Shown here one piece after another: positions 1 through 64,000 of a stretch of 64,000 nt of DNA; position 1 is the first letter of the stretch; every line of letters begins with the position of its first letter. The notes beneath the pieces are model-generated. The model did not search any database. It saw only the letters and a list, made by a program, of their open reading frames with translations, and was not told the origin of the DNA. Source of the stretch: Flavobacteriales bacterium (lineage in GTDB: Bacteria > Bacteroidota > Bacteroidia > Palsa-965); assembly GCA_040377305.1 (NCBI GenBank), contig JBEIPA010000014.1, positions 1-64,000 of the forward strand, read 5' to 3'. Made by a program: the position numbers and the translations under genes.

Positions 1-1392
1 ATTCACCGCATACACCACGTTGCCTGCAAGTCCGTCGGCTGTAGTGTAGGTCTGAAAACGTTCTGATCCGGGAGCGAGCATGCTCAAGCCTCCGAAACCT
101 GTTCCCACCCACAACGTTCCATCGCTCGCTTCGTACAGGGAAAGAATTACGTTACTGCCAAGACCATCTGCAACCGTATAATTCGTTGCGACGAAGCGAC
201 GGTAGTTTGATCCCGGTGCCGTGAAGAAATGCAGTTTCGTCAATCCGTTGTTGGTTCCGAGCCACACATCGCCATTCTTCGCAGCACAAGTTGCCCACAC
301 GATGTCGTTATTCAATCCATCCTGGCGATCGTACAATGTGAATCGCTCGCCGCGATATTTGTTCAACCCGACATCTGTTCCCAGCCAAATATTTCCTTCA
401 CGATCTTCAATGATGGATTGCACATTGAAGTAATTCAATCCTTGTCGCGTGTTGTAATTTTTTACAACGGCCTGATCGAGACCGAGTGTTCTGTTGGGTG
501 CATTCGCCGGAGTAATGCGCGTTGCTCCTCCACCCGTTGTGCCGATCCAGATGTTTCCGCGACTATCCGGACAAATACATTCAATGAAATCCGAACCCGT
601 TCCCAAATACGAATTGAACACGCGCATTCCGGGAAGTATGGTTGGAATATTTCTGTTGATGAATCCTGCAGGGAGTTGCAATGCCACAACACCTTTGTCG
701 GCAGTTCCGATCCAGATTTCTTTTCCTCCGTTAGCCAATGCAAAACAGGTGATCACGTCGGAAGGAAATCCGCGCTGTGTTGTTACAATTTCATACGATT
801 GCGAAGAGCTCACGTCGAGTTTGGTATCGCAAATTGTCAACCCGCGATCCGTGGCAATCCACATATTGCCGTTTGCATCGAGGCAGAGATCATACACGTT
901 CAGACTCGGAATGCCTTCATTGAGCGTAACGGTGTACATACTGTTCTTCACCGGATCGTAAATGAAAATTCCGGCGCCCTCTGTTGCAATCCAGTAAAAT
1001 CCCTGCTGATCTTCTATGATGGCTGTTACCGTTCTGAACTTTGTGTACTCTTCAAGATTGAGCGATTCGAATTTGTGCGTGAGATTATTGTAACGACTCA
1101 CTCCCCCTGCCCAGTGACCAAACCAGATATCATTCTTAGAATCGCGATATGAAACGGTTACCCAATCTTCTGCGAGTCCGTCCTGACGTGTAAAATTCTT
1201 AAAGCTGTTGCCATCGTAACGGGAAAGCCCTGCAAGCGTACCAATCCACAAATCACCGCGCTCATCCTGCACAAGTGATTGCACCTGCGACTGCACCATT
1301 CCTTCTTCGACAGAATACTGAACGAAGCTGCTGGTTTGAGAAAGCCCAAACAGAGGAATCAAAAATGAAACGAGTAAAAATATTTTTCTCAT
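1..1392 (-). CDS. Two-component regulator beta-propeller (ligand-binding sensor) protein, 5' part only; runs off the left window edge
   Basis: Absent from the ORF track; translated by hand from ATG 1392 (ATGA overlap with the upstream stop): MRKIFLLVSFLIPLFGLSQTSSFVQYSVEEGMVQSQVQSLVQDERGDLWIGTLAGLSRYDG..., i.e. signal peptide plus DxxGxLWIGT Reg_prop repeats. Confidence 0.85.
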   Translation of the reverse strand, partial: MRKIFLLVSFLIPLFGLSQTSSFVQYSVEEGMVQSQVQSLVQDERGDLWIGTLAGLSRYDGNSFKNFTRQDGLAEDWVTVSYRDSKNDIWFGHWAGGVSRYNNLTHKFESLNLEEYTKFRTVTAIIEDQQGFYWIATEGAGIFIYDPVKNSMYTVTLNEGIPSLNVYDLCLDANGNMWIATDRGLTICDTKLDVSSSQSYEIVTTQRGFPSDVITCFALANGGKEIWIGTADKGVVALQLPAGFINRNIPTILPGMRVFNSYLGTGSDFIECICPDSRGNIWIGTTGGGATRITPANAPNRTLGLDQAVVKNYNTRQGLNYFNVQSIIEDREGNIWLGTDVGLNKYRGERFTLYDRQDGLNNDIVWATCAAKNGDVWLGTNNGLTKLHFFTAPGSNYRRFVATNYTVADGLGSNVILSLYEASDGTLWVGTGFGGLSMLAPGSERFQTYTTADGLAGNVVYAVN

Positions 1393-2672
1393 AGATCAGA
1401 CGGACGATATGCTTCGAGACTTTCCTTATAAAGTTTCTCCTCTACTTCTTTGTCGTCCATATAGAAGTAAGTTGCCCACCAATATTTTGTTGTTTTGAAA
1501 ACGGTACTCTTTCCGCCGGGCCAGGTGATGATAATTATTTTTTCATCTGTCCAGAATCCTTTCACAATTGTGGTAACGAAATGCGGAGAAGGCATGTAGT
1601 TCAACGGACCTGTTGACGCCAAAGGCTTAAATCCGGACAAACTAATATCTCTCGCCACTAGTGCAGCAGTTTGAATAAGATTACGTACCTGCATTTCGCG
1701 AATCTGAATGTTTGCTTTAGTTTGCCGCTGACGTTCTTTGTCTTTTTCAATGAGAAATGCCCGTTCGCCTTTAACTTCTGCCTGTCGACGCAAAGAACTC
1801 ACCACCGAATTTACTTCGGCATCATCCTTCATCTGGTTATACTTCTCAATGTTGTTTTTCTTCTCACTCTCGGCAACCATCTTCAACAGATTGTTCTCAT
1901 AAGCTGCACGTACACTTTGATTGTCCTTCTTCTCATTTTCCTTGTCCTGTTTCTCGCGTTCAAGTTTTATCGCTTCTGTTTCCATTGACGGATCCGTAGG
2001 AGTTACTGAGTTCGATGGAGTAACAGTAGGATTACCCGGTTGAGTAAGAATAGGATTCTGCGGATTATTCTTTTGTTGTTCTTCTGCAAGCTTGCGAAGT
2101 CGTTCAGCTTCCTCTGCAGCCAGACGATCTTTTTCCTTCTGCTCGGCTTCTTTCTTCAGACGCTCTTCTTCCTTTTTACGCGCTTCCTCTGTCGGATCCT
2201 TTAGCACTTCTTCAATGAAACGATACGATGGATCATCGTGAAATCCGGTTCCTCCGTCGTAGATAACTTTGATGAAGGGCTTTTTCGAATAGAGCGCTGT
2301 ATTCACTTTTGGATCGCTCGGTTCGAAGAAAGGAATCTCGACCTGATAGTCGGGATAAATCCACGCTTTGTCTGGCGGAACTTTCAGATCCATGGTCATG
2401 TACATATTCACGCATCCTGGTGCAGAGAAGTTGATCCTGTATGTGTGACCGATATCAATCGTGAATTTGAACTTGCCGTTTTTGCCGGTAGTGAGATAGA
2501 TGATCTGTTTCCCATCCATATCCACAGAAACAGTCGCTCCCGAAAGTGGTTGTCCTCCCTTGGTTGCCGTTCCGAAGAAGCGCATGTCTCCTTGTGCGTT
2601 CAGTGTTCTTCCGAAGACGAAAACAGCGAGTACACAAAGAATGAATTTCAGAATGCCCGGGAGCGGATTCAT
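1389..2672 (-). CDS. Secreted hypothetical protein with carboxypeptidase-regulatory-like N-domain and charged coiled coil
   Basis: Signal peptide; GQPLSGATVSV...TGKNGKFKF motif; E/K/R-rich helix; P/N/T linker. Confidence 0.6.
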   Translation of the reverse strand: MNPLPGILKFILCVLAVFVFGRTLNAQGDMRFFGTATKGGQPLSGATVSVDMDGKQIIYLTTGKNGKFKFTIDIGHTYRINFSAPGCVNMYMTMDLKVPPDKAWIYPDYQVEIPFFEPSDPKVNTALYSKKPFIKVIYDGGTGFHDDPSYRFIEEVLKDPTEEARKKEEERLKKEAEQKEKDRLAAEEAERLRKLAEEQQKNNPQNPILTQPGNPTVTPSNSVTPTDPSMETEAIKLEREKQDKENEKKDNQSVRAAYENNLLKMVAESEKKNNIEKYNQMKDDAEVNSVVSSLRRQAEVKGERAFLIEKDKERQRQTKANIQIREMQVRNLIQTAALVARDISLSGFKPLASTGPLNYMPSPHFVTTIVKGFWTDEKIIIITWPGGKSTVFKTTKYWWATYFYMDDKEVEEKLYKESLEAYRPSDL

Positions 2673-2702
2673 GTAAAGGTTCCTCAGCTAAAGTTAGGAA
2701 AA

Positions 2703-2847
2703 GATGGGGAACGCGGGATGGGGAATACGGGATGGGGAACGGGTTATTTGTGGCCACGAACTAGAAACGTGCTCCAACTTTGATTGTTTGATAGTGATAC
2801 ATCAACTATTTGCCTCATACCCCGTCCCCCATTCCTCATTCCCCATA
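2703..2847. repeat. Inverted pair of heptamer tandem-repeat arms (GATGGGG / CCCCATN)
   Basis: Left arm 2703-2743 GATGGGG-AACGCGG-GATGGGG-AATACGG-GATGGGG; right arm 2813-2847 CCTCATA-CCCCGTC-CCCCATT-CCTCATT-CCCCATA; lies between divergent genes. Confidence 0.8.
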
Positions 2848-2857
2848 CCTTTACCGC

Positions 2858-3439
2858 ATGGAAACCACCTTCAAAACCGTTGCCACTGCAACCATGGTAT
2901 TGTTTGCGGTAATCGATGTAGTCGGCTCAATTCCGGTGATCATCGGACTGAAACAAAAAGTCGGAGAACTGAATACCAACAAAGCGTCGTTTGTGTCGCT
3001 TGGCATTATGGTTGTTTTCCTTTTTGTAGGAGAGTTCATTCTCAATTTGCTCGGTGTGCAGATGCGACACTTTGCGATTGCGGGTTCTTTCGTCCTTTTC
3101 TTCCTGGCGATGGAAATGATTCTAGGAATCCGGCTGTACAGAGATGAAGTCACGGCCACCGCATCGGTAGTTCCATTGGCGTTTCCACTACTTGCAGGAA
3201 CCGGAACACTCACCACATTGCTCTCCATGCGGGTCGAATATTCAATCACTTCCATTCTAATTGCCATCGGGATTAACGTGGTGATTATTTGGGTGGTTTT
3301 GAGAAACATTACCCGGCTCGAAAAACTACTCGGTCAGGGAGGTGTCGGTATTTTACGCAAGGTATTCGGCATTATCCTTCTTGCGCTTGCCGTGAAGCTG
3401 TTTATGACGCATGCGGTGGATTATGTAGCGCCTAAATAG
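2858..3439 (+). CDS. MarC family integral membrane protein
   Basis: LFAVIDVVGSIP, VVPLAFPLLAGTG and LRKVFGIILLALAV MarC motifs; about 6 TM helices; ATG 2858 preferred because the upstream extension translates the repeat arm. Confidence 0.9.
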   Translation: METTFKTVATATMVLFAVIDVVGSIPVIIGLKQKVGELNTNKASFVSLGIMVVFLFVGEFILNLLGVQMRHFAIAGSFVLFFLAMEMILGIRLYRDEVTATASVVPLAFPLLAGTGTLTTLLSMRVEYSITSILIAIGINVVIIWVVLRNITRLEKLLGQGGVGILRKVFGIILLALAVKLFMTHAVDYVAPK

Positions 3440-3486
3440 CCTGCAACAAGCCCTCTAAACACTGCAATAAATCGGCTTTCCGGACG

Positions 3487-3494
3487 TATCTTTG
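3487..3494 (+). promoter_or_regulatory. Bacteroidota sigma-70 -7 element (TAnnTTTG)
   Basis: TATCTTTG about 20 nt before GTG 3514; the same box occurs at 5044(+), 25038(+), 30599(+), 34546(+), 39467(+), 13742(-), 50715(-), 56752(-), 63858(-). Confidence 0.7.
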
Positions 3495-3513
3495 CGTGCT
3501 TACCGGGAACCCA

Positions 3514-5031
3514 GTGAATATTTACTCTCAAAAACAACGTTGGAAGTGGCTGCTTTTCGCAGCCGTATTGATCATCGTTGCATTCTCTTTGTGGTTCTCC
3601 AGCCGACTCGTTAAGAAGATTGCTGAAAGTGAAAAACGCAACGTTGAGCTTTGGGCAGAAGCCGTTAAGCGTAAGGCGTTGATGATGGAAGCAACCAACG
3701 CGCTCTACGAGAAAATCGCGAACGAGGAAAGAAAGAAAGTAGAGATCTGGGCAGAAGCTACACGACTCCTTTCTTCCGAACCCATCTTCGAGAATCCGGA
3801 TGCACTTGGATTTGTACTTCAGGTTTTGCGGGCAAACACAACTGTTCCTGCAATTCTTGTCGACGAGAAAGGCAAGATCATCATGACCCGGAACATTGAT
3901 TCCACCTCTGCTTCAACTCCTGAAGGAATGCAGGCAGAGCTTGATGTGATGCGTCAACAGCACGATTCAATTCCGCTTGATGCAGGCGACAACAGAACGC
4001 ATTACGTGTTCTACAAAGATTCGGAAGTCTTCAACGAAATCAGAAAGTCGTACGAAGACAACGAGCGTTCCTTCATCAAAGAAGTTGCATCCAATCCTGC
4101 GTCTGCTCCAGCGATTTATACCGATTCATCTTCGAGCATGATTCTCGCATACGGAAATCTCGATACAACGCTCATCCGTCGCGATTCAATGGTTTATCTC
4201 GCCGCAATGTTTGATGATTTGCGCGAGAATGGCGACACGATTGCAGTTTCACTCGGTCGTGGCAGAAAGAATTTCATCTACTACATGGAGTCGCCACAGT
4301 TGCAGCAGTTGCGCTATTTTCCGTTTTTCCAGTTTGCGGTGATTGGCATGTTTCTCGTGGTTGCATACTTGTTGTTCAGCACATCGCGTCGTGCAGAGCA
4401 AAATCACGTATGGGTTGGAATGGCGAAAGAAACCGCTCACCAGTTGGGAACGCCTTTGTCATCGCTCATTGCATGGATGGAAATTCTGCGCATGAAAGGT
4501 GTTGATGAAACTGTGCTCACCGAATTGAATCAGGATCTGAAACGACTCGAGATGATTACAGAGCGTTTCTCGAAAATCGGATCGCAACCAAAGCTTCAGG
4601 ATGAAAACGTGAGTGAAGCATTATTCCTATCGATGGAATATATGCACACGCGTTCTCCTAAATCTGTACAATTCAACTACAAGATTCCGGATAAGATTCA
4701 CGCACCCATGAACGTACCGTTGTTTGCCTGGGTGATAGAAAATCTCGTTCGCAACGCCGTAGATGCTATGGATGGAGCCGGAACAATTGCAGTAGAACTC
4801 ATCGATTTTCAGCAGCACGTTTACATAGACATTACCGACAGCGGAAAAGGAATTGCGCGCTCCAAACAGAAAACGATTTTTGAACCTGGTTTCACCACCA
4901 AACAACGCGGTTGGGGATTAGGGCTTTCACTCTGCAAACGAATTGTTGAACAGTATCACAAAGGGAAGATTTTTGTGAAGAGAAGTGAGCCGGGACGGGG
5001 AACGACATTCAGGATTGTTTTAAATAAGTGA
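3514..5031 (+). CDS. Membrane sensor histidine kinase (HisKA + HATPase_c)
   Basis: Two TM segments; H-box ETAHQLGTPLSSL; N-box ENLVRNAVDAM; DSGKGI, FEPGFTTK and GWGLGLSL boxes. Confidence 0.92.
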   Translation: MNIYSQKQRWKWLLFAAVLIIVAFSLWFSSRLVKKIAESEKRNVELWAEAVKRKALMMEATNALYEKIANEERKKVEIWAEATRLLSSEPIFENPDALGFVLQVLRANTTVPAILVDEKGKIIMTRNIDSTSASTPEGMQAELDVMRQQHDSIPLDAGDNRTHYVFYKDSEVFNEIRKSYEDNERSFIKEVASNPASAPAIYTDSSSSMILAYGNLDTTLIRRDSMVYLAAMFDDLRENGDTIAVSLGRGRKNFIYYMESPQLQQLRYFPFFQFAVIGMFLVVAYLLFSTSRRAEQNHVWVGMAKETAHQLGTPLSSLIAWMEILRMKGVDETVLTELNQDLKRLEMITERFSKIGSQPKLQDENVSEALFLSMEYMHTRSPKSVQFNYKIPDKIHAPMNVPLFAWVIENLVRNAVDAMDGAGTIAVELIDFQQHVYIDITDSGKGIARSKQKTIFEPGFTTKQRGWGLGLSLCKRIVEQYHKGKIFVKRSEPGRGTTFRIVLNK

Positions 5032-5060
5032 TTTCCGAAGTAGTACTTTTGATCAAACCC

Positions 5061-7253
5061 ATGATCACACACAATCGCCTTCGTCGGGCTGCTTTTCTCT
5101 GCTTTATACTGATGCAATCCTGTCTCTTTGCACAGGTGAGAGAAATTGACAGTCTGAAAAAACTTCTTCCTGCAATTTCCGATCGCAGAGAAACCGCACT
5201 CCTTCTGGCATCGATTGCTGATCTTGAAGCAGGACTTGATGATGATTCTGCTTTATCACATGGGGAACAAATCCTTGTCATCGGAAAAGAGCTCAATGAT
5301 GATGTGCTTCTTGGAAAAGGTTATGTAATTACCGGCACAGCGAAAATGTGGGTAAGCACACCGGAAGAAAGTCAGCATGATCTGAACCTCGCGCTGAAAT
5401 ACGGAGCGCTAACCTCTAACGACGAAATTCTGGGAGACGCATACCACAACATCGGAAATGTTTTCCGCCTTCAGGGCCAATGGGACTCAGCGTATCACTA
5501 CTTTGAAATCGCACTTAAGTACCGAATGGAGACAAACGATCCGAAGAGAATCGGTGCTTCATTGTCCAGTCTCGGAGCATACAATTACCATATCGGCAAT
5601 CTTCAGAAGTCCCTCGAGTATTATTATCAGGCACTGCCTTACCGGGAACAGTCAAATGACATACGGGGTCTGGCAACACTCTACACCAATATTGCATTGG
5701 TGCACATTGACCGAAAAGAGAAAACACTTGCTGTTAGTGCCAACTCAAAAGCGATGGCTTACAATACTATACTGGGGAACGAGTCCAGACTTGCCAGCAA
5801 TGAAAACAATTATGGGATCATCTATATCAACGAACTGGAATACGACAGTGCGATTTACTGGTATACACAATCACTCAACCGAAGAATCAGGCTAAAGGAT
5901 ACGGCGGGAATCGGCGAGTGCTATAACAACATCGGTAATGTATATAATCTGAAAGGTGATCACGTGAAAGCGTTGGAGAGTTACCGGTATTCACTGAAGT
6001 ACATTGAATATTCAAACGAATGGCATATCAATGCCGCTCTCTGCAATTTTGCTGTCTCCGCTGCCCACTGCGGCTTGATTGATACCGCCAGAATTGCTTT
6101 GCGCAGTGCACGTGAAATTGTTACTCAAATGGGTAATCTTCCGGATATGCGCTTAAGCTGGCATGGAGCTCAATCTGATTTCTACAACGTTATTGGCAAA
6201 TATGACTCGGCGCTTATTCATTACAAATTGTACGATGGACTTGAAGATTCGCTTTACAAATCGGAAACCGGTAAACAGTTGAATGAAATTGAGGCCAAGT
6301 ACGAATCGACCAAGAAGCAGAATGCAATTGATGAACTGACGGCAGTACAAAAACAAAAAGATCTTCAGATTCTTGCCGCGATGATTGGAATCGGACTTCT
6401 GATCGTGCTGGCAGGCTTCGTAATTTATGGCAGCAGACAACGCAAGAAAACGAATAAGCTGCTTGAAATTCAGAACACAGAAATTTCAGTTAAGAACAAA
6501 GACATCACGGATAGTATCATCTATGCACGCCGCATTCAACAAAGCGTTTTACCGGATAAAGAAGTTCTCATTAGCAGCGTTAATCAGGCTTTCGTGCTGT
6601 ACATGCCCCGTGACATTGTGAGCGGCGACTTCTATTGGTTTCGCAAGGAAGGTTCGCGTTTGTATATTGCTTGTGCCGACTGCACAGGTCATGGTGTTCC
6701 CGGTGCACTGGTCTCTGTTATTGGTGTGAATCTTCTTGAGCAAATCGTCGCTGCACAACCGTCCATTCCAACCGGCGAATTGTTGGATCAACTCCATCGC
6801 ATGATGCATATGGCCTTGCGCAAAGATTCTCTTTCATCTGAAGCCACCGACGGAATGGACATCGCCATACTCTGTATAGACCAGAATAGTATTGAATTTT
6901 CAGGTGCAGCGCGTCCGCTATTACATTACGATGGAAAGACTCTAAATCAGGTGAAGGGTGATCGCTTTTCCATAGGTGGAGTCAAAGAGCAGGATAGCGA
7001 AGTCAAATTCAGCACCCATAAATTTCCGGTGCGACGAGGTGACACGTATTACATGTTTACTGATGGCTATGCCGATCAGTTTGGCGGAGCGAAAGGAAAG
7101 AAATTCATGTCCAGCAAATTTTTCGAACTTGTCCAGTCGCAAATGGCCGGAAATCTTGTTGATCAGGAAACCTCGATTGCCCAAACATTCAGCTCCTGGA
7201 AGGGTTCACTGGAACAGGTCGATGACGTTCTCGTTATTGGAATAAGAATCTAG
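5061..7253 (+). CDS. TPR-repeat periplasmic sensor + TM + SpoIIE/PP2C-type phosphatase
   Basis: TPR repeats (YHNIGNVF, YNNIGNVY); TM helix; PRDIVSGDFYW, DCTGHGVPGA, DGMDI, TDGYADQFGG, QVDDVLVIG; start placed after the -7 box at 5044. Confidence 0.9.
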   Translation: MITHNRLRRAAFLCFILMQSCLFAQVREIDSLKKLLPAISDRRETALLLASIADLEAGLDDDSALSHGEQILVIGKELNDDVLLGKGYVITGTAKMWVSTPEESQHDLNLALKYGALTSNDEILGDAYHNIGNVFRLQGQWDSAYHYFEIALKYRMETNDPKRIGASLSSLGAYNYHIGNLQKSLEYYYQALPYREQSNDIRGLATLYTNIALVHIDRKEKTLAVSANSKAMAYNTILGNESRLASNENNYGIIYINELEYDSAIYWYTQSLNRRIRLKDTAGIGECYNNIGNVYNLKGDHVKALESYRYSLKYIEYSNEWHINAALCNFAVSAAHCGLIDTARIALRSAREIVTQMGNLPDMRLSWHGAQSDFYNVIGKYDSALIHYKLYDGLEDSLYKSETGKQLNEIEAKYESTKKQNAIDELTAVQKQKDLQILAAMIGIGLLIVLAGFVIYGSRQRKKTNKLLEIQNTEISVKNKDITDSIIYARRIQQSVLPDKEVLISSVNQAFVLYMPRDIVSGDFYWFRKEGSRLYIACADCTGHGVPGALVSVIGVNLLEQIVAAQPSIPTGELLDQLHRMMHMALRKDSLSSEATDGMDIAILCIDQNSIEFSGAARPLLHYDGKTLNQVKGDRFSIGGVKEQDSEVKFSTHKFPVRRGDTYYMFTDGYADQFGGAKGKKFMSSKFFELVQSQMAGNLVDQETSIAQTFSSWKGSLEQVDDVLVIGIRI

Positions 7254-7512
7254 CCTGCGAATAGAACAAGAGAACGTCCTAAAGATTGCTTTTGCTCACT
7301 CGAAGTCACAATGATCTGGTGATTGGGATTAGACTTTAACCCTTCGAATTGATCAATTGAAGCGTACTTGTTAAGTTTTATACTGAGTTCAAGGTTAACC
7401 CTTCCACATTCTATAAGGATATCGTTAAAACTTGCAGTTTACCGCACGCATTCCGAAACATTACCGAACTTTGCACGCACAAATTAAGTGCGCGTTTCAC
7501 AATACTAGCTGC

Positions 7513-9843
7513 ATGTCTCTATCTAGAATTTCCATTGCTGTTCTATTCCTGGCTCTGAATGTGTGTTTCCTTGGAGCACAAACCAAATACACCGTTAGCG
7601 GAACAGTTACCGACAAGAAAACGGGCGAAACCGTAATTGGTGCCGTATTGCGAATTCCCGAAGTAAAGGGAGCCGGCACTGTGAGCAATGAGTACGGATT
7701 CTATTCACTGACCATTGCTGAAGGCGATTACACGCTGAGCGTTACGATGAGTGGCTATTCCACAGAAACGCGCACACTTGCCTTGCATGCAAACATGAAA
7801 ATGGATTTTGCATTGCAGGATACGTCTTACCTGATCAACGAAGTTGTAATTACCGGGGAAAAGGCAGACCAGAATGTGAGTGATCCGCAAATGGGTGCGC
7901 AGAAAATTGACATGAAGGAAGCAAACAAGATTCCGGTGTTGTTTGGCGAGAAAGACATTCTGAAAACCATTCAGCTTCTTCCGGGAATTAAATCGGGTGG
8001 TGATGGTGGAAGCGGATTTTATGTTCGCGGAGGTTCTGCAGATCAAAATCTGATTTTACTGGACGAAGCTCCGGTGTACAATGCGTCTCACCTACTTGGA
8101 TTCTTTTCTACGTTCAATTCTGATGCGATCAAAGATGTAACCGTGTACAAAGGAAACGGTCCGGCGCAATACGGCGGACGTTTAGCTTCTGTGCTCGATG
8201 TCAAAATGAACGACGGAAACAACCAGCAATATCATGTAGGTGGCGGACTCGGATTGATTTCCTCCAAACTAAACGTTGAGGGTCCGATTGTGAAAGACAA
8301 AGGCTCCTTTCTCGTTACGGGAAGAAGAACGTACGCGGATGTGTTCCTCAAACTTTCTCCCGATTCAGCGATCAACAGCAATACCCTTTTCTTTTACGAT
8401 CTCAATGCGAAATTGAATTACCAGCTGAACGCGAAGAACAGAATTTATGCTTCCGGATATTTCGGGAGAGATAAAATCGGCATTGCGAATGCATTCGGAA
8501 TCGAGTGGGGAAATGCCACCGGAACTGTACGTTGGAATCACATCTGGAATGATCGTCTGTTCACCAACACTTCATTCATCTTCTCCAATTACGATTACAA
8601 GATTTCCATCACTTCGCCAAGTGCGGATTTCGCAATTACTTCAAAAATCCGCGATTACAATCTCAAGCATGAATTTCAGTTCTTCCCGAATCCTCAGCAC
8701 TCGATTCGTTTCGGAGTAAATTCAATTCACCACACAGTTACTCCCGGACAAATCACTGCGAGTGCAGGAACCGCTATCAATCCGATCAAGCTTCAGGATC
8801 GATTTGGCTGGGAGAATGCAGCTTTCTTCGCTGACGAATGGACTGCTGCTGATCGTTTGAAAATCAGTTACGGCGTTCGCTTCGGGGCATTCGCTGTTCT
8901 CGGCAAAGGCGACTATTTTACGTTCGATGCAGATGGAGAGGTAACAGATACTTCCTCCTTTGCAACAAACGAAATTGCAAAAACATTCTTCACCGTAGAG
9001 CCGCGCTTGTCTGCTGCGTTCTTACTCGATTCTTCCAGTTCAGTGAAAGTTGCTTACGCGAGAAACAGTCAGCATTTACACTTGCTGTCGAACAGCACGG
9101 CTTCCAGTCCGACTGACTTGTGGATTATGAACAGTCTCATGATTCAGCCGGAAATCGCTGATCAGATTTCTGCTGGCTATTTCAAGAACTTCCGCGACAA
9201 TACGATTGAGCTCAGCGTTGAAGTGTATTACAAAATCATGCAGAATCAAATCGATTATAAGAACGGTGCGAACACACAAGGCAATGAACTTGTCGAGGGC
9301 GATTTAGTTTTTGGTGAAGGACGCGCATACGGTCTCGAATTTTTCATCAAGAAAAAATACGGCAAGTTCACCGGATGGGTGAGCTACACACTTTCCCGCA
9401 GCGAACGTCGTATAGACGGAATCAACGATGGCAGTTGGTATCCTGTTCGTCAGGATCGCACGCACGACATTTCCATTGTAGCGATGTACGACTTAGGAAA
9501 GAAATGGTCGTTGGCCGCAACGTGGGTTTACAACACCGGTAACGCGGTAACATTCCCAAGCGGAAAATATTACATCGATGGACAGGTGCAGTTCCTATAT
9601 ACCGAACGGAATGGTTATCGTATGCCGGCTTATCACCGCATGGACATTGGAGCAACGTGGCAAACCAGGAAAACCGAAAAGTTTGAGTCCAGCTGGAACT
9701 TCTCGATCTACAATGTGTATGCGAGAGAGAATGCGTACGCCATCATCTTCCGCGAAAGCGAAACCGATCCGAACAAAACCGAAGCGGTGCGAATTGCGCT
9801 CTTCAAAATAATTCCTTCTGTTACCTACAACTTCCGATTCTAA
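7513..9843 (+). CDS. TonB-dependent receptor with N-terminal CarboxypepD_reg-like domain
   Basis: VSGTVTDKKTGETVIGA; plug motif YVRGGSADQNLILLD; C-terminal beta-strand YNFRF; ATG 7513 gives a signal peptide. Confidence 0.92.
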   Translation: MSLSRISIAVLFLALNVCFLGAQTKYTVSGTVTDKKTGETVIGAVLRIPEVKGAGTVSNEYGFYSLTIAEGDYTLSVTMSGYSTETRTLALHANMKMDFALQDTSYLINEVVITGEKADQNVSDPQMGAQKIDMKEANKIPVLFGEKDILKTIQLLPGIKSGGDGGSGFYVRGGSADQNLILLDEAPVYNASHLLGFFSTFNSDAIKDVTVYKGNGPAQYGGRLASVLDVKMNDGNNQQYHVGGGLGLISSKLNVEGPIVKDKGSFLVTGRRTYADVFLKLSPDSAINSNTLFFYDLNAKLNYQLNAKNRIYASGYFGRDKIGIANAFGIEWGNATGTVRWNHIWNDRLFTNTSFIFSNYDYKISITSPSADFAITSKIRDYNLKHEFQFFPNPQHSIRFGVNSIHHTVTPGQITASAGTAINPIKLQDRFGWENAAFFADEWTAADRLKISYGVRFGAFAVLGKGDYFTFDADGEVTDTSSFATNEIAKTFFTVEPRLSAAFLLDSSSSVKVAYARNSQHLHLLSNSTASSPTDLWIMNSLMIQPEIADQISAGYFKNFRDNTIELSVEVYYKIMQNQIDYKNGANTQGNELVEGDLVFGEGRAYGLEFFIKKKYGKFTGWVSYTLSRSERRIDGINDGSWYPVRQDRTHDISIVAMYDLGKKWSLAATWVYNTGNAVTFPSGKYYIDGQVQFLYTERNGYRMPAYHRMDIGATWQTRKTEKFESSWNFSIYNVYARENAYAIIFRESETDPNKTEAVRIALFKIIPSVTYNFRF

Positions 9844-9849
9844 GTGAAA

Positions 9850-10617
9850 ATGAAAAATATACTTTCCATACTCGCCATTGCCGTTGTATTCGCTTCGTGT
9901 CAGGAAGTAATTGACATTGAGTTGAACGATAAAGACGCTGCGATTGTTATCGAAGCGAACATCTCTGATCAATCAGGTCCTTACACTGTACTGATTTCAA
10001 AATCCGTAAACTTCAGTGATCCGAATGTATTCCCGGGAGTTAGCGGTGCATTTGTTGTGATTTCCGATGATGCAGGAAATGCAGATACGTTAGTTGAAAC
10101 ATCAGCAGGCGTGTACATCGCGTCAACTATTCAGGGTGTTCCCGGAAGAACGTACACAATTCGTGTTGTAGCAGACGGAAAAACGTACACAGCTCAAAGC
10201 ACAATGCCGAATGCAATTACACTCGATTCACTTGTAGTAGAAGAAAGTGGTGGCTTCGGTGGTGCTTACATCATTCCGCAATGGCAGGATCCGATCGGAA
10301 CGGGAAATACATATCGCTGCATCGAGTATGTCAACAGCGAACGTGTGGGTGCATTTTTGTACGACGATTCATTCTCCGACGGACTTGTGAACGGGCAACC
10401 ACTTCTGAACTTCACTACAGAATTAGAAACCGGAGATACCGTGCTCGTGCAGTTTCAGTGCATCGATGCTGCAAACTATTTGTACTTCTTCAGCATGGAA
10501 CAAACTGCAACCAACAACACCGCGGCTCCTGCAAATCCGGAATCAAATTTCGACAACGGTGCGCTGGGATATTTCAATGCGCATACGGTGAGTGTGAGGA
10601 CGGTTGTGATTCCATAA
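9850..10617 (+). CDS. DUF4249 family lipoprotein, TonB-receptor partner
   Basis: Lipobox FASC; QEVIDIEL; C-terminal PANPESNFDNGALGYF; directly downstream of the TBDR. Confidence 0.85.
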   Translation: MKNILSILAIAVVFASCQEVIDIELNDKDAAIVIEANISDQSGPYTVLISKSVNFSDPNVFPGVSGAFVVISDDAGNADTLVETSAGVYIASTIQGVPGRTYTIRVVADGKTYTAQSTMPNAITLDSLVVEESGGFGGAYIIPQWQDPIGTGNTYRCIEYVNSERVGAFLYDDSFSDGLVNGQPLLNFTTELETGDTVLVQFQCIDAANYLYFFSMEQTATNNTAAPANPESNFDNGALGYFNAHTVSVRTVVIP

Positions 10618-10632
10618 AAGGATTTTTAGTGG

Positions 10633-10706
10633 CAAGTAAATAAGTAGGCGAGTCGGGAAAACCTGACTCTCCTACTTGCTTGCTTGCTTAAAGACTTGTT
10701 TACTTC
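10633..10706. repeat. Inverted octamer-repeat arms (AAGTAGG-like), probable bidirectional terminator
   Basis: CAAGTAAA-TAAGTAGG-CGAGTCGG ... CTGACTCT-CCTACTTG-CTTGCTTG ... TTTACTTC between convergent genes. Confidence 0.65.
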
Positions 10707-10708
10707 CG

Positions 10709-11131
10709 TTAGTGCCACACGGATAAAATAATCCCCATCAGCGTCAATCCTACTACATGGTAGCCGGTATCGATAAACCAAAGTTTGAATGGTTTGCTCT
10801 GGTACAGATAGTTGATGCCCATTGGAAGCGCGCAGAATGCACCGCTCACGAATAAGCCCACTTTAATTCCGTTCATACACGTTCCAGGTGACTGCATTGC
10901 ATAAAGTGCAATCGCCATTCCGAGTGCCATGAGAATTCCGATCACAAAAGTACTACCGAATAACATAGGCATTTTTTTCTTCGACTCTTCATTCATTACT
11001 ATTTTATGAGAATCAGCCCAGTATTTTCCGAATACTGGAGGCGCATACCAGACTGCTCCGATTGCGAAATAAGCGACTCCGGCTACAATGATCTGAAGCC
11101 AGGGAGCGTGAGAAAAAAATTGTGATAACAT
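10709..11131 (-). CDS. DUF1761 family membrane protein
   Basis: WLQIIVAGVAYFAIGAVWYAPPVFGKYW and KPFKLWFIDTGYHVV motifs; 4 TM. Confidence 0.85.
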   Translation of the reverse strand: MLSQFFSHAPWLQIIVAGVAYFAIGAVWYAPPVFGKYWADSHKIVMNEESKKKMPMLFGSTFVIGILMALGMAIALYAMQSPGTCMNGIKVGLFVSGAFCALPMGINYLYQSKPFKLWFIDTGYHVVGLTLMGIILSVWH

Positions 11132-11292
11132 GGGCGTGTTTTTTTGGTTAATGAAATTTAACTCAATTACCAGCGAAACTTTGAAACTGGACACAACGAA
11201 TACTAACACCCGTTTGTTAACGAGATAAATATCCCTCTAAAAACTCCAATTTAACTGATGGTTCGGTATAGTCCGGTCTCTTATCAAAACGA

Positions 11293-12285
11293 CTACTTCG
11301 CTTTTTGCTTCAAAAGTTGCTTTGCGGCTTCTATCGCGTAGTCAGCATATTCATCATTTCGATCAATTATTGCCTCAAGCTCCTCTTTGCTTTTGTTCTT
11401 CCATCTCTGCGCCATTTCGTTGGCTTTCTCAACCATTTCCTCTTTCTCCTCTGCAACATCTTCGGCCGATTTCTTCTTCTGCAGAATGAACGGATAAAAC
11501 GAAGGTTCCTGAAACGGTTCGACACCAATCAGCTCTGCAATTTTCTCAAGTTCCTCATGCAGGAGATCAGTAACGATGATACGTTTTTGCGGTCCCGCTA
11601 CAATACGCATATATGACCACTGCCCAAGAATCGGTTTTTCCTGGTTGCGGATAATCCGGATCTGTGTGATTTCCGAAAACCGCACCGCGATCTCCTTGCC
11701 ACCTCGCTTCATTATAACTAATTTTTCACCGCTACTTATATTCAACTCCGCATTCCGGCTATAGAAAAGGTATTGAAAAAATAATATCCAGTATGGAGTA
11801 CTAACAGCAAACATGATCATCAATATCTTCTTCGTTGCCTGTGGATTGAAAGTCTTGTCTTCAAATAAATAAAATGCGAACGGTAACACGAAAAACAAAA
11901 CCGGAAAGAGTGTACGCAACGGGAAACGGAATTTCGCGGTGAAGTTTGCGTTCCGGATTTCCTCGTTTTCATCGAAATTGTATTTCTGCCGGACACGGTG
12001 ATTCCAGAAATCGTCCAGAAACTCTTCGATGGTGAAACCCGTCTTCACGCCGTCGTAAGGCACAAGTGTTTCAAATGAATGTTGTTCGTGAAAGCAGTTC
12101 AGGAAAAAACCCTCGCTTCTTGCGTGCGCAACTTCAACATAATAACGCTTGTTGAATTCAAAACGCAAAACTTCGTCTGAATGCGTATCTGCGAAGTCGC
12201 GAAATATTTTCAGGAACTCGTCTTGATCATCGATGCGTTGACTACTCTCGCTCTTCGGGGTTCTGGAACAGAGATAAGTGCGCAT
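11293..12285 (-). CDS. Hypothetical membrane protein (2 TM, possible PH-like C-domain)
   Basis: 330-aa ORF directly downstream of the ALDH; two hydrophobic segments; C-terminal KSKEELEAII..Y...AIEAA motif. Confidence 0.55.
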   Translation of the reverse strand: MRTYLCSRTPKSESSQRIDDQDEFLKIFRDFADTHSDEVLRFEFNKRYYVEVAHARSEGFFLNCFHEQHSFETLVPYDGVKTGFTIEEFLDDFWNHRVRQKYNFDENEEIRNANFTAKFRFPLRTLFPVLFFVLPFAFYLFEDKTFNPQATKKILMIMFAVSTPYWILFFQYLFYSRNAELNISSGEKLVIMKRGGKEIAVRFSEITQIRIIRNQEKPILGQWSYMRIVAGPQKRIIVTDLLHEELEKIAELIGVEPFQEPSFYPFILQKKKSAEDVAEEKEEMVEKANEMAQRWKNKSKEELEAIIDRNDEYADYAIEAAKQLLKQKAK

Positions 12286-12288
12286 AAA

Positions 12289-13734
12289 TTACTTCAGCTT
12301 AATACACACATTCTTCGGCTCCGTGAAAAACCGCAACGCTTCGAAGCCACCTTCGCGACCAACACCGGAACCTTTCATTCCGCCGAACGGTGTACGCAAA
12401 TCGCGCAGCAACCAACAGTTGATCCAGATGATGCCGCTGTGTACGTTTGCAGCCATGCGGTGTGCGCGCGTGAGATCGTTGGTCCAGATGGAAGCTGCGA
12501 GTCCGTAGATCGTGCTGTTTGCCATCATCAACACTTCTTCTTCTGTGTCGAAAGGCATGATGGTGACAACCGGTCCGAAAATTTCTTCCTGGTTCGTGCG
12601 GCAATTGTAAGGCAAACCTTCAATGACCGTTGGCTCGATGTAATAACCATCTTTCAGATCGCCATCCAGCATGAAACGATTTCCTCCGGCGAGAACTGTT
12701 CCGCCTTCTTGTTTCGCAAGCTCAATGTAAGAAAGAACTTTCTCCATGTGCGATTTCGACACGATCGCGCCCATGCGTGTTTTTTCATTCGATGGATCGC
12801 CCGGTTTCAATTGCGACGCTTTCTCAGCAAAAGCTGCCTTGAATTTTTCGTACAACGGGCGCTCCACAAAAATGCGCGAGCCGCACAAACATATTTCGCC
12901 CTGATTCGCGAAAGAAGACTGAATTGTTGTCTTCAGCATCGTATCGAAATCGCAATCAGCAAAAATGATGTTTGGATTTTTTCCGCCGAGTTCCAGTGAA
13001 AGCTTTTTGAACTTCGGAGCAGCACTCGCCGCAATTGCAGCACCGGTAACCGTTCCGCCCGTGAATGAAATCGCTTTGATATCGGGATGATCAACAATTG
13101 CTTGTCCGCATTTGCCACCGAGACCGTGAACGATATTCAAAACACCCGCAGGCAATCCGGCTTCGATGCACGCTTTCGACAACATGTACGCCGTCATTGG
13201 TGTAATCTCCGATGGTTTTGCAACAACACAATTTCCTGCTGCAATCGCCGGAGCAATTTTCCAGGTGAAGAGATACAGCGGAAGATTCCACGGAGAAATA
13301 CATCCTACAACGCCAATCGGTGTACGCATCGTGTAATTCACTGCTGTGTCTTCTGTGATGTGCGACTCCGCAGCAAAGTGCATAATTCCTGTTGCGAAAA
13401 ATTCGAGATTGGAAACAGCGCGCGGAATATCAACAAGGCTTGCGGTGTGAACAGATTTTCCATTGTCTTTCGATTCTGCTTTCACATACGCCTCCATATC
13501 GCGCTCAATGATTGCCGCAATTTTCAGCATGAGCTTCGCGCGTTTCTCAACGGGCGTCACCGACCATGTTGGGAATGCCGTTTTCGCAGCCTGAACAGCA
13601 AGATCTACATCCTTCGCATCGGAATCAGGAATAAGTGAATACACTTTTCCCGTTGCCGGTTGAAAGTTGTCGATGTAGTTTCCGCTTTGAGGAGCGAGGA
13701 GCTGACCGTTGATGTAGTTCTGAAGTTTTTCCAT
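12289..13734 (-). CDS. Aldehyde dehydrogenase, 2-aminomuconate/2-hydroxymuconate semialdehyde dehydrogenase-like (ALDH8 type)
   Basis: ISPWNLPLYLFTWKIAPA, FTGGT, LELGGKNP, catalytic NQGEICLCGSR, EEIFGPV, WINCWLLRDLRTPFGG. Confidence 0.9.
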   Translation of the reverse strand: MEKLQNYINGQLLAPQSGNYIDNFQPATGKVYSLIPDSDAKDVDLAVQAAKTAFPTWSVTPVEKRAKLMLKIAAIIERDMEAYVKAESKDNGKSVHTASLVDIPRAVSNLEFFATGIMHFAAESHITEDTAVNYTMRTPIGVVGCISPWNLPLYLFTWKIAPAIAAGNCVVAKPSEITPMTAYMLSKACIEAGLPAGVLNIVHGLGGKCGQAIVDHPDIKAISFTGGTVTGAAIAASAAPKFKKLSLELGGKNPNIIFADCDFDTMLKTTIQSSFANQGEICLCGSRIFVERPLYEKFKAAFAEKASQLKPGDPSNEKTRMGAIVSKSHMEKVLSYIELAKQEGGTVLAGGNRFMLDGDLKDGYYIEPTVIEGLPYNCRTNQEEIFGPVVTIMPFDTEEEVLMMANSTIYGLAASIWTNDLTRAHRMAANVHSGIIWINCWLLRDLRTPFGGMKGSGVGREGGFEALRFFTEPKNVCIKLK

Positions 13735-13799
13735 TGCGTTGCAAATTTACGAACCGCAGCGACACACGACGCAGGGTTATTTGAGCATTTCTGATATCC

Positions 13800-15146
13800 T
13801 CAGAAGCGTATTCCCACTATAAGCACATCATCCACCTGGTCCAGTTCGCCTTTCCATTTGTTGAATTCGTTGGCAAAACGCTCGCTTTGCGCGTTCAGCT
13901 GAACCGCAGTAAGTTGCAACATAAGTTCTTTCAGTCCGCTTCGCTTGAACTTCTTGCCTTTGTCTCCTCCGAACTGATCTGCGAAACCGTCTGTTGTGAG
14001 ATAGAGTAAATCTCCCTGCTTCACAGCAATCTCATGAAGTGCAAATGGTGTTTGCTTTTCACCTTTCCCAATAGGCATTTTGTCTACAGGTAACTCCATC
14101 GCCACTCCATTGCTTACAATGACCGGCGCGTTATTCGCTGCTGCATACGTGATGCGACGATTCTGCTTTTCAAAGCGGACGAGAATTCCATCCATTCCGT
14201 CCTGTGAATCGTTCTGTGAAAGATTAGAAATGAGTTGATTTCTGGTGTGATCGAGAATCAAGTTTGGTTCTGCAATTTTCTTTTCAGTAATCGCCTCATT
14301 CAGAAAAGAAATATTCAGAAGACTCATGAATGCGCCGGGAACTCCATGGCCGGTTGAATCGCACACGGCCAGATAAAATGAATCCGGTGTTTCAGTGCAC
14401 CAGTAGAAATCTCCGCTAACAATGTCTTTCGGAAGGTACAGCACGAAAAAATCCTTCAGTCCTTTCTGCAGCTGAGAATCGTGTGCGAGCAGCGACTGCT
14501 GGATACGTTTTGCATAGGTGATGCTGTCTGTAATTTCCTTCTGCTTTTCCTCGAGTTTTAACTTTTGCAACTGAAGTTGATCCTCTGCATTTTTTCTGAA
14601 GACAACCTCAGTCTTAAACTTCTGGTTCCACGCCAACATACTTACCGCGAGTACAACCGCACCTGCAATCATCAGTTCAACTGATGCTGGCCAATGTTGC
14701 AGTTTAAATAGCATTCCGAGGAACAGAAATCCGGTGCCGAGAAAATCAAACAGGCTGAATAAAAACGCAGTGAACTTTGAACGTGAATATTCTTTCCACT
14801 TTTCGTACTTGTTCTTCAGGGCGAGTGTTCCGTAGGTAAAGCAGAATAGGAATATTCCTAAGATCAGTTGAATCCCGGCTGATGGCCAACGTCTCCAGAT
14901 AAAGAGGCATGCAGAAAGTACTATGCAAAACACCCCGATCAATATTCGGTTCGCGATTTTTCTTCTTCTTTTCAGCGGCAGGTGAAATGCCAGCAGCGCA
15001 GGCGATGTAAATAAAGAAAGTACCATTACAATTACAAATGGAACGAAGTATGCAGGATTAATATCCACTTGCGCGATCATCACATATAAAAAGCAGGGAA
15101 CGCACAGAATGGCTACCACTAATAATATCATGGCAAGCCTTCTCAT
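13800..15146 (-). CDS. Multi-TM SpoIIE/PP2C-type phosphatase
   Basis: About 6 N-terminal TM helices; PKDIVSGDFYW, DSTGHGVPGA, DGMDG, TDGFADQFGG, QVDDVLIVG. Confidence 0.88.
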   Translation of the reverse strand: MRRLAMILLVVAILCVPCFLYVMIAQVDINPAYFVPFVIVMVLSLFTSPALLAFHLPLKRRRKIANRILIGVFCIVLSACLFIWRRWPSAGIQLILGIFLFCFTYGTLALKNKYEKWKEYSRSKFTAFLFSLFDFLGTGFLFLGMLFKLQHWPASVELMIAGAVVLAVSMLAWNQKFKTEVVFRKNAEDQLQLQKLKLEEKQKEITDSITYAKRIQQSLLAHDSQLQKGLKDFFVLYLPKDIVSGDFYWCTETPDSFYLAVCDSTGHGVPGAFMSLLNISFLNEAITEKKIAEPNLILDHTRNQLISNLSQNDSQDGMDGILVRFEKQNRRITYAAANNAPVIVSNGVAMELPVDKMPIGKGEKQTPFALHEIAVKQGDLLYLTTDGFADQFGGDKGKKFKRSGLKELMLQLTAVQLNAQSERFANEFNKWKGELDQVDDVLIVGIRF

Positions 15147-16399
15147 GGTATATAGTTTTTTACAGCTACTCCGTTCAGTCCGTTAGTCATCCGATTGATC
15201 TGATTCTGCTGCGCCTCAATAATCAGCTTATCCCGTCTACGATTTGAGGCAGCAATCACCGCGAAAATAATTCCTCCCACAACAACGAAGAAGCCGACTA
15301 TTCCGGCAATTATCCATAGCGCATTTCTCTGCTTTCCCGATTCCTGCTTCTCCAGTTGATTCTCTAGTTGTGCAATCTGCATTTCCTTTTGTTCGCTGTC
15401 GTATTTCTCCTGAAGCTCCAGCAACCTTTGCGCATTGTTCTCGTTGTAAATCGAATCGCTGAACTCTTTGAACTTGATATGACTGAGATACGCATTTTTG
15501 TAATCGCCAACTGCAACATAATCCTGTGAAAGCTGATTGTACAAATCGCTGAGTGCATCGATGTAACCCACTTTTTCACTCATGTCTATCATTTCGCGAT
15601 GCCATTCCATAGCAGAAGAAGATTCTCCTTTGATGCGATAGAGGTTGCCGACGTTCACTCCGGCATCAATCATCATGGTGTATTCGCCCGCACCTTCTGC
15701 AAGAGCGTATGATGCCATGTAACACTTCATCGCGCTATCTCTCATTCCGAGATTCTGGTAACATACACCGGCGTTGTTCAAGGCTTGTGCTTCCAGAAGC
15801 GGATCGCCGATATCATGTGCAATGCTTGCTGTTTTGTTGCAGTATTCTTTCGCTTTCTCGTTTTCATTTTGCGCGAGATACAATCCTCCGATGTTAAGTG
15901 AAACCATCGCGACCCGTTCAACGTCGCCGGTCACTTCAAAAATCCCTTCCGCTCTGCGATAGTAATCCATTGCTTCTGTGGGCTTACCCATGTCGGTGTA
16001 AATGTTGCCGAGATTGATGTAGCTTTTCCCAACACCATTCTGATCGCCGATCTGCTCACGTAGTTGTAACGCCTGCAAATGTGCAGCGAGTGCTTCCGGT
16101 AAATTTCCACGACGGTATTCTACAACACCAATTGTAGATTGCGAAGTTGCTTTTCCCTTTGGAAAGTCGAGGGTGGTTGAAAGCTCAAAGGCCTGCTTCG
16201 AATACGCTATTGCCTGGGAAGGATTCTCCACGCGTAACATCCATGCGATCGCGAGAAGTGAGTTCACTTTATTCGTGTCGTTCGGCTGAGTTGCAATAAC
16301 GCCTCTGATGCTGTCGGCTTCACCGTTCTGCGCACACAAATCATGCACATTCAAAAGCAGCCAAAACACGCTAAAAACGAAGATGATGGGTTTTTTCAC
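15143..16399 (-). CDS. TPR-repeat periplasmic protein with C-terminal TM anchor and no output domain
   Basis: Signal peptide; TPRs (SYINLGNIY, ALNNAGVCY); ELQEKYDSEQKE coiled coil; TM; short tail; 4-nt overlap with the next gene. Confidence 0.85.
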   Translation of the reverse strand: MKKPIIFVFSVFWLLLNVHDLCAQNGEADSIRGVIATQPNDTNKVNSLLAIAWMLRVENPSQAIAYSKQAFELSTTLDFPKGKATSQSTIGVVEYRRGNLPEALAAHLQALQLREQIGDQNGVGKSYINLGNIYTDMGKPTEAMDYYRRAEGIFEVTGDVERVAMVSLNIGGLYLAQNENEKAKEYCNKTASIAHDIGDPLLEAQALNNAGVCYQNLGMRDSAMKCYMASYALAEGAGEYTMMIDAGVNVGNLYRIKGESSSAMEWHREMIDMSEKVGYIDALSDLYNQLSQDYVAVGDYKNAYLSHIKFKEFSDSIYNENNAQRLLELQEKYDSEQKEMQIAQLENQLEKQESGKQRNALWIIAGIVGFFVVVGGIIFAVIAASNRRRDKLIIEAQQNQINRMTNGLNGVAVKNYIP

Positions 16400-16571
16400 G
16401 GAACGTAAAGCTAATTAAGTATTGGAAGTTTCGTTGGTTCTTAACTTTAAAAGGTCTCATCATCCAAACCGGTTTAATGACGAGAATCAGCGAAATTTTT
16501 GAGATTTTAGACAAATATGTGACACATACCGATTGCTATTGGGGGAAATTTGTGCCAGCGAACACATTTTT

Positions 16572-17804
16572 GTGCAGAAAATAGCATTAGTCGTTTTATC
16601 TCACCACAGTCTTGATGTACAGGATGTCGGGCGTTTTCATATTGATGAAGATCGGCTCGGTGACGTCCTGAAACAGGTAAAGAATGCATGTGGTATTGAG
16701 GAGCTCATGTATCTCTCCACGTGTAATCGCGTAGAGTTCACAGTGGTGTCGCATCATGAATACAACAGAAATTTCCTGAACCTGTTTTTCTCTGCGCTGT
16801 TTACAGATCGCACGGAAGATATTGCGCTTGCTGTAAACAAAGCCAATGTTTTCGTTGGAGAAGATGCATTGCGCCATTCCTGCGAAGTTGCGGCTTCACT
16901 CGATTCTCTGGTAGTTGGTGAACGTGAAATTATCGCGCAGGTGCGTAACGCTTACGAGCAATGTCACGCACTTGGTTTGACCGGCGATAAAATTCGTGTT
17001 CTCGTGAAGAAAACGATCGAGACCGCGAAAATCATTTACACCGAAACTGATATCGCCCGCAATCCTGTTTCAGTGGTTTCACTTGCATATCGTAAGCTGA
17101 AAGCATTGCAGGTTCCGATCGAAGCAAAATTCATTCTCATAGGCGCTGGTGTTACGAACACGGCAATGGCGCGCTATCTGAAAAAGCACGGTTACAAGAA
17201 CTTTGCTGTTTTCAATCGCACCCTGGAGAATGCGAACAAACTCGCAACAGAACTTGGCGGAACAGCATACGAACTTTCTGTTCTGGATAAATATTCTGAC
17301 GGATTTGATGTGATCGTGACCTGCACTGCGAGTGAAGGAAGTGTGATCACTGAAAAAATATATCGTGCACTCGTTGGAGAAGATCGCAAGCGTAAAGTGG
17401 TGATTGATCTGGCTGTACCGAATGATCTGGACCCTGCAATCCTCAATAACTGGGAAGTAAACCTCATTGCGGTGAACAACCTCAACGATGTGGCAGCAGA
17501 TAATCTGAAAGAACGTGTTAAAGCGGTTGCTGTTTGTCGTGGCATTATCGACAACGCCATCGTAGAATTTCGCTCACAGTTCCGCATGCGCCAGGTAGAA
17601 ATTGCAATGCAGTCTGTTCCTGAGAAAGTGAAAGAAATCCGCAACGCTGTTCTGCACACTGTATTCGTTGAAGAAATCAAGGGACTCGATGCAAATTCGA
17701 AAGAAGTGCTCGAGAAAGTGATGAGCTACATGGAGAAGAAGTATATTTCTGTGCCGATGAAAATGGCAAGAGAAATTATTACCGCTGAGGCGCACGTGAA
17801 ATGA
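16572..17804 (+). CDS. hemA: Glutamyl-tRNA reductase
   Basis: LSTCNRVE catalytic motif, SLDSLVVGEREI, IGAG, IDLAVPND; start codon (GTG 16572) uncertain. Confidence 0.95.
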   Translation: MQKIALVVLSHHSLDVQDVGRFHIDEDRLGDVLKQVKNACGIEELMYLSTCNRVEFTVVSHHEYNRNFLNLFFSALFTDRTEDIALAVNKANVFVGEDALRHSCEVAASLDSLVVGEREIIAQVRNAYEQCHALGLTGDKIRVLVKKTIETAKIIYTETDIARNPVSVVSLAYRKLKALQVPIEAKFILIGAGVTNTAMARYLKKHGYKNFAVFNRTLENANKLATELGGTAYELSVLDKYSDGFDVIVTCTASEGSVITEKIYRALVGEDRKRKVVIDLAVPNDLDPAILNNWEVNLIAVNNLNDVAADNLKERVKAVAVCRGIIDNAIVEFRSQFRMRQVEIAMQSVPEKVKEIRNAVLHTVFVEEIKGLDANSKEVLEKVMSYMEKKYISVPMKMAREIITAEAHVK

Positions 17805-17902
17805 TGTGCAGATTTGCAAATGTGCGGATGTGCAGATTCATTAATTGTTAGCAGCTAGCACCAACAGCATTTTCACATCCGCACATCTTCAAATTTGCAC
17901 AT
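17804..17902. repeat. Inverted octamer-repeat arms (ATGTGCNG)
   Basis: ATGTGCAG-ATTTGCAA-ATGTGCGG-ATGTGCAG ... TTCACAT-CCGCACAT-CTTCAAAT-TTGCACAT; begins in the hemA stop codon. Confidence 0.85.
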
Positions 17903-17913
17903 AGACCAGAGTC

Positions 17914-18021
17914 GTGAATCGAAAACTCATCATAGCATCCCGCGGAGGTGAACTTGCTCTTTGGCAGGCGAACCGATGTGCCGATGTGCCGATATGCAGA
18001 TATGCCGATACCAGAACTTAG
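17914..18021 (+). pseudogene. Duplicate 5' fragment of hemC (20 codons) fused to an octamer repeat arm; 35-codon mini-ORF
   Basis: VNRKLIIASRGGELALWQAN-RCADVPICRYADTRT* versus HemC MNRKIVIASRGSELALWQAN; the TAG is directly followed by the hemC ATG. Confidence 0.8.
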
Positions 18022-19593
18022 ATGAACAGAAAAATTGTCATCGCATCTCGAGGAAGTGAGCTAGCCCTGTGGCAGGCCAATTTCGTATGCGATCAACTCA
18101 AAGAAATTGGAATTCGATCGGAAATCAAAATCATCAAGACGCAAGGTGATAAGATTCAGCATTTGAGTCTGGATAAGCTGGAAGGCAAAGGTTTTTTCAC
18201 GAAGGAAATTGAAGAAGCCTTGCTGAAGAAAGAAGCTGATCTTGCAGTGCATTCGCATAAAGATTTGCCGACTGAATCGCCGGAAGGATTAGTTGTGGCA
18301 GCGGTTTCTTACCGGGAGAATCCGGGAGAGCTGTTGATCATCCGGAAAGAATGCACGGACAACAAAAAGAAATTTCAGCTTAAAATGAATGCGATTGTGG
18401 GCACATCTTCCGCGAGAAGAAAAACGCAATTGCTGGCTTATCGTCCGGATATACAACTGAAAGACATTCGCGGTAACGTTCCTACGCGTATTGAGAAATT
18501 ACGCAATGGAGATTTTGATGCTATTCTTCTCGCTGCGGCAGGAGTTGAACGCTTGAATATTGATCTGAGCGAATTTCAGGTAGAACGTCCTACGCCAACA
18601 GAATTCATTCCTTCACCCGCACAAGGCGTTCTTGCGTTGCAAACGCGGGAAGAAGATCATGAACTCATTGCGGCTTTGCAGAAAATTCATCATCCCGATG
18701 TACAGGAATGCATTGCTATTGAACGGAAAATTCTGAATCTCTTTCAAGGCGGTTGTCAGATGCCACTCGGTGCCTATTGCGACAAAGAAGAAGATACGTT
18801 TCGTGTGTGGACCGTAATGTCGAAAGAATGGAACACTCCTTTGCGAACGCTTTACAATGAGAGTGCAGATCCAACAGTGTTGCCTCAGCGCATCGTGAAC
18901 AAATTGCAGGCGTTCAAACCTGTTTCCGTCTATATCACACGCGATCTTCGCGAAAACGATTTCTTCTCACAAGTATTGAAAGCAAACGGCTGTGATGTAC
19001 ACGGACTCGCGCTTATCGACACGCAACGCATCATTGCAAAGAAAATTCCTCAGGCCGATTGGATTTTCTTCTCCAGCAAAAACGGGGTGAAACATTTTCT
19101 TGCGCAAACAAAAGTTGAGCCCGGACAGAAACTCGCTGCAGTTGGCAAAGGAACTTCGGATGAATTGCGCAAACACAACCTGCGTGCCGATTTCATTGGA
19201 GGAACAGCAGATACACGCATCATTGCAAAACAATTCGGCGCGGTGTGCGGAAGATCAACTGTGCTTTTCCCGCAAGCCAAAGGCAGCATGAAAACGGTTC
19301 AGCAGCAATTACCAACTGCCAAAGTAATTGACCTCACCGTTTACGAAACATTGACCCGTCCTGCGAAAGATATTCCCACATGTGATGTGCTGGTCTTCAC
19401 CAGTCCGTCGAATGTAGAAGCATATTTTGCATCAAACACGATTTCAAAAACACAGAAAGTCGTTGCAATGGGTCACGCCACGGGCAGCACGCTGAAAGAA
19501 AAGGGAATTGTCAGCTTCGTTACTCCCGGAACGTTTGATGATGCGGGGTTAGTGAGAGCGGTGATGGGAATGGCAGTACTCGATACGAAATAA
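18022..19593 (+). CDS. hemC: Hydroxymethylbilane synthase fused to uroporphyrinogen-III synthase (HemC-HemD)
   Basis: SRGSELALWQA, GKGFFTKEIE, VHSHKDLP, GTSSARR, IRGNVPTR, cofactor Cys GGCQMPLG; C-terminal about 220 aa with WIFFSSKNGV, AVGKGT, FTSPSNV typical of HemD. Confidence 0.93.
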   Translation: MNRKIVIASRGSELALWQANFVCDQLKEIGIRSEIKIIKTQGDKIQHLSLDKLEGKGFFTKEIEEALLKKEADLAVHSHKDLPTESPEGLVVAAVSYRENPGELLIIRKECTDNKKKFQLKMNAIVGTSSARRKTQLLAYRPDIQLKDIRGNVPTRIEKLRNGDFDAILLAAAGVERLNIDLSEFQVERPTPTEFIPSPAQGVLALQTREEDHELIAALQKIHHPDVQECIAIERKILNLFQGGCQMPLGAYCDKEEDTFRVWTVMSKEWNTPLRTLYNESADPTVLPQRIVNKLQAFKPVSVYITRDLRENDFFSQVLKANGCDVHGLALIDTQRIIAKKIPQADWIFFSSKNGVKHFLAQTKVEPGQKLAAVGKGTSDELRKHNLRADFIGGTADTRIIAKQFGAVCGRSTVLFPQAKGSMKTVQQQLPTAKVIDLTVYETLTRPAKDIPTCDVLVFTSPSNVEAYFASNTISKTQKVVAMGHATGSTLKEKGIVSFVTPGTFDDAGLVRAVMGMAVLDTK

Positions 19594-19611
19594 TACCTTC
19601 ACGCTTATCAA

Positions 19612-19635
19612 CCTTCGGCTTCGCTCAGTCTGACA
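19612..19635. repeat. Single arm of a REP-like element
   Basis: CCTTCGGCTTCGCTCAGTCTGACA resembles, from memory, GTCAnnCTGAGCGnAGTCGAAG-type bacterial intergenic repeats. Confidence 0.4.
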
Positions 19636-19687
19636 ATATACCGGAAACTAAATTCCGCCAATCAGAAATTAATAATCAGCTAATCAC

Positions 19688-20656
19688 ATGAACATTCGCC
19701 CACGCCGCACCCGCAAAACCTCCATCTCACGCAACATGGTTGCAGAAACACGTCTCAACAAAGACATGTTTGTGTATCCGTATTTCGTAACGCACGGAAG
19801 CAATATCAAGAATCCGATTAAGGCGATGCCGGGAATCAATCACTTCTCTGTGGATATGCTGCTCGCTGATGTGAAAATTGGATTGAAACACGGCATCAAC
19901 AAGGTTTTGATTTTCGGTGTTGGTGAAGAAAAATCGGAAGATGGTTCTTCCTCGCATTCACACAAAAGCATTGTGCCTATTGCAGTTGAAGCGCTGAAAG
20001 AAGCGTTCGGCGACAACATTTACGTGATTACCGATGTCTGCGTTTGTTCGTACACGTCACATGGTCACTGCGGGATTCTCGAAGATGGTTACGTAGACAA
20101 CGACAAGTCGGTTGATCTGCTTTGCAAGATGGCGCTTTCACATGCACAAGCAGGTGCAGATATGGTTGCACCTTCAGACATGATGGATGGGCGCGTTGGA
20201 GCAATCCGTGAAACACTCGATGACAACGGATACGTGAATACAGGAATCATGTCGTATGCCGTGAAGTTTGCTTCTGCATATTACGGTCCGTTCCGTGAAG
20301 CGGCAGATTCTTCTCCGCAATCAGGAGATCGTAAAGCGTATCAGATGGATCCGCGCAACGGTAACGAAACGATTCGCGAAGCATTGCACGATGAAGACGA
20401 AGGTGCAGACATTCTTATGGTGAAACCAGCTCTCGCGTATCTTGATATTATCCGCAGAGTAAAAGATGCAACCTTGCTCCCACTTGCGTGTTACAACGTA
20501 TCGGGAGAATACAGCATGGTGAAATGCGCAGCCGAACAAGGATTGATTGATGAGCAGAAGATTGTGATGGAAAACATGACTGCGTTTGCACGTGCAGGTT
20601 GTGATATCATCATCACGTATCATGCGAGGGATATTGTGGAGAAGGGTTGGTTGTAA
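19688..20656 (+). CDS. hemB: Porphobilinogen synthase (ALA dehydratase), Zn type
   Basis: RPRR start; DVCVCSYTSHGHCG; APSDMMDGRV; SAYYGPFREAA; MVKPAL; YNVSGEYSM. Confidence 0.97.
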   Translation: MNIRPRRTRKTSISRNMVAETRLNKDMFVYPYFVTHGSNIKNPIKAMPGINHFSVDMLLADVKIGLKHGINKVLIFGVGEEKSEDGSSSHSHKSIVPIAVEALKEAFGDNIYVITDVCVCSYTSHGHCGILEDGYVDNDKSVDLLCKMALSHAQAGADMVAPSDMMDGRVGAIRETLDDNGYVNTGIMSYAVKFASAYYGPFREAADSSPQSGDRKAYQMDPRNGNETIREALHDEDEGADILMVKPALAYLDIIRRVKDATLLPLACYNVSGEYSMVKCAAEQGLIDEQKIVMENMTAFARAGCDIIITYHARDIVEKGWL

Positions 20657-20659
20657 TTC

Positions 20660-20778
20660 GGCAATAGGGCATTGGGGCATTAGGGTGCTGGGAGAATACT
20701 GTGTCACGAACTTGTAATCATTTGCGACCTAATCCGATCAATGCCCCAATGCCCTATTGCCCTAATCCCCCAATACCC
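20660..20778. repeat. Inverted octamer-repeat arms (GGCATTNG)
   Basis: GGCAATAGGGCATTGGGGCATT (20660-20681) is the exact reverse complement of 20740-20761. Confidence 0.88.
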
Positions 20779-20804
20779 TTCTCCTCTATTTCCTATCTTG
20801 CACC

Positions 20805-21356
20805 GTGTCCGATCCCTTCCTCAATTACCCGTACCGAAGATTTTCAAGCGATATATATTCTGCGCCATTAGCGGAATTGCTCGATGAACACAATATTCCT
20901 TTTGAGGTGATCACCGAACCAGAAGGTGTTGGATCTGTTTTCCTTGGCGCGTCCACCATTCCAGGGGTAATTGTGATGGTGAATCAAAGTGATGTACAAC
21001 GCATCGTGGAACTGGAGAAACAATTCACGCCTCAAAAACACGCTGAACCCAAAGTTCCGGACGCAGAAGAATCGGTGGAAGGATATTGGTTCGCGATTGG
21101 GTACATACTTGCACTCGCAACTTCTCCAATAGCGATTATCATCGGTTTGCATTTGTTCACAGCAAAACGGCGCACACGCAACTTCGGTTCCATTTTCGCT
21201 TACGACGAACGGGCGCGTCATCACGGAAGAATGATTTTCTGGTTTGCCCTGTTCATTTTCATCTTCAGCATTGGACGAGTAATCCTCAATGGAAAAGGCG
21301 GAATGCTTGATACGGTTTCGTTCATGGCGTGGGCAATTGGAGAAACGTTGCATTGA
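20805..21356 (+). CDS. Hypothetical membrane protein (DUF2007-like N-terminus, 2 TM)
   Basis: LAELLDEHNIPF; GYILALATSPIAIIIG; YDERARHHG. Confidence 0.6.
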   Translation: MSDPFLNYPYRRFSSDIYSAPLAELLDEHNIPFEVITEPEGVGSVFLGASTIPGVIVMVNQSDVQRIVELEKQFTPQKHAEPKVPDAEESVEGYWFAIGYILALATSPIAIIIGLHLFTAKRRTRNFGSIFAYDERARHHGRMIFWFALFIFIFSIGRVILNGKGGMLDTVSFMAWAIGETLH

Positions 21357-21417
21357 TTTCTCTGCATTCGCGTTCGTTAACACAATATTCTCCTGCTTCA
21401 ACCGACCTTTACACTGT

Positions 21418-22398
21418 ATGGAGCAACTTGCGTTTAATATCAATCTCGATTTCATCAAGGAAGGGTACCAGGGAAATGTTCTGGAAAAAGGTCGCTTTGT
21501 AAATGAAGACAAAGACTTCGGAGCAGGATTCAGCAAAGTACTGCAGTGGATGTTCTCGAAAAATCCGCACAGAGCTCAAAAGAAGAAAAGTACATTCCGT
21601 TTAGAAGTTGCTCCCGACAAATCCATTTTTGAAAACGGTCCGGATGCATTCACATGGTTAGGTCATGCTGCATTTCTGTTTCGCATCAACAACAAACTCA
21701 TTCTGACAGATCCTTGTTTGTATGATCTTCCCGGAATTAAAAGACAGTTTGCTTCTCCGTTCCGAACTTCAGAGCTGAGAGAACTAGACTACATTCTTCT
21801 CTCGCATTCACACCGCGATCATTTTGATTCCCGGAGCATGCGTGAGCTTGTCAAAATAAATCCGAATGTGAAGATCTATTGTCCATTGAAAATGGAACCG
21901 CTTGTGAAACGCATTGGGGGGAAAAGAATTACTGAAGCAGGTTGGTATCAGGAATTTCCAGCTGATGAAAGCGGAATCCGGTTCGCGTTTCTTCCCTCGA
22001 AACATTGGAATCGTCGTTATGCGCACGACACGAATCGCGAATTGTGGGGTGCGTTCTGGATCGGAACAAATACAAAATCGATTTATTTCGCTGGTGATAC
22101 GGCTTATCATTCTCATTTCACAGATGCGAAAGAAATTCTTCCGCCCTTGAAACACGCGTTCATGCCGATTGGTGCTTACAAGCCAAACTTCATGATGAAG
22201 AGTTCGCACACTTCCCCGGATGAAGCCATACGCGCATTCAGAGATTTAGGTGCAGAGAAATTTATTCCGATGCACTACGGAACGTATGATCTTTCTGATG
22301 AACCGCTGGAAGAACCTATGCAGATTGTGAAAGCGCAACTGGAGACGGATAAGCAAATGGCAGAACAAATTATTCCGGGAGCCGTTTACCCGCTTTAA
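21418..22398 (+). CDS. MBL-fold metallo-hydrolase (NAPE-PLD/RomA-like)
   Basis: TWLGHAAF, LTDP, LLSHSHRDHFD, YFAGDTAY, MPIGAYKP, IPMHYGTY. Confidence 0.9.
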   Translation: MEQLAFNINLDFIKEGYQGNVLEKGRFVNEDKDFGAGFSKVLQWMFSKNPHRAQKKKSTFRLEVAPDKSIFENGPDAFTWLGHAAFLFRINNKLILTDPCLYDLPGIKRQFASPFRTSELRELDYILLSHSHRDHFDSRSMRELVKINPNVKIYCPLKMEPLVKRIGGKRITEAGWYQEFPADESGIRFAFLPSKHWNRRYAHDTNRELWGAFWIGTNTKSIYFAGDTAYHSHFTDAKEILPPLKHAFMPIGAYKPNFMMKSSHTSPDEAIRAFRDLGAEKFIPMHYGTYDLSDEPLEEPMQIVKAQLETDKQMAEQIIPGAVYPL

Positions 22399-23663
22399 AA
22401 ACGAATTCCGACTACGAGCACATCATCCGTCTGTTCGTTTTTCCCCTTCCACTCTGCGTGTACCGCTTCAAGTTTTTGTTTTTGTGCTGCTACTGGTGCC
22501 TGGTGAATTTCAGTTACCAGGTTCCGAAATCGTTTGATCATGTACTTCTTGTTCTCTTCTCCTCCGAACTGATCAACGTATCCATCGGTGAACAGATATA
22601 GCATGTCGTTCTTCTCGTACTTCACAGCTATTTCTTCGAAACGTTTTTCGCCCGAACGAATTCCGCCCAATGTAAATTTGCTTCCCTTCAGTTCACGGAT
22701 TTTCCCATTACGTATCAACATGGCGGGACGTTTTGCACTGGTTAAAACAAATTCACCAGTTGCTTTATTCACTTTAATCAGTGACAAATCCATTCCGTCC
22801 TGAATCACGCCTTGCTGATCGGCGTGTTGCTTCAACATCGTTACGATTCCTTTATCCAGCTCTTCGAGAATAATCGATGGTTGTGTTATTCTCTTTTCTG
22901 TCACGATCTGGCTGAGCAAACTACTTCCGATCACAGTCATGAACGCTCCGGGTACACCATGTCCTGTACAATCTGCACAAACAAAAATGTAATTGTCTTT
23001 GTCTATTTCATGATGCCAGTAGAAATCTCCGCTTACAATATCACGTGGCAAGTAGCTGATGAACGAATCGTGCATTCCCGCACTTATCACTTCTTCATTG
23101 GGAAGAACGGCAAACTGAATTTTCTTCGCGTAGTTGATGCTATCTGTGATTTCCTGTTTACTGTCTTCCACCCGCTGTCGCTGGAGAAGCAAGAGTGAGT
23201 GGCTACGACTGAACAGCAACGTAAACGTACATAGAATCAACACAATGGTCAGACTGTAAACCGGATCAGCACCCATCCAGTAAAATAAAAGGCCCGCACC
23301 AACAGAGCAGATGGCAATGCCAATCTGTCCCCACTTCGCTTTGTTGAACATATACGAAGAGCCTACCGTAACGTTGATCAGACTCAACCACGTTGGTGAT
23401 CCTGGTCCGGACACCCACGCATAGAGGAAGAAGAGCGCTCCGTTGAGGGTGAGAATCCATGGTCCGGGTTGGACACCTCTCTTTCCGCAGATGTAAAGAC
23501 AGCTGCTCGCGATGACCGGAAAGAGTATCGCGATGATTAATGTATACAACCAATGTTCCGACAGCGTAACCTGAAGAATGTTGAAAGGAAGATCAATAAG
23601 CGGGAATACCCGGAATATATAATTCCACTCTTCTTTAAGCTTATCAAAAAAAGGTACTGCCAT
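22395..23663 (-). CDS. Multi-TM SpoIIE/PP2C-type phosphatase
   Basis: N-terminal TM bundle; PRDIVSGDFYW, DCTGHGVPGA, DGMDL, TDGYVDQFGG, QTDDVLVVG. Confidence 0.88.
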   Translation of the reverse strand: MAVPFFDKLKEEWNYIFRVFPLIDLPFNILQVTLSEHWLYTLIIAILFPVIASSCLYICGKRGVQPGPWILTLNGALFFLYAWVSGPGSPTWLSLINVTVGSSYMFNKAKWGQIGIAICSVGAGLLFYWMGADPVYSLTIVLILCTFTLLFSRSHSLLLLQRQRVEDSKQEITDSINYAKKIQFAVLPNEEVISAGMHDSFISYLPRDIVSGDFYWHHEIDKDNYIFVCADCTGHGVPGAFMTVIGSSLLSQIVTEKRITQPSIILEELDKGIVTMLKQHADQQGVIQDGMDLSLIKVNKATGEFVLTSAKRPAMLIRNGKIRELKGSKFTLGGIRSGEKRFEEIAVKYEKNDMLYLFTDGYVDQFGGEENKKYMIKRFRNLVTEIHQAPVAAQKQKLEAVHAEWKGKNEQTDDVLVVGIRF

Positions 23664-23744
23664 AGGGGTTTGCTAAACTACTAAATATGGGTAGATCCGA
23701 AAGGGAGTTTCATAGCTTTACTTCATACTTAATCACCCAAACCC

Positions 23745-24227
23745 ATGACCAAACAAGAAATTCTTGACATTCTCGACAAAAACGCTGCGGGAGAACGTAG
23801 CTCAATGAAACTCGCAATTGGCGGAGGAATCGTCATGCTGCTGGGATCCATTGCCATGTTTATTTTTATGGAAGACCGTATGTGGGCCTACATACTTGGC
23901 GGTGCCGGCGTGTTTGTAATCTTTGGTGGAATTCGCGCCATGAAAACAAATATGTACGAAAAGCAAGCACAGAAAATCAAAGATGTATTTTATACAAATC
24001 CCTCTGATCTCGTGTGGAGCTATGAATTAGTAATGAAAGGAAACGTCTCCAATCTGAAACAAGTTATCATGAAGTTCAGAGATGGAACTCAATTTGAAAT
24101 TGCACAGGATGCAATCCCTAGTAACGATTGCTCTGATCTTGTGCGCGGATTGACTGCAATCAATCCAAAGATGATCGTTGGATACAACGAAGAAACAGAG
24201 AAGCTTTACAACGCGAAACAACTTTAG
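23745..24227 (+). CDS. Hypothetical membrane protein (2 TM)
   Basis: 160-aa ORF with two hydrophobic helices, followed by a terminator. Confidence 0.65.
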   Translation: MTKQEILDILDKNAAGERSSMKLAIGGGIVMLLGSIAMFIFMEDRMWAYILGGAGVFVIFGGIRAMKTNMYEKQAQKIKDVFYTNPSDLVWSYELVMKGNVSNLKQVIMKFRDGTQFEIAQDAIPSNDCSDLVRGLTAINPKMIVGYNEETEKLYNAKQL

Positions 24228-24249
24228 GTTTTAACAGACTTTAATATCT

Positions 24250-24280
24250 AACGACGCTCAATTACGAGCGTCGTTTTTTT
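24250..24280 (+). terminator. Rho-independent terminator
   Basis: AACGACGCTC-AATTAC-GAGCGTCGTT followed by a T-tract. Confidence 0.85.
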
Positions 24281-24378
24281 GTGGACGGTGTTCTGCTACT
24301 TCTGGTCGGTCAACTGGTTCATCTCATCCGATCAAACGCACCAAACTCCGATTTTTCATTGGTAAAATGAGCGCTTTA

Positions 24379-24430
24379 CCGCTTAACCGGACTCATTCAC
24401 GACTCAACAACTTTTCGTCGCCGTTCATCG
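24379..24430 (+). promoter_or_regulatory. Putative LytTR-type direct-repeat operator
   Basis: CCGCTTAACC (24379), CGACTCAACA (24400), CCGTTCATCG (24421) at 21-bp period, upstream of the -7-like box CATCTTTG. Confidence 0.4.
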
Positions 24431-24482
24431 AAGCTCGTCGGGTCCAGCCCCATGTTGGTCGCATCTTTGCACCATCAAATCC

Positions 24483-24935
24483 ATGAATAATAATTCAACT
24501 CTTATTTACCTGCCGGGCGTGCAGATTGAACGACCATCAGCTTGTGTGCTGGTGATCCGTTACGATGATGAACTGGTTGTCACTTTAGAAATGGCAAAAC
24601 AGATCACATCTGAAGTTGCGCGGTTTTTTGGTAGTACGGAATTAGGTGTAGTGCATTCTGCTGGTTCTCTTACGACCATTGACCCGGATGTGCGCGATTA
24701 CCTCACCAGCAATTCTCGTTACGCGCACAAAATCGCAGAAGCGTTTGTAGTGAAGAATCTCGGACAACGGATTCTCGCCAATTTTTATCTCCGCATTTCG
24801 CGACCAGGTTGTCCAACAGAAGTATTTACGACAGAAGAAGAAGCAGTGAAGTGGGTGAAAATGTATTGTCGTAATAATGACGCAGAGAAGAAGTGCAGTT
24901 CGAATATTGAGGAGTCGGTTTCTCTGTCTGCTTAA
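24483..24935 (+). CDS. Hypothetical protein, STAS/SEC14-like (DUF7793-like)
   Basis: VRDYL...AEAFVVKNLGQRILANFYLRI..P..PTEVF..EEEAVKW pattern of a common Bacteroidota family. Confidence 0.65.
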   Translation: MNNNSTLIYLPGVQIERPSACVLVIRYDDELVVTLEMAKQITSEVARFFGSTELGVVHSAGSLTTIDPDVRDYLTSNSRYAHKIAEAFVVKNLGQRILANFYLRISRPGCPTEVFTTEEEAVKWVKMYCRNNDAEKKCSSNIEESVSLSA

Positions 24936-25051
24936 ACAATTCGCCGCTCTGAACAGCAAGGCATATAGGTTTGGATGAGTGAAAGAAACCTTTCTGTTCG
25001 AGTGGCGAATTCTTGAGAAATTCCCTCTGGAATAGCGTACTTTTGCGTGTT

Positions 25052-26275
25052 ATGTCCTTTGATCCGCGAAACATTTCCATTCAATCCTATACTTACAACT
25101 TACCAGATCAGCGTATTGCACAACATCCGTTGAGTAAACGCGATGCTTCCAGGTTGTTGGTTTATCGGGATGGAACGATCACCGACGAAAAATTTGCTGC
25201 GCTTGCCGATCATCTGAACACGGGTTCGCTCATTGTATTCAATACCACCAGAGTTGTACGCGCACGTTTGCTCATGCGACGATCAAGCGGAGCACGCATC
25301 GAAATTTTCTGTACCGACGCCACTGATGCTTCCCGGGATTTTGTACGCACCCTGGGTGAAAAGTCGAAGGTAAATGTGGTTGCATTCATCGGCAATTCCA
25401 AAAAGTGGAATGTGGCTGAACTTCTCACTGCAGAATTCGAAGGCTGCACTTTATCTGCAAAGAAACTTTCTCAGAACGCCGATCAATGGAATATTGAACT
25501 GTCGTGGACGCCTTCCAATTTAACTTTTGCGGAAGTGCTCGACCTCGCAGGTAAAATTCCACTGCCTCCGTATATGCATCGCGAAGAAGAAAGCGATGAT
25601 GCTGAACGATACCAAACCATTTTTGCAACACAGCAAGGTTCGGTTGCAGCACCAACTGCCGGTCTGCATTTCACAAATAGAGTAGTTGACGCTCTTCTTC
25701 TGAAAGGAATTAAGTCGTGTGCCGTGACTTTACATGTAGGCGCAGGAACTTTCAAGCCTGTGAAGAGCGAAACAATGGCTGGTCATGACATGCACCGGGA
25801 ACAAGTGATTGTTGCGCTTGAAGTGATTGACGAACTGCTTGCACATCACGGCAAAGGCATAACAGCCGTTGGAACAACCGCATTGCGCACACTCGAAAGC
25901 ATTTATTGGTTCGGACGACAACTTGTTTTAGAGCCCGGGCAATTTCGAAGCTCTTTGTTCGTTGGGCAATGGGAACCGTATGAAAATGGTCCCGATGTAC
26001 CAACCTTGGTTGCTCTCAACGCCGTAAAAGACTGGATGCGCGAATACAATCACAGCGAATTGTCGGGATTCACACAATTGCTCATTGCGCCGGGATACAA
26101 ATTCCGCGTAGTTGATGCTCTTGTGACCAATTTCCACCAGCCACAGAGCACGTTGTTGTTACTGGTAGCTGCATTTACAGGAGAAGATTTCCGTAAGATC
26201 TACGATCATGCGCTGGCGAACGAATACCGTTTTCTTAGTTACGGAGACAGTAGTTTACTCTTTAGAAATAGCTAA
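25052..26275 (+). CDS. queA: S-adenosylmethionine:tRNA ribosyltransferase-isomerase
   Basis: YNLPDQRIAQHP, RDASRLL, IPLPPY, GSVAAPTAGLHF, TLHVGAGTF, TNFHQPQSTLL, YRFLSYGDSSL. Confidence 0.96.
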   Translation: MSFDPRNISIQSYTYNLPDQRIAQHPLSKRDASRLLVYRDGTITDEKFAALADHLNTGSLIVFNTTRVVRARLLMRRSSGARIEIFCTDATDASRDFVRTLGEKSKVNVVAFIGNSKKWNVAELLTAEFEGCTLSAKKLSQNADQWNIELSWTPSNLTFAEVLDLAGKIPLPPYMHREEESDDAERYQTIFATQQGSVAAPTAGLHFTNRVVDALLLKGIKSCAVTLHVGAGTFKPVKSETMAGHDMHREQVIVALEVIDELLAHHGKGITAVGTTALRTLESIYWFGRQLVLEPGQFRSSLFVGQWEPYENGPDVPTLVALNAVKDWMREYNHSELSGFTQLLIAPGYKFRVVDALVTNFHQPQSTLLLLVAAFTGEDFRKIYDHALANEYRFLSYGDSSLLFRNS

Positions 26276-26284
26276 TTTGGCGCA

Positions 26285-28330
26285 ATGAATTTCGGGAAGA
26301 AACTCGCGTACTATTCGGTGGGAATTGTAACAGTAATCGGATTGATTGTTGTTGCGATAAATCCGTTTGCGAAAAGCTTCACTACGGAGAGCTTTCATCC
26401 TTTTGAAAACTACCGGAATTCGGACAGCGCAATGATTGTCGATCTCACCGGCGCTATCAACACGGGAATTGTGATTCCAAGTGTGAAACAATTGCCTGGC
26501 GGAAAGTTTGTGTTTACGTTTAAAGTCCAAAACAACAAACTCGGATCGCGGAATCTCTCTTACAAAATTTACTACCAGAACGAAACGTACAAGGAAGTTG
26601 AATTTCAGGATGCGAATGGATTTCGTTACGAACGCCCCGAAGCAGCGAACAATTTCTACGGCAGCTGGGAAAATACCGATGTAGAGTTCAAAGAAATTCC
26701 TGAAATCGGCTGGTACGAAACTATTACGGTAACAGATTCATTTCGGATTGTTGGTAATCCGCGCAATGAGGCGAAGTATTTCGGACAGGACAATCGTCAC
26801 GGAGTGAGTGCTGCAGACATTGCGGGAATGATTGGTGCAATCAAACAGGATCCGCAGTGGGTGAGCGACATTGAACTCAAAGCGAAGAATAACAACATCA
26901 GCATGGACGAACAGTATTATCGTGATGCGTTGTACAGCCTGAATGATATGCAGCAACACGGAGACGTGAACAATCGCTGGAAGAGAAATCCGCGCATGGG
27001 AAGCTATCGGTTCATGCTGGTCGTTACCGCAACATCCGGTGTTGAGGCTATTCCCGTTTCAGTTCGGAATATTGCGAAAACAGAACCAACTGGCGGAGTA
27101 ATCAATCCGTTTTACTACTTCCTGTATGGGCCCGGTGCGCATGATGAAAACATTGAAGTGAATGTTGCCGGTGAAGAATTGAAAGTGGCTGCAAAATTCA
27201 ATCCCGGTTCCGGAGTGTACGTAAATCCGTTTGAGTTCAGCGACAATTCAGTGGACACGATCAACTACTGCAAAACGTGCGGCACAGACAGCACCTTGTT
27301 TATGGATGCGGAGTTTGCCCAATTCTTCCACTCCATCGATAAGAATGTGGTGATGCCCATGGTTCCTGTAACCGGTGACGTTGTTGCCGATCAGATGACA
27401 CAAAAAGAGTACGAAGAACTTTCGAAACGTTTTACGGAGTCGCAACGCATCAACGATCGTTTCTGGATTTCTAATCGCCCCTGCGAAACTGTGAAGTCGG
27501 ATCCGGTAAAGAAAGAAATTACGATTTTCAATCCTGGAAATGATTCCACTCCATACAAGAAAGAACATGTTGGAGTGAAAACGCGTATTGGAATGACGTA
27601 TGGAAAATACCGGGTGTGCGTTCAGTTTCCGGAAATGATCAGCGAAGAAAATGTCTGGAACGGATTGGTGAATGCCGTGTGGCTGTTGTATCAGGACAAT
27701 GCGGCATGGAATTCACGCAGTGCGTGCCTGGGAGGATTTATTCCGAAAGATGATATGCGCGGACAGTTTGCCGATCGTAAGAATATTCAGAATTACTCGG
27801 AGATTGACTTTGAGATTGTGAAGTCATCGCGCAACTGGCCGAAGGAATCGTATGCTGCTGTTCCGCAACCGGAAGAATATGACGCTGCAGCTAGTCGCGA
27901 TATTATCGTAGCCTGTACGAACTGGGATCTTGCCTGTATGCAGCCGGAGAAGCATGTGAAAGGTGTGATGCCGCTGATGATTGACAACCGCCGCTTCGAT
28001 CTGCATCGTTGGGATAGCTGGTATCAGGCAATCACCATTCGCACACCCGTTCCGCACGATGACATTTACAAACGTAATTCTTACTGGTTCGAAATCGAGT
28101 GGACTCCGGAACATATCATTTGGAGAATCGGGCCTGAGAAAAATCAACTCTCCATGGTTGGTTACATGGATAAAACTGTAACGACAATTCCCGATAACCA
28201 AATGATTGTTGTGGTCACACAAGAGTTCCACGACTCTGAGTGGTGGAAACCTGCTCCGTTCAATCAACGCAACATTCCATATCCGAAAAATCCAATGGTC
28301 GGACGGGTGCTTGCTGTCGAGGTAGAATAG
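26285..28330 (+). CDS. Membrane-anchored protein with C-terminal GH16-like (ConA fold) domain
   Basis: N-terminal TM; TYGKYRV, NAVWLL, SEIDFEI (ExDxE) and FEIEWTPEHIIWRI in GH16 order. Confidence 0.6.
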   Translation: MNFGKKLAYYSVGIVTVIGLIVVAINPFAKSFTTESFHPFENYRNSDSAMIVDLTGAINTGIVIPSVKQLPGGKFVFTFKVQNNKLGSRNLSYKIYYQNETYKEVEFQDANGFRYERPEAANNFYGSWENTDVEFKEIPEIGWYETITVTDSFRIVGNPRNEAKYFGQDNRHGVSAADIAGMIGAIKQDPQWVSDIELKAKNNNISMDEQYYRDALYSLNDMQQHGDVNNRWKRNPRMGSYRFMLVVTATSGVEAIPVSVRNIAKTEPTGGVINPFYYFLYGPGAHDENIEVNVAGEELKVAAKFNPGSGVYVNPFEFSDNSVDTINYCKTCGTDSTLFMDAEFAQFFHSIDKNVVMPMVPVTGDVVADQMTQKEYEELSKRFTESQRINDRFWISNRPCETVKSDPVKKEITIFNPGNDSTPYKKEHVGVKTRIGMTYGKYRVCVQFPEMISEENVWNGLVNAVWLLYQDNAAWNSRSACLGGFIPKDDMRGQFADRKNIQNYSEIDFEIVKSSRNWPKESYAAVPQPEEYDAAASRDIIVACTNWDLACMQPEKHVKGVMPLMIDNRRFDLHRWDSWYQAITIRTPVPHDDIYKRNSYWFEIEWTPEHIIWRIGPEKNQLSMVGYMDKTVTTIPDNQMIVVVTQEFHDSEWWKPAPFNQRNIPYPKNPMVGRVLAVEVE

Positions 28331-28492
28331 TTCTCGGTTCTAAAAAATGGGTTTCCAGATCACCTGTTTCCACATGAAAGCGTCGTGGTTTTAACATTTC
28401 GGTTGGCGATTTGTTATTGATCGTTAACCAACGTTAAACTTCGAGTATAGAACATAGAACAGTTCTATCTTTTCCCCGGCAAACAAATTTTC

Positions 28493-29308
28493 ATGTTTCA
28501 CAGGAAGAAGATCAAAGAACATTTCATGATCACCATTCCCGAACCTTGTTCCCAAGACTGGAATAAGATGTCGGTGGTTGATCGCGAGCATAGACATTGC
28601 AGCTCCTGCGAGAAACTTGTCGTTGATTTTACATCCATGAGTACTGATGAAATTGTACTCTTTCTTCATCATAACAAGGAGAAAACCTGTGGTCGGTTTA
28701 CAGCGACGCAATTAGGTGCTGCGTATAATCCGTTGCCACAAGGTAAACGCACTTCTAGCTGGTGGAAAGCGGCAGTACTATTGCCTCTCTCGTTCTTTTC
28801 GAAAAATGTGGACGCACAACAAAATGATTCTCTTCCAATAATAGATTCGTTAGTAGTTCGGAATGACTCAATGAGCATCCAAAACGACACGGCTCTAGTA
28901 TCACAAGACTCAGTAGTTTCTCCGGATGAACTTCTATCGGATTCTGCAATTGCTCACGTTGATTCCATTACAACAGGTGATAGCATCGTAGAAATTCACG
29001 CGCCTCGCCAAAAGTCTCAAAGTATCGAATTGGTTAGCACTGGTTCCATGGTATATGGTGGATTTACTCCTATTACTCCAATATATAATGGTGGCATGAC
29101 AATTATTCCGGCGTTACCAATGATTGACGTCGTTGGATCTCAAGTCAAATCCAGACGAGTTCAGGGAGAAAGTGTTAGTGAAACTAAACCCTCACTGGTC
29201 GGTGATCCGAAAGACAGAACACCTGATCCAATTCCCCCAACAATTCCGGAAACTCCCTGGTACGAAGCCATTCTTCCATCTTCATTAAGAACGCGTCGAA
29301 ATGGTTAG
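28493..29308 (+). CDS. Hypothetical protein with N-terminal Cys motif domain (IPEPC..W..M..HCxxC..VVDF..CGRF)
   Basis: Motif typical of Bacteroidota N-terminal extensions, then a signal-like segment and low-complexity tail. Confidence 0.7.
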   Translation: MFHRKKIKEHFMITIPEPCSQDWNKMSVVDREHRHCSSCEKLVVDFTSMSTDEIVLFLHHNKEKTCGRFTATQLGAAYNPLPQGKRTSSWWKAAVLLPLSFFSKNVDAQQNDSLPIIDSLVVRNDSMSIQNDTALVSQDSVVSPDELLSDSAIAHVDSITTGDSIVEIHAPRQKSQSIELVSTGSMVYGGFTPITPIYNGGMTIIPALPMIDVVGSQVKSRRVQGESVSETKPSLVGDPKDRTPDPIPPTIPETPWYEAILPSSLRTRRNG

Positions 29309-30029
29309 AACACTACTCAAATTTTTTCCGAAGTCTTCATTTCGCAAAAAAGAAATACCGTCGTTCACAATCACGATTCCCGATCCGTGTTCTGAAGACT
29401 GGAGCAAAATGCAAGTAGTTGATGATATGCATCGTCATTGCGGTGCGTGTGAGCGAACCTTGGTCGACTTCTCTGTGATGAGTGACACTGAACTTGTCAT
29501 CTTCTTCAAACACAACAAGGGCAAAGTCTGCGGACGATTCCGTAAAGACCAGACGAATCGTTCACTTACACAACTTCCTGAAAAATCTTCGAAAGCGACA
29601 TGGTGGAAAGCTGCAGCATTACTTCCACTGTCATTGTTTTCCAAAAATGCAAGCGCGCAGCAGTTGCCAGATTCATTACAGACCACGCAAACACCAATGA
29701 TGCTGCTTCCCGATTCAACGAGCAAATGCGAACCCGTTGTTGCGGATGGCAGAATCATTACTGTCACCGAACCGTGGAAATGGCACTTGGGCGAAGAAGT
29801 TTACCTGATGGGGATTCCGCCGCTACCACACACGGATTTTCGCATTGAGTGGACAGTTGATCTCTCGGTGTGCTATCCCTGGGTCGATTCTACCGCGCTC
29901 ATTCCCCACGCAGATTCAAGCGTAGGAATGAAAGCTGCTGTAGTTGCCCCGAAGAAAATTCCCAACACATCCGAAGCTTCTGGTTTTGCAGGCAACATGA
30001 AATCTTTGCTCCCGAAAAAAGAAGAATGA
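29301..30029 (+). CDS. Paralog of the preceding Cys-motif protein
   Basis: IPDPCSEDWSKM...RHCGACERTLVDF...CGRF...WWKAAALLPLSLFSKN; 8-nt overlap with the previous gene. Confidence 0.7.
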   Translation: MVRTLLKFFPKSSFRKKEIPSFTITIPDPCSEDWSKMQVVDDMHRHCGACERTLVDFSVMSDTELVIFFKHNKGKVCGRFRKDQTNRSLTQLPEKSSKATWWKAAALLPLSLFSKNASAQQLPDSLQTTQTPMMLLPDSTSKCEPVVADGRIITVTEPWKWHLGEEVYLMGIPPLPHTDFRIEWTVDLSVCYPWVDSTALIPHADSSVGMKAAVVAPKKIPNTSEASGFAGNMKSLLPKKEE

Positions 30030-30583
30030 AATTTCGATCGCTGATATTCACCACGTGTGTGTTTTCGTGTGGACATGTTTTCGCACAGGATACGCTTGCT
30101 TCGGATTCACTTGCACGAGATACCGATTTTGTAATAGAATATCCTTGGTATAGCGATTCTGTCATCTTTAGTTTCAATGACTCAGTACCACAACAAGCTA
30201 CTTACACGGTAACGGTAGCAGAACCAAACACATGTAGTGATACAACTCGTAATTCGACAAGTTATGAGAGCCCTCCACTACTTGTTGTTATAGACGAGAG
30301 TGAAGGTTCTCGAACATATCCATGGTATACTTCGTGGTACCCAACGTCGGTGAGTGCATGCATGGGTCCTGTCTATTGGCCTTATAAGAGTTGGTACACA
30401 ATCGATCTTTTCGATACTCTCCAAGTGCACACGGCTCGCAACGGATTAGCAGCAACGCAAGCAAAAGAACTTTCTACTTTTCCGCAAGCCGATAAACCCG
30501 AACCCGCTAAGCCTGCACAGGTTCCGACACAAGTTTGGTACGGAGCAGTTTTACCAAGCGAGCTTAGAATTCGAAAAGGATAA
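30026..30583 (+). CDS. Secreted hypothetical protein sharing its C-terminal motif with the 28493 ORF
   Basis: ATGA overlap; signal peptide MKFRSLIFTTCVFSCGHVFA; C-terminus WYGAVLPSELRIRKG versus WYEAILPSSLRTRRNG. Confidence 0.6.
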   Translation: MKFRSLIFTTCVFSCGHVFAQDTLASDSLARDTDFVIEYPWYSDSVIFSFNDSVPQQATYTVTVAEPNTCSDTTRNSTSYESPPLLVVIDESEGSRTYPWYTSWYPTSVSACMGPVYWPYKSWYTIDLFDTLQVHTARNGLAATQAKELSTFPQADKPEPAKPAQVPTQVWYGAVLPSELRIRKG

Positions 30584-30618
30584 TCGCTACAACTGCGTTA
30601 CCTTTGTGTGACTGCTCA

Positions 30619-30648
30619 CCGGAAACCGGGAACAGGAAACCGGGAACA
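30619..30648 (+). repeat. Single heptamer tandem arm (CCGGRAA)x4
   Basis: CCGGAAA-CCGGGAA-CAGGAAA-CCGGGAA between the -7 box (30599) and the hemW start. Confidence 0.65.
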
Positions 30649-30650
30649 CC

Positions 30651-31775
30651 TTGCACTTATACATCCACATCCCTTTCTGTAAACAAGCTTGTCACTACTG
30701 CGACTTTCACTTCTCGACTTCACTGAAGAATAAGGACGACATGGTGAATGCAATTGTGAAAGAAATCGGAATGCGGAAAGGGGAACTGCCGAATGTACCT
30801 CTCGAAACAATCTACTTCGGTGGTGGAACACCCAGTTTACTCAGCGATACTGATCTCGGAAGGATATTTGATGCGGTGAATACAAATTTTAATCCCCGCA
30901 AAAATGCGGAGATTACGCTTGAAGCAAATCCGGATGATCTGACTTCTTCGAAAATCAAACAGCTCCGGAATTCTCCTGTGAACAGATTGAGTATTGGCAT
31001 ACAATCGTTCCGCGATTCCGATCTGAAAACTATGAATCGCGTACACACAGCAGAGGAAGCTGAACGCAGTGTAAAAGGAGCACAGGATGCGGGAATCACT
31101 AACATCACTGCCGATTTAATTTACGCGTTGCCCGATCAGTCGCTGAATGACTGGAGGGAAAATATTCACAAGCTCATTGCGCTTGACATTCCGCATTTGT
31201 CCTCGTACTGTTTGACGGTTGAACCGAAAACAGCGCTTGCGAAATTTGTGCATGAGGGAAAAATAAAATCTGTTCCCGATCAAACTGCTTCTGACCATTT
31301 CAAAGTGCTCCTGGAAGAAACAGCGAAAGCCGGATTCGAACAGTACGAGATTTCCAATTTTGCAAAACCGGGTTTCATTGCAGAACATAACAGCAGCTAC
31401 TGGAAAGGCGAACCGTATCTCGGTGTCGGCCCTTCTGCACACAGCTTCAATGGCACAGCACGTCGCTGGAATGTGTCGAACAACATATCTTATCTGAAAG
31501 CCATTTACGAAAATCAACCCGCGTGGCAGGAGGAGATTCTCACGGAGAAAGAGCGTTACAATGAATTTGTCATGACGGGACTTCGCACAAAATGGGGAGT
31601 GAATGTATCTCGCGTTGAGGAACTGTACGGTAGTGATTTCAGGAAACACATACTCAGCAGTGCGGAGGAGCACATTGCAAATGGTAGGATTCACATGGAC
31701 AATGATGTGATGACTTTGACAGCAGCGGGTAAGTTTCTGGCTGATGGAATTGCGTCTGACTTGTTCTTTGTGTGA
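30651..31775 (+). CDS. hemW: Radical SAM heme chaperone HemW
   Basis: LYIHIPFCKQACHYCDF, YFGGGTPS, EANP, RLSIGIQSF, YEISNFA, HNSSYW, YLGVGPSAHS. Confidence 0.93.
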   Translation: MHLYIHIPFCKQACHYCDFHFSTSLKNKDDMVNAIVKEIGMRKGELPNVPLETIYFGGGTPSLLSDTDLGRIFDAVNTNFNPRKNAEITLEANPDDLTSSKIKQLRNSPVNRLSIGIQSFRDSDLKTMNRVHTAEEAERSVKGAQDAGITNITADLIYALPDQSLNDWRENIHKLIALDIPHLSSYCLTVEPKTALAKFVHEGKIKSVPDQTASDHFKVLLEETAKAGFEQYEISNFAKPGFIAEHNSSYWKGEPYLGVGPSAHSFNGTARRWNVSNNISYLKAIYENQPAWQEEILTEKERYNEFVMTGLRTKWGVNVSRVEELYGSDFRKHILSSAEEHIANGRIHMDNDVMTLTAAGKFLADGIASDLFFV

Positions 31776-31860
31776 AGTTTCGGGATCGTGGGCTTTATGT
31801 TGCCGCTGATTACGCCGATTTCATTACTTAAGGCACTGTTTTTGCTAATTGAGAATACCG

Positions 31861-32550
31861 ATGAAAAATTCCTTACTCCTCCTCTGCTCCATTTTAATCG
31901 TTAATCTCGTTTCTGCCGACGAATTCGAAAAGAAATACGGCAACGGAGTAGTACACATTCAGTTTGATTCGCTGTATCTGGTTGAGTTTTTCAGCGCACC
32001 GGGTGCACCAACCCCTTCGCATCATGTGAGCATTCTGCGCAACGCATGGAATATCGGAACGCATTATGTTAATTTCGATTCCATTCATTTTGCAGATACT
32101 GTCCCCGGTTGGTTTACACCTTTGTACTACATCACACGCGGTGAATACGCGAGAATCGACATCGTTGCTATCGATTCTGCCGGTGGTTATTACCGCACCA
32201 TTCTGAAAGACGACCAGGGTCGTGATGTTTGGGTGAAAAAACAAAAGCACATTACGTTTCTCACCTGGCTTGGGTTCTACAACACGGTTGCGAGCATAGA
32301 ACTCAACGACGGCGATTTAATTCTCTACGACAAACCCGATCCGAAATCAAAGCGCGTGAACTACACACCTATGATGGGCACAGATGATCGCGCTACTATG
32401 CGCGCACTCGAACTAAACGGACATTGGATGAAAGTTGAAATCCAAATTCCGCAACGCGATCCGATGATGTCGTGGAAAACCTACACGGGTTGGATCAAAT
32501 GGCGTGATGAAAAGCAGCCGTTGATTAAGTACAATCTGATGGGATGCTAG
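31861..32550 (+). CDS. Secreted hypothetical protein (possible SH3-like C-terminus)
   Basis: Signal peptide; GHWMKVE...TGWIKWRD. Confidence 0.6.
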   Translation: MKNSLLLLCSILIVNLVSADEFEKKYGNGVVHIQFDSLYLVEFFSAPGAPTPSHHVSILRNAWNIGTHYVNFDSIHFADTVPGWFTPLYYITRGEYARIDIVAIDSAGGYYRTILKDDQGRDVWVKKQKHITFLTWLGFYNTVASIELNDGDLILYDKPDPKSKRVNYTPMMGTDDRATMRALELNGHWMKVEIQIPQRDPMMSWKTYTGWIKWRDEKQPLIKYNLMGC

Positions 32551-32663
32551 TGTGCTAATGGGATAATTTGCTAATGTGACAAATTGATTCGGAGTTCACT
32601 GCCAGGTAATTTCCGGAAATATTTGTTCTAGCACATGAGCACACGAACAGATTACCACATTAT
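32550..32663. repeat. Inverted octamer-repeat arms (ATGTGCTA-like), degenerate
   Basis: GTGTGCTA-ATGGGATA-ATTTGCTA-ATGTGACA ... TAGCACAT-GAGCACAC-GAACAGAT-TACCACAT. Confidence 0.7.
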
Positions 32664-32672
32664 CTTCGAGGG

Positions 32673-33125
32673 ATGAAATCCTTCTTCGACCCCGAAGCGA
32701 AAACTGAGATACTTACCCGTCTCAATAAACTCACTCCCGAATCAAAACCGCTGTGGGGCAAAATGAACAGCGCGCAAATGATGGCACACAATGTGTCCGT
32801 AATGGAATCCGCATGTGATACCGCCCCTCCAAGAAAACAAATGTTCATCGGAAAAGTGTTCATGTTGTTCATGAAGAAGCAGTTCACGAGCGACAAACCA
32901 CACAGCAGAAACGCTCCCACGTCACCTGATTTTCTTATGGCGACAGAAAAAGATTTCGCGAAAGAGAAACATCGTCTCACGGAGATCATCACAAAATTTC
33001 ACGAGGGCGGTCCGGATAAAGTAACGAAGTATCCAAGTGTGTTCTGGGGAAAATGTACTCCGCAGGAATGGGGCATTGGAATGTATAAACACATGGATCA
33101 TCATTTTCAGCAATTCGGCATTTAA
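32673..33125 (+). CDS. DUF1569 (DinB-like) protein
   Basis: RLNKLTPESKPLWGKMNSAQMMAH; WGIGMYKHMDHHFQQFG. Confidence 0.9.
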   Translation: MKSFFDPEAKTEILTRLNKLTPESKPLWGKMNSAQMMAHNVSVMESACDTAPPRKQMFIGKVFMLFMKKQFTSDKPHSRNAPTSPDFLMATEKDFAKEKHRLTEIITKFHEGGPDKVTKYPSVFWGKCTPQEWGIGMYKHMDHHFQQFGI

Positions 33126-33189
33126 TCAAACGGGAAACGACCGGCGGGAGACGGGAGTACAGACCGTAGTTTCATTTGAACCATCCAAT

Positions 33190-33939
33190 ATGTTTGCAAC
33201 GATCAATCACAAAGGCGAAGAATACAAAGTTGATCTTGGTCAACCCATTGACATTTCCATTCCGCTCTCCGACAAAAGTGCGCGTGCATGGTATGTTGAT
33301 CCGATGAAGATTGAAGCCGTGCGCAACGGAGATTGGGTTGGAGAAGTGAAATCAGGCGGTTCTGTGAATTTCAGAAACATCTTTTTCAATCCGCACGGAC
33401 ATGGCACGCATACCGAATGTGTAGGCCACATTGCGCCGGAGATATACAGCGTGAACGAACACGTGAAGAAGTATTTCTTCATCGCGGAATTGATCACCGT
33501 ACTTCCGGAACAACGCGACAATGGAGATTTCGTGATCACCGAAAAGCAGCTGCAGAATTTACTCGAGGGAAAAAGTCCGGAAGCGGTTGTGTTGCGCACC
33601 ATCAGCAATGCAGAATCCAAACTCGTGCAGAACTGGTCGAACACGAATCCGCCTTACCTGGAAGAAGCTGCTGCGAAATTTATCGCGTCGAAGAAAATTA
33701 ATCACTTGCTCATCGACCTGCCTTCTGTCGACCGTGAAGTGGATGATGGAAAGTTGCTTGCGCATCGCGCGTTCTGGGAATATCCACACAACACACAATT
33801 CCAGAGAACGATCACAGAATTCATTTATGTTCCGAATGATGTATTTGACGGAACGTATTTGCTGAATCTGCAGTTTGCGCCGTTTGAGAATGATGCTTCT
33901 CCTTCCAGGCCGGTGTTGTTCAGAATCACGAATCTTTAA
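33190..33939 (+). CDS. Cyclase family protein (kynurenine formamidase-like)
   Basis: PIDISIPL, NPHGHGTHTECVGHI, LLIDLPSVDRE, TITE, DASPSRPV. Confidence 0.88.
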   Translation: MFATINHKGEEYKVDLGQPIDISIPLSDKSARAWYVDPMKIEAVRNGDWVGEVKSGGSVNFRNIFFNPHGHGTHTECVGHIAPEIYSVNEHVKKYFFIAELITVLPEQRDNGDFVITEKQLQNLLEGKSPEAVVLRTISNAESKLVQNWSNTNPPYLEEAAAKFIASKKINHLLIDLPSVDREVDDGKLLAHRAFWEYPHNTQFQRTITEFIYVPNDVFDGTYLLNLQFAPFENDASPSRPVLFRITNL

Positions 33940-33940
33940 A

Positions 33941-34150
33941 CACATAGAATCATAGAAACCGGGCGTGTTAAAAGGTGCATCAACAGAGTTGATGCAAAAC
34001 ATAGTTCACAGGAGAAGATCGCAAAGCGATCCGTGTATCCGTCACAATGCGCACGCGCATCGCGCATACTGCCCATTAAGACGAGAACCCTCATGTGATC
34101 TATGTACTTCTTGAGCCCCGCTAGCAAACAACGACCTATGATACTATGTG
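33941..34150. repeat. Structured palindromic intergenic element with CACATAG/CTATGTG arms
   Basis: CACATAGAATCATAG pairs with CTATGATACTATGTG (14/15); nested inverted repeat and three small hairpins inside. Confidence 0.65.
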
Positions 34151-34166
34151 GTAAACACTTTCCGGG

Positions 34167-34544
34167 ATGAATTTAGAAGAACTCCGCAACTATTGTCTGT
34201 CAAAATCTGGTGTCGAAGAAACCTTTCCCTTCGGTGAAGAAACGCCCGTTTATAAAGTCATGGGCAAAATGTTTCTCCTCACCGGCTTCGAATACAATCC
34301 TGTTCAGTTCAATGTGAAATGCGATCCGGAATTAGCCATTGAATTGCGTGAACGTTATTCCTGCGTCGAGCCGGGCTTTCACATGAGCAAGAAGCATTGG
34401 AACACCGTTACCTGTGATGGATCTGTTTCCCGAAAGTTGTTGCACGAGTGGATCGATCACTCGTATGAACTTGTTGTGAGCGGACTGAAGAAGAATGAGC
34501 AGGAGGCGCTGAAGAAGATCTCACAGAGAAAGAGCAGGAACTAA
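34167..34544 (+). CDS. MmcQ/YjbR family DNA-binding protein
   Basis: EETFPFGE...YKVMGKMF, NVKCDPE, PGFHMSKKHWNTV, IDHSYELV. Confidence 0.93.
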   Translation: MNLEELRNYCLSKSGVEETFPFGEETPVYKVMGKMFLLTGFEYNPVQFNVKCDPELAIELRERYSCVEPGFHMSKKHWNTVTCDGSVSRKLLHEWIDHSYELVVSGLKKNEQEALKKISQRKSRN

Positions 34545-34557
34545 CTACCTTTGTACC

Positions 34558-35139
34558 ATGAAACGTCTCCTGCGCTATTTCATTCAAGGTCTCGTCGTAA
34601 CCGTTCCGATCGGAATTACTGTTCTGATTATCGCCAAAATTTTCTTCTGGATAAAAGGGTGGTTTGCACAATGGGACGTAATTGTACACCCGTACGCCGA
34701 TCCATTCATAATGATGGGGATAGTGGTGTTCTGTATTGTACTTGCAGGAATTTTCGCATCGAATGTTGTCGCGAATTTCTTCATCAACGAATCGGGAAAG
34801 TTCATTGAGAAGATTCCGTTCATTCGCCACATCTATTCTCCGGTAAAAGATTTTACAAGTGCATTCATCGGAAACAAGAAGAGATTCACGCGTCCCGTTT
34901 TAGTAATCACAAACAAAGAAGCCGATATCCGCGAAATTGGTTTCATTACAGACGACGACCTTCGCGAAATTAAAATAGGTCCCGAATATGCTGCAGTGTA
35001 TATGCCGGCTTCTTACTCCATCGCAGGACGTTTGCTGATCGTTCCAAAAACCAACATCACGCCAATGGAAGCCAATGCCGGTGATGTGATGAAGTTTGTG
35101 GTGAGTGGCGGAGTTGCTGAAGTGGAAGAACATCATTAG
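34558..35139 (+). CDS. DUF502 family membrane protein
   Basis: YFIQGLVVTVPIGIT, KIPFIRHIYS, IGFIT, AVYMPASYSIAG, MKFVVSGG. Confidence 0.9.
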   Translation: MKRLLRYFIQGLVVTVPIGITVLIIAKIFFWIKGWFAQWDVIVHPYADPFIMMGIVVFCIVLAGIFASNVVANFFINESGKFIEKIPFIRHIYSPVKDFTSAFIGNKKRFTRPVLVITNKEADIREIGFITDDDLREIKIGPEYAAVYMPASYSIAGRLLIVPKTNITPMEANAGDVMKFVVSGGVAEVEEHH

Positions 35140-35144
35140 AAGAA

Positions 35145-35326
35145 GGGAGTCGGGAGATTGGAGTCGGGAGTAACGACCAGTGTGTATACATCTACTGAGG
35201 TCAGAACAAATATATTTCGAAATTGGCATGAAGTTTTCTTTAGCAGCTTGAGGTCATCCCGCAATTAAAGAAATGTGTTTGTTTAAAAACAACTTTCCAC
35301 TCCAGCCTCCCATTTCCCGACTCCCA
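35145..35326. repeat. Inverted heptamer-repeat arms (GGGAGTC / GACTCCC) around a 125-bp loop
   Basis: GGGAGTC-GGGAGAT-TGGAGTC-GGGAGT ... CACTCCA-GCCTCCC-ATTTCCC-GACTCCC. Confidence 0.8.
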
Positions 35327-35420
35327 TCTTTTTCTTACCTTACGTAGACAAACTGCGACAAATGAAATCCTGACGTTTACAGTCGGGATTCACGAATTCA
35401 CAAACTCAAAACTCAAAAGA

Positions 35421-36089
35421 ATGCGTAAAATATTCCTACTCGTGCTCGCTACGGCTGCACTTACACTTCCTGCTCTTGCTGGCGACGGCGTTAAGGTCAA
35501 AGTGGAATCGAAGAATGAAAAGATCAATGGAGGTTCCCATCCTTGTCTTGTTGTAACTATTTACGATGCAACTCCCAGCGACATCGAGAGTGAATGGAAA
35601 AGCACGATGAAAGGTTACGATGCGAAAGTGAGCGGCAAGGATGAAATTTTTGCCGACAACGCACTCATCAAAGCAATCAGTGAGAACACCTGTGATGTGT
35701 ATGCGTACACAGAAAAAATCAGCGATACAGAAACAAAATTTGTTGTCGGATTTCTTCTCGGTGAAACCTGGATCGATTCCAAAAGCACTTCCTACAATGC
35801 GGCTGAAAAAATCGTGAAAGATTTTGCCATTGAGCAATCCAAAGATGGAATTGCAGTAAAGAGAAAAGCTGCAGAGAAACTGCTCGACGATCAGAAAGAC
35901 GATCAGTCCGATCTTGAAAAGAAGAACAAAGATCTGCACGACGATATCGCAGATTATAACGAGAAGATCAAGAAGGCTGAAGCCGATATCAAATCCAACG
36001 AGGACGAGCAAACAAAAAAGAAAGCGGAGATTGATGCGCAGCAGAAGGTGGTTGATGACCTGAAATCGAGAGAAAATTCTGTCGAATGA
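35421..36089 (+). CDS. Secreted hypothetical protein with C-terminal coiled coil
   Basis: Signal peptide; long K/D/E heptad tail. Confidence 0.75.
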   Translation: MRKIFLLVLATAALTLPALAGDGVKVKVESKNEKINGGSHPCLVVTIYDATPSDIESEWKSTMKGYDAKVSGKDEIFADNALIKAISENTCDVYAYTEKISDTETKFVVGFLLGETWIDSKSTSYNAAEKIVKDFAIEQSKDGIAVKRKAAEKLLDDQKDDQSDLEKKNKDLHDDIADYNEKIKKAEADIKSNEDEQTKKKAEIDAQQKVVDDLKSRENSVE

Positions 36090-36232
36090 TAGGATGATAG
36101 AATTATCGGATGATGGGATGGAGTCACGTTTAAAGTGGCCTTAACCCTCTTTTCAATAAGAATTCAGACCAAGTGGTTTTTGTAAGTAGCTGTTTATCTG
36201 ATCATTATATCATCCAATCATCAAATGATCCT
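36086..36232. repeat. Inverted octamer-repeat arms (GATGATNG / CNATCATC)
   Basis: ATGATAG-GATGATAG-AATTATCG-GATGATGG ... CTGATCAT-TATATCAT-CCAATCAT-CAAATGAT. Confidence 0.75.
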
Positions 36233-36290
36233 ACCGAGGGCGCCTCATTTTTTGGTAACTTCGAGTCCCTAAATTTTAAGAGACTATCGA

Positions 36291-37274
36291 ATGAAGACGT
36301 TGGTTGAACAGTTTCCGTCGCAACTCAGTAAAGCGATCGAAATCGGAAGAAGTGCGAAGCTCACAGCAGCGAAAAACGAAATCAGAAATGTACTGGTTAC
36401 TGGTCTTGGTGGATCAGGTATTGGAGGCACAATCGTTTCTGAGCTTGCTTTCCCCGAGTGCCCTGTTCCTATGCAGGTAAGCAAAGGCTATTTCATTCCT
36501 GCTTACGTTAATGCGAACACGCTGGTCGTTGTTTCATCGTATTCAGGAAATACAGAAGAAACGTTGGCGTGCATGAAACAGGCATTTGAAAAAGGTGCAA
36601 CTGTTTGTGCAATCACTTCCGGAGGTGCTGTTGAAGCATTCGCAAAAGAAAATAAGCTCGACTATATTTTAATTCCGGGGGGCATGCCTCCGCGATCGTG
36701 TCTTGGTTATTCATTAACGCAGCTCGTTGCAATACTTGCACATCATCAATTGATTTCCGGTGATCACCTTGCCAATATTGAAAAAGCAAATGCACTGATT
36801 TCAAAAAATCAGGATGCTATTGCCGCACAGGGAAAATCAATTGCACAGTTTCTCCTCGGAAAAATTCCGGTGATCTACAGCACCACTCTATTCGAAGGAG
36901 TTGCCGTACGTTTTCGCCAGCAGCTGAATGAAAATTCAAAAGTGCTTTGCTGGCACCACGTAATTCCGGAGATGAACCACAATGAACTTGTAGGTTGGGC
37001 CGGCGGAACAGAAGAATATGCAGTAATTGTTTTCCGCGATTCTTCCGAGTACGAGCGCAACGCAATCCGTATTCAGCTCAACAAAGAAATTATTACACGG
37101 TATACACCGCACTATCTCGAGATACCTACCGAAGGAACTTCATATCTCGAGAAAGCAATTTATCTCGTTCACATCGGCGATTGGATTTCAGTAGAGCTTG
37201 CAGCTTTACGTGGCGTTGATCCGGTAGAGGTGAATGTGATTAATTTTCTCAAAGGAGAACTCAGTAAAAAATAA
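36291..37274 (+). CDS. Bifunctional phosphoglucose/phosphomannose isomerase
   Basis: GLGGSGIGG, SSYSGNTEET, ITSGG, MPPRS, RFRQQLNENSK, PEMNHNE, RGVDPVEV. Confidence 0.92.
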   Translation: MKTLVEQFPSQLSKAIEIGRSAKLTAAKNEIRNVLVTGLGGSGIGGTIVSELAFPECPVPMQVSKGYFIPAYVNANTLVVVSSYSGNTEETLACMKQAFEKGATVCAITSGGAVEAFAKENKLDYILIPGGMPPRSCLGYSLTQLVAILAHHQLISGDHLANIEKANALISKNQDAIAAQGKSIAQFLLGKIPVIYSTTLFEGVAVRFRQQLNENSKVLCWHHVIPEMNHNELVGWAGGTEEYAVIVFRDSSEYERNAIRIQLNKEIITRYTPHYLEIPTEGTSYLEKAIYLVHIGDWISVELAALRGVDPVEVNVINFLKGELSKK

Positions 37275-37348
37275 TACGCAATATTCAATGCGCAATGCGC
37301 AGTTCATGGAACCATTGCATATTGCGCATTGAATATTGCGTATTGAAT
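37273..37348. repeat. Inverted heptamer-repeat arms (NCGCAAT / ATTGCGN) forming a long hairpin
   Basis: AATACGCAATATTCAATGCGCAAT (37273-37296) is the exact reverse complement of 37321-37344. Confidence 0.88.
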
Positions 37349-37358
37349 CCGACTCCTC

Positions 37359-38084
37359 ATGCGTAACGTAGTATTCTCAGACTTAGGATTGATTGACTAC
37401 AAGGAAGCCTGGGATTTTCAGGAGAAACTTTTCGCGCGAATTGTTGAGCAGAAATTAGCCAATCGCGACAAACCTGAAAGCGAGCAAATCACCCCGGAAA
37501 ATTTTTTGCTCTTCTGCGCACATCCGCACGTGTACACGCTGGGAAAAACCGGTCATCAAGAAAATCTATTGGTGAATGAAGAACAGCTCAACGAAATCCA
37601 TGCTACGTTTTACAAGATCAATCGCGGTGGAGATATTACATACCACGGGCCCGGACAAATTGTGGGCTACCCGTTAATCGATCTCGATCAGTTTTTCACC
37701 GACATTCACAAGTACCTGCGCTTCCTCGAGGAAACAATCATTCGGATGCTCGCCGAATTTGGTATCAAAGGCGAACGCTATCCAGGTTATACTGGAGTTT
37801 GGATAGATGTCGACGATCCGATCAAAGCCAGAAAAATCTGCGCAATGGGCGTTCGTACAAGTCGCTGGGTAACCATGCATGGCTGGGCGTTAAATGTAAA
37901 TTCAGATCTCTCCTATTTTCGGAATATCGTGCCGTGTGGAATTGACGACAAGGCTGTGACTTCGATGGAGAAAGAACTCGGCACGAAAGTCAATGAGGAG
38001 GAAGTCAAAGAAAAGTTGAAGAAACACTTTGCTGAATTGTTCGGGTGTACGGTAGTCGGAACTGAACAGCCGGGGCTGCCTTGA
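37359..38084 (+). CDS. lipB: Lipoyl(octanoyl) transferase
   Basis: HPHVYTLGK, RGGDITYHGPGQIVGYP, KICAMG, HGWALNV, IVPCGI. Confidence 0.96.
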   Translation: MRNVVFSDLGLIDYKEAWDFQEKLFARIVEQKLANRDKPESEQITPENFLLFCAHPHVYTLGKTGHQENLLVNEEQLNEIHATFYKINRGGDITYHGPGQIVGYPLIDLDQFFTDIHKYLRFLEETIIRMLAEFGIKGERYPGYTGVWIDVDDPIKARKICAMGVRTSRWVTMHGWALNVNSDLSYFRNIVPCGIDDKAVTSMEKELGTKVNEEEVKEKLKKHFAELFGCTVVGTEQPGLP

Positions 38085-38184
38085 TTTACTCGGCCGGCTG
38101 AAGCCGCGCGGAACCAATATCTGCAATACACAGCCTATAACTTTTCATTAGAATCTGCGTTTAATAGATAGTTGTTCACCCCCT

Positions 38185-39354
38185 ATGAAGAAGTTTTTCA
38201 AGCGAACCGGTCTTGTGTTGTTGGCGATTTTCATGCTCGCGAACCTTTTCATTTTGTTCTCCGGTCGCACTTATCTCTACAAAGGCGTTTGGAATACCTA
38301 CATGCAAGGTCGTTCAGGACCGGCGGTTGATGAATACAGCATTTTTGCGAACAACGAAATCAAAGGCGGCAACCCGAAGCCCTGGCCGATGTCGGTTAAC
38401 TACAACACCAACAAAATTCCGGCAGACATGATTACGAAAATGAGTGAGATTGAAACCGGGTCATTTCTCATCATTCAGCACGATTCCATTTTACACGAAG
38501 AATATTGGGGCGACTTCAGCGACAAGTCGTACACGAACTCATTCTCCATGGCGAAAACGGTGGTGAGCGTTTTGCTCGGTTGTGCCTTGCAGGATGGCTC
38601 AATAAAATCACTCGATCAACCCGTGAGCGATTTTCTTCCGGAATACAAGGAAGGTGATCTTTCGAAAATTACCATTCGTCATCTGGTGAACATGAACTCC
38701 GGAATTGCTTTTGATGAAGACTATGTGGACCCGTTCGCATATCCTGCCGAAGCTTATTACGGAAGCGATTTGCGTTCGCTCACGATGGGATACAGCACGG
38801 TGACGGAAGAACCCGGAAAAACTTTTCGCTACCTCAGTGGCAATTCTCAGCTCCTTGGATTTGTGCTGATGAAAGCAACCGGCAAAACACTTTCACAATA
38901 CGCATCCGAAAAATTGTGGAACCCACTTGGCTGCGAACAGCCTGCTTTCTGGAGTCTCGATGCAGAAGGTGGAAGCGAAAAATCATTCTGCTGCCTCAAC
39001 TCGAATGCGCGCGACTTCGCACGAATCGGTCAGTTGTATCTCGACAGCGGAAAATGGAATGGACAACAAATTGTTCCACTTGAATACGCCGTTGCTTCTA
39101 CGCAACCAACTGGAATGCTGAACCCCGACGGTACTCCTTGTCTCGAATACAGTCAGGCGTGGTGGATGATTCCCGACTACAAAGGACATCACATCTTTTA
39201 CGCACAAGGAATTCTTGGGCAATACGTGCTGGTGATTCCCGACATGGACATGGTTGTTGTTCGTCTCGGTAAACAACGACTCGCTGATGATGCCGATGGG
39301 GTTCCCGCTGATGTTTATTGGTATCTCGATGTGGCCCTCGCGATGGGTCAGTAA
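38185..39354 (+). CDS. Serine hydrolase, beta-lactamase/AmpC-like family
   Basis: SxxK in SFSMAK; FRYLSGNS; ARDFARIGQL; AQGILGQY. Confidence 0.88.
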   Translation: MKKFFKRTGLVLLAIFMLANLFILFSGRTYLYKGVWNTYMQGRSGPAVDEYSIFANNEIKGGNPKPWPMSVNYNTNKIPADMITKMSEIETGSFLIIQHDSILHEEYWGDFSDKSYTNSFSMAKTVVSVLLGCALQDGSIKSLDQPVSDFLPEYKEGDLSKITIRHLVNMNSGIAFDEDYVDPFAYPAEAYYGSDLRSLTMGYSTVTEEPGKTFRYLSGNSQLLGFVLMKATGKTLSQYASEKLWNPLGCEQPAFWSLDAEGGSEKSFCCLNSNARDFARIGQLYLDSGKWNGQQIVPLEYAVASTQPTGMLNPDGTPCLEYSQAWWMIPDYKGHHIFYAQGILGQYVLVIPDMDMVVVRLGKQRLADDADGVPADVYWYLDVALAMGQ

Positions 39355-39480
39355 AACCGATATTCCGATTTACCATTTCCGAATGCGGTTCGGGTCTGAT
39401 ATAAATTTTATCAGCTCATCCAAAACGTGTTCTGAATTGGGCGAAGGAGGAAATCAGCTAATTAATTACATTTGTGCCGT

Positions 39481-39882
39481 ATGAGAAAAGACATTCCAGC
39501 GCCGCAAGTTGAAAACGTTGTAATGGCCGTTGTACTTGAAGAAGATAACGGGCAACCCGTGTGGAATGTTTTTCTGATTAACCTCGACATCGTGCCTATC
39601 ACGAATGTAATTGTGACTTCGCGCGGGTACGGAGAAATTAACGGAGAGAAAAGATCTACTTCAACTCTACGACACTTCTACGAGAATATTCCGGACCTGG
39701 AGTTCACACGCGTCGAGCCTATCATGGAAAACACGTTTGGGCTTACCAATGAATATTGGGTGAGTTTTTTCATAGGCGGTCAGGTGTACGACAAGAAATA
39801 CATTTTCCTTCCCGAGTCCATTACGGAGAAAAACTTCACACAAATTCCTTTGCTGAATGTTGAAGGTGTAATGATAAGATGA
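39481..39882 (+). CDS. Conserved hypothetical protein
   Basis: MRKDIPAP.VENV.MAVV...WNVFLIN...SRGYG...TSTLRH...LTNEYWVSFF...DKKYIF; -7 box at 39467. Confidence 0.8.
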   Translation: MRKDIPAPQVENVVMAVVLEEDNGQPVWNVFLINLDIVPITNVIVTSRGYGEINGEKRSTSTLRHFYENIPDLEFTRVEPIMENTFGLTNEYWVSFFIGGQVYDKKYIFLPESITEKNFTQIPLLNVEGVMIR

Positions 39883-39924
39883 TGAGATGATTGGATGATG
39901 AGATGATAGGATGATGATAGGATG
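39878..39924 (+). repeat. Octamer tandem arm (GATGATNN)x5
   Basis: GATGATGA-GATGATTG-GATGATGA-GATGATAG-GATGATGATAG; contains the upstream stop codon. Confidence 0.8.
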
Positions 39925-39951
39925 GGTTCGTTTCTATAGAAACGAACCCAT
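39922..39951. terminator. Perfect 30-bp palindrome between convergent genes
   Basis: ATGGGTTCGTTTCTA-TAGAAACGAACCCAT; no clear U-tract, so a terminator role is inferred from position. Confidence 0.55.
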
Positions 39952-39996
39952 TGTATTTCCTGATCGTCCCTCATATAGCTAAGGAGCTGTACTGTC

Positions 39997-40371
39997 TTAC
40001 TCAGGCTTGGTGCCTTGATTTTTCGGTGGAGTGCTTTTGCCTTTCCCTTTCTTCGGAGGTTGACTCTTGTCGATTGAATCCTGGCGACGCATTTGTTCTG
40101 CATTGTAAATGGAATCGCGACGTGTGCGATCATACTTGATGCTGTCGTTGCGACGGATTTGCGTCACGCTATCGCGGTAATTAGCATACCGCGTACTGTC
40201 ACTTACCCGTTTCATCTCTGCTTCGCGATTCCGTTCTTCATCAGCTCGCTGCTTATTCTGAAGGTAGGTCGAATCCTGTTTCTTCTTCTTGTTCTTCTCC
40301 TGTGCATTTACTTCTGCACTGATGAAAAGAGCCAGTGTGCCTGCAATCAAAAACTTTATAATCGGTTTCAT
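39997..40371 (-). CDS. Small secreted charged low-complexity protein
   Basis: Signal peptide; repeated R.DS motifs (RDSV, NDSI, RDSI, QDSI). Confidence 0.7.
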   Translation of the reverse strand: MKPIIKFLIAGTLALFISAEVNAQEKNKKKKQDSTYLQNKQRADEERNREAEMKRVSDSTRYANYRDSVTQIRRNDSIKYDRTRRDSIYNAEQMRRQDSIDKSQPPKKGKGKSTPPKNQGTKPE

Positions 40372-40572
40372 AGTTGTTGAGTTTAGATGAGATGCATTGA
40401 AAATTACGTGCCAACAAAAACTGCTGTAAATTCTTCAGATCGTAATAAGTGTATGAGGTCGATATTCCTCACTCTGGGTAATTGAACTAACTACCTGTTC
40501 AATGAATTTCTGCTTTTACGTAATACTTTTTTCGCGGAACTATTTTTGCAAGTCACAACATAAATATTCGTT

Positions 40573-42195
40573 ATGACAGACGATCCGAAAATCCCTGAGC
40601 GCTCAGGCAAAGAAACTTCTGGCGCAAACACTCCTTATTGGGTGGCAAGTGTGCAGCCCTTCTCTACTCGCAAACTCACTCGTGATCTCGAAACAGAAGT
40701 TGTTGTCGTCGGAGGAGGAATTGCCGGTGTGAGCGTTGCGTATAATCTCGCACGCCACGGAGTCAAAGTGGTTCTGGTAGAAGACGGGAATATCGGTAGT
40801 GGCGAAACAGGTCGCACCAGTGCTCACCTCGTTTCTGCGCTCGACGATCGTTACTATGATCTTGAATCAATGTATGGTGAGGAAAGCACGAAAATGATTG
40901 CCGATAGTCACATGCGCGCCATTGAATTCGTAGAATCTGTTTGCGAAACTGAAGCGATCGAGTGTGACTTCGAACGTGTGCCGGGATATTTATTCCTGCA
41001 CCGCAACGACAAACCGGATTCATTACTCAAAGAATATGAAGCTGCGCAAAAAGCAGGACTCGACGTAACCCAACTGACAGACATTCCCGGAGTAAATGAA
41101 GACGGCAACTCTTTGCGGTTCAATCGACAGGCTATATTTCATCCACTCAAATATCTCAAAGGCTTATGTGAGGCCATCATCGAATACGGCGGGGAAATTT
41201 ACACCGACACGCATGCCAATGAAATTAATGGTGACGGAGTTGTAACCGCAGAAGGTCACAAGATTTCTGCGCAGCACATTGTAGTTGCAACGAATACTCC
41301 AGTCAACAACAAGCTCTTACTCCACCTGCGTCAGTATGCATACAGAACGTATATCGTGGGAATGAAAGTGAAAAAAGGCGCAGTACCGAATGCATTATGG
41401 TGGGACACCGGAGATCACGAAGAGAGTAGTCATTTCGCACCATATCACTATGTACGTTTGCAGTCTTATGATGAAACCCATGACATGCTTATTATCGGTG
41501 GAGAAGATCATGCAACTGGTTTGCCTGAAGCGAGCGGATCCGAAATGATACGTTACTCACGACTTGAACAATGGGCACTCAAACGTTACCCGGTTGAAGA
41601 AACGGTTTATCATTGGTCAGGTCAGGTGATGGAAACAATGGATGCGCTTGGCTACATCGGTCACAATCCGCTTGACAAGGAAAACGTGTACATCGTCACC
41701 GGCGATTCCGGAAACGGGTTAACGAATGCAGGAGTTGCAGCCATCCTGCTCACCGCATTGATCATTAAAGGAGAGCATCCCTGGAAGGATCTCTATTCTC
41801 CTGCGCGATTCAAACTGTTCACAGCCGGAAAAGTTTTCATGAAAGAAGTGATTGGAGGTTTGGCGCAATACATGAAAAACAAACCGCACAATACGGAACG
41901 CGATGTGATCGCAGAGATGAATGCAGGCGATGGAAGAATCGTTGAGCTTCACGGACGAAAATATGCGGTGTACAAAGATGATCGCAATCGGCTTCACCTG
42001 GTAAGTTCGGAATGCACACATATCGGATGTCAGGTTAAGTGGAACACCGATGAGAAAACCTGGGATTGTCCATGCCACGGAAGCCGTTTTACATTCGAAG
42101 GAAAAGTGGTGAATGGTCCGGCGAATCGTGATCTGTATTACCATTCAATCAAAACAGAATCGCAGGCTCTCGACAAAGACGAAAATGCTGCATAA
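40573..42195 (+). CDS. FAD-dependent oxidoreductase with C-terminal Rieske [2Fe-2S] domain (YhfW-like)
   Basis: VVGGGIAG; GSGETGRTSAHL; WSGQV; Rieske CTHIGC...WDCPCHGSRF. Confidence 0.92.
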   Translation: MTDDPKIPERSGKETSGANTPYWVASVQPFSTRKLTRDLETEVVVVGGGIAGVSVAYNLARHGVKVVLVEDGNIGSGETGRTSAHLVSALDDRYYDLESMYGEESTKMIADSHMRAIEFVESVCETEAIECDFERVPGYLFLHRNDKPDSLLKEYEAAQKAGLDVTQLTDIPGVNEDGNSLRFNRQAIFHPLKYLKGLCEAIIEYGGEIYTDTHANEINGDGVVTAEGHKISAQHIVVATNTPVNNKLLLHLRQYAYRTYIVGMKVKKGAVPNALWWDTGDHEESSHFAPYHYVRLQSYDETHDMLIIGGEDHATGLPEASGSEMIRYSRLEQWALKRYPVEETVYHWSGQVMETMDALGYIGHNPLDKENVYIVTGDSGNGLTNAGVAAILLTALIIKGEHPWKDLYSPARFKLFTAGKVFMKEVIGGLAQYMKNKPHNTERDVIAEMNAGDGRIVELHGRKYAVYKDDRNRLHLVSSECTHIGCQVKWNTDEKTWDCPCHGSRFTFEGKVVNGPANRDLYYHSIKTESQALDKDENAA

Positions 42196-42655
42196 CGTGC
42201 AATTGGTAAAACTGTTACAGTCGAGAGGCTTGAAGTTGGCGTTGGCTGAAAGCATGACCTGTGGAGAAGCCGCAGGGCGACTTGTTTCAGTGCAGGGGAC
42301 TTCCGAAGTATTGCTTTGCTCCGTGGTGTGTTATCATGAATCAGCGAAAACGTCGTTGCTCAAAGTAAGCCAGCGCATCATCAGGAAATACACTGCCGAA
42401 TCGCAACAAACAACGGATGCAATGGTCATGAAATTGAAGAGGTTGATCAAAGCAGACGTATACGCAGCGATAACCGGTCTTGCATCACCAGGCGGAAGCG
42501 AAACAAAACGCAAACCAGTTGGAACAGTTTTCTTTTCTCTAATTGCAGGAAAGAAATTGCGCCGCGTGAAAAAGAAATTCAACGGCTCACCTTCTGAAAT
42601 AAGAAAAAAGGCTTGCGATTTTGTTTACCGCGAGATGATAACCCAACTGCGATAA
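42185..42655 (+). CDS. CinA-C/PncC family nicotinamide-nucleotide amidohydrolase
   Basis: LALAESMTCG, GTSEV, AITGLASPGG, KPVGTVF. Confidence 0.85.
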   Translation: MLHNVQLVKLLQSRGLKLALAESMTCGEAAGRLVSVQGTSEVLLCSVVCYHESAKTSLLKVSQRIIRKYTAESQQTTDAMVMKLKRLIKADVYAAITGLASPGGSETKRKPVGTVFFSLIAGKKLRRVKKKFNGSPSEIRKKACDFVYREMITQLR

Positions 42656-42661
42656 GAATTG

Positions 42662-43033
42662 TCAATCATTGATGACAAGCATATCCTGCACGTCATACGT
42701 TTTGGGGGTTACCACCACATCAAAACTTCGAACGAAACAGAATAGTTCGCCCCACATGAGTTGTAGCTTCAGCTTACGTACAGGCAATTTGTCTTTCGGA
42801 TAATTTCCGGACTCCTGTGCGTTCTTGTCTACAACGTACAGTGTCACCGTCGGGTGATTTTCCGAAATGTACACTTTCAATGCCACCGGATCATAACGAT
42901 CGGGATCATAATCCGCAACGCCAGCAAGAAATGTGTAGAACGCATTCTGATCATGCAGGTCGAGTGATGCCATTCCGGTAAAATCATGTCCTTCCTTTTC
43001 GAACGGCTGCTCTTTGGTAGTGTGCGGTTTCAT
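42662..43033 (-). CDS. Hypothetical protein
   Basis: 123-aa ORF (DFTG..S.D, YDPDRYDPVA, VTLYVVD, KLPVRKLK). Confidence 0.7.
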   Translation of the reverse strand: MKPHTTKEQPFEKEGHDFTGMASLDLHDQNAFYTFLAGVADYDPDRYDPVALKVYISENHPTVTLYVVDKNAQESGNYPKDKLPVRKLKLQLMWGELFCFVRSFDVVVTPKTYDVQDMLVIND

Positions 43034-43078
43034 TTTGTTTACGGTTAATGTGTTTCACGAATTGGCTTAACGAAAAAT

Positions 43079-43112
43079 AATCCCCGGACCTTTATCGTCG
43101 CGGGGATTTTTT
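43079..43112. terminator. Hairpin with flanking A/T tracts
   Basis: AATCCCCG...CGGGGATTTTTT. Confidence 0.55.
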
Positions 43113-43240
43113 CTACAGGGTTATTAGTGCTGCCACACATCGAAAAAGAGGGCCCTGTAGAATTTTTTGCTGCCGCGTACCCGACCGTTTTTAACCAACC
43201 AACTCTAGGAAAACGATCGGGCATACGCGGAGCTCATTAT

Positions 43241-44689
43241 TTATTTGCGACGATCATTGGTGCGTCGTGAGTTTGATTGTCCCTCGCGTGAAGATGATCC
43301 TCCACGATTTGAAGAACGATTCCGGTCAGAAGACGATGAAGAACGGTTGTCGTCATCGTAACGTGATGTGCGCTCGTCGTTATAACGGCGATCACTGTTG
43401 TCATCATCTTCTGAATAAGATGAACGATTGCTCGAGCGTGTTTCGTAACGGTCATCATCATCGCCGTGGCGACTTGACTCCTGTTGCCATGTGTTGCGAT
43501 TGTCGTTGCCCCACATTCCTCGACGCGAGTTCTCGTCTGAAAATTCATTGTTTCCGCGCTCAGATGAACGGTTGTTCGATCCTTCATAGCCGCCGCTCCA
43601 GTCATTCGTACGTTGCTGGTTCTGGTAACCATCGCCGAAGTACTGATTGCCTTCGTTACGCGTGTTGCTGCGTGAATCGCCACGGTTCCATGAACGATCG
43701 TCATTACCCCAACCTTCTGATTGGTTCATGCCGCTGTTACCGCGTCCACGATTAGTAGACCAGCTACCGTTCCCGCTGTTGCCTTGACGATATTCAGCGT
43801 TTCCGCCGTATCCGTGTCCACCAGAATACTGGTCGCCGCCTTCGTTGCGGCTGGATCCGAAGTTGCGATGCTGATTGTACTCCTGACCTGAACCTTGTTC
43901 TCCGTAACCACCGCGATTGTATTGTGACTGCGATTCATTGCCGCCATAATTCATATTGCCATAGCCCTGGTTGTTGCCACCACCAAACTGCTGGTTGCCT
44001 TGACGATACTGTTGAGTGTCGCCAAAATTCCCACCACCGTGTTGTTGACCGCTTCCGAATTGGTTGTCCTGACGATACTGCTGGTTGCCACCACCAAATT
44101 GTTGGTTGCCCTGACGGTACTGCTGATCATTCCCTTGATTCTGCCAACCCGATTGCTGGTTGTGTGATCCGTATTGCTGGTTGCCACCGAACTGCTGGTA
44201 GCCCTGACGATGCTGCTGATCATTTCCCTGCGAACCATATTGCTCATTGCCCTGCTTGTTCTGGTTACGCGTGCTGTTCTGATCGTCACGACGATTACCT
44301 GAACGCTCGTTATCACCGAAACGTGTTTGCACTTCGTCTTCATCATCTTCACTTTCCTCAGAACCTGAAGTCATGCTGCTGCGCTTTGTGTCGCCCTCAT
44401 TTCTGTTCGACTCCGACTTCTCATTGCGATCAGTAGAAGTAGTCAACTTGCTGTCTTTACCAGCGGTGCTCTTGTTCTCAGTTTCGTAATCAGCGTTTAG
44501 CTTGCCTTCAGTGGAAATAGTGCTTTTGGATGTGGAAGTTGATTCGTCGTCATCTGAAGTGTTCGTCGCGTCCTTCTTGTCAGAAGTAGTCGCTGTTGTG
44601 TCCTTTGTGTCTTTGGCGTTAGACGACGCGTAGCCATATCGCGAAGTTGTATTGTCATCTTCGCGATCCTTTTTGCTCTTGTTGCTCAT
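43241..44689 (-). CDS. Intrinsically disordered Q/N/G/S/R/D-rich (prion-like/hydrophilin) protein
   Basis: About 480 aa almost devoid of aliphatic residues; repeats QQYRQGNQQFGGGN; ATG 44689 preferred. Confidence 0.75.
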   Translation of the reverse strand: MSNKSKKDREDDNTTSRYGYASSNAKDTKDTTATTSDKKDATNTSDDDESTSTSKSTISTEGKLNADYETENKSTAGKDSKLTTSTDRNEKSESNRNEGDTKRSSMTSGSEESEDDEDEVQTRFGDNERSGNRRDDQNSTRNQNKQGNEQYGSQGNDQQHRQGYQQFGGNQQYGSHNQQSGWQNQGNDQQYRQGNQQFGGGNQQYRQDNQFGSGQQHGGGNFGDTQQYRQGNQQFGGGNNQGYGNMNYGGNESQSQYNRGGYGEQGSGQEYNQHRNFGSSRNEGGDQYSGGHGYGGNAEYRQGNSGNGSWSTNRGRGNSGMNQSEGWGNDDRSWNRGDSRSNTRNEGNQYFGDGYQNQQRTNDWSGGYEGSNNRSSERGNNEFSDENSRRGMWGNDNRNTWQQESSRHGDDDDRYETRSSNRSSYSEDDDNSDRRYNDERTSRYDDDNRSSSSSDRNRSSNRGGSSSREGQSNSRRTNDRRK

Positions 44690-44884
44690 AGGTTTGTTTG
44701 TTTTACTTGTGTGTTTTGTTGTGAAAAGGGTCTTGCAGGAATTACGAACGAAAATCCATGCCACTCGAGTTTATAAAACCTTAATCCCGTGATTCACAAC
44801 TAACGAGATGCAACCTCTGAATTTGGTGAGAAAAAGTTTGACGAAAAAAATCCCCGAGTGGGGAATTGTGTTTCGCACAAATAA

Positions 44885-44917
44885 AAAAGGGGTTGCGGAA
44901 ATACCGCAACCCCTTTT
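44885..44917 (-). terminator. Rho-independent terminator of the HYR gene
   Basis: AAAAGGGGTTGCGG-AAATA-CCGCAACCCCTTTT. Confidence 0.85.
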
Positions 44918-44933
44918 AGCAAGAAAAATGATG

Positions 44934-47375
44934 TTATCGCTGAACCTGCAGCGAAGTTGTAGAAACTGTTCCGCTTGTAGAAGTAAACTGAACAACGTAC
45001 ACCCCTGTCGCGAATCCTTCAATGCCGATTTGTGTCTGTGAATCGACAATTGATTTCGTGAGCACAACATTTCCAAGTGCATCCATCATCACCATCGTTC
45101 CTTGTGCAGCGCAACTAAAAGTGAAAGTTGTATTCGCCGGATTTGGGAACAGCGTGAATGCTATCGCACCTGATTCTGTGATGCCGGTACATGGCACAAC
45201 CGCAATTGTGTCTGATCCGAAACCATTACAACCATTTGCGTCAGTGTAAGAATACATCACAGTAAACGTTCCATTGCCTGCTGTAGACGGAGAGAACATA
45301 TTTCCGCTCACTGCAGTCCCACTCCATGTGCCACCCGCAGGTGTACCCGTGAGTGTGTAGTTACCGTCCGTTACACAAACAGTATCCGGTGAAACGGTTG
45401 TTACCACAGGAAGTGGATTCACTGTAATGATGAATGAACAGGAGTCCATGTTTCCAGCTGAATCCATTGCAGCAAATACTGCAGGATAAACTCCAACTGT
45501 TAATGTGCTTCCTGATGTTGGACCGCTCAATTGGGTTACTGATGCACCGCAATTATCTGTAGCTGTCGGTGAATTGAACACAACAACTCCCGGACAAAAC
45601 GTAGCATCCTGCGGACATGATCCGATAATTGGTGCTTCCGTATCATTCACTGTTACCAGTTGTGTACATGTAGAAGAATTGCCACCTGCGTCTGTAACTG
45701 TATGAGTAACTGTAGTTGTTCCCACCGGGAAAACAGACGGAGCATCATTCGTCGAAGTAGTTGTACAATTGTCAGTAATCGTAAGTGAACCCAACTGAAC
45801 ATTGGATGCAGAACACATTCCGGAATCTGTAGAAACGGTTACATCCGAAGGGCAAATTACCACAGGCAGTTCAGTATCAGATACTGTAATTGTGAATGAA
45901 TCTGTATCTATATTTCCGGAAGGATCAGTAGCAACATAAATCACTGTAGTTACTCCTACCGGGAAAGCGTCACCCGAATTAAAATTAGAGCTTAGGGTTG
46001 CAGTGCAATTGTCCTGCGCGTTAGGAAGTGTCCATGTAACAACCGCGGTGCACATGCCGGGATCGTTATTCACTGAGATATTCGCCGGTAAATTAGCAAC
46101 CACCGGTGCTTCATTGTCACTCACCGTAACTGTAAACGAAGATGTGTCGGCGTTTCCGGAAGGATCTGTCGCAATAACATCTACCAGAGTAGTTCCTACC
46201 GGGAAAAAGTCGCCACTGTTCATTGTCGAGGTTATCACGGATGTACAATTGTCCGGTGCTGAAATTGCTGCCCAGGTTACAACTGCGCCACACTGACCTG
46301 CATCATTCGCTTGTGAAATAGCGGATGGTACATTCGCAAGAACGGGTACTTCATTATCAATTACAGTGATGTCAAAGCTGCACGATGCAGTGTTCACACC
46401 GTCAGTGCTCGTGAATGTATTTGTTGTTGTTCCTACCGGGAAAACAGATCCGGAAGGCAGTCCCGCAGTTTGAACAACCGAAGGCGTTCCTGCCGCGTAA
46501 CCAATGATTACTCTGCCGTTTCCTGGGCGAACACCGGTTTGCATCACAACGTTTGTTGCAGCAGGAATTGCATAGCCGCTTCCACCGCCGCCGCCGCGAC
46601 AATTTCCGCTTGCAGCACCACCGTACCAACCGCCACCACCGCCATAAACTTCACAACCACAACCTGTGATTGATCCGCCAAAACCAAAGCCACCTGCACA
46701 TGCAATAACGTTGAAGTTTACACACGTTCCATCAGCACCGCCTCCAATTTGTGTTCCGCCCTTCCCACCGGGATTAGCTGCAAAACTTGGATCACGATAA
46801 CCATCACCGCCGGTCAGACCACCGCCTGCTCCACCCACAACATGCAACGAGCTCCAATAGCCAGCACCACCGCCGCCACCAGCTACAACTACGCGATCAT
46901 TATATGTTATGCCGCCGATACGAACATCTGTTCCACCGCCGCCACCTTTTCCTGCGCCTTCACCGCTTCCGCCGCCGTTAAATCCTCCAGCGGTTGTTGT
47001 TGCTTGCCCACCAACAAAAATGTACAGAGTTGATCCCGGAGTAACGGCAACATCAGCTGCAACATATCCGCCCAGGTTGGTATTGTTTATCCAGTTAGAG
47101 CCGCCCTGTGCGCCCCACGTCTGAATAGTAACAGATGTTACGTTAGGCGGAACCACAAACGTTTCCATCGCGCCCGTGTAATCAAATGTGTCCAGGTTTG
47201 CGGCCGGACAAGTGTAAGCCGTAACAGCCGGTGTTGTGTAATTCACAACCGCACCACACGTTCCTGCGTCGTTACTTACCGTCGTGTTGCTATTACAGGA
47301 AATTTGTAAGCATTGTGCAGAAGCACTCACGCAGATTGTTGTTGCGACGAGCACTGTGTAAAGTTTTTTACTCAT
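44934..47375 (-). CDS. T9SS-secreted protein with glycine-rich domain and HYR repeats
   Basis: Signal peptide; FDYTG..ETFVVP..WGAQGG Gly-rich domain; about 5 HYR repeats (FPVGTT...ATDPSGN); CTD LFPNPA...GVYVV. Confidence 0.88.
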   Translation of the reverse strand: MSKKLYTVLVATTICVSASAQCLQISCNSNTTVSNDAGTCGAVVNYTTPAVTAYTCPAANLDTFDYTGAMETFVVPPNVTSVTIQTWGAQGGSNWINNTNLGGYVAADVAVTPGSTLYIFVGGQATTTAGGFNGGGSGEGAGKGGGGGTDVRIGGITYNDRVVVAGGGGGAGYWSSLHVVGGAGGGLTGGDGYRDPSFAANPGGKGGTQIGGGADGTCVNFNVIACAGGFGFGGSITGCGCEVYGGGGGWYGGAASGNCRGGGGGSGYAIPAATNVVMQTGVRPGNGRVIIGYAAGTPSVVQTAGLPSGSVFPVGTTTNTFTSTDGVNTASCSFDITVIDNEVPVLANVPSAISQANDAGQCGAVVTWAAISAPDNCTSVITSTMNSGDFFPVGTTLVDVIATDPSGNADTSSFTVTVSDNEAPVVANLPANISVNNDPGMCTAVVTWTLPNAQDNCTATLSSNFNSGDAFPVGVTTVIYVATDPSGNIDTDSFTITVSDTELPVVICPSDVTVSTDSGMCSASNVQLGSLTITDNCTTTSTNDAPSVFPVGTTTVTHTVTDAGGNSSTCTQLVTVNDTEAPIIGSCPQDATFCPGVVVFNSPTATDNCGASVTQLSGPTSGSTLTVGVYPAVFAAMDSAGNMDSCSFIITVNPLPVVTTVSPDTVCVTDGNYTLTGTPAGGTWSGTAVSGNMFSPSTAGNGTFTVMYSYTDANGCNGFGSDTIAVVPCTGITESGAIAFTLFPNPANTTFTFSCAAQGTMVMMDALGNVVLTKSIVDSQTQIGIEGFATGVYVVQFTSTSGTVSTTSLQVQR

Positions 47376-47490
47376 TTTTTTCTGATTTGAGTTCTCGAAT
47401 TCATTAATCGTCCCAACTGTTAAAGTCGGGGTCGGTTTCATGTTAGAATATTAGCCTGTGCAATTTAGCCCAATTTCTCCAACTGAAAAC

Positions 47491-48720
47491 TCAATATTGG
47501 CGGATAATCTTCATTCTTTCTCCCCCGCAATTCAGGATATAGACAGCGGGAATAAGCGGCGTGAGATCGATCGTTTCCTCACACGTGGGTAAAGTGCCTG
47601 AAAGAACTTGTTCACCCAACGCGTTTTCTAGCGTGAATGCTGTTCCTTCGGCACCATAGACAATAATAGAATCCTGTGTTTTTGCGGGATGAACCGCGAC
47701 TGAAATCCATGGCACAATCATGGGTTCCTCCACGTGATAATTTCTACGTGGATTTCTATACGATGAATAATTGTACCCGTAATAAGATTCACTTCTGCGA
47801 ACAGAAATTGTGTCAGAAATCTCAAGTTCCGCCAAGCCAACCGGCATAGAAATCTGAAGAACATGCCCATTCCCCAGTGCAACTTTTCGCGCCGATTCAT
47901 TCCCATGAAAGACCAAATCCATCAGTGCGTCTGTCATGCGGAATAATGTGTAGTGATCCATTGCGTCATAACAATGGAGTGTGTTGGGTGCAACATGATT
48001 GGCATCATACGCGTAATTTCCCGCGTCGGAAGAACGGATGTAAACCATGTCCTTTTCCTCTTTTGGAATACTGATGTTTCTGAAAATATCAATTGCCATC
48101 CGGTGATCACACACCGCATCTTCGTCATAAATGAAACTCAACAACCTGGTATTCTCCGGATAATTCTCCAGCTGCTGCTGTGAAATTGCGTACGAATACC
48201 ACTGTGCAGAAGTCACAATAAACCTGCCGTTGCTTCCCCAATTATCGTGTTTGAAAAAATCATAGGCAATAGCAAAACTCGCGCCACCACCGAATGAATG
48301 TCCAACAAAACCAATACGTGTTGTATCAATCAACCGCGGATAATTTTTTACTGCGTAACGAAATCCAGTGTTGAGATTGTGATAACGCGTAAGTGTAGGC
48401 TGCGAAGTTGGGGAAGGAACAAATACGACGGAATAACCTTTCGATACAATCAGGTTTATGAACGGACGATAACCGTATGGTGTATTCGCACCATTACCTC
48501 CGAGGAAAAATACAGTGGGAGCCGGTGCAGAAATATCCTTTGGAAAATAAACGAATGAAACAAAAGTAGAGTCGGCAGGATTCACGAACAACACCGAATC
48601 AACTGCATGTGTGCCGAATGATCCGTAACCCATTACCGGCGCTGGAACCGGACCCGTAAAGTATTGTGCAAAGCAAGAACCGTGCATCAACATCAGCAAT
48701 CCGAATACCAAGCATTTCAT
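47491..48720 (-). CDS. Secreted alpha/beta hydrolase (chlorophyllase/cutinase-like) with T9SS-like CTD
   Basis: IDTTRIGFVGHSFGGG nucleophile elbow; DEDAVCD; candidate His in ANH; C-terminal NALGEQV...AVYIL. Confidence 0.8.
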   Translation of the reverse strand: MKCLVFGLLMLMHGSCFAQYFTGPVPAPVMGYGSFGTHAVDSVLFVNPADSTFVSFVYFPKDISAPAPTVFFLGGNGANTPYGYRPFINLIVSKGYSVVFVPSPTSQPTLTRYHNLNTGFRYAVKNYPRLIDTTRIGFVGHSFGGGASFAIAYDFFKHDNWGSNGRFIVTSAQWYSYAISQQQLENYPENTRLLSFIYDEDAVCDHRMAIDIFRNISIPKEEKDMVYIRSSDAGNYAYDANHVAPNTLHCYDAMDHYTLFRMTDALMDLVFHGNESARKVALGNGHVLQISMPVGLAELEISDTISVRRSESYYGYNYSSYRNPRRNYHVEEPMIVPWISVAVHPAKTQDSIIVYGAEGTAFTLENALGEQVLSGTLPTCEETIDLTPLIPAVYILNCGGERMKIIRQY

Positions 48721-48813
48721 ATTTGTTAAACGTATTATTCGCAGGATCAATTCGGGATTTTCGTCCCGTGTCTATTCCCGATGTATAAGCGGACTGTTTA
48801 AGCGCACTGCTGG

Positions 48814-50037
48814 TCATTTCATAAAGCGGTATGTTGTTGCTCCGCATTGCAAAACATACAGTCCAGACGGTAAATACGCAATCGATATTTCAACACGTTC
48901 TGCTCTTGCATAATCTTCTGCAATAACCTGACCGAGTGCATTCACCAGACAATAAGTAGTGCCCGGATTGACATTTTTTATACAAATAAAATCACTGTAA
49001 GGTGTAACCACGGTGATCTCATGTTCTTCACCCGGCACAACAGTTGGAATTCCACAGTACATGTAACGTGGATTGCCCGGAACCGAACACGGATAACCAT
49101 AGCTGCCTTCCGCGTGCCATGCAGACAGTGTGTCACTCACCACGAGCGATTGAAGTCCAGGCGGCATGCTAATCTGCTGTACCGAGCCGTCACCCAGACA
49201 AACATTTCTCGCAGCGTTATTTTGGTTGAAGGTTAAATCCATCAACGCATCGAGTAACCGAAAAACCACATACGCATCCAACGCATCGTAAGTTGTTGTG
49301 TTTAATGCGGTGTGCGATGACTGATATGAATAGGACTGATACTGTGAAGATCTGACTAATACCATATCCTTATCAGCCGAAGGAATTCCAATGTGATTGA
49401 AAACGTCAATACCCATACGATGATCGCACACATTATCTTCATCATAGAAAATATTGAGAAGATAAGTCGCTGATGGAAATGTCTGGAGTTGCGGTTCGGA
49501 AATTAACAACGTGTAATGAGAAGCGACCGGCATGAGAAATCTTCCATTGCTTCCCCAGTTGAACATGGTGAATAAATCGTAGCTGATATAGTAGCACGCA
49601 GAACCTCCGAACGAGTGTCCGACAAATCCTACTCGCGTTGTGTCGATAATGTTCGGATAGTTGCGAGCTGCTTCTGTAAAGCCAATATACATCTGTGCGT
49701 AATCCATTACGGCATTACTTCCATCGTGCGGAGCAAACACACAGGCGAATCCTTTCGAAGCGATAAAGTGAAGCAACCAGCGACAGTATGCAGGACTTTC
49801 TCCGTTAAGTCCGTGCAGAAAAAATACGGTTGGGATCGCACTGTTTGTTCCCTGCGGGTAATAAATGAGGGATGTGTCGGTTCCGTTTCCGGCATTATAA
49901 AATTCTATGGAATCGACCTGATGGGAACCCCAGGCGCCGTAACCAGACGTCGGTGCAGCAATAGGACCGCTATAAAGTTGGGCATGCAAAAAGATTGTGG
50001 CACAAATTGACGACAAAGTCAATAGAAAACTCTTCAT
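48814..50037 (-). CDS. Secreted alpha/beta hydrolase, tandem paralog, with T9SS-like CTD
   Basis: VFFLHG; IDTTRVGFVGHSFGG; DEDNVCDHRM; NALGQVI...LPSGLYVL. Confidence 0.8.
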   Translation of the reverse strand: MKSFLLTLSSICATIFLHAQLYSGPIAAPTSGYGAWGSHQVDSIEFYNAGNGTDTSLIYYPQGTNSAIPTVFFLHGLNGESPAYCRWLLHFIASKGFACVFAPHDGSNAVMDYAQMYIGFTEAARNYPNIIDTTRVGFVGHSFGGSACYYISYDLFTMFNWGSNGRFLMPVASHYTLLISEPQLQTFPSATYLLNIFYDEDNVCDHRMGIDVFNHIGIPSADKDMVLVRSSQYQSYSYQSSHTALNTTTYDALDAYVVFRLLDALMDLTFNQNNAARNVCLGDGSVQQISMPPGLQSLVVSDTLSAWHAEGSYGYPCSVPGNPRYMYCGIPTVVPGEEHEITVVTPYSDFICIKNVNPGTTYCLVNALGQVIAEDYARAERVEISIAYLPSGLYVLQCGATTYRFMK

Positions 50038-50113
50038 TCTTCTCGTTCTGGTTTCCGGATATGCTAAGCTAATCTATTGATTTTGCCCCACACAAGATCC
50101 ATTCAACAACAAT

Positions 50114-50707
50114 CTACTGCAGATTATCCGTTGGGAGAAAGAATGAGTCTGCAGAAATCGTGTCGCTTTCATCCATGAGAATGAAAGATAAATCGTAGTA
50201 ATACACATTCAGCTTACCATAGCCATAACCCATTTCTTCAACGAGTTCAACGCGGGCAGGACGTTTTCCGTTTTTGATTTCCCAGGTGAGCGCCACGCCA
50301 TCATCTGTGGCAGGTCCAAAACGATCTGTGAAATATGATGTGATGTCGGTATACCACTCTGTTGCTGTTTCTTCATCCATCAAATAGATGTCGAGCGTAA
50401 GTGCGTACAATCCTGCTGAATCAAATTCGCAATCCCAGGTGAAATGTTTCTGTTCATCAAAACGCCCTTCAACGAGCAGGTAGTCCACATCTTCTTCGGT
50501 TATACTATCGCCCGGGGCGAGCATTTTCTTTATCTCCTCTTTCGACATGCCAAGTGAAATGCCGTGAAATAAAGAATCGTCGCTGTAGAATATTTTCTGA
50601 ACGAGTGGTGTGTGCGTTAAGAGCAATTTGTTGTTCACTTCCGGTTCGCTTGAACACGACGCCAGCAGTATAACGCTCAAAAGACTGCTATATAGAAACG
50701 TTCTCAT
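50114..50707 (-). CDS. Hypothetical lipoprotein
   Basis: Lipobox LASC; FHGISLGMSKEEI; -7 box at 50715. Confidence 0.75.
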   Translation of the reverse strand: MRTFLYSSLLSVILLASCSSEPEVNNKLLLTHTPLVQKIFYSDDSLFHGISLGMSKEEIKKMLAPGDSITEEDVDYLLVEGRFDEQKHFTWDCEFDSAGLYALTLDIYLMDEETATEWYTDITSYFTDRFGPATDDGVALTWEIKNGKRPARVELVEEMGYGYGKLNVYYYDLSFILMDESDTISADSFFLPTDNLQ

Positions 50708-50736
50708 TCCGCCTCAAAGGTACGCAAGATGTGCCG

Positions 50737-51242
50737 ATGTGCCGATATGCCGATGTGCCAATATGCCGATGAATGAAACAATGAATCAATCAAATGTGCT
50801 ATCTAGTTTTCTGAACCTCCTTTTGCACTAACGATGATTTTGTTCAACACTTTGTTAATTGACTTAAGGTCCGTTTGTAAATCTCCCGGATCCGGCAATT
50901 CAGGCGACTGCGCACATAATTTTAACCAAAATGCAGTTTCATCTCCTTCTTTGGCCGCAATCTTCATCTTATGAATGAAATCCTTTTTGCTTTCCGCATT
51001 TTGAGCTTCACTTACGTTGGCACCAATCGAAGTGCCGGAATCAAATAGTTGTTGGGCCATGGAGCTTATCCCAGCTTTTTTCACCTCGAGGTGAAATGAA
51101 ATTATTTTCACCGCAAATTTTTCGGTTAGTTCTACAATTAGGTTTCCTTTTTCCATAAAATAATAAAGTTGAATGAGTAAATATTAAAACATCAAATCGG
51201 TAAATTCAATCGGCATATTGGCACATCGGCATATCGGCACAT
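50737..51242. mobile_element. Putative cassette: four-helix-bundle gene bounded by perfect 34-bp inverted repeats made of octamers
   Basis: 50737-50770 ATGTGCCGATATGCCGATGTGCCAATATGCCGAT is the exact reverse complement of 51209-51242; mobility is inferred, not shown. Confidence 0.55.
50803..51156 (-). CDS. Four helix bundle protein (TIGR02436 / 23S rRNA IVP / Avd-like family)
   Basis: FAVKII...QQLFDSGTSIGANVSEAQNAESKKDFIHKMKIAAKEGDETAFWL signature. Confidence 0.93.
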   Translation of the reverse strand: MEKGNLIVELTEKFAVKIISFHLEVKKAGISSMAQQLFDSGTSIGANVSEAQNAESKKDFIHKMKIAAKEGDETAFWLKLCAQSPELPDPGDLQTDLKSINKVLNKIIVSAKGGSEN

Positions 51243-51266
51243 AATTCAGGTTGTAGTAAAGGTTAG

Positions 51267-51989
51267 TTACTCCGTAATTACGCAAGCTTTTGAGTCGAGT
51301 AAAACCTCACCACGAAATCGTCGAAGCACTTGCGCCACAGTAAAAACATCCTTCTGACAGTAAGTAACAATACGTGGAAGATTTTTCTCCGTGTAGTAAA
51401 CATGCGCGACCATACTGCCGTCTATATCATCTTTCGGCGTTGGGATTCCCAATGAAGCAGCGAGCAACACAAGCGAAGTATAACTCTTGTAATCGCCGAA
51501 CTTCCAAAGCTCCATGGTGTCGAGGTGCGGAATCTCCCATGGCTTTTTGCCGGCGATATCGAGCATATTCGGCAGCTGCACACTGTTAATGATCATACGT
51601 CGTGCGATGAATGGAATGTCGAATTCCTTAATGTTGTGGCCGCATAAACGATGTTCCGGACGAGCGTAATGTTTGCGCAGAAGATTTGCGAAATCAGTAA
51701 GCAGAATTTTTTCATCGTCGCCTGCGAACGATTTCATGCGGAAGGTCTGGCTGCCGTCTGTCCACGATAGTATACCCACCGTAATGCAGATTATCTTTCC
51801 GAACTCGGCGTAAATTCCAGCGCGACCGTATAACGACTGCGCGGTTTCATCCTCATTGCGGCGCAACGTTTCTGCTTTTTTGTTCCACAGCGCTTGCCAT
51901 GATTCGGGCACGGAATTGTAGTCGGGATAAAGAGGGACGGTCTCAATGTCGATAAATAAGACGTTCTCGGGATTGATTTGCTGGTACAT
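51267..51989 (-). CDS. Predicted 3'-5' exonuclease (PolB-exonuclease-like)
   Basis: LFIDIETVP (ExoI), CGHNIKEFDIPF (ExoII), YCQKDV (ExoIII). Confidence 0.9.
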   Translation of the reverse strand: MYQQINPENVLFIDIETVPLYPDYNSVPESWQALWNKKAETLRRNEDETAQSLYGRAGIYAEFGKIICITVGILSWTDGSQTFRMKSFAGDDEKILLTDFANLLRKHYARPEHRLCGHNIKEFDIPFIARRMIINSVQLPNMLDIAGKKPWEIPHLDTMELWKFGDYKSYTSLVLLAASLGIPTPKDDIDGSMVAHVYYTEKNLPRIVTYCQKDVFTVAQVLRRFRGEVLLDSKACVITE

Positions 51990-52070
51990 AAATCAGTTAT
52001 GATTGGAGGTTTGTAATTTGAGATTTTCACCGCAAAGCAAATAAACAGGGTTCGAATTAGCCGTACAACA

Positions 52071-52154
52071 AACGTTTATAGTCGTTTGTAAGTACTTGTA
52101 AGCGTTTGTAAGTACTTGTAAACGTTTGTAAGCATTTGTAAACGTTTGTAAACG
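52071..52154. repeat. 10-bp tandem repeat (ARCGTTTGTA-like) x8
   Basis: AACGTTTATA GTCGTTTGTA AGTACTTGTA AGCGTTTGTA AGTACTTGTA AACGTTTGTA AGCATTTGTA AACGTTTGTA AACG. Confidence 0.9.
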
Positions 52155-52277
52155 GCTAGCGTCCGAAGTGCATTTGGCGACAATTTCGAGTAAATAATAC
52201 CAGATTCGGCGAAATATCCCCGTTTTTATCCCTTCGCCCGACTCCCGACTCCCATCTCTTTCGTATTTTTATCCTCT

Positions 52278-54386
52278 ATGGAAAAATTCCATGAGAACCG
52301 TGCCGGCGCCCCCTCGCCGGGCGTGTTGTTGGACATCCGCAATCTCGTTACTGAATTCCGCACCGATAGCGAAGCGGTCAAAGCCGTGAATGATGTTTCA
52401 TTCCAGGTGAAGGCCGGTGAAACGGTTGGTATTGTGGGAGAATCAGGCTCGGGCAAGTCAGTAACTTCTTTGTCGGTGATGGGACTCATTCCTAATCCTC
52501 CGGGAGAAGTGACTGGTGGTGAAATCATTTACAATTCACGCGAAGATGGTCCGGTAGATCTTACCAAGCTTTCTGAAAAACAAAAAAGAAAATACCGCGG
52601 GAATGAAATCGCGATGATTTTTCAGGAGCCAATGACTTCTCTTAACCCTGTTTTCACATGCGGCGAACAGGTAATGGAAGCAATTCTCCGCCATAAAAAA
52701 TATCCGAACCCGAAGAGAAGCGACGGCTTCAAAACATTTATTGCAAACTGGATTGTTCAGTTCTGCGTGTTCATTGCAATTTCTATTCTCGCATACAGTT
52801 GGGCAACGGCTCCGGGGAAAAATGCTCCGCCTGAAGTACAGGAGCAAGCGGTAATCGTTTCTCTCATTCTCGATTCTATCGTACTCGCCTTCTTTGTTGC
52901 GTTGGTTATTGTATATAATTACCGCAGGCACAAAATGGGCATACGCAACGGACTCCGCTTCTATTCTCCGGCAGAAAAGAAAGCGAGAGAAATTACCATG
53001 CGCCTGTTCGAGCAGGTAAAGCTTCCCGATCCGAAACGAATTTTCGAAGCATATCCGCACCAGATTTCCGGCGGACAAAAACAGCGCGTGATGATTGCAA
53101 TGGCCATGTCGTGCAATCCACAGTTGCTTATTGCGGACGAACCAACAACTGCACTCGACGTTACCGTTCAGAAAACAATTCTGGAGTTGATGAAAGATCT
53201 GCAGGCTGAACACAACATGTCCATTATGTTCATCACGCACGATCTGGGTGTAATTGCAGAACTCGCCGATCGCGTGATGGTGATGTACAAAGGAAAAATT
53301 GTGGAGCAGGGAACGGTACTCGAGATCTTCTCTAATCCGCAGCACCCATATACCAAGAGTCTGCTTGCCTGTCGTCCTCCGCTCACTCGTCGTTTGCATT
53401 GGTTGCCAACAGTTAGTGATTTCATGCGCACTGACGAAATGGGAAACATTATTCAGAACGAACAATCGGTTCACGAAGTAACATACAATCTCGTTGTTAC
53501 TGAACAGGAGCGCCGCATGCAACACCAGCAACTTTATTCGAAAGAGCCGGTGCTGAGCGTGAAAAATATTGAGACACATTTCGTCACGAGCAAAAACATC
53601 TTCGGCAAACCAATTAAAGTAGTGAAGGCTGTAGACAATGTTTCTTTCGACGTTTACCCGGGAGAAACACTGGGCCTCGTTGGAGAATCGGGTTGCGGGA
53701 AAACAACTCTGGGTCGATCTATTTTACGATTGATTGAGCCAACCGGCGGACAAGTGCTTTATCAGGGAAAAGACATCACAAAGCTGTCCGCAAACGATCT
53801 GCGTGCAATGCGCAAGGACATTCAGTTTATTTTTCAGGATCCGTACTCATCGCTTAATCCGCGTATCACTATTGGTAATGCCATTATGGAACCAATGCGT
53901 GTACATAACATCGGGAAAGATGAACGCGAACGGAAACAGATTGTGCTCGATCTGCTCAAGCGTGTGAACATGAATCCTTCACACTTTTATCGTTATCCGC
54001 ATGAATTCTCTGGCGGTCAGCGACAGCGTATTTGTATTGCGCGGGCGTTAGCATTGAATCCGAAGTTCATCATCTGCGATGAAATGGTTTCTGCACTCGA
54101 CGTTTCTGTACAGGCGCAGGTATTGAATCTTCTCAACGAGCTCAAGAAAGAATTCGGTTTCACATACATCTTCATCTCTCACGATCTCTCAGTAGTTAAA
54201 TTCATGAGCGATCGTATGGTGGTGATGCAGGAAGGAAAAATTGAAGAGATGGGCGATGCTGATGCGATTTGTGATAATCCACAGCGGGAATACACACAGA
54301 AGCTCATCAACGCAATTCCGAAAGGTGAGTTGGACGATATCCGCGCAAGCATGTCGCAGAAGCGGATGCGTGAACAGGCTTTCTGA
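52278..54386 (+). CDS. Fused double-NBD ABC ATPase of the oligopeptide/dipeptide type, with a hydrophobic insertion
   Basis: Walker A GESGSGKS and GESGCGKT; signatures ISGGQKQR and FSGGQRQR; NPQHPYT; about 88-aa insertion in NBD1. Confidence 0.92.
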
Positions 54387-54440
54387 TGATTCAGTGATCC
54401 AATGATGCGATACTGCAATCCCCACATCGCATTTGAATCA
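54386..54440. repeat. Short inverted octamer-repeat element
   Basis: ATGATTCA-GTGATCCA-ATGATGCG-AT ... ATCGCATT-TGAATCA; begins in the stop codon. Confidence 0.6.
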
Positions 54441-54448
54441 AGTATTCT

Positions 54449-55894
54449 ATGGACTTAGATTCCCCTTCATCCGCCAATCATCAGATCGCAAGATTAGCGA
54501 ATCGCTTTGTGCGTCCGTTTTTCGCGGTAGCGTTCGTGCTGATGGTGATTGTTTCTATGATGAGTGAAGCAATCTACGATACCGGCGATGGAATAATGCA
54601 CTACCAGATTGCACGTTGGTCGTGGACACATCCGGAACTACTGTTGCATCACTGGGGAAAACCATTTTTCACGCTGCTGTGTTCTCCATTCGCTCAGTTC
54701 GGATACAAAGGAGCTGTGTTCTTCAATGTTCTTTGTCATGTCGGAGCTGCATGGCTCACATGGCGCATTGCAGATCGTATGAAGCTGCCGTATTCGTACC
54801 TCGCCGGACCGCTACTCATTTTCGCGCCACTCTCCTGGGGCGTTGCACAAAGCGGATTGACCGAACCACTTTTTGCATTGACGCTGATGGCCGGAATTTA
54901 CTACATCATCGGCGGAAGAAACACAGTTGCCGCAGTCATCATTTCACTTCTGCCATTTGCGCGCACGGAAGGATTTCTCATTGCACCCTTGTTCGGATTG
55001 TTCTTTCTCCTTCGAAAGGATTATCTCTCCATGTGTTTGCTTGCTTCCGGAACTGTACTGTACTCGCTGATCGGCGGACTATTTTTTCACCACGACTTTC
55101 TCTGGATCATGCATCAGAATCCTTACGTCGGAGAAGCGGCATACGGACACGGAAATTTATTTCACTTCGTTGCGAACAATGAATTTTTGTTCGGGTGGTC
55201 AATAACGGCACTCGTCGTTCTCGGCTTAATTACTATTCCATTGCGACGTTTTTTTGTGCCCCGCCATTCACTCGCTGAAATCACTCTTGTCTTCTGCACC
55301 TTCCTCGTGTTCTTTATTGCGCATTCCATTTTCTGGTGGAAAGGAATTTTTGGCTCGTACGGACTGCTGCGCGTAGTTGCCTGTGTACTTCCTTGTGCGG
55401 TTCTCATTTCCATTCGCGGATTGCAATTGCTCACCTGGCCGATTTATCAGCGGAAAACTGCTGTGATCATCGTGTCTACCATTATCGTCGGTCTCACAAT
55501 CTTCAACACGATGAATCAGCGCGGGTTGGTAATGAAAGCAGACGAAAGACAACGTGCTGCGGAAGAAGTTGCGCGTGAGATCAAAGAACTCAAACTCGAA
55601 TCGCGTTTGATGTATTGTAGTCATCCCATTATGGCTCATCTGCTACAAAAAGATCCATTCGATCTCACGCAATGCAAACATCTTTATGAACTTAGAAATG
55701 CATATCCGCAATCTGAATCCATTATAGTTTGGGATGCGAATTTTGGCGGAATAGAATTTACGGATATTGGGAAATGGAGTGTAGATATCGGGCGCATGGA
55801 CGAGGTCATCACAATTGTTGCCCCTGATGATTCACAGAAAGTTCTCTGGCGTGTATATTACAGACCACAAGTTGATACGACACTGGGGATTTGA
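54449..55894 (+). CDS. Multi-TM GT-C-like glycosyltransferase
   Basis: Acidic first loop DTGDGIMHY; HWGKP; LTEPLF; ARTEG; about 11 TM. Confidence 0.65.
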   Translation: MDLDSPSSANHQIARLANRFVRPFFAVAFVLMVIVSMMSEAIYDTGDGIMHYQIARWSWTHPELLLHHWGKPFFTLLCSPFAQFGYKGAVFFNVLCHVGAAWLTWRIADRMKLPYSYLAGPLLIFAPLSWGVAQSGLTEPLFALTLMAGIYYIIGGRNTVAAVIISLLPFARTEGFLIAPLFGLFFLLRKDYLSMCLLASGTVLYSLIGGLFFHHDFLWIMHQNPYVGEAAYGHGNLFHFVANNEFLFGWSITALVVLGLITIPLRRFFVPRHSLAEITLVFCTFLVFFIAHSIFWWKGIFGSYGLLRVVACVLPCAVLISIRGLQLLTWPIYQRKTAVIIVSTIIVGLTIFNTMNQRGLVMKADERQRAAEEVAREIKELKLESRLMYCSHPIMAHLLQKDPFDLTQCKHLYELRNAYPQSESIIVWDANFGGIEFTDIGKWSVDIGRMDEVITIVAPDDSQKVLWRVYYRPQVDTTLGI

Positions 55895-56013
55895 AACTCC
55901 AATAATTCGTTTTGATTGCGCCGTACTGCCGGTTGGGTCTCTCGCGATTAAAACTAAAACTTTTCGCCGTGCTCGCCGTGTCTCCGTGGTAGCCCGCGGC
56001 AGGCGGCCAGAAG

Positions 56014-56742
56014 TTACTTCTTAAACTTCGTATCGAAGATATTGTAGCGCAGAATGCAATAGATCGCACGGAATCCATCTTTCCAACCAATCTTCTTTCC
56101 TTCTTCATACGTGCGGCCGTAATAAGAAATCCCAACTTCGTAAATGCGCACTTTTTCAACGCGTGAAATTTTCGCAGTTACTTCAGGTTCGAAGCCAAAA
56201 CGATTTTCTTTCAGCAAAAGACTCTGCACCATTTTCGCATTGAAGAGCTTGTAACATGTTTCCATATCTGTAAGGTTCAGATTGGTAAACATGTTTGAAA
56301 GAAAAGTCAGGAATTTATTTCCGATCGTGTGCCAGAAGAAAAGTACGCGGTGTGGTTTTCCGCCCATGAAGCGTGAACCGAAAACAACATCGGCGAATCC
56401 GTCGAGAATTGGTTTCAACAAAATATTGTATTCATTCGGATCATATTCCAGATCGGCATCCTGAATGATGATGTAGTCGCCCGTTGCAATTTCAATTCCC
56501 TTGTGAAGTGCAGCACCCTTGCCCATGTTGTATGGCTGGTTGAACAAACGAATGCCTGCTTCCGGATGCTCTGCAATGTATTTCTCCACTACCGCTTGCG
56601 TGTCGTCCTTGGATGAATCGTTCACAATCAGGATTTCCTTTTGTATACCGCCGATCAGATTCACTTCTAAAACCTTGTTCAGGATGAAGTGAATAGTTCG
56701 TGCTTCGTTATAGGCAGGAATTACGATGGAAAGTTTTTGCAT
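56014..56742 (-). CDS. GT2 glycosyltransferase (polyprenol-phosphate sugar synthase/Dpm1-like)
   Basis: [49 protein letters not shown]. Confidence 0.92.
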
Positions 56743-56771
56743 AACAGAGTCCAAAAGTACTGTTTTTGGTC

Positions 56772-58625
56772 TTATCGCGATAGCTGCAAATGCGCCTTGA
56801 TCTGCGATATTTCAATTGGTCCGCCAGGCGATTCAAATGGGACAGCACTTACATGGATAACGTCGTTGGGCGCGAGCTTGTTTGGCAAATTGCGGTTAAT
56901 GATTTGTCTTCCGACGAGATCACCCGGCCACGCTTCGATAAAGTAATACCCGCACCATAACAGGGAATCTCCTCTATTGTGCCAAAATTGTACGACACAT
57001 TGAGTCTTCGGTGCGGTAAACACAAGTTCGCATTGCAGGTCAACTCGTGCAGAAACGGTATCCGCCCCACGGTACACGTAGCGGTATAATTCGCGATTGG
57101 TTGCTGCATCCGGCAAATCAATTGTTGGATCGGAGGTGGTTTCCGAGTTCAGGTCAATAACCCTTTCGGCATGCGTGGTGCTCTGCAGAATCAATAGCTC
57201 AGATGGCTCGTACTGCAATAACGTATCCGCGGCTGCAATTGCGTGCTTTCCATACGGCGAGACAATATAAAAGTCTGCATCGGCATCTTCGGTCTCTGAG
57301 CACTGTACACGCGATACATTTCTCAACCCTTCAAGTTGCAGATAATAATTGATGATGTTGCCGAATTCGTTGTCATATCCCAACACCACACCGCCATATG
57401 CATTTTTCTCAACCTCTGCTTTTGCTTTCACGACGAGAATCGCATTCCGCACATCAGCGCAATAAGCCCACTCCGAAGTGTGTGAGAAGTTGAGTGTATT
57501 GCCCACATGAAACATTTGCAATGCTACAATCAAAGTGCACACTATTCTTCCGATCCGTTTCGGAAACACCGTATCTCGCAATGCTGACGCAAGAATCCAG
57601 ATTACAAGCAGGAACAAAAACAAAGCTGTACGTCCGCTTGGATACGGAACATCTAACACAATGTGCTGAACGACTACTTGCAACATCACCACAGCAAGTA
57701 TAGATGAGAGCACAATAAGTTCTGTGCGCGGTGCATCTGTCCGATTCCTGTAGAGCGAGTAACCCACAATTAATGCAGCGAGCAACATCGATGCTATCAT
57801 TCCGAAATCAGCAACATGCGGAGTGTTGTAGATCTGTCCGTTGAGTGGATAGGCAAGTTTCGCTGCAAGCACGCACACCGTTTGGTTCCACAGCCCGCTC
57901 GCCGTCCAGAAGAAAGCATTTACTTCCTGAAGTTGCGAAAGCACCGGGTAAGCCACACCAATGAACAACGCGAAAATTCCTGCTCCAACCCCAATGGCGC
58001 TTAATTTATTTCCGGTCGAAATTCCTTTCGCAAAAAGTAATGCCATGAAAATGACCGCTGCAATTGCCAGGAATACAGCAAGCATAACAAAATTCGACCA
58101 CATGGCGAACCCCGCAAACAGCAACGTCAACGCGAGATGCTTCAACTGTTTTTCCTTGCTGAAGTATTCGGTTACATACCACAAACTGCCTGCGAGAAAT
58201 CCGAACGACAATCCGTATCCTCTTGCTAAAGAGAAAAAATCAATCAGGTACGGATGAACATTCAGGAATACAAACACCGCAACAATGCTCCATACATCCT
58301 TGCTTCTTCTGGCGAATTTCACGGTGAAATAAAGATACACGCCGTATGCGAGTACATTCGGTAGTCGCAACGACCATTCTGCTATTCCGAAAACCTTCGA
58401 GCAAAGAATCATCAGCCACGTATTCAGCATGTGATAATTGGCGGTGTGCATATCATATTCCGCCGGAAAGAAGTTGGAGTTCTTCACATATCGCTGGAAC
58501 GTAAATGCTTCATCGATGGTAAGGCAAACCGACGAAGAGCGGATACCACAATAGATGAAAAGCAGCAGCGACAATCCACCGAGTATCCAAAACACAATAC
58601 GATTGTTCGGGGAAGATGTCATCAT
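56772..58625 (-). CDS. GT-C (ArnT/PMT-like) membrane glycosyltransferase
   Basis: TIDEAFT; ANYHMLNT; SLRLPN; FSLARGYGL; many TM; soluble C-tail. Confidence 0.7.
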
Positions 58626-60481
58626 TTTAGTGATTGTCCGGCCGGCTCGAATACTTCAATGCGGAAGTCGTCCATGTAGACCGCGGTTTTAGATGGGTGC
58701 CATATCTGTACAATCCACTTATCGTCGCGATACAATGAAATAGGAGACATTACTTCGCACACCACCTTCTGCCATTCACCCGGCACATATCCAATACTAT
58801 CGAATGCTGTTGCCTCCCACTTCAGTGAGCGTCCACCCGCATCATACGACACGCATAACATAGGAGGAATCATTCCCGGCTTTAGTGCCGTGTCCATTCT
58901 CATCCATACGGATGCGCGTACCCACTGGTATTCGTTTGTGCCACCGTAGAAATTAACTTCGCGTTTTACACCGAACTCCGCTGGCGGGCGTATCAGATAA
59001 CTTCGCGTTCCACGGTATGCAATCGAGTCAACAATACTTTCGTGAGTAAATGACGAATCGCTTTCAAATGTGTAGAGATAATCATCAACACAAACGAGTC
59101 CCGCATTTTCGGGCATTACACGGGGCTGCGGCCAGTGATCTACTTCGAGAAAATTTAAATCTTCTGCCGTCACTGCTGTTTTTCCGAACACGCGCCAGTA
59201 ATAGGCTTCTGACATTCTCTCCGTATGAATAATACCATGATTGTACTGCCACGTTTGAAAAACAGAAAGCACCAGACAAAATCCGAGTAGTGATGCTACA
59301 GTAATTTTCACCCAGACTGCTTTCTCCCATGTTGCAACGATGAGGAAGCCTAATGGAATGGTAAGGGCAGCATACATATCAATTGCACCACGCTGACTAA
59401 AGCATGCTGCGTACCACCAACACTCCCAACTGAAGATTACCCAGGTATGCAACACGGTCAGCAATGCAATCGACCAGAAGACTTCACGTTTTCGTTTCCA
59501 CAGAAAATAAAATCCGGCGAAACAGAAAATCATGAGCGGTGTGTAAACGAACCAACCTTTTTTGAAAGTGAACATGCACTCGTATAAGAATGGCTTCCAT
59601 ATTGCGAATCGTTCTTCGTAACCATACGACACCCAAACTCCGAGCGAGTATTTCCAGTACGACAACTGGATAAATATCACGGCGCTGAACACTGCAATGA
59701 ACACGAGCAACTTCATTCTCTGTTCCCACAAAAACCTGAATTTTGTAATCAGCGTCTTCCACGATGAAACATTCCAGAAAAGTGGTACGAGAATCCAGAA
59801 GATTTCTGTTGGACGTACTAACACTCCGATTCCTAGCGTAAGACCCATTGCAAAGCTTCTTCCGAATGAAGGTTGTTCATGCCAGCGGATCACGAGCCAC
59901 AACAAAACACAATTGAGTGCGAAACTATTTCCATGCGGCATCACAGTTTCCGAAGCGGCCATGGACCAGTAATTAGTACCCATGGTAATCAGAATCATGA
60001 CCACTGCTGCGACGGGATCATTGAAGAAACGCAACAATACTTTCCTCAGAAACCACAATCCGATAAACGCGTAAATGCATCCTCCAAGCAAAATCGCCCA
60101 ACTGTAGGGTGGAGACAGACCGTCTGCCGGATAACCCAATGGCTCTGCAAGCAAATGTGCCGTGAAGAAGAATGGTGACCAAAGTATTGCGCTTCCGCAT
60201 GGATACTTAATCGACTTCATTCCTTCATGTCCATCGCGCAACTGATACAAAGTTGCAGTCGGATTGTAACGATGTTGCAGCGTATCGACCCACGACATGT
60301 CTTTGAAACCCGGATCATCATAAATGAAAATAGACGGCAGGTAGAGGTAATAGCCATAGCTATCCCATTTGATCATTTCGCCGTTGTTGTAGGCCGGTCC
60401 CCAACCGCTCCAAAAACGGTTGAGCACGAACAAGAAGCATAATGCAAAAAATACGTTTCGTGATGTAAGAAATTTCTTCAC
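58622..60481 (-). CDS. GT-C-like membrane protein with C-terminal CBM-like domain
   Basis: WDSYGYYLYLP; KYPCG.AIL..PFF; LVRPT; KGWFVYTP; tail WVRASVW...WQKV...YMDDFRIE. Confidence 0.7.
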   Translation of the reverse strand: MKKFLTSRNVFFALCFLFVLNRFWSGWGPAYNNGEMIKWDSYGYYLYLPSIFIYDDPGFKDMSWVDTLQHRYNPTATLYQLRDGHEGMKSIKYPCGSAILWSPFFFTAHLLAEPLGYPADGLSPPYSWAILLGGCIYAFIGLWFLRKVLLRFFNDPVAAVVMILITMGTNYWSMAASETVMPHGNSFALNCVLLWLVIRWHEQPSFGRSFAMGLTLGIGVLVRPTEIFWILVPLFWNVSSWKTLITKFRFLWEQRMKLLVFIAVFSAVIFIQLSYWKYSLGVWVSYGYEERFAIWKPFLYECMFTFKKGWFVYTPLMIFCFAGFYFLWKRKREVFWSIALLTVLHTWVIFSWECWWYAACFSQRGAIDMYAALTIPLGFLIVATWEKAVWVKITVASLLGFCLVLSVFQTWQYNHGIIHTERMSEAYYWRVFGKTAVTAEDLNFLEVDHWPQPRVMPENAGLVCVDDYLYTFESDSSFTHESIVDSIAYRGTRSYLIRPPAEFGVKREVNFYGGTNEYQWVRASVWMRMDTALKPGMIPPMLCVSYDAGGRSLKWEATAFDSIGYVPGEWQKVVCEVMSPISLYRDDKWIVQIWHPSKTAVYMDDFRIEVFEPAGQSLK

Positions 60482-60500
60482 TCCATTAAGTTAGTTAAAA

Positions 60501-62345
60501 TCAATATGCTTCTACCGTAATCGTGAAGTGTTTGATCTCTCGCGGAAGCGCCGGGAATGCATTTAAAGATGCGACAACGCAATCTCCTTTTTGCAGGCCT
60601 GGTACAACAATTTTGTTAGTGCCGGCAATCTGATTTTCTCCGTCCGGGTAAATATCCACAACTGAGCTGTAGATCACTTTGTCTCCACGGAATACCAGCA
60701 AGTCCATGAAACCCGTGGACTTCGTTTCAGTAACGAAGTCGTAACTGATATTCAGCAAAGTTCCGATCGGCGCAACAAGTGAATCCGTAACGTATCCACC
60801 GTAATTGTAGATCAGCCTGCCATCAGCAGCTCCGGTAATGGTGTCCTTGATCAGTTCCAAAATTATTCTGCTGGTTGGTTCTGTGGGAAACGCGTTGTTC
60901 TTATATAAAATTGAACCGTTAATGTATTGTTGTTCGGCAATCCAGTTGTTGGTGATTGGCTTTCCAGTGTACTGCCGGGAGATCAGCAAGTACTGATTGA
61001 GCGGGTGTTGGGCCAATGTATCTCTCGACAAATCGAATTCCTTTAGTGGTAATGTCTGCCTGTAATATTCCATTCCTGAAGACCAAAACTCGACGTCGTA
61101 CCCAAGCAGGATGCGCTCATCACTACTTGTTTTGTCTCTCAGATACGCAAGTGCGTCATCTGTTTGCACACTTGTCGGACTATAAAACATATCCTCAAGG
61201 CTCATGGTATTCACGAAGTGCCCGAGCTGAATTCCGCTTAGCAAAAGCAATCCTCCTGCAATCCATCGCTGAAATCGGGATGACAAAGAAGCTCCAACTG
61301 CCACAATCATAAGCCAGGGCCCAACGAGGAATAAGCCTATCCGCTGAACCGGGAGCGGAGTATTTAAAACCCAGAACTGAATCATCACTCCCAACACCGC
61401 AATAGTAATGATTGTCACAAGCACAATCGGGAACAGATCAAATTGCTTCTTTCTCCACTGCTGCACGGTCCACCAAATAATTCGTGCAAATAGGAGTACA
61501 GTAATAATCTGGACAATTAGAACAATTGTTTGAATAACCGCTTCATCGTTGGTTGTATTCATCAGCGTGCATTCAATAACACTGGCTACAGAGTGAGACC
61601 AGAAATCTGTGAACCACGTTGTCCAGAAACCATGTGCTGCAGATATTTTTAACGCGATCGGAATTACGATGGCGAGGGTTCCAAGCAATGCAATCACCGG
61701 CGTGAAAGCGTGCAACAATTTCGTTCTGATCGAAATTCCTGTCACGGAAGGTTGCCACAACCCAATGAAGAACAAACATCCGGTCAAGGGCAATACAAGA
61801 TTGAGATACGTGTAGTTCGCAAACACCGCTAATACAGATGCAGCAGTAATCAGCGCCAGATTTTTCCAGCGATATCCGGAGTTACAATAAATCCACAGTT
61901 GCCAGAATGCAAACGCCATAAGTCCGCTGGCAAGTCCATACCCACGTGCGAGTCCGAAGTATTCTACCATAAAAGGGTTGCTATTCATCAGGACAAACGC
62001 AGCAACGCCAATGAGTGGAGTTCTCATTCTGCGGGAAATCATTGCAGTGCTGAAGATGTACAATCCGCCCGCCAGTAAATTCGGCAATCGCAAACTCACC
62101 TGATCTGGTCCGAACAAATTGTTGCACACCCACATCAGAAATGTATTCAACGCGTGGTTGTTGGCCGACCATTGATCGTATGTCTCCGGAAAAAATTGGG
62201 AGCTGGTAACAAACATGAAATAGCTTCCCTGTTCGTCGACAGACATGGAAACATTAATGACGCGCAGAAGAATGTAAACGAAAATTCCTACTCCTCCAGT
62301 GATGAGAAAAATATCTCTGAGCTGATGAGAAGTCAGTTTACCCAC
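60501..62345 (-). CDS. GT-C (ArnT/PMT-like) membrane glycosyltransferase, paralog of 56772-58625
   Basis: SVDEQGS; ANNHALNT; SLRLPNL; FGLARGYGL. Confidence 0.7.
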   Translation of the reverse strand: MGKLTSHQLRDIFLITGGVGIFVYILLRVINVSMSVDEQGSYFMFVTSSQFFPETYDQWSANNHALNTFLMWVCNNLFGPDQVSLRLPNLLAGGLYIFSTAMISRRMRTPLIGVAAFVLMNSNPFMVEYFGLARGYGLASGLMAFAFWQLWIYCNSGYRWKNLALITAASVLAVFANYTYLNLVLPLTGCLFFIGLWQPSVTGISIRTKLLHAFTPVIALLGTLAIVIPIALKISAAHGFWTTWFTDFWSHSVASVIECTLMNTTNDEAVIQTIVLIVQIITVLLFARIIWWTVQQWRKKQFDLFPIVLVTIITIAVLGVMIQFWVLNTPLPVQRIGLFLVGPWLMIVAVGASLSSRFQRWIAGGLLLLSGIQLGHFVNTMSLEDMFYSPTSVQTDDALAYLRDKTSSDERILLGYDVEFWSSGMEYYRQTLPLKEFDLSRDTLAQHPLNQYLLISRQYTGKPITNNWIAEQQYINGSILYKNNAFPTEPTSRIILELIKDTITGAADGRLIYNYGGYVTDSLVAPIGTLLNISYDFVTETKSTGFMDLLVFRGDKVIYSSVVDIYPDGENQIAGTNKIVVPGLQKGDCVVASLNAFPALPREIKHFTITVEAY

Positions 62346-62361
62346 AATAAGAATTTGTTAT

Positions 62362-63018
62362 TTACAGCGCCATTTCAGGAATGTCGCCTTCTACGACGAG
62401 CTTTCCTGCAGTTGCATTTTTGATTTGCTCGACTGAAATTCCCGGTGCACGTTCGAGCAATACAAATCCTTTTCCCGGAACAATATCGAATACGCCAAGT
62501 TCGGTTACAACTTTCTTCACACAGCGAACTCCGGTCAACGGAAGCGAACATGACGGAAGCAATTTCGATTCTCCTGCTTTGTTAACGTGTTGCATGGCAA
62601 CAATGATATTTTTTGCTGCAGCAACGAGATCCATTGCGCCACCCATTCCTTTCACCATCTTGCCAGGAATTTTCCAGTTCGCGATGTCGCCTTGTTCACT
62701 TACTTCCATTGCACCGAGAATTGTGATATCTACTTTACCCGCGCGAATCATTCCAAAGCTCAACGCCGAATCGAAATAGGCTGTTCCCGGAATTTCGGTG
62801 ATCGTTTGCTTTCCGGCATTGATCAGATCAGCATCTTCATCTCCTTCGAATGGAAAAGGACCCATTCCTAACATTCCGTTTTCCGACTGAAGCATTACGG
62901 TAATTCCATCAGGAATATAGTTCGCAACCAACGTTGGAATTCCAATTCCAAGGTTTACGTAGTAACCATCCTTCAGTTCTTGTGCTATTCGCTTGGCGAT
63001 TCCGGTCTTATCAAGCAT
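62362..63018 (-). CDS. scoB: 3-oxoacid CoA-transferase subunit B
   Basis: VNLGIGIPTLVAN, catalytic QSENG, LINAGKQ, GMGGAMDLV. Confidence 0.92.
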   Translation of the reverse strand: MLDKTGIAKRIAQELKDGYYVNLGIGIPTLVANYIPDGITVMLQSENGMLGMGPFPFEGDEDADLINAGKQTITEIPGTAYFDSALSFGMIRAGKVDITILGAMEVSEQGDIANWKIPGKMVKGMGGAMDLVAAAKNIIVAMQHVNKAGESKLLPSCSLPLTGVRCVKKVVTELGVFDIVPGKGFVLLERAPGISVEQIKNATAGKLVVEGDIPEMAL

Positions 63019-63021
63019 ATC

Positions 63022-63128
63022 AATTAGTTAATGTGCGTATTGGTTAATTGGTTGATTCCTGTGTTTTCTATTTACAACTGTTAACGTGCCGGCATCAACT
63101 AATCCGCACATTAACTGATCAACTAATT
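63022..63128. repeat. Inverted octamer-repeat arms (ATTRGTTR) inside the scoAB operon
   Basis: ATTAGTTA-ATGTGCGT-ATTGGTTA-ATTGGTTG ... ATCAACTA-ATCCGCAC-ATTAACTG-ATCAACTA. Confidence 0.8.
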
Positions 63129-63837
63129 ATCCGCGTTTGCGTGTAGTGCGCTGCTCAATCCTCTTCTCATAATTATTCCCCTGGAAAATCCGCTGCACAA
63201 AAATTCCCGGAATGTGAATGCTGTTCGGATCTAACACGCCAGGCTCTACCAATTCTTCTACTTCCGCGATGGTAATTTTCGCAGCACCTGTCATCGCATC
63301 ATTGAAGTTGCGCGCTGTTTTTCTGAAAACGAGATTACCGTATTTGTCGCCCTTCCATGCTTTCACAATGGAAAAGTCGGCATTGAATGCATGCTCGAGG
63401 AGGAAGTTGTGTTTCTCTCCCTGAAAATCGAATTCACGGGTTTCTTTGCCCTGTTGAATTTCAGTTCCGAAACCAGCACGAAGCCACACTGCGGGCATTC
63501 CGTACTTCGCAGCCATGCAACGAGTAGCAAGTGTTCCCTGCGGAACTAAATCAACTTCAAGTTCTCCGCTCAATAGCTGACGCTCGAATTCTGCGTTCTC
63601 ACCAACGTATGATGAAATCATTTTCTTCACCTGACGTGTTTTCAGCATCAACCCGATTCCGAAATCATCGACACCGGCGTTGTTGGAAATGCATGTGAGA
63701 TTTTTCACGCCCTTTTTAATAAGAGCAGTAATCGAATTTTCAGGAATACCGCAGAGGCCGAATCCGCCGAGCATAATCACCGAACCATCGGCAACATCAC
63801 GGATCGCTTCATCGGCATTGGCAACGACTTTGTTCAT
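63127..63837 (-). CDS. scoA: 3-oxoacid CoA-transferase subunit A
   Basis: GGFGLCGIPEN, SNNAG, SSYVGEN, PQGTLA, KTARNFN, IHIPGIFV. Confidence 0.92.
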   Translation of the reverse strand: MNKVVANADEAIRDVADGSVIMLGGFGLCGIPENSITALIKKGVKNLTCISNNAGVDDFGIGLMLKTRQVKKMISSYVGENAEFERQLLSGELEVDLVPQGTLATRCMAAKYGMPAVWLRAGFGTEIQQGKETREFDFQGEKHNFLLEHAFNADFSIVKAWKGDKYGNLVFRKTARNFNDAMTGAAKITIAEVEELVEPGVLDPNSIHIPGIFVQRIFQGNNYEKRIEQRTTRKRG

Positions 63838-63875
63838 AAAGCAACTGTATTAGTCCTCAAATGTAACAAGGAAAT

Positions 63876-63966
63876 GGGCATTAAGGCATTGGGGCATTAA
63901 GGGATTTAGGCTTGAACTTGATTGCCGGAATACCTTAATGCCCCAATGCCCTAATGCCGTAATGCC
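63876..63966. repeat. Inverted octamer-repeat arms (GGCATTRR), same unit family as 20660
   Basis: GGCATTAAGGCATTGGGGCATTAAGG pairs with CCTTAATGCCCCAATGCCCTAATGCC (25/26). Confidence 0.88.
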
Positions 63967-64000
63967 TGATTCTGCTGTAGCTATGGAGTATAGTCCGAGC

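Follow-up and report, generated by a model that had tools for sequence, protein, structure and literature searches.

A displaced hemC start beside repeat arms and the apparent turnover of gene ends near repeat elements

The hemA-hemC locus in the window (the whole 64-kb stretch of DNA analyzed here) holds two diverged starts of hemC separated by a repeat arm. On balance, we favor the view that two versions of the hemA-hemC spacer and hemC start were joined here in a one-sided recombination, in which DNA of a related lineage replaced the start of hemC and left the old one stranded upstream. The pattern behind this single scar matters more than the locus itself, and the roughly twenty gene ends of the same genome (99.99% complete, with a contamination of 0.53%) that share the hemC layout likely reflect repeated swapping of gene ends near repeat elements. 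We regard the hemC locus as a genuine scar left by a process of a known kind; its setting recurs, and we found no description of it. The features are compiled in Table 1.

A second start upstream of hemC

The sequence-only reading had reported a duplicate of the hemC start with mostly silent divergence. Indeed, 17914-17973 and 18022-18081 agree at 44 of 60 nt and, start codon aside, differ by 11 silent codon changes and 3 amino acid changes. The pair scored 26 in a genome-wide scan of 5′ ends, and since none of 4,228 shuffled pairs reached 14, the duplicate is not a product of chance. Twelve of the 15 point differences are silent, against 40% expected for an identical duplicate followed by drift (p = 0.002). 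Identical duplication plus drift is therefore rejected for hemC, in line with the earlier claim that both copies had been under coding selection. By the same figures, a target-site duplication, i.e., an identical copy followed by random decay, is dismissed at hemC; a few of the other pairs do fit it.

Table 1. Features of the hemA-hemC locus and related features of the window
Feature	Position	Strand	Basis
hemA, glutamyl-tRNA reductase	16533..17804	+	TIGR01035, E = 8e-71
Gene-less inverted pair of 8-mer arms (17804-17852, 17854-17902), allele A spacer	17804..17902	.	Inverted repeat I2
Short 5′ leader of allele A, ACCAGA motif	17905..17913	+	Sequence
Displaced hemC start (stub), allele A codons 1-20	17914..17972	+	44/60 nt with hemC
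Solo 8-mer arm, in the orientation usual after a stop codon	17973..18009	+	Array family
5′ leader of allele B: ACCAGA motif, then TAG closing the mini-ORF	18010..18021	+	Sequence
Functional hemC codons 1 to ~35, putative incoming allele B (right end approximate)	18022..18126	+	Codon comparisons
hemC fused to a hemD-like domain, intact	18022..19593	+	TIGR00212, E = 6e-88
Four-helix-bundle cassette (gene 50803-51156), inverted arms	50728..51242	-	TIGR02436, PF05635, inverted repeat I3
Second case in the window: final 7 codons (7230-7253) of a gene, found again at 7316-7339	7230..7339	+	Score 11, weak

The stub ends at a non-homologous joint (17972/17973), and the insert between it and hemC comprises 48 nt, made up of arm and leader. 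The arm had been said to begin where the copy ends, with 23 nt identical to 50728-50750; the identity was confirmed, but the 23-mer starts at 17975 and not at the copy end, the arm itself beginning at 17973. As had also been noted, ACCAGA lies upstream of both starts (17905-17910 and 18010-18015), and the mini-ORF of 35 codons is in frame with hemC, its TAG (18019-18021) abutting the hemC ATG. On the other side, the hemA stop codon directly abuts the first repeat arm, and the predicted fold of 17795-18045 (z = −3.67) contains a long hairpin at the arm pair. In the family of the solo arm, 7 of 46 arrays directly precede a start codon. The interval 17804-18021 contains arms only, with neither an integrase nor an endonuclease gene nor any other ORF in the insert. 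A search of the hemC spacer against Rfam gave no family at its cut-off and only miRNA hairpin models far below it, and a scan for promoters and terminators gave one promoter-like match (0.8 expected) and no terminator. For the hemC-hemD fusion, the uroporphyrinogen-III synthase models match below their own cut-offs. Gene-less inverted repeat pairs built from other repeat words were also seen in spacers at 20655-20793, 35140-35330, 36086-36233, 37273-37344, 63023-63119, and 63872-63974.

The genome was perhaps assembled from a mixed sample, which might suggest an assembly chimera of two strains. This explanation has next to no probability and is ruled out by a contig of an independent study (X2), which covers 17882-18279 and thus both joints with 2 differences in 398 nt. 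A second contig (X1), possibly the source, spans 16500-19600 with zero differences, and the contamination of 0.53% also speaks against a mixture.

The reading had further tied the hemC event to the entry of a cassette with the four-helix-bundle gene at 50803-51156. This specific tie is not upheld, the 23-mer being present in four exact copies in the genome, and no cargo gene entered here. With 230 arrays of period 8 and 114 of period 7, the arms form a genome-wide family, and the match to 50728-51242 hence marks a repeat family and not a shared event; the other duplicates described below contain several unrelated repeat families. A look for relatives with a four-helix-bundle gene upstream of hemC had been suggested, and one case was found: in 1 of 65 metagenome loci with an adjacent hemA, among the matches listed, the hemA-hemC spacer of a distant relative contains such a gene (PF05635) flanked by repeat arms (L069:490-1252). 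The hemA-hemC spacer can be a host site for such a cassette.

Resident and incoming starts

To which lineage each start belongs is addressed by a soil contig (X4), the closest genome (G015; 81% DNA identity over hemC), and codon usage. The soil contig matches window positions 17607-17972 with 34 differences in 366 nt, counted over the whole stretch and not the stub alone. Past 17972 it continues with 13 other letters, which read N-F-V-Q-S in frame, up to 18094 (codon 25), so that the window has 121 nt in place of 13 nt, an insertion coupled to a deletion as judged against this one contig. Since the contig runs from the stub into hemC in frame and without an arm, the stub is the working start of an intact hemC in a relative; the joint is seen in a single contig (depth 3.6), whose shorter flank of 21 nt was matched at 80% likeness.

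When functional hemC codons 1-35 are compared with G015, identity extends to 7 of 26 same-residue codons, versus 128 of 221 in codons 51-300; for codons 1-50, the count is 16 of 40 (p = 0.04 against 128 of 221). Hence, divergence is ordinary past codon ~35 and not so in codons 1-35, the donor allele of which was not found. The stub shares 7 of 13 same-residue codons with G015 and is favored at 7 informative sites, the functional start at 2. Eight other, more distant members of the genus favored the stub in four cases, with one tie and three losses. Furthermore, among 1,797 gene starts, codon use places functional codons 2-20 at the 3.5th percentile and the stub at the 47th. This agrees with the earlier claim of a foreign allele, inasmuch as one copy came from another lineage and the functional start is the outlier both in codon use and against G015. 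These sequence comparisons favor the stub as the resident and the arm plus new start as the incoming part.

In our model, the incoming fragment, with its repeat arm, its short leader, and codons 1 to ~35 of hemC, would have paired with the resident DNA through homology in the body of hemC. Its arm end would then have been joined, without long homology, to resident codon 20, and the resident codons that followed would have been removed. At the hemC joint itself, no microhomology is visible. The product would have survived because hemC was left whole and the divergence between the two copies hinders their loss by recombination, and the differences would be silent because both alleles were working genes. 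The mirror image of the same event would give rise to duplicates at 3′ ends. The incoming DNA may derive from transformation, as in homology-facilitated illegitimate recombination (HFIR), or from break repair on a foreign template that disengaged early (SDSA-like); a ComEC-family gene is present in the genome, which indicates a capacity for transformation at most.

The same recombination may be read in reverse, with the hemA end, arm pair, and stub imported onto a resident solo arm and start. The orientation of the solo arm is that found after stop codons, and spacers of the order stop-arm-start occur elsewhere. Moreover, pieces of the soil contig set (X4), perhaps from different organisms, are 90-91% alike over the hemA end and stub and 82-87% elsewhere, and the last 23 codons of hemA are identical to those of G015 at a fraction of 0.93. 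However, it is the functional start and not the stub that departs from G015 and from the codon use of the genome, and we consider the reversed direction improbable.

A DNA search of 27 genomes of the genus yielded neither a donor of allele B nor a second duplicated hemC start (best identity, 81%), and the 80 metagenome loci confirmed out of 507 (66-79% protein identity) held neither a donor nor a second hemC start among the matches listed. Nor was there a second start in the 19 same-genus loci that could be evaluated (the twentieth ran into a contig end; 18 if the unpublished genome G012 is left out), in which the hemA-hemC spacer varies from 32 to 525 nt, or in 9 loci of other families. Only the count of same-genus loci and the search of 27 genomes rest partly on G012.

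The reading had alternatively proposed a translated leader coupling expression to hemC. Its conservation was found in 0 of 19 same-genus, 0 of 9 other-family, and 0 of 80 metagenome loci (among the matches listed), and a conserved leader is unlikely. A 35-codon ORF selected for translational coupling would explain why it is in frame, why TAG directly precedes ATG, and why the old initiation context was kept, and coupling perhaps helped the scar to be tolerated. Yet the ORF is missing from all relatives examined, the 48-nt spacer has no internal stop in any of the three frames, an in-frame stop directly before the ATG occurs in 121 of 2,047 ATG-first ORFs, and the duplicates at 3′ ends would go unexplained. 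We therefore consider a selected leader very unlikely.

Near the 3′ end of hemC (19405-19556), three third-position differences from the window are common to contigs of three other studies, and a contig of one set (X3) differs at 13 of 152 nt compared to 0-3 nt for X3 contigs in the gene body. The hemC 3′ end may also have been replaced, with the caveat that the contigs are perhaps from different organisms.

Gene-end duplicates and base composition beside repeat elements

A genome search for other arm-linked duplicates had been proposed. Such duplicates exist across short repeat elements at 21 3′ ends of the genome, with further cases in G015 and another genome, G024. In the 3′ scan, the last codons of 4,228 mechanically called ORFs were sought again downstream. 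Scores of at least 12 were reached by 24 of the 4,228 ORFs and by 0 of 2,114 shuffles, and scores of at least 10 by 31 ORFs and 2 of 2,114 shuffles. Of these 31 pairs, 21 were kept by eye, and 10 were dropped before counting: three each were repeat arrays, shadow ORFs in repeat-protein genes, and tandem paralogues, and one was a likely chance match. About four chance matches are expected at scores of at least 10, and the four weakest kept pairs are therefore less sure. The hand-picked set amounts to ~0.5% of the ORFs and includes recG, asd, accC, rsmF, and genes for an ABC ATPase, a sigma factor, DUF4835, HI0933-family, and SpoIIE-domain proteins. At 5′ ends, hemC is the only clear case among the 4,228 ORFs. 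In the second case within the window (Table 1), the copy lies behind a 62-nt repeat and shows four silent changes, and a 14-mer of its spacer occurs in three copies.

The pooled 21 pairs have 96 silent versus 22 non-silent codon changes, and with ~40% silent expected under identical duplicates and drift, this origin is rejected for the pool as well. Single pairs range from identical to saturated; in the ABC-ATPase pair, 19 of 19 residues are kept with 13 codons changed, and a few pairs decay at random, such as that on C48 with 0 silent and 5 non-silent changes. Multi-copy sequence is found in the spacers of 14 of the 21 duplicates versus 581 of 2,986 other gene ends (p = 4e-6). Turnover appears to be faster at gene ends near repeat elements than at gene ends elsewhere, and this would account for the gathering of scars there.

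The polarity toward G015 is mixed. The displaced copy is nearer in recG (28 vs 9 of 43 sites) and asd (8 vs 2 of 11), rsmF (5 vs 4) and HI0933 (7 vs 8) are tied, and the functional copy is nearer in accC (9 vs 2) and DUF4835 (3 vs 1), giving two genes in each class; two further genes have no match in G015. G015 itself (1.52 Mb, 1,232 ORFs) has two pairs, with 9 silent and 0 non-silent and with 6 and 1 changes, plus a near-identical HI0933 pair; one of three matches with scores of at least 12 (a repeat array) and two 5′ matches beside N runs were dropped. The HI0933-family end is duplicated from the same codon in the genome studied here (L131) and in G015 (L158:778-1110), across different spacers, and the duplicate is diverged in the former and near-identical in the latter. 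The shared boundary suggests a preferred break point or continuing turnover. In G024 (0.8 Mb, 640 ORFs), one duplicate was kept, queA, and the other six of seven 3′ matches were CRISPR or repeat-protein artifacts. Indeed, G024 contains a CRISPR-like array with 46- to 47-nt repeats and unique spacers (L268:9300-13600). No gene-end duplicate was found in 0.1 Mb of G016.

Some of these duplicates bring up a local tandem duplication of gene end plus element at microhomology, after which the working copy alone would have undergone rapid silent change or been replaced by another allele. The queA end of G024 (L274:3428-3900) is present in at least three tandem units together with a complete 92-nt arm pair, and its copies, which differ at 3 of 123 nt, are joined at a microhomology between arm and gene. 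Such a microhomology of ~6 nt marks the joints of both young duplicates, the other being HI0933 of G015 with 1 difference in 90 nt. In recG (L126:775-1230; C11), the last 41 codons exist in three copies with the same 39-nt arm between them; the middle copy combines patches of the two others and has three sites that match neither of them. A number of pairs are either nearly identical or, like that on C48, in decay, as local duplication would predict, and coding DNA beside arms has its own base bias. However, this reading demands a much faster rate of change in the live copy than in its dead counterpart, and the two spacers of hemC are unlike in arm word and layout.

The base bias is pronounced: at four-fold sites of the last 15 codons, G makes up 0.457 where a left-type arm adjoins (63 genes), 0.393 beside other repeats (356 genes), and 0.240 at tight operon junctions without repeats (456 genes), with ~0.24-0.25 in gene bodies. 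Codons within ~90 nt of arms are strongly G-biased, and the bias fades within 30-45 codons, a range that matches the duplicate lengths. Gene starts behind arms are C-rich and G-poor. Gene ends next to arms also diverge more from G015: at four-fold sites of the last 20 codons, identity between the two genomes amounts to 0.37-0.42 in 31 genes with an adjacent arm, versus 0.51-0.52 in 261 genes without. Within the duplicates, four-fold G is 0.48 in displaced and 0.27 in functional copies (p = 0.001), and at differing sites the displaced copy has G 47 times and the functional copy 11 times (p = 2e-6). A local bias toward G acting on the live copy does not fit these figures, the functional copies being near background and the displaced ones rich in G; overall, tandem duplication is an unlikely alternative to the one-sided scar, though one with two young pairs in its favor.

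Beside spacers, the bias was seen to be strand symmetric, with silent sites G-rich in the last 15-30 codons and C-rich in the first 15, strongest at arms and absent at tight operon junctions of the genome; bias also occurs in G015, G024, and G016. A strictly arm-specific G bias is not upheld, as G016 shows it with few arrays (2 in 100 kb): G is 0.41 vs 0.26 before gaps of at least 30 nt and 0.34 before shorter gaps. Among the matches listed, the metagenome loci had no such G bias.

Known systems and a possible role of the elements

Products of HFIR have one homologous end and one non-homologous joint with 3-10 bp of microhomology, and couple insertion to deletion, according to the accessible text of PMC3240628. 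The insertion coupled to a deletion relative to the soil contig and the microhomology of ~6 nt in two young duplicates resemble this. Differences are that tracts here span tens to ~150 nt instead of ~1 kb in the HFIR cases covered there, that the events recur at gene termini beside repeats, and that the foreign portion represents another, diverged allele of the gene affected, with a gene-end duplicate as the outcome. Plain HFIR does not account for pairs in which the protein is retained although most silent sites have changed; recombinational loss of similar duplicates, together with compositional contrast, may suffice to explain this silent divergence.

The element e14 and phage 21 integrate into icd and carry a replacement gene end in attP. 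Like these, the loci studied here show a gene made whole again by an end with silent divergence, the old end being displaced; unlike these, they have no integrase, tiny inserts, about twenty unrelated targets, and several repeat families. An att-type element is unlikely, given the absence of an integrase (the hemC insert being a 48-nt arm plus leader) and of a single conserved target (recG, asd, accC, rsmF, a sigma factor, and SpoIIE-domain genes are among the targets). More generally, a small circle or att-type element with a gene-end fragment could integrate by a single crossover, phage-like, in protein genes. In E. coli, gene-end duplications of 109-950 bp by single crossover of small circles are described in the accessible part of PMC3240628, and some pairs here have 12-46 identical nt at the far boundary. 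However, the insert contains neither an integrase nor another ORF, the target genes are many and unrelated, and the divergence of hemC continues to codon 24 in the soil contig and ~35 in G015, beyond the 20-codon stub; such an origin has a small probability.

The four-helix-bundle family found here is presumably kin of Avd. Avd-linked diversity-generating retroelements also have two copies of a gene-terminal segment, in the present case of up to ~130 nt, as far as the available text of 10.1101/2021.01.26.428298 shows; in contrast to the retroelements described there, the differences here are not adenine-specific and the protein is conserved. Diversity-generating retroelements and retro-copying are excluded by the zero matches of the reverse transcriptase profile PF00078 in the genome (99.99% complete) and by the presence of all twelve substitution types in the pooled pairs.

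In intronless homing of phage T4 with free-standing endonucleases, an intergenic element lies near a conserved gene, and break repair co-converts flanking coding DNA (PMC2988022, in its available sections). Here, too, an intergenic element adjoins a conserved gene, and several of the eight PF13366 genes of the genome lie between inverted repeats. In contrast, the hemC locus has no nuclease gene, the inserts are gene-less, and normal homing, as outlined there, leaves no duplicate. By analogy, selection to escape an element-encoded nuclease would be the bolder option for the silent divergence.

We hold it possible, if rather doubtful, that the repeat-armed elements themselves drive replacement of the adjacent 30-130 nt of coding DNA, with a break or nick made in trans and repaired on a recoded foreign allele. 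The break or nick at or near the element would be made by a cargo protein acting in trans (a GxxExxY-type nuclease, a Y1 HUH enzyme, or a partner of the four-helix-bundle protein). Repair on a foreign allele with a silently recoded end would prevent re-cutting, aborted repair would strand the old end, and repeated rounds would stamp the G-rich signature on the strand leading into the element. If true, homing would here take a gene-less form that acts on the chromosome and on many targets, a natural drive that recodes and replaces gene termini. If elements cause the pattern, the so far unexplained 7- and 8-mer arms and their small cargo genes gain a testable activity on host genes. Silent sites at gene ends in this lineage would also evolve differently from those elsewhere in the gene, with consequences for phylogenies and dS estimates. 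To test cleavage directly, the stubs offer both target sites and pairs of alleles.

Intergenic heptamer repeats of Beggiatoaceae, Cyanobacteria, and Bacteroidetes are short-period tandem repeats that adjoin start and stop codons, as do the arms, and their mechanism is given as unknown (PMC4679880); the available text of that study contains neither gene-end duplicates nor a flanking codon bias. In pneumococcus, repeat-mediated duplication by transformation works at a far larger scale, judging from the accessible text (PMC3784515), and in paralogues of S. aureus the repeated unit spans gene end, spacer, and next gene start, according to the available part of PMC2568036. Searches of open-access full texts brought up neither silently diverged gene-end duplicates linked to elements nor a flanking G bias; most subscription papers and all supplements lie outside this scope.

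The genome has 9 TIGR02436, 8 PF13366 (GxxExxY-type), and 10 Y1 transposase-family cargo genes, and inverted repeats enclose many of those inspected. Ten of 24 flanks contain, as judged by eye, a similar leader motif of ~30-60 nt upstream of the gene, whether of the four-helix-bundle, GxxExxY, or Y1 family (C52:210555, C45:49433, C51:46664, C10:136966, C11:48989, C10:11482, C1:655, C43:12128, C4:46567, and C38:2472). This motif may be a shared promoter or regulator site.
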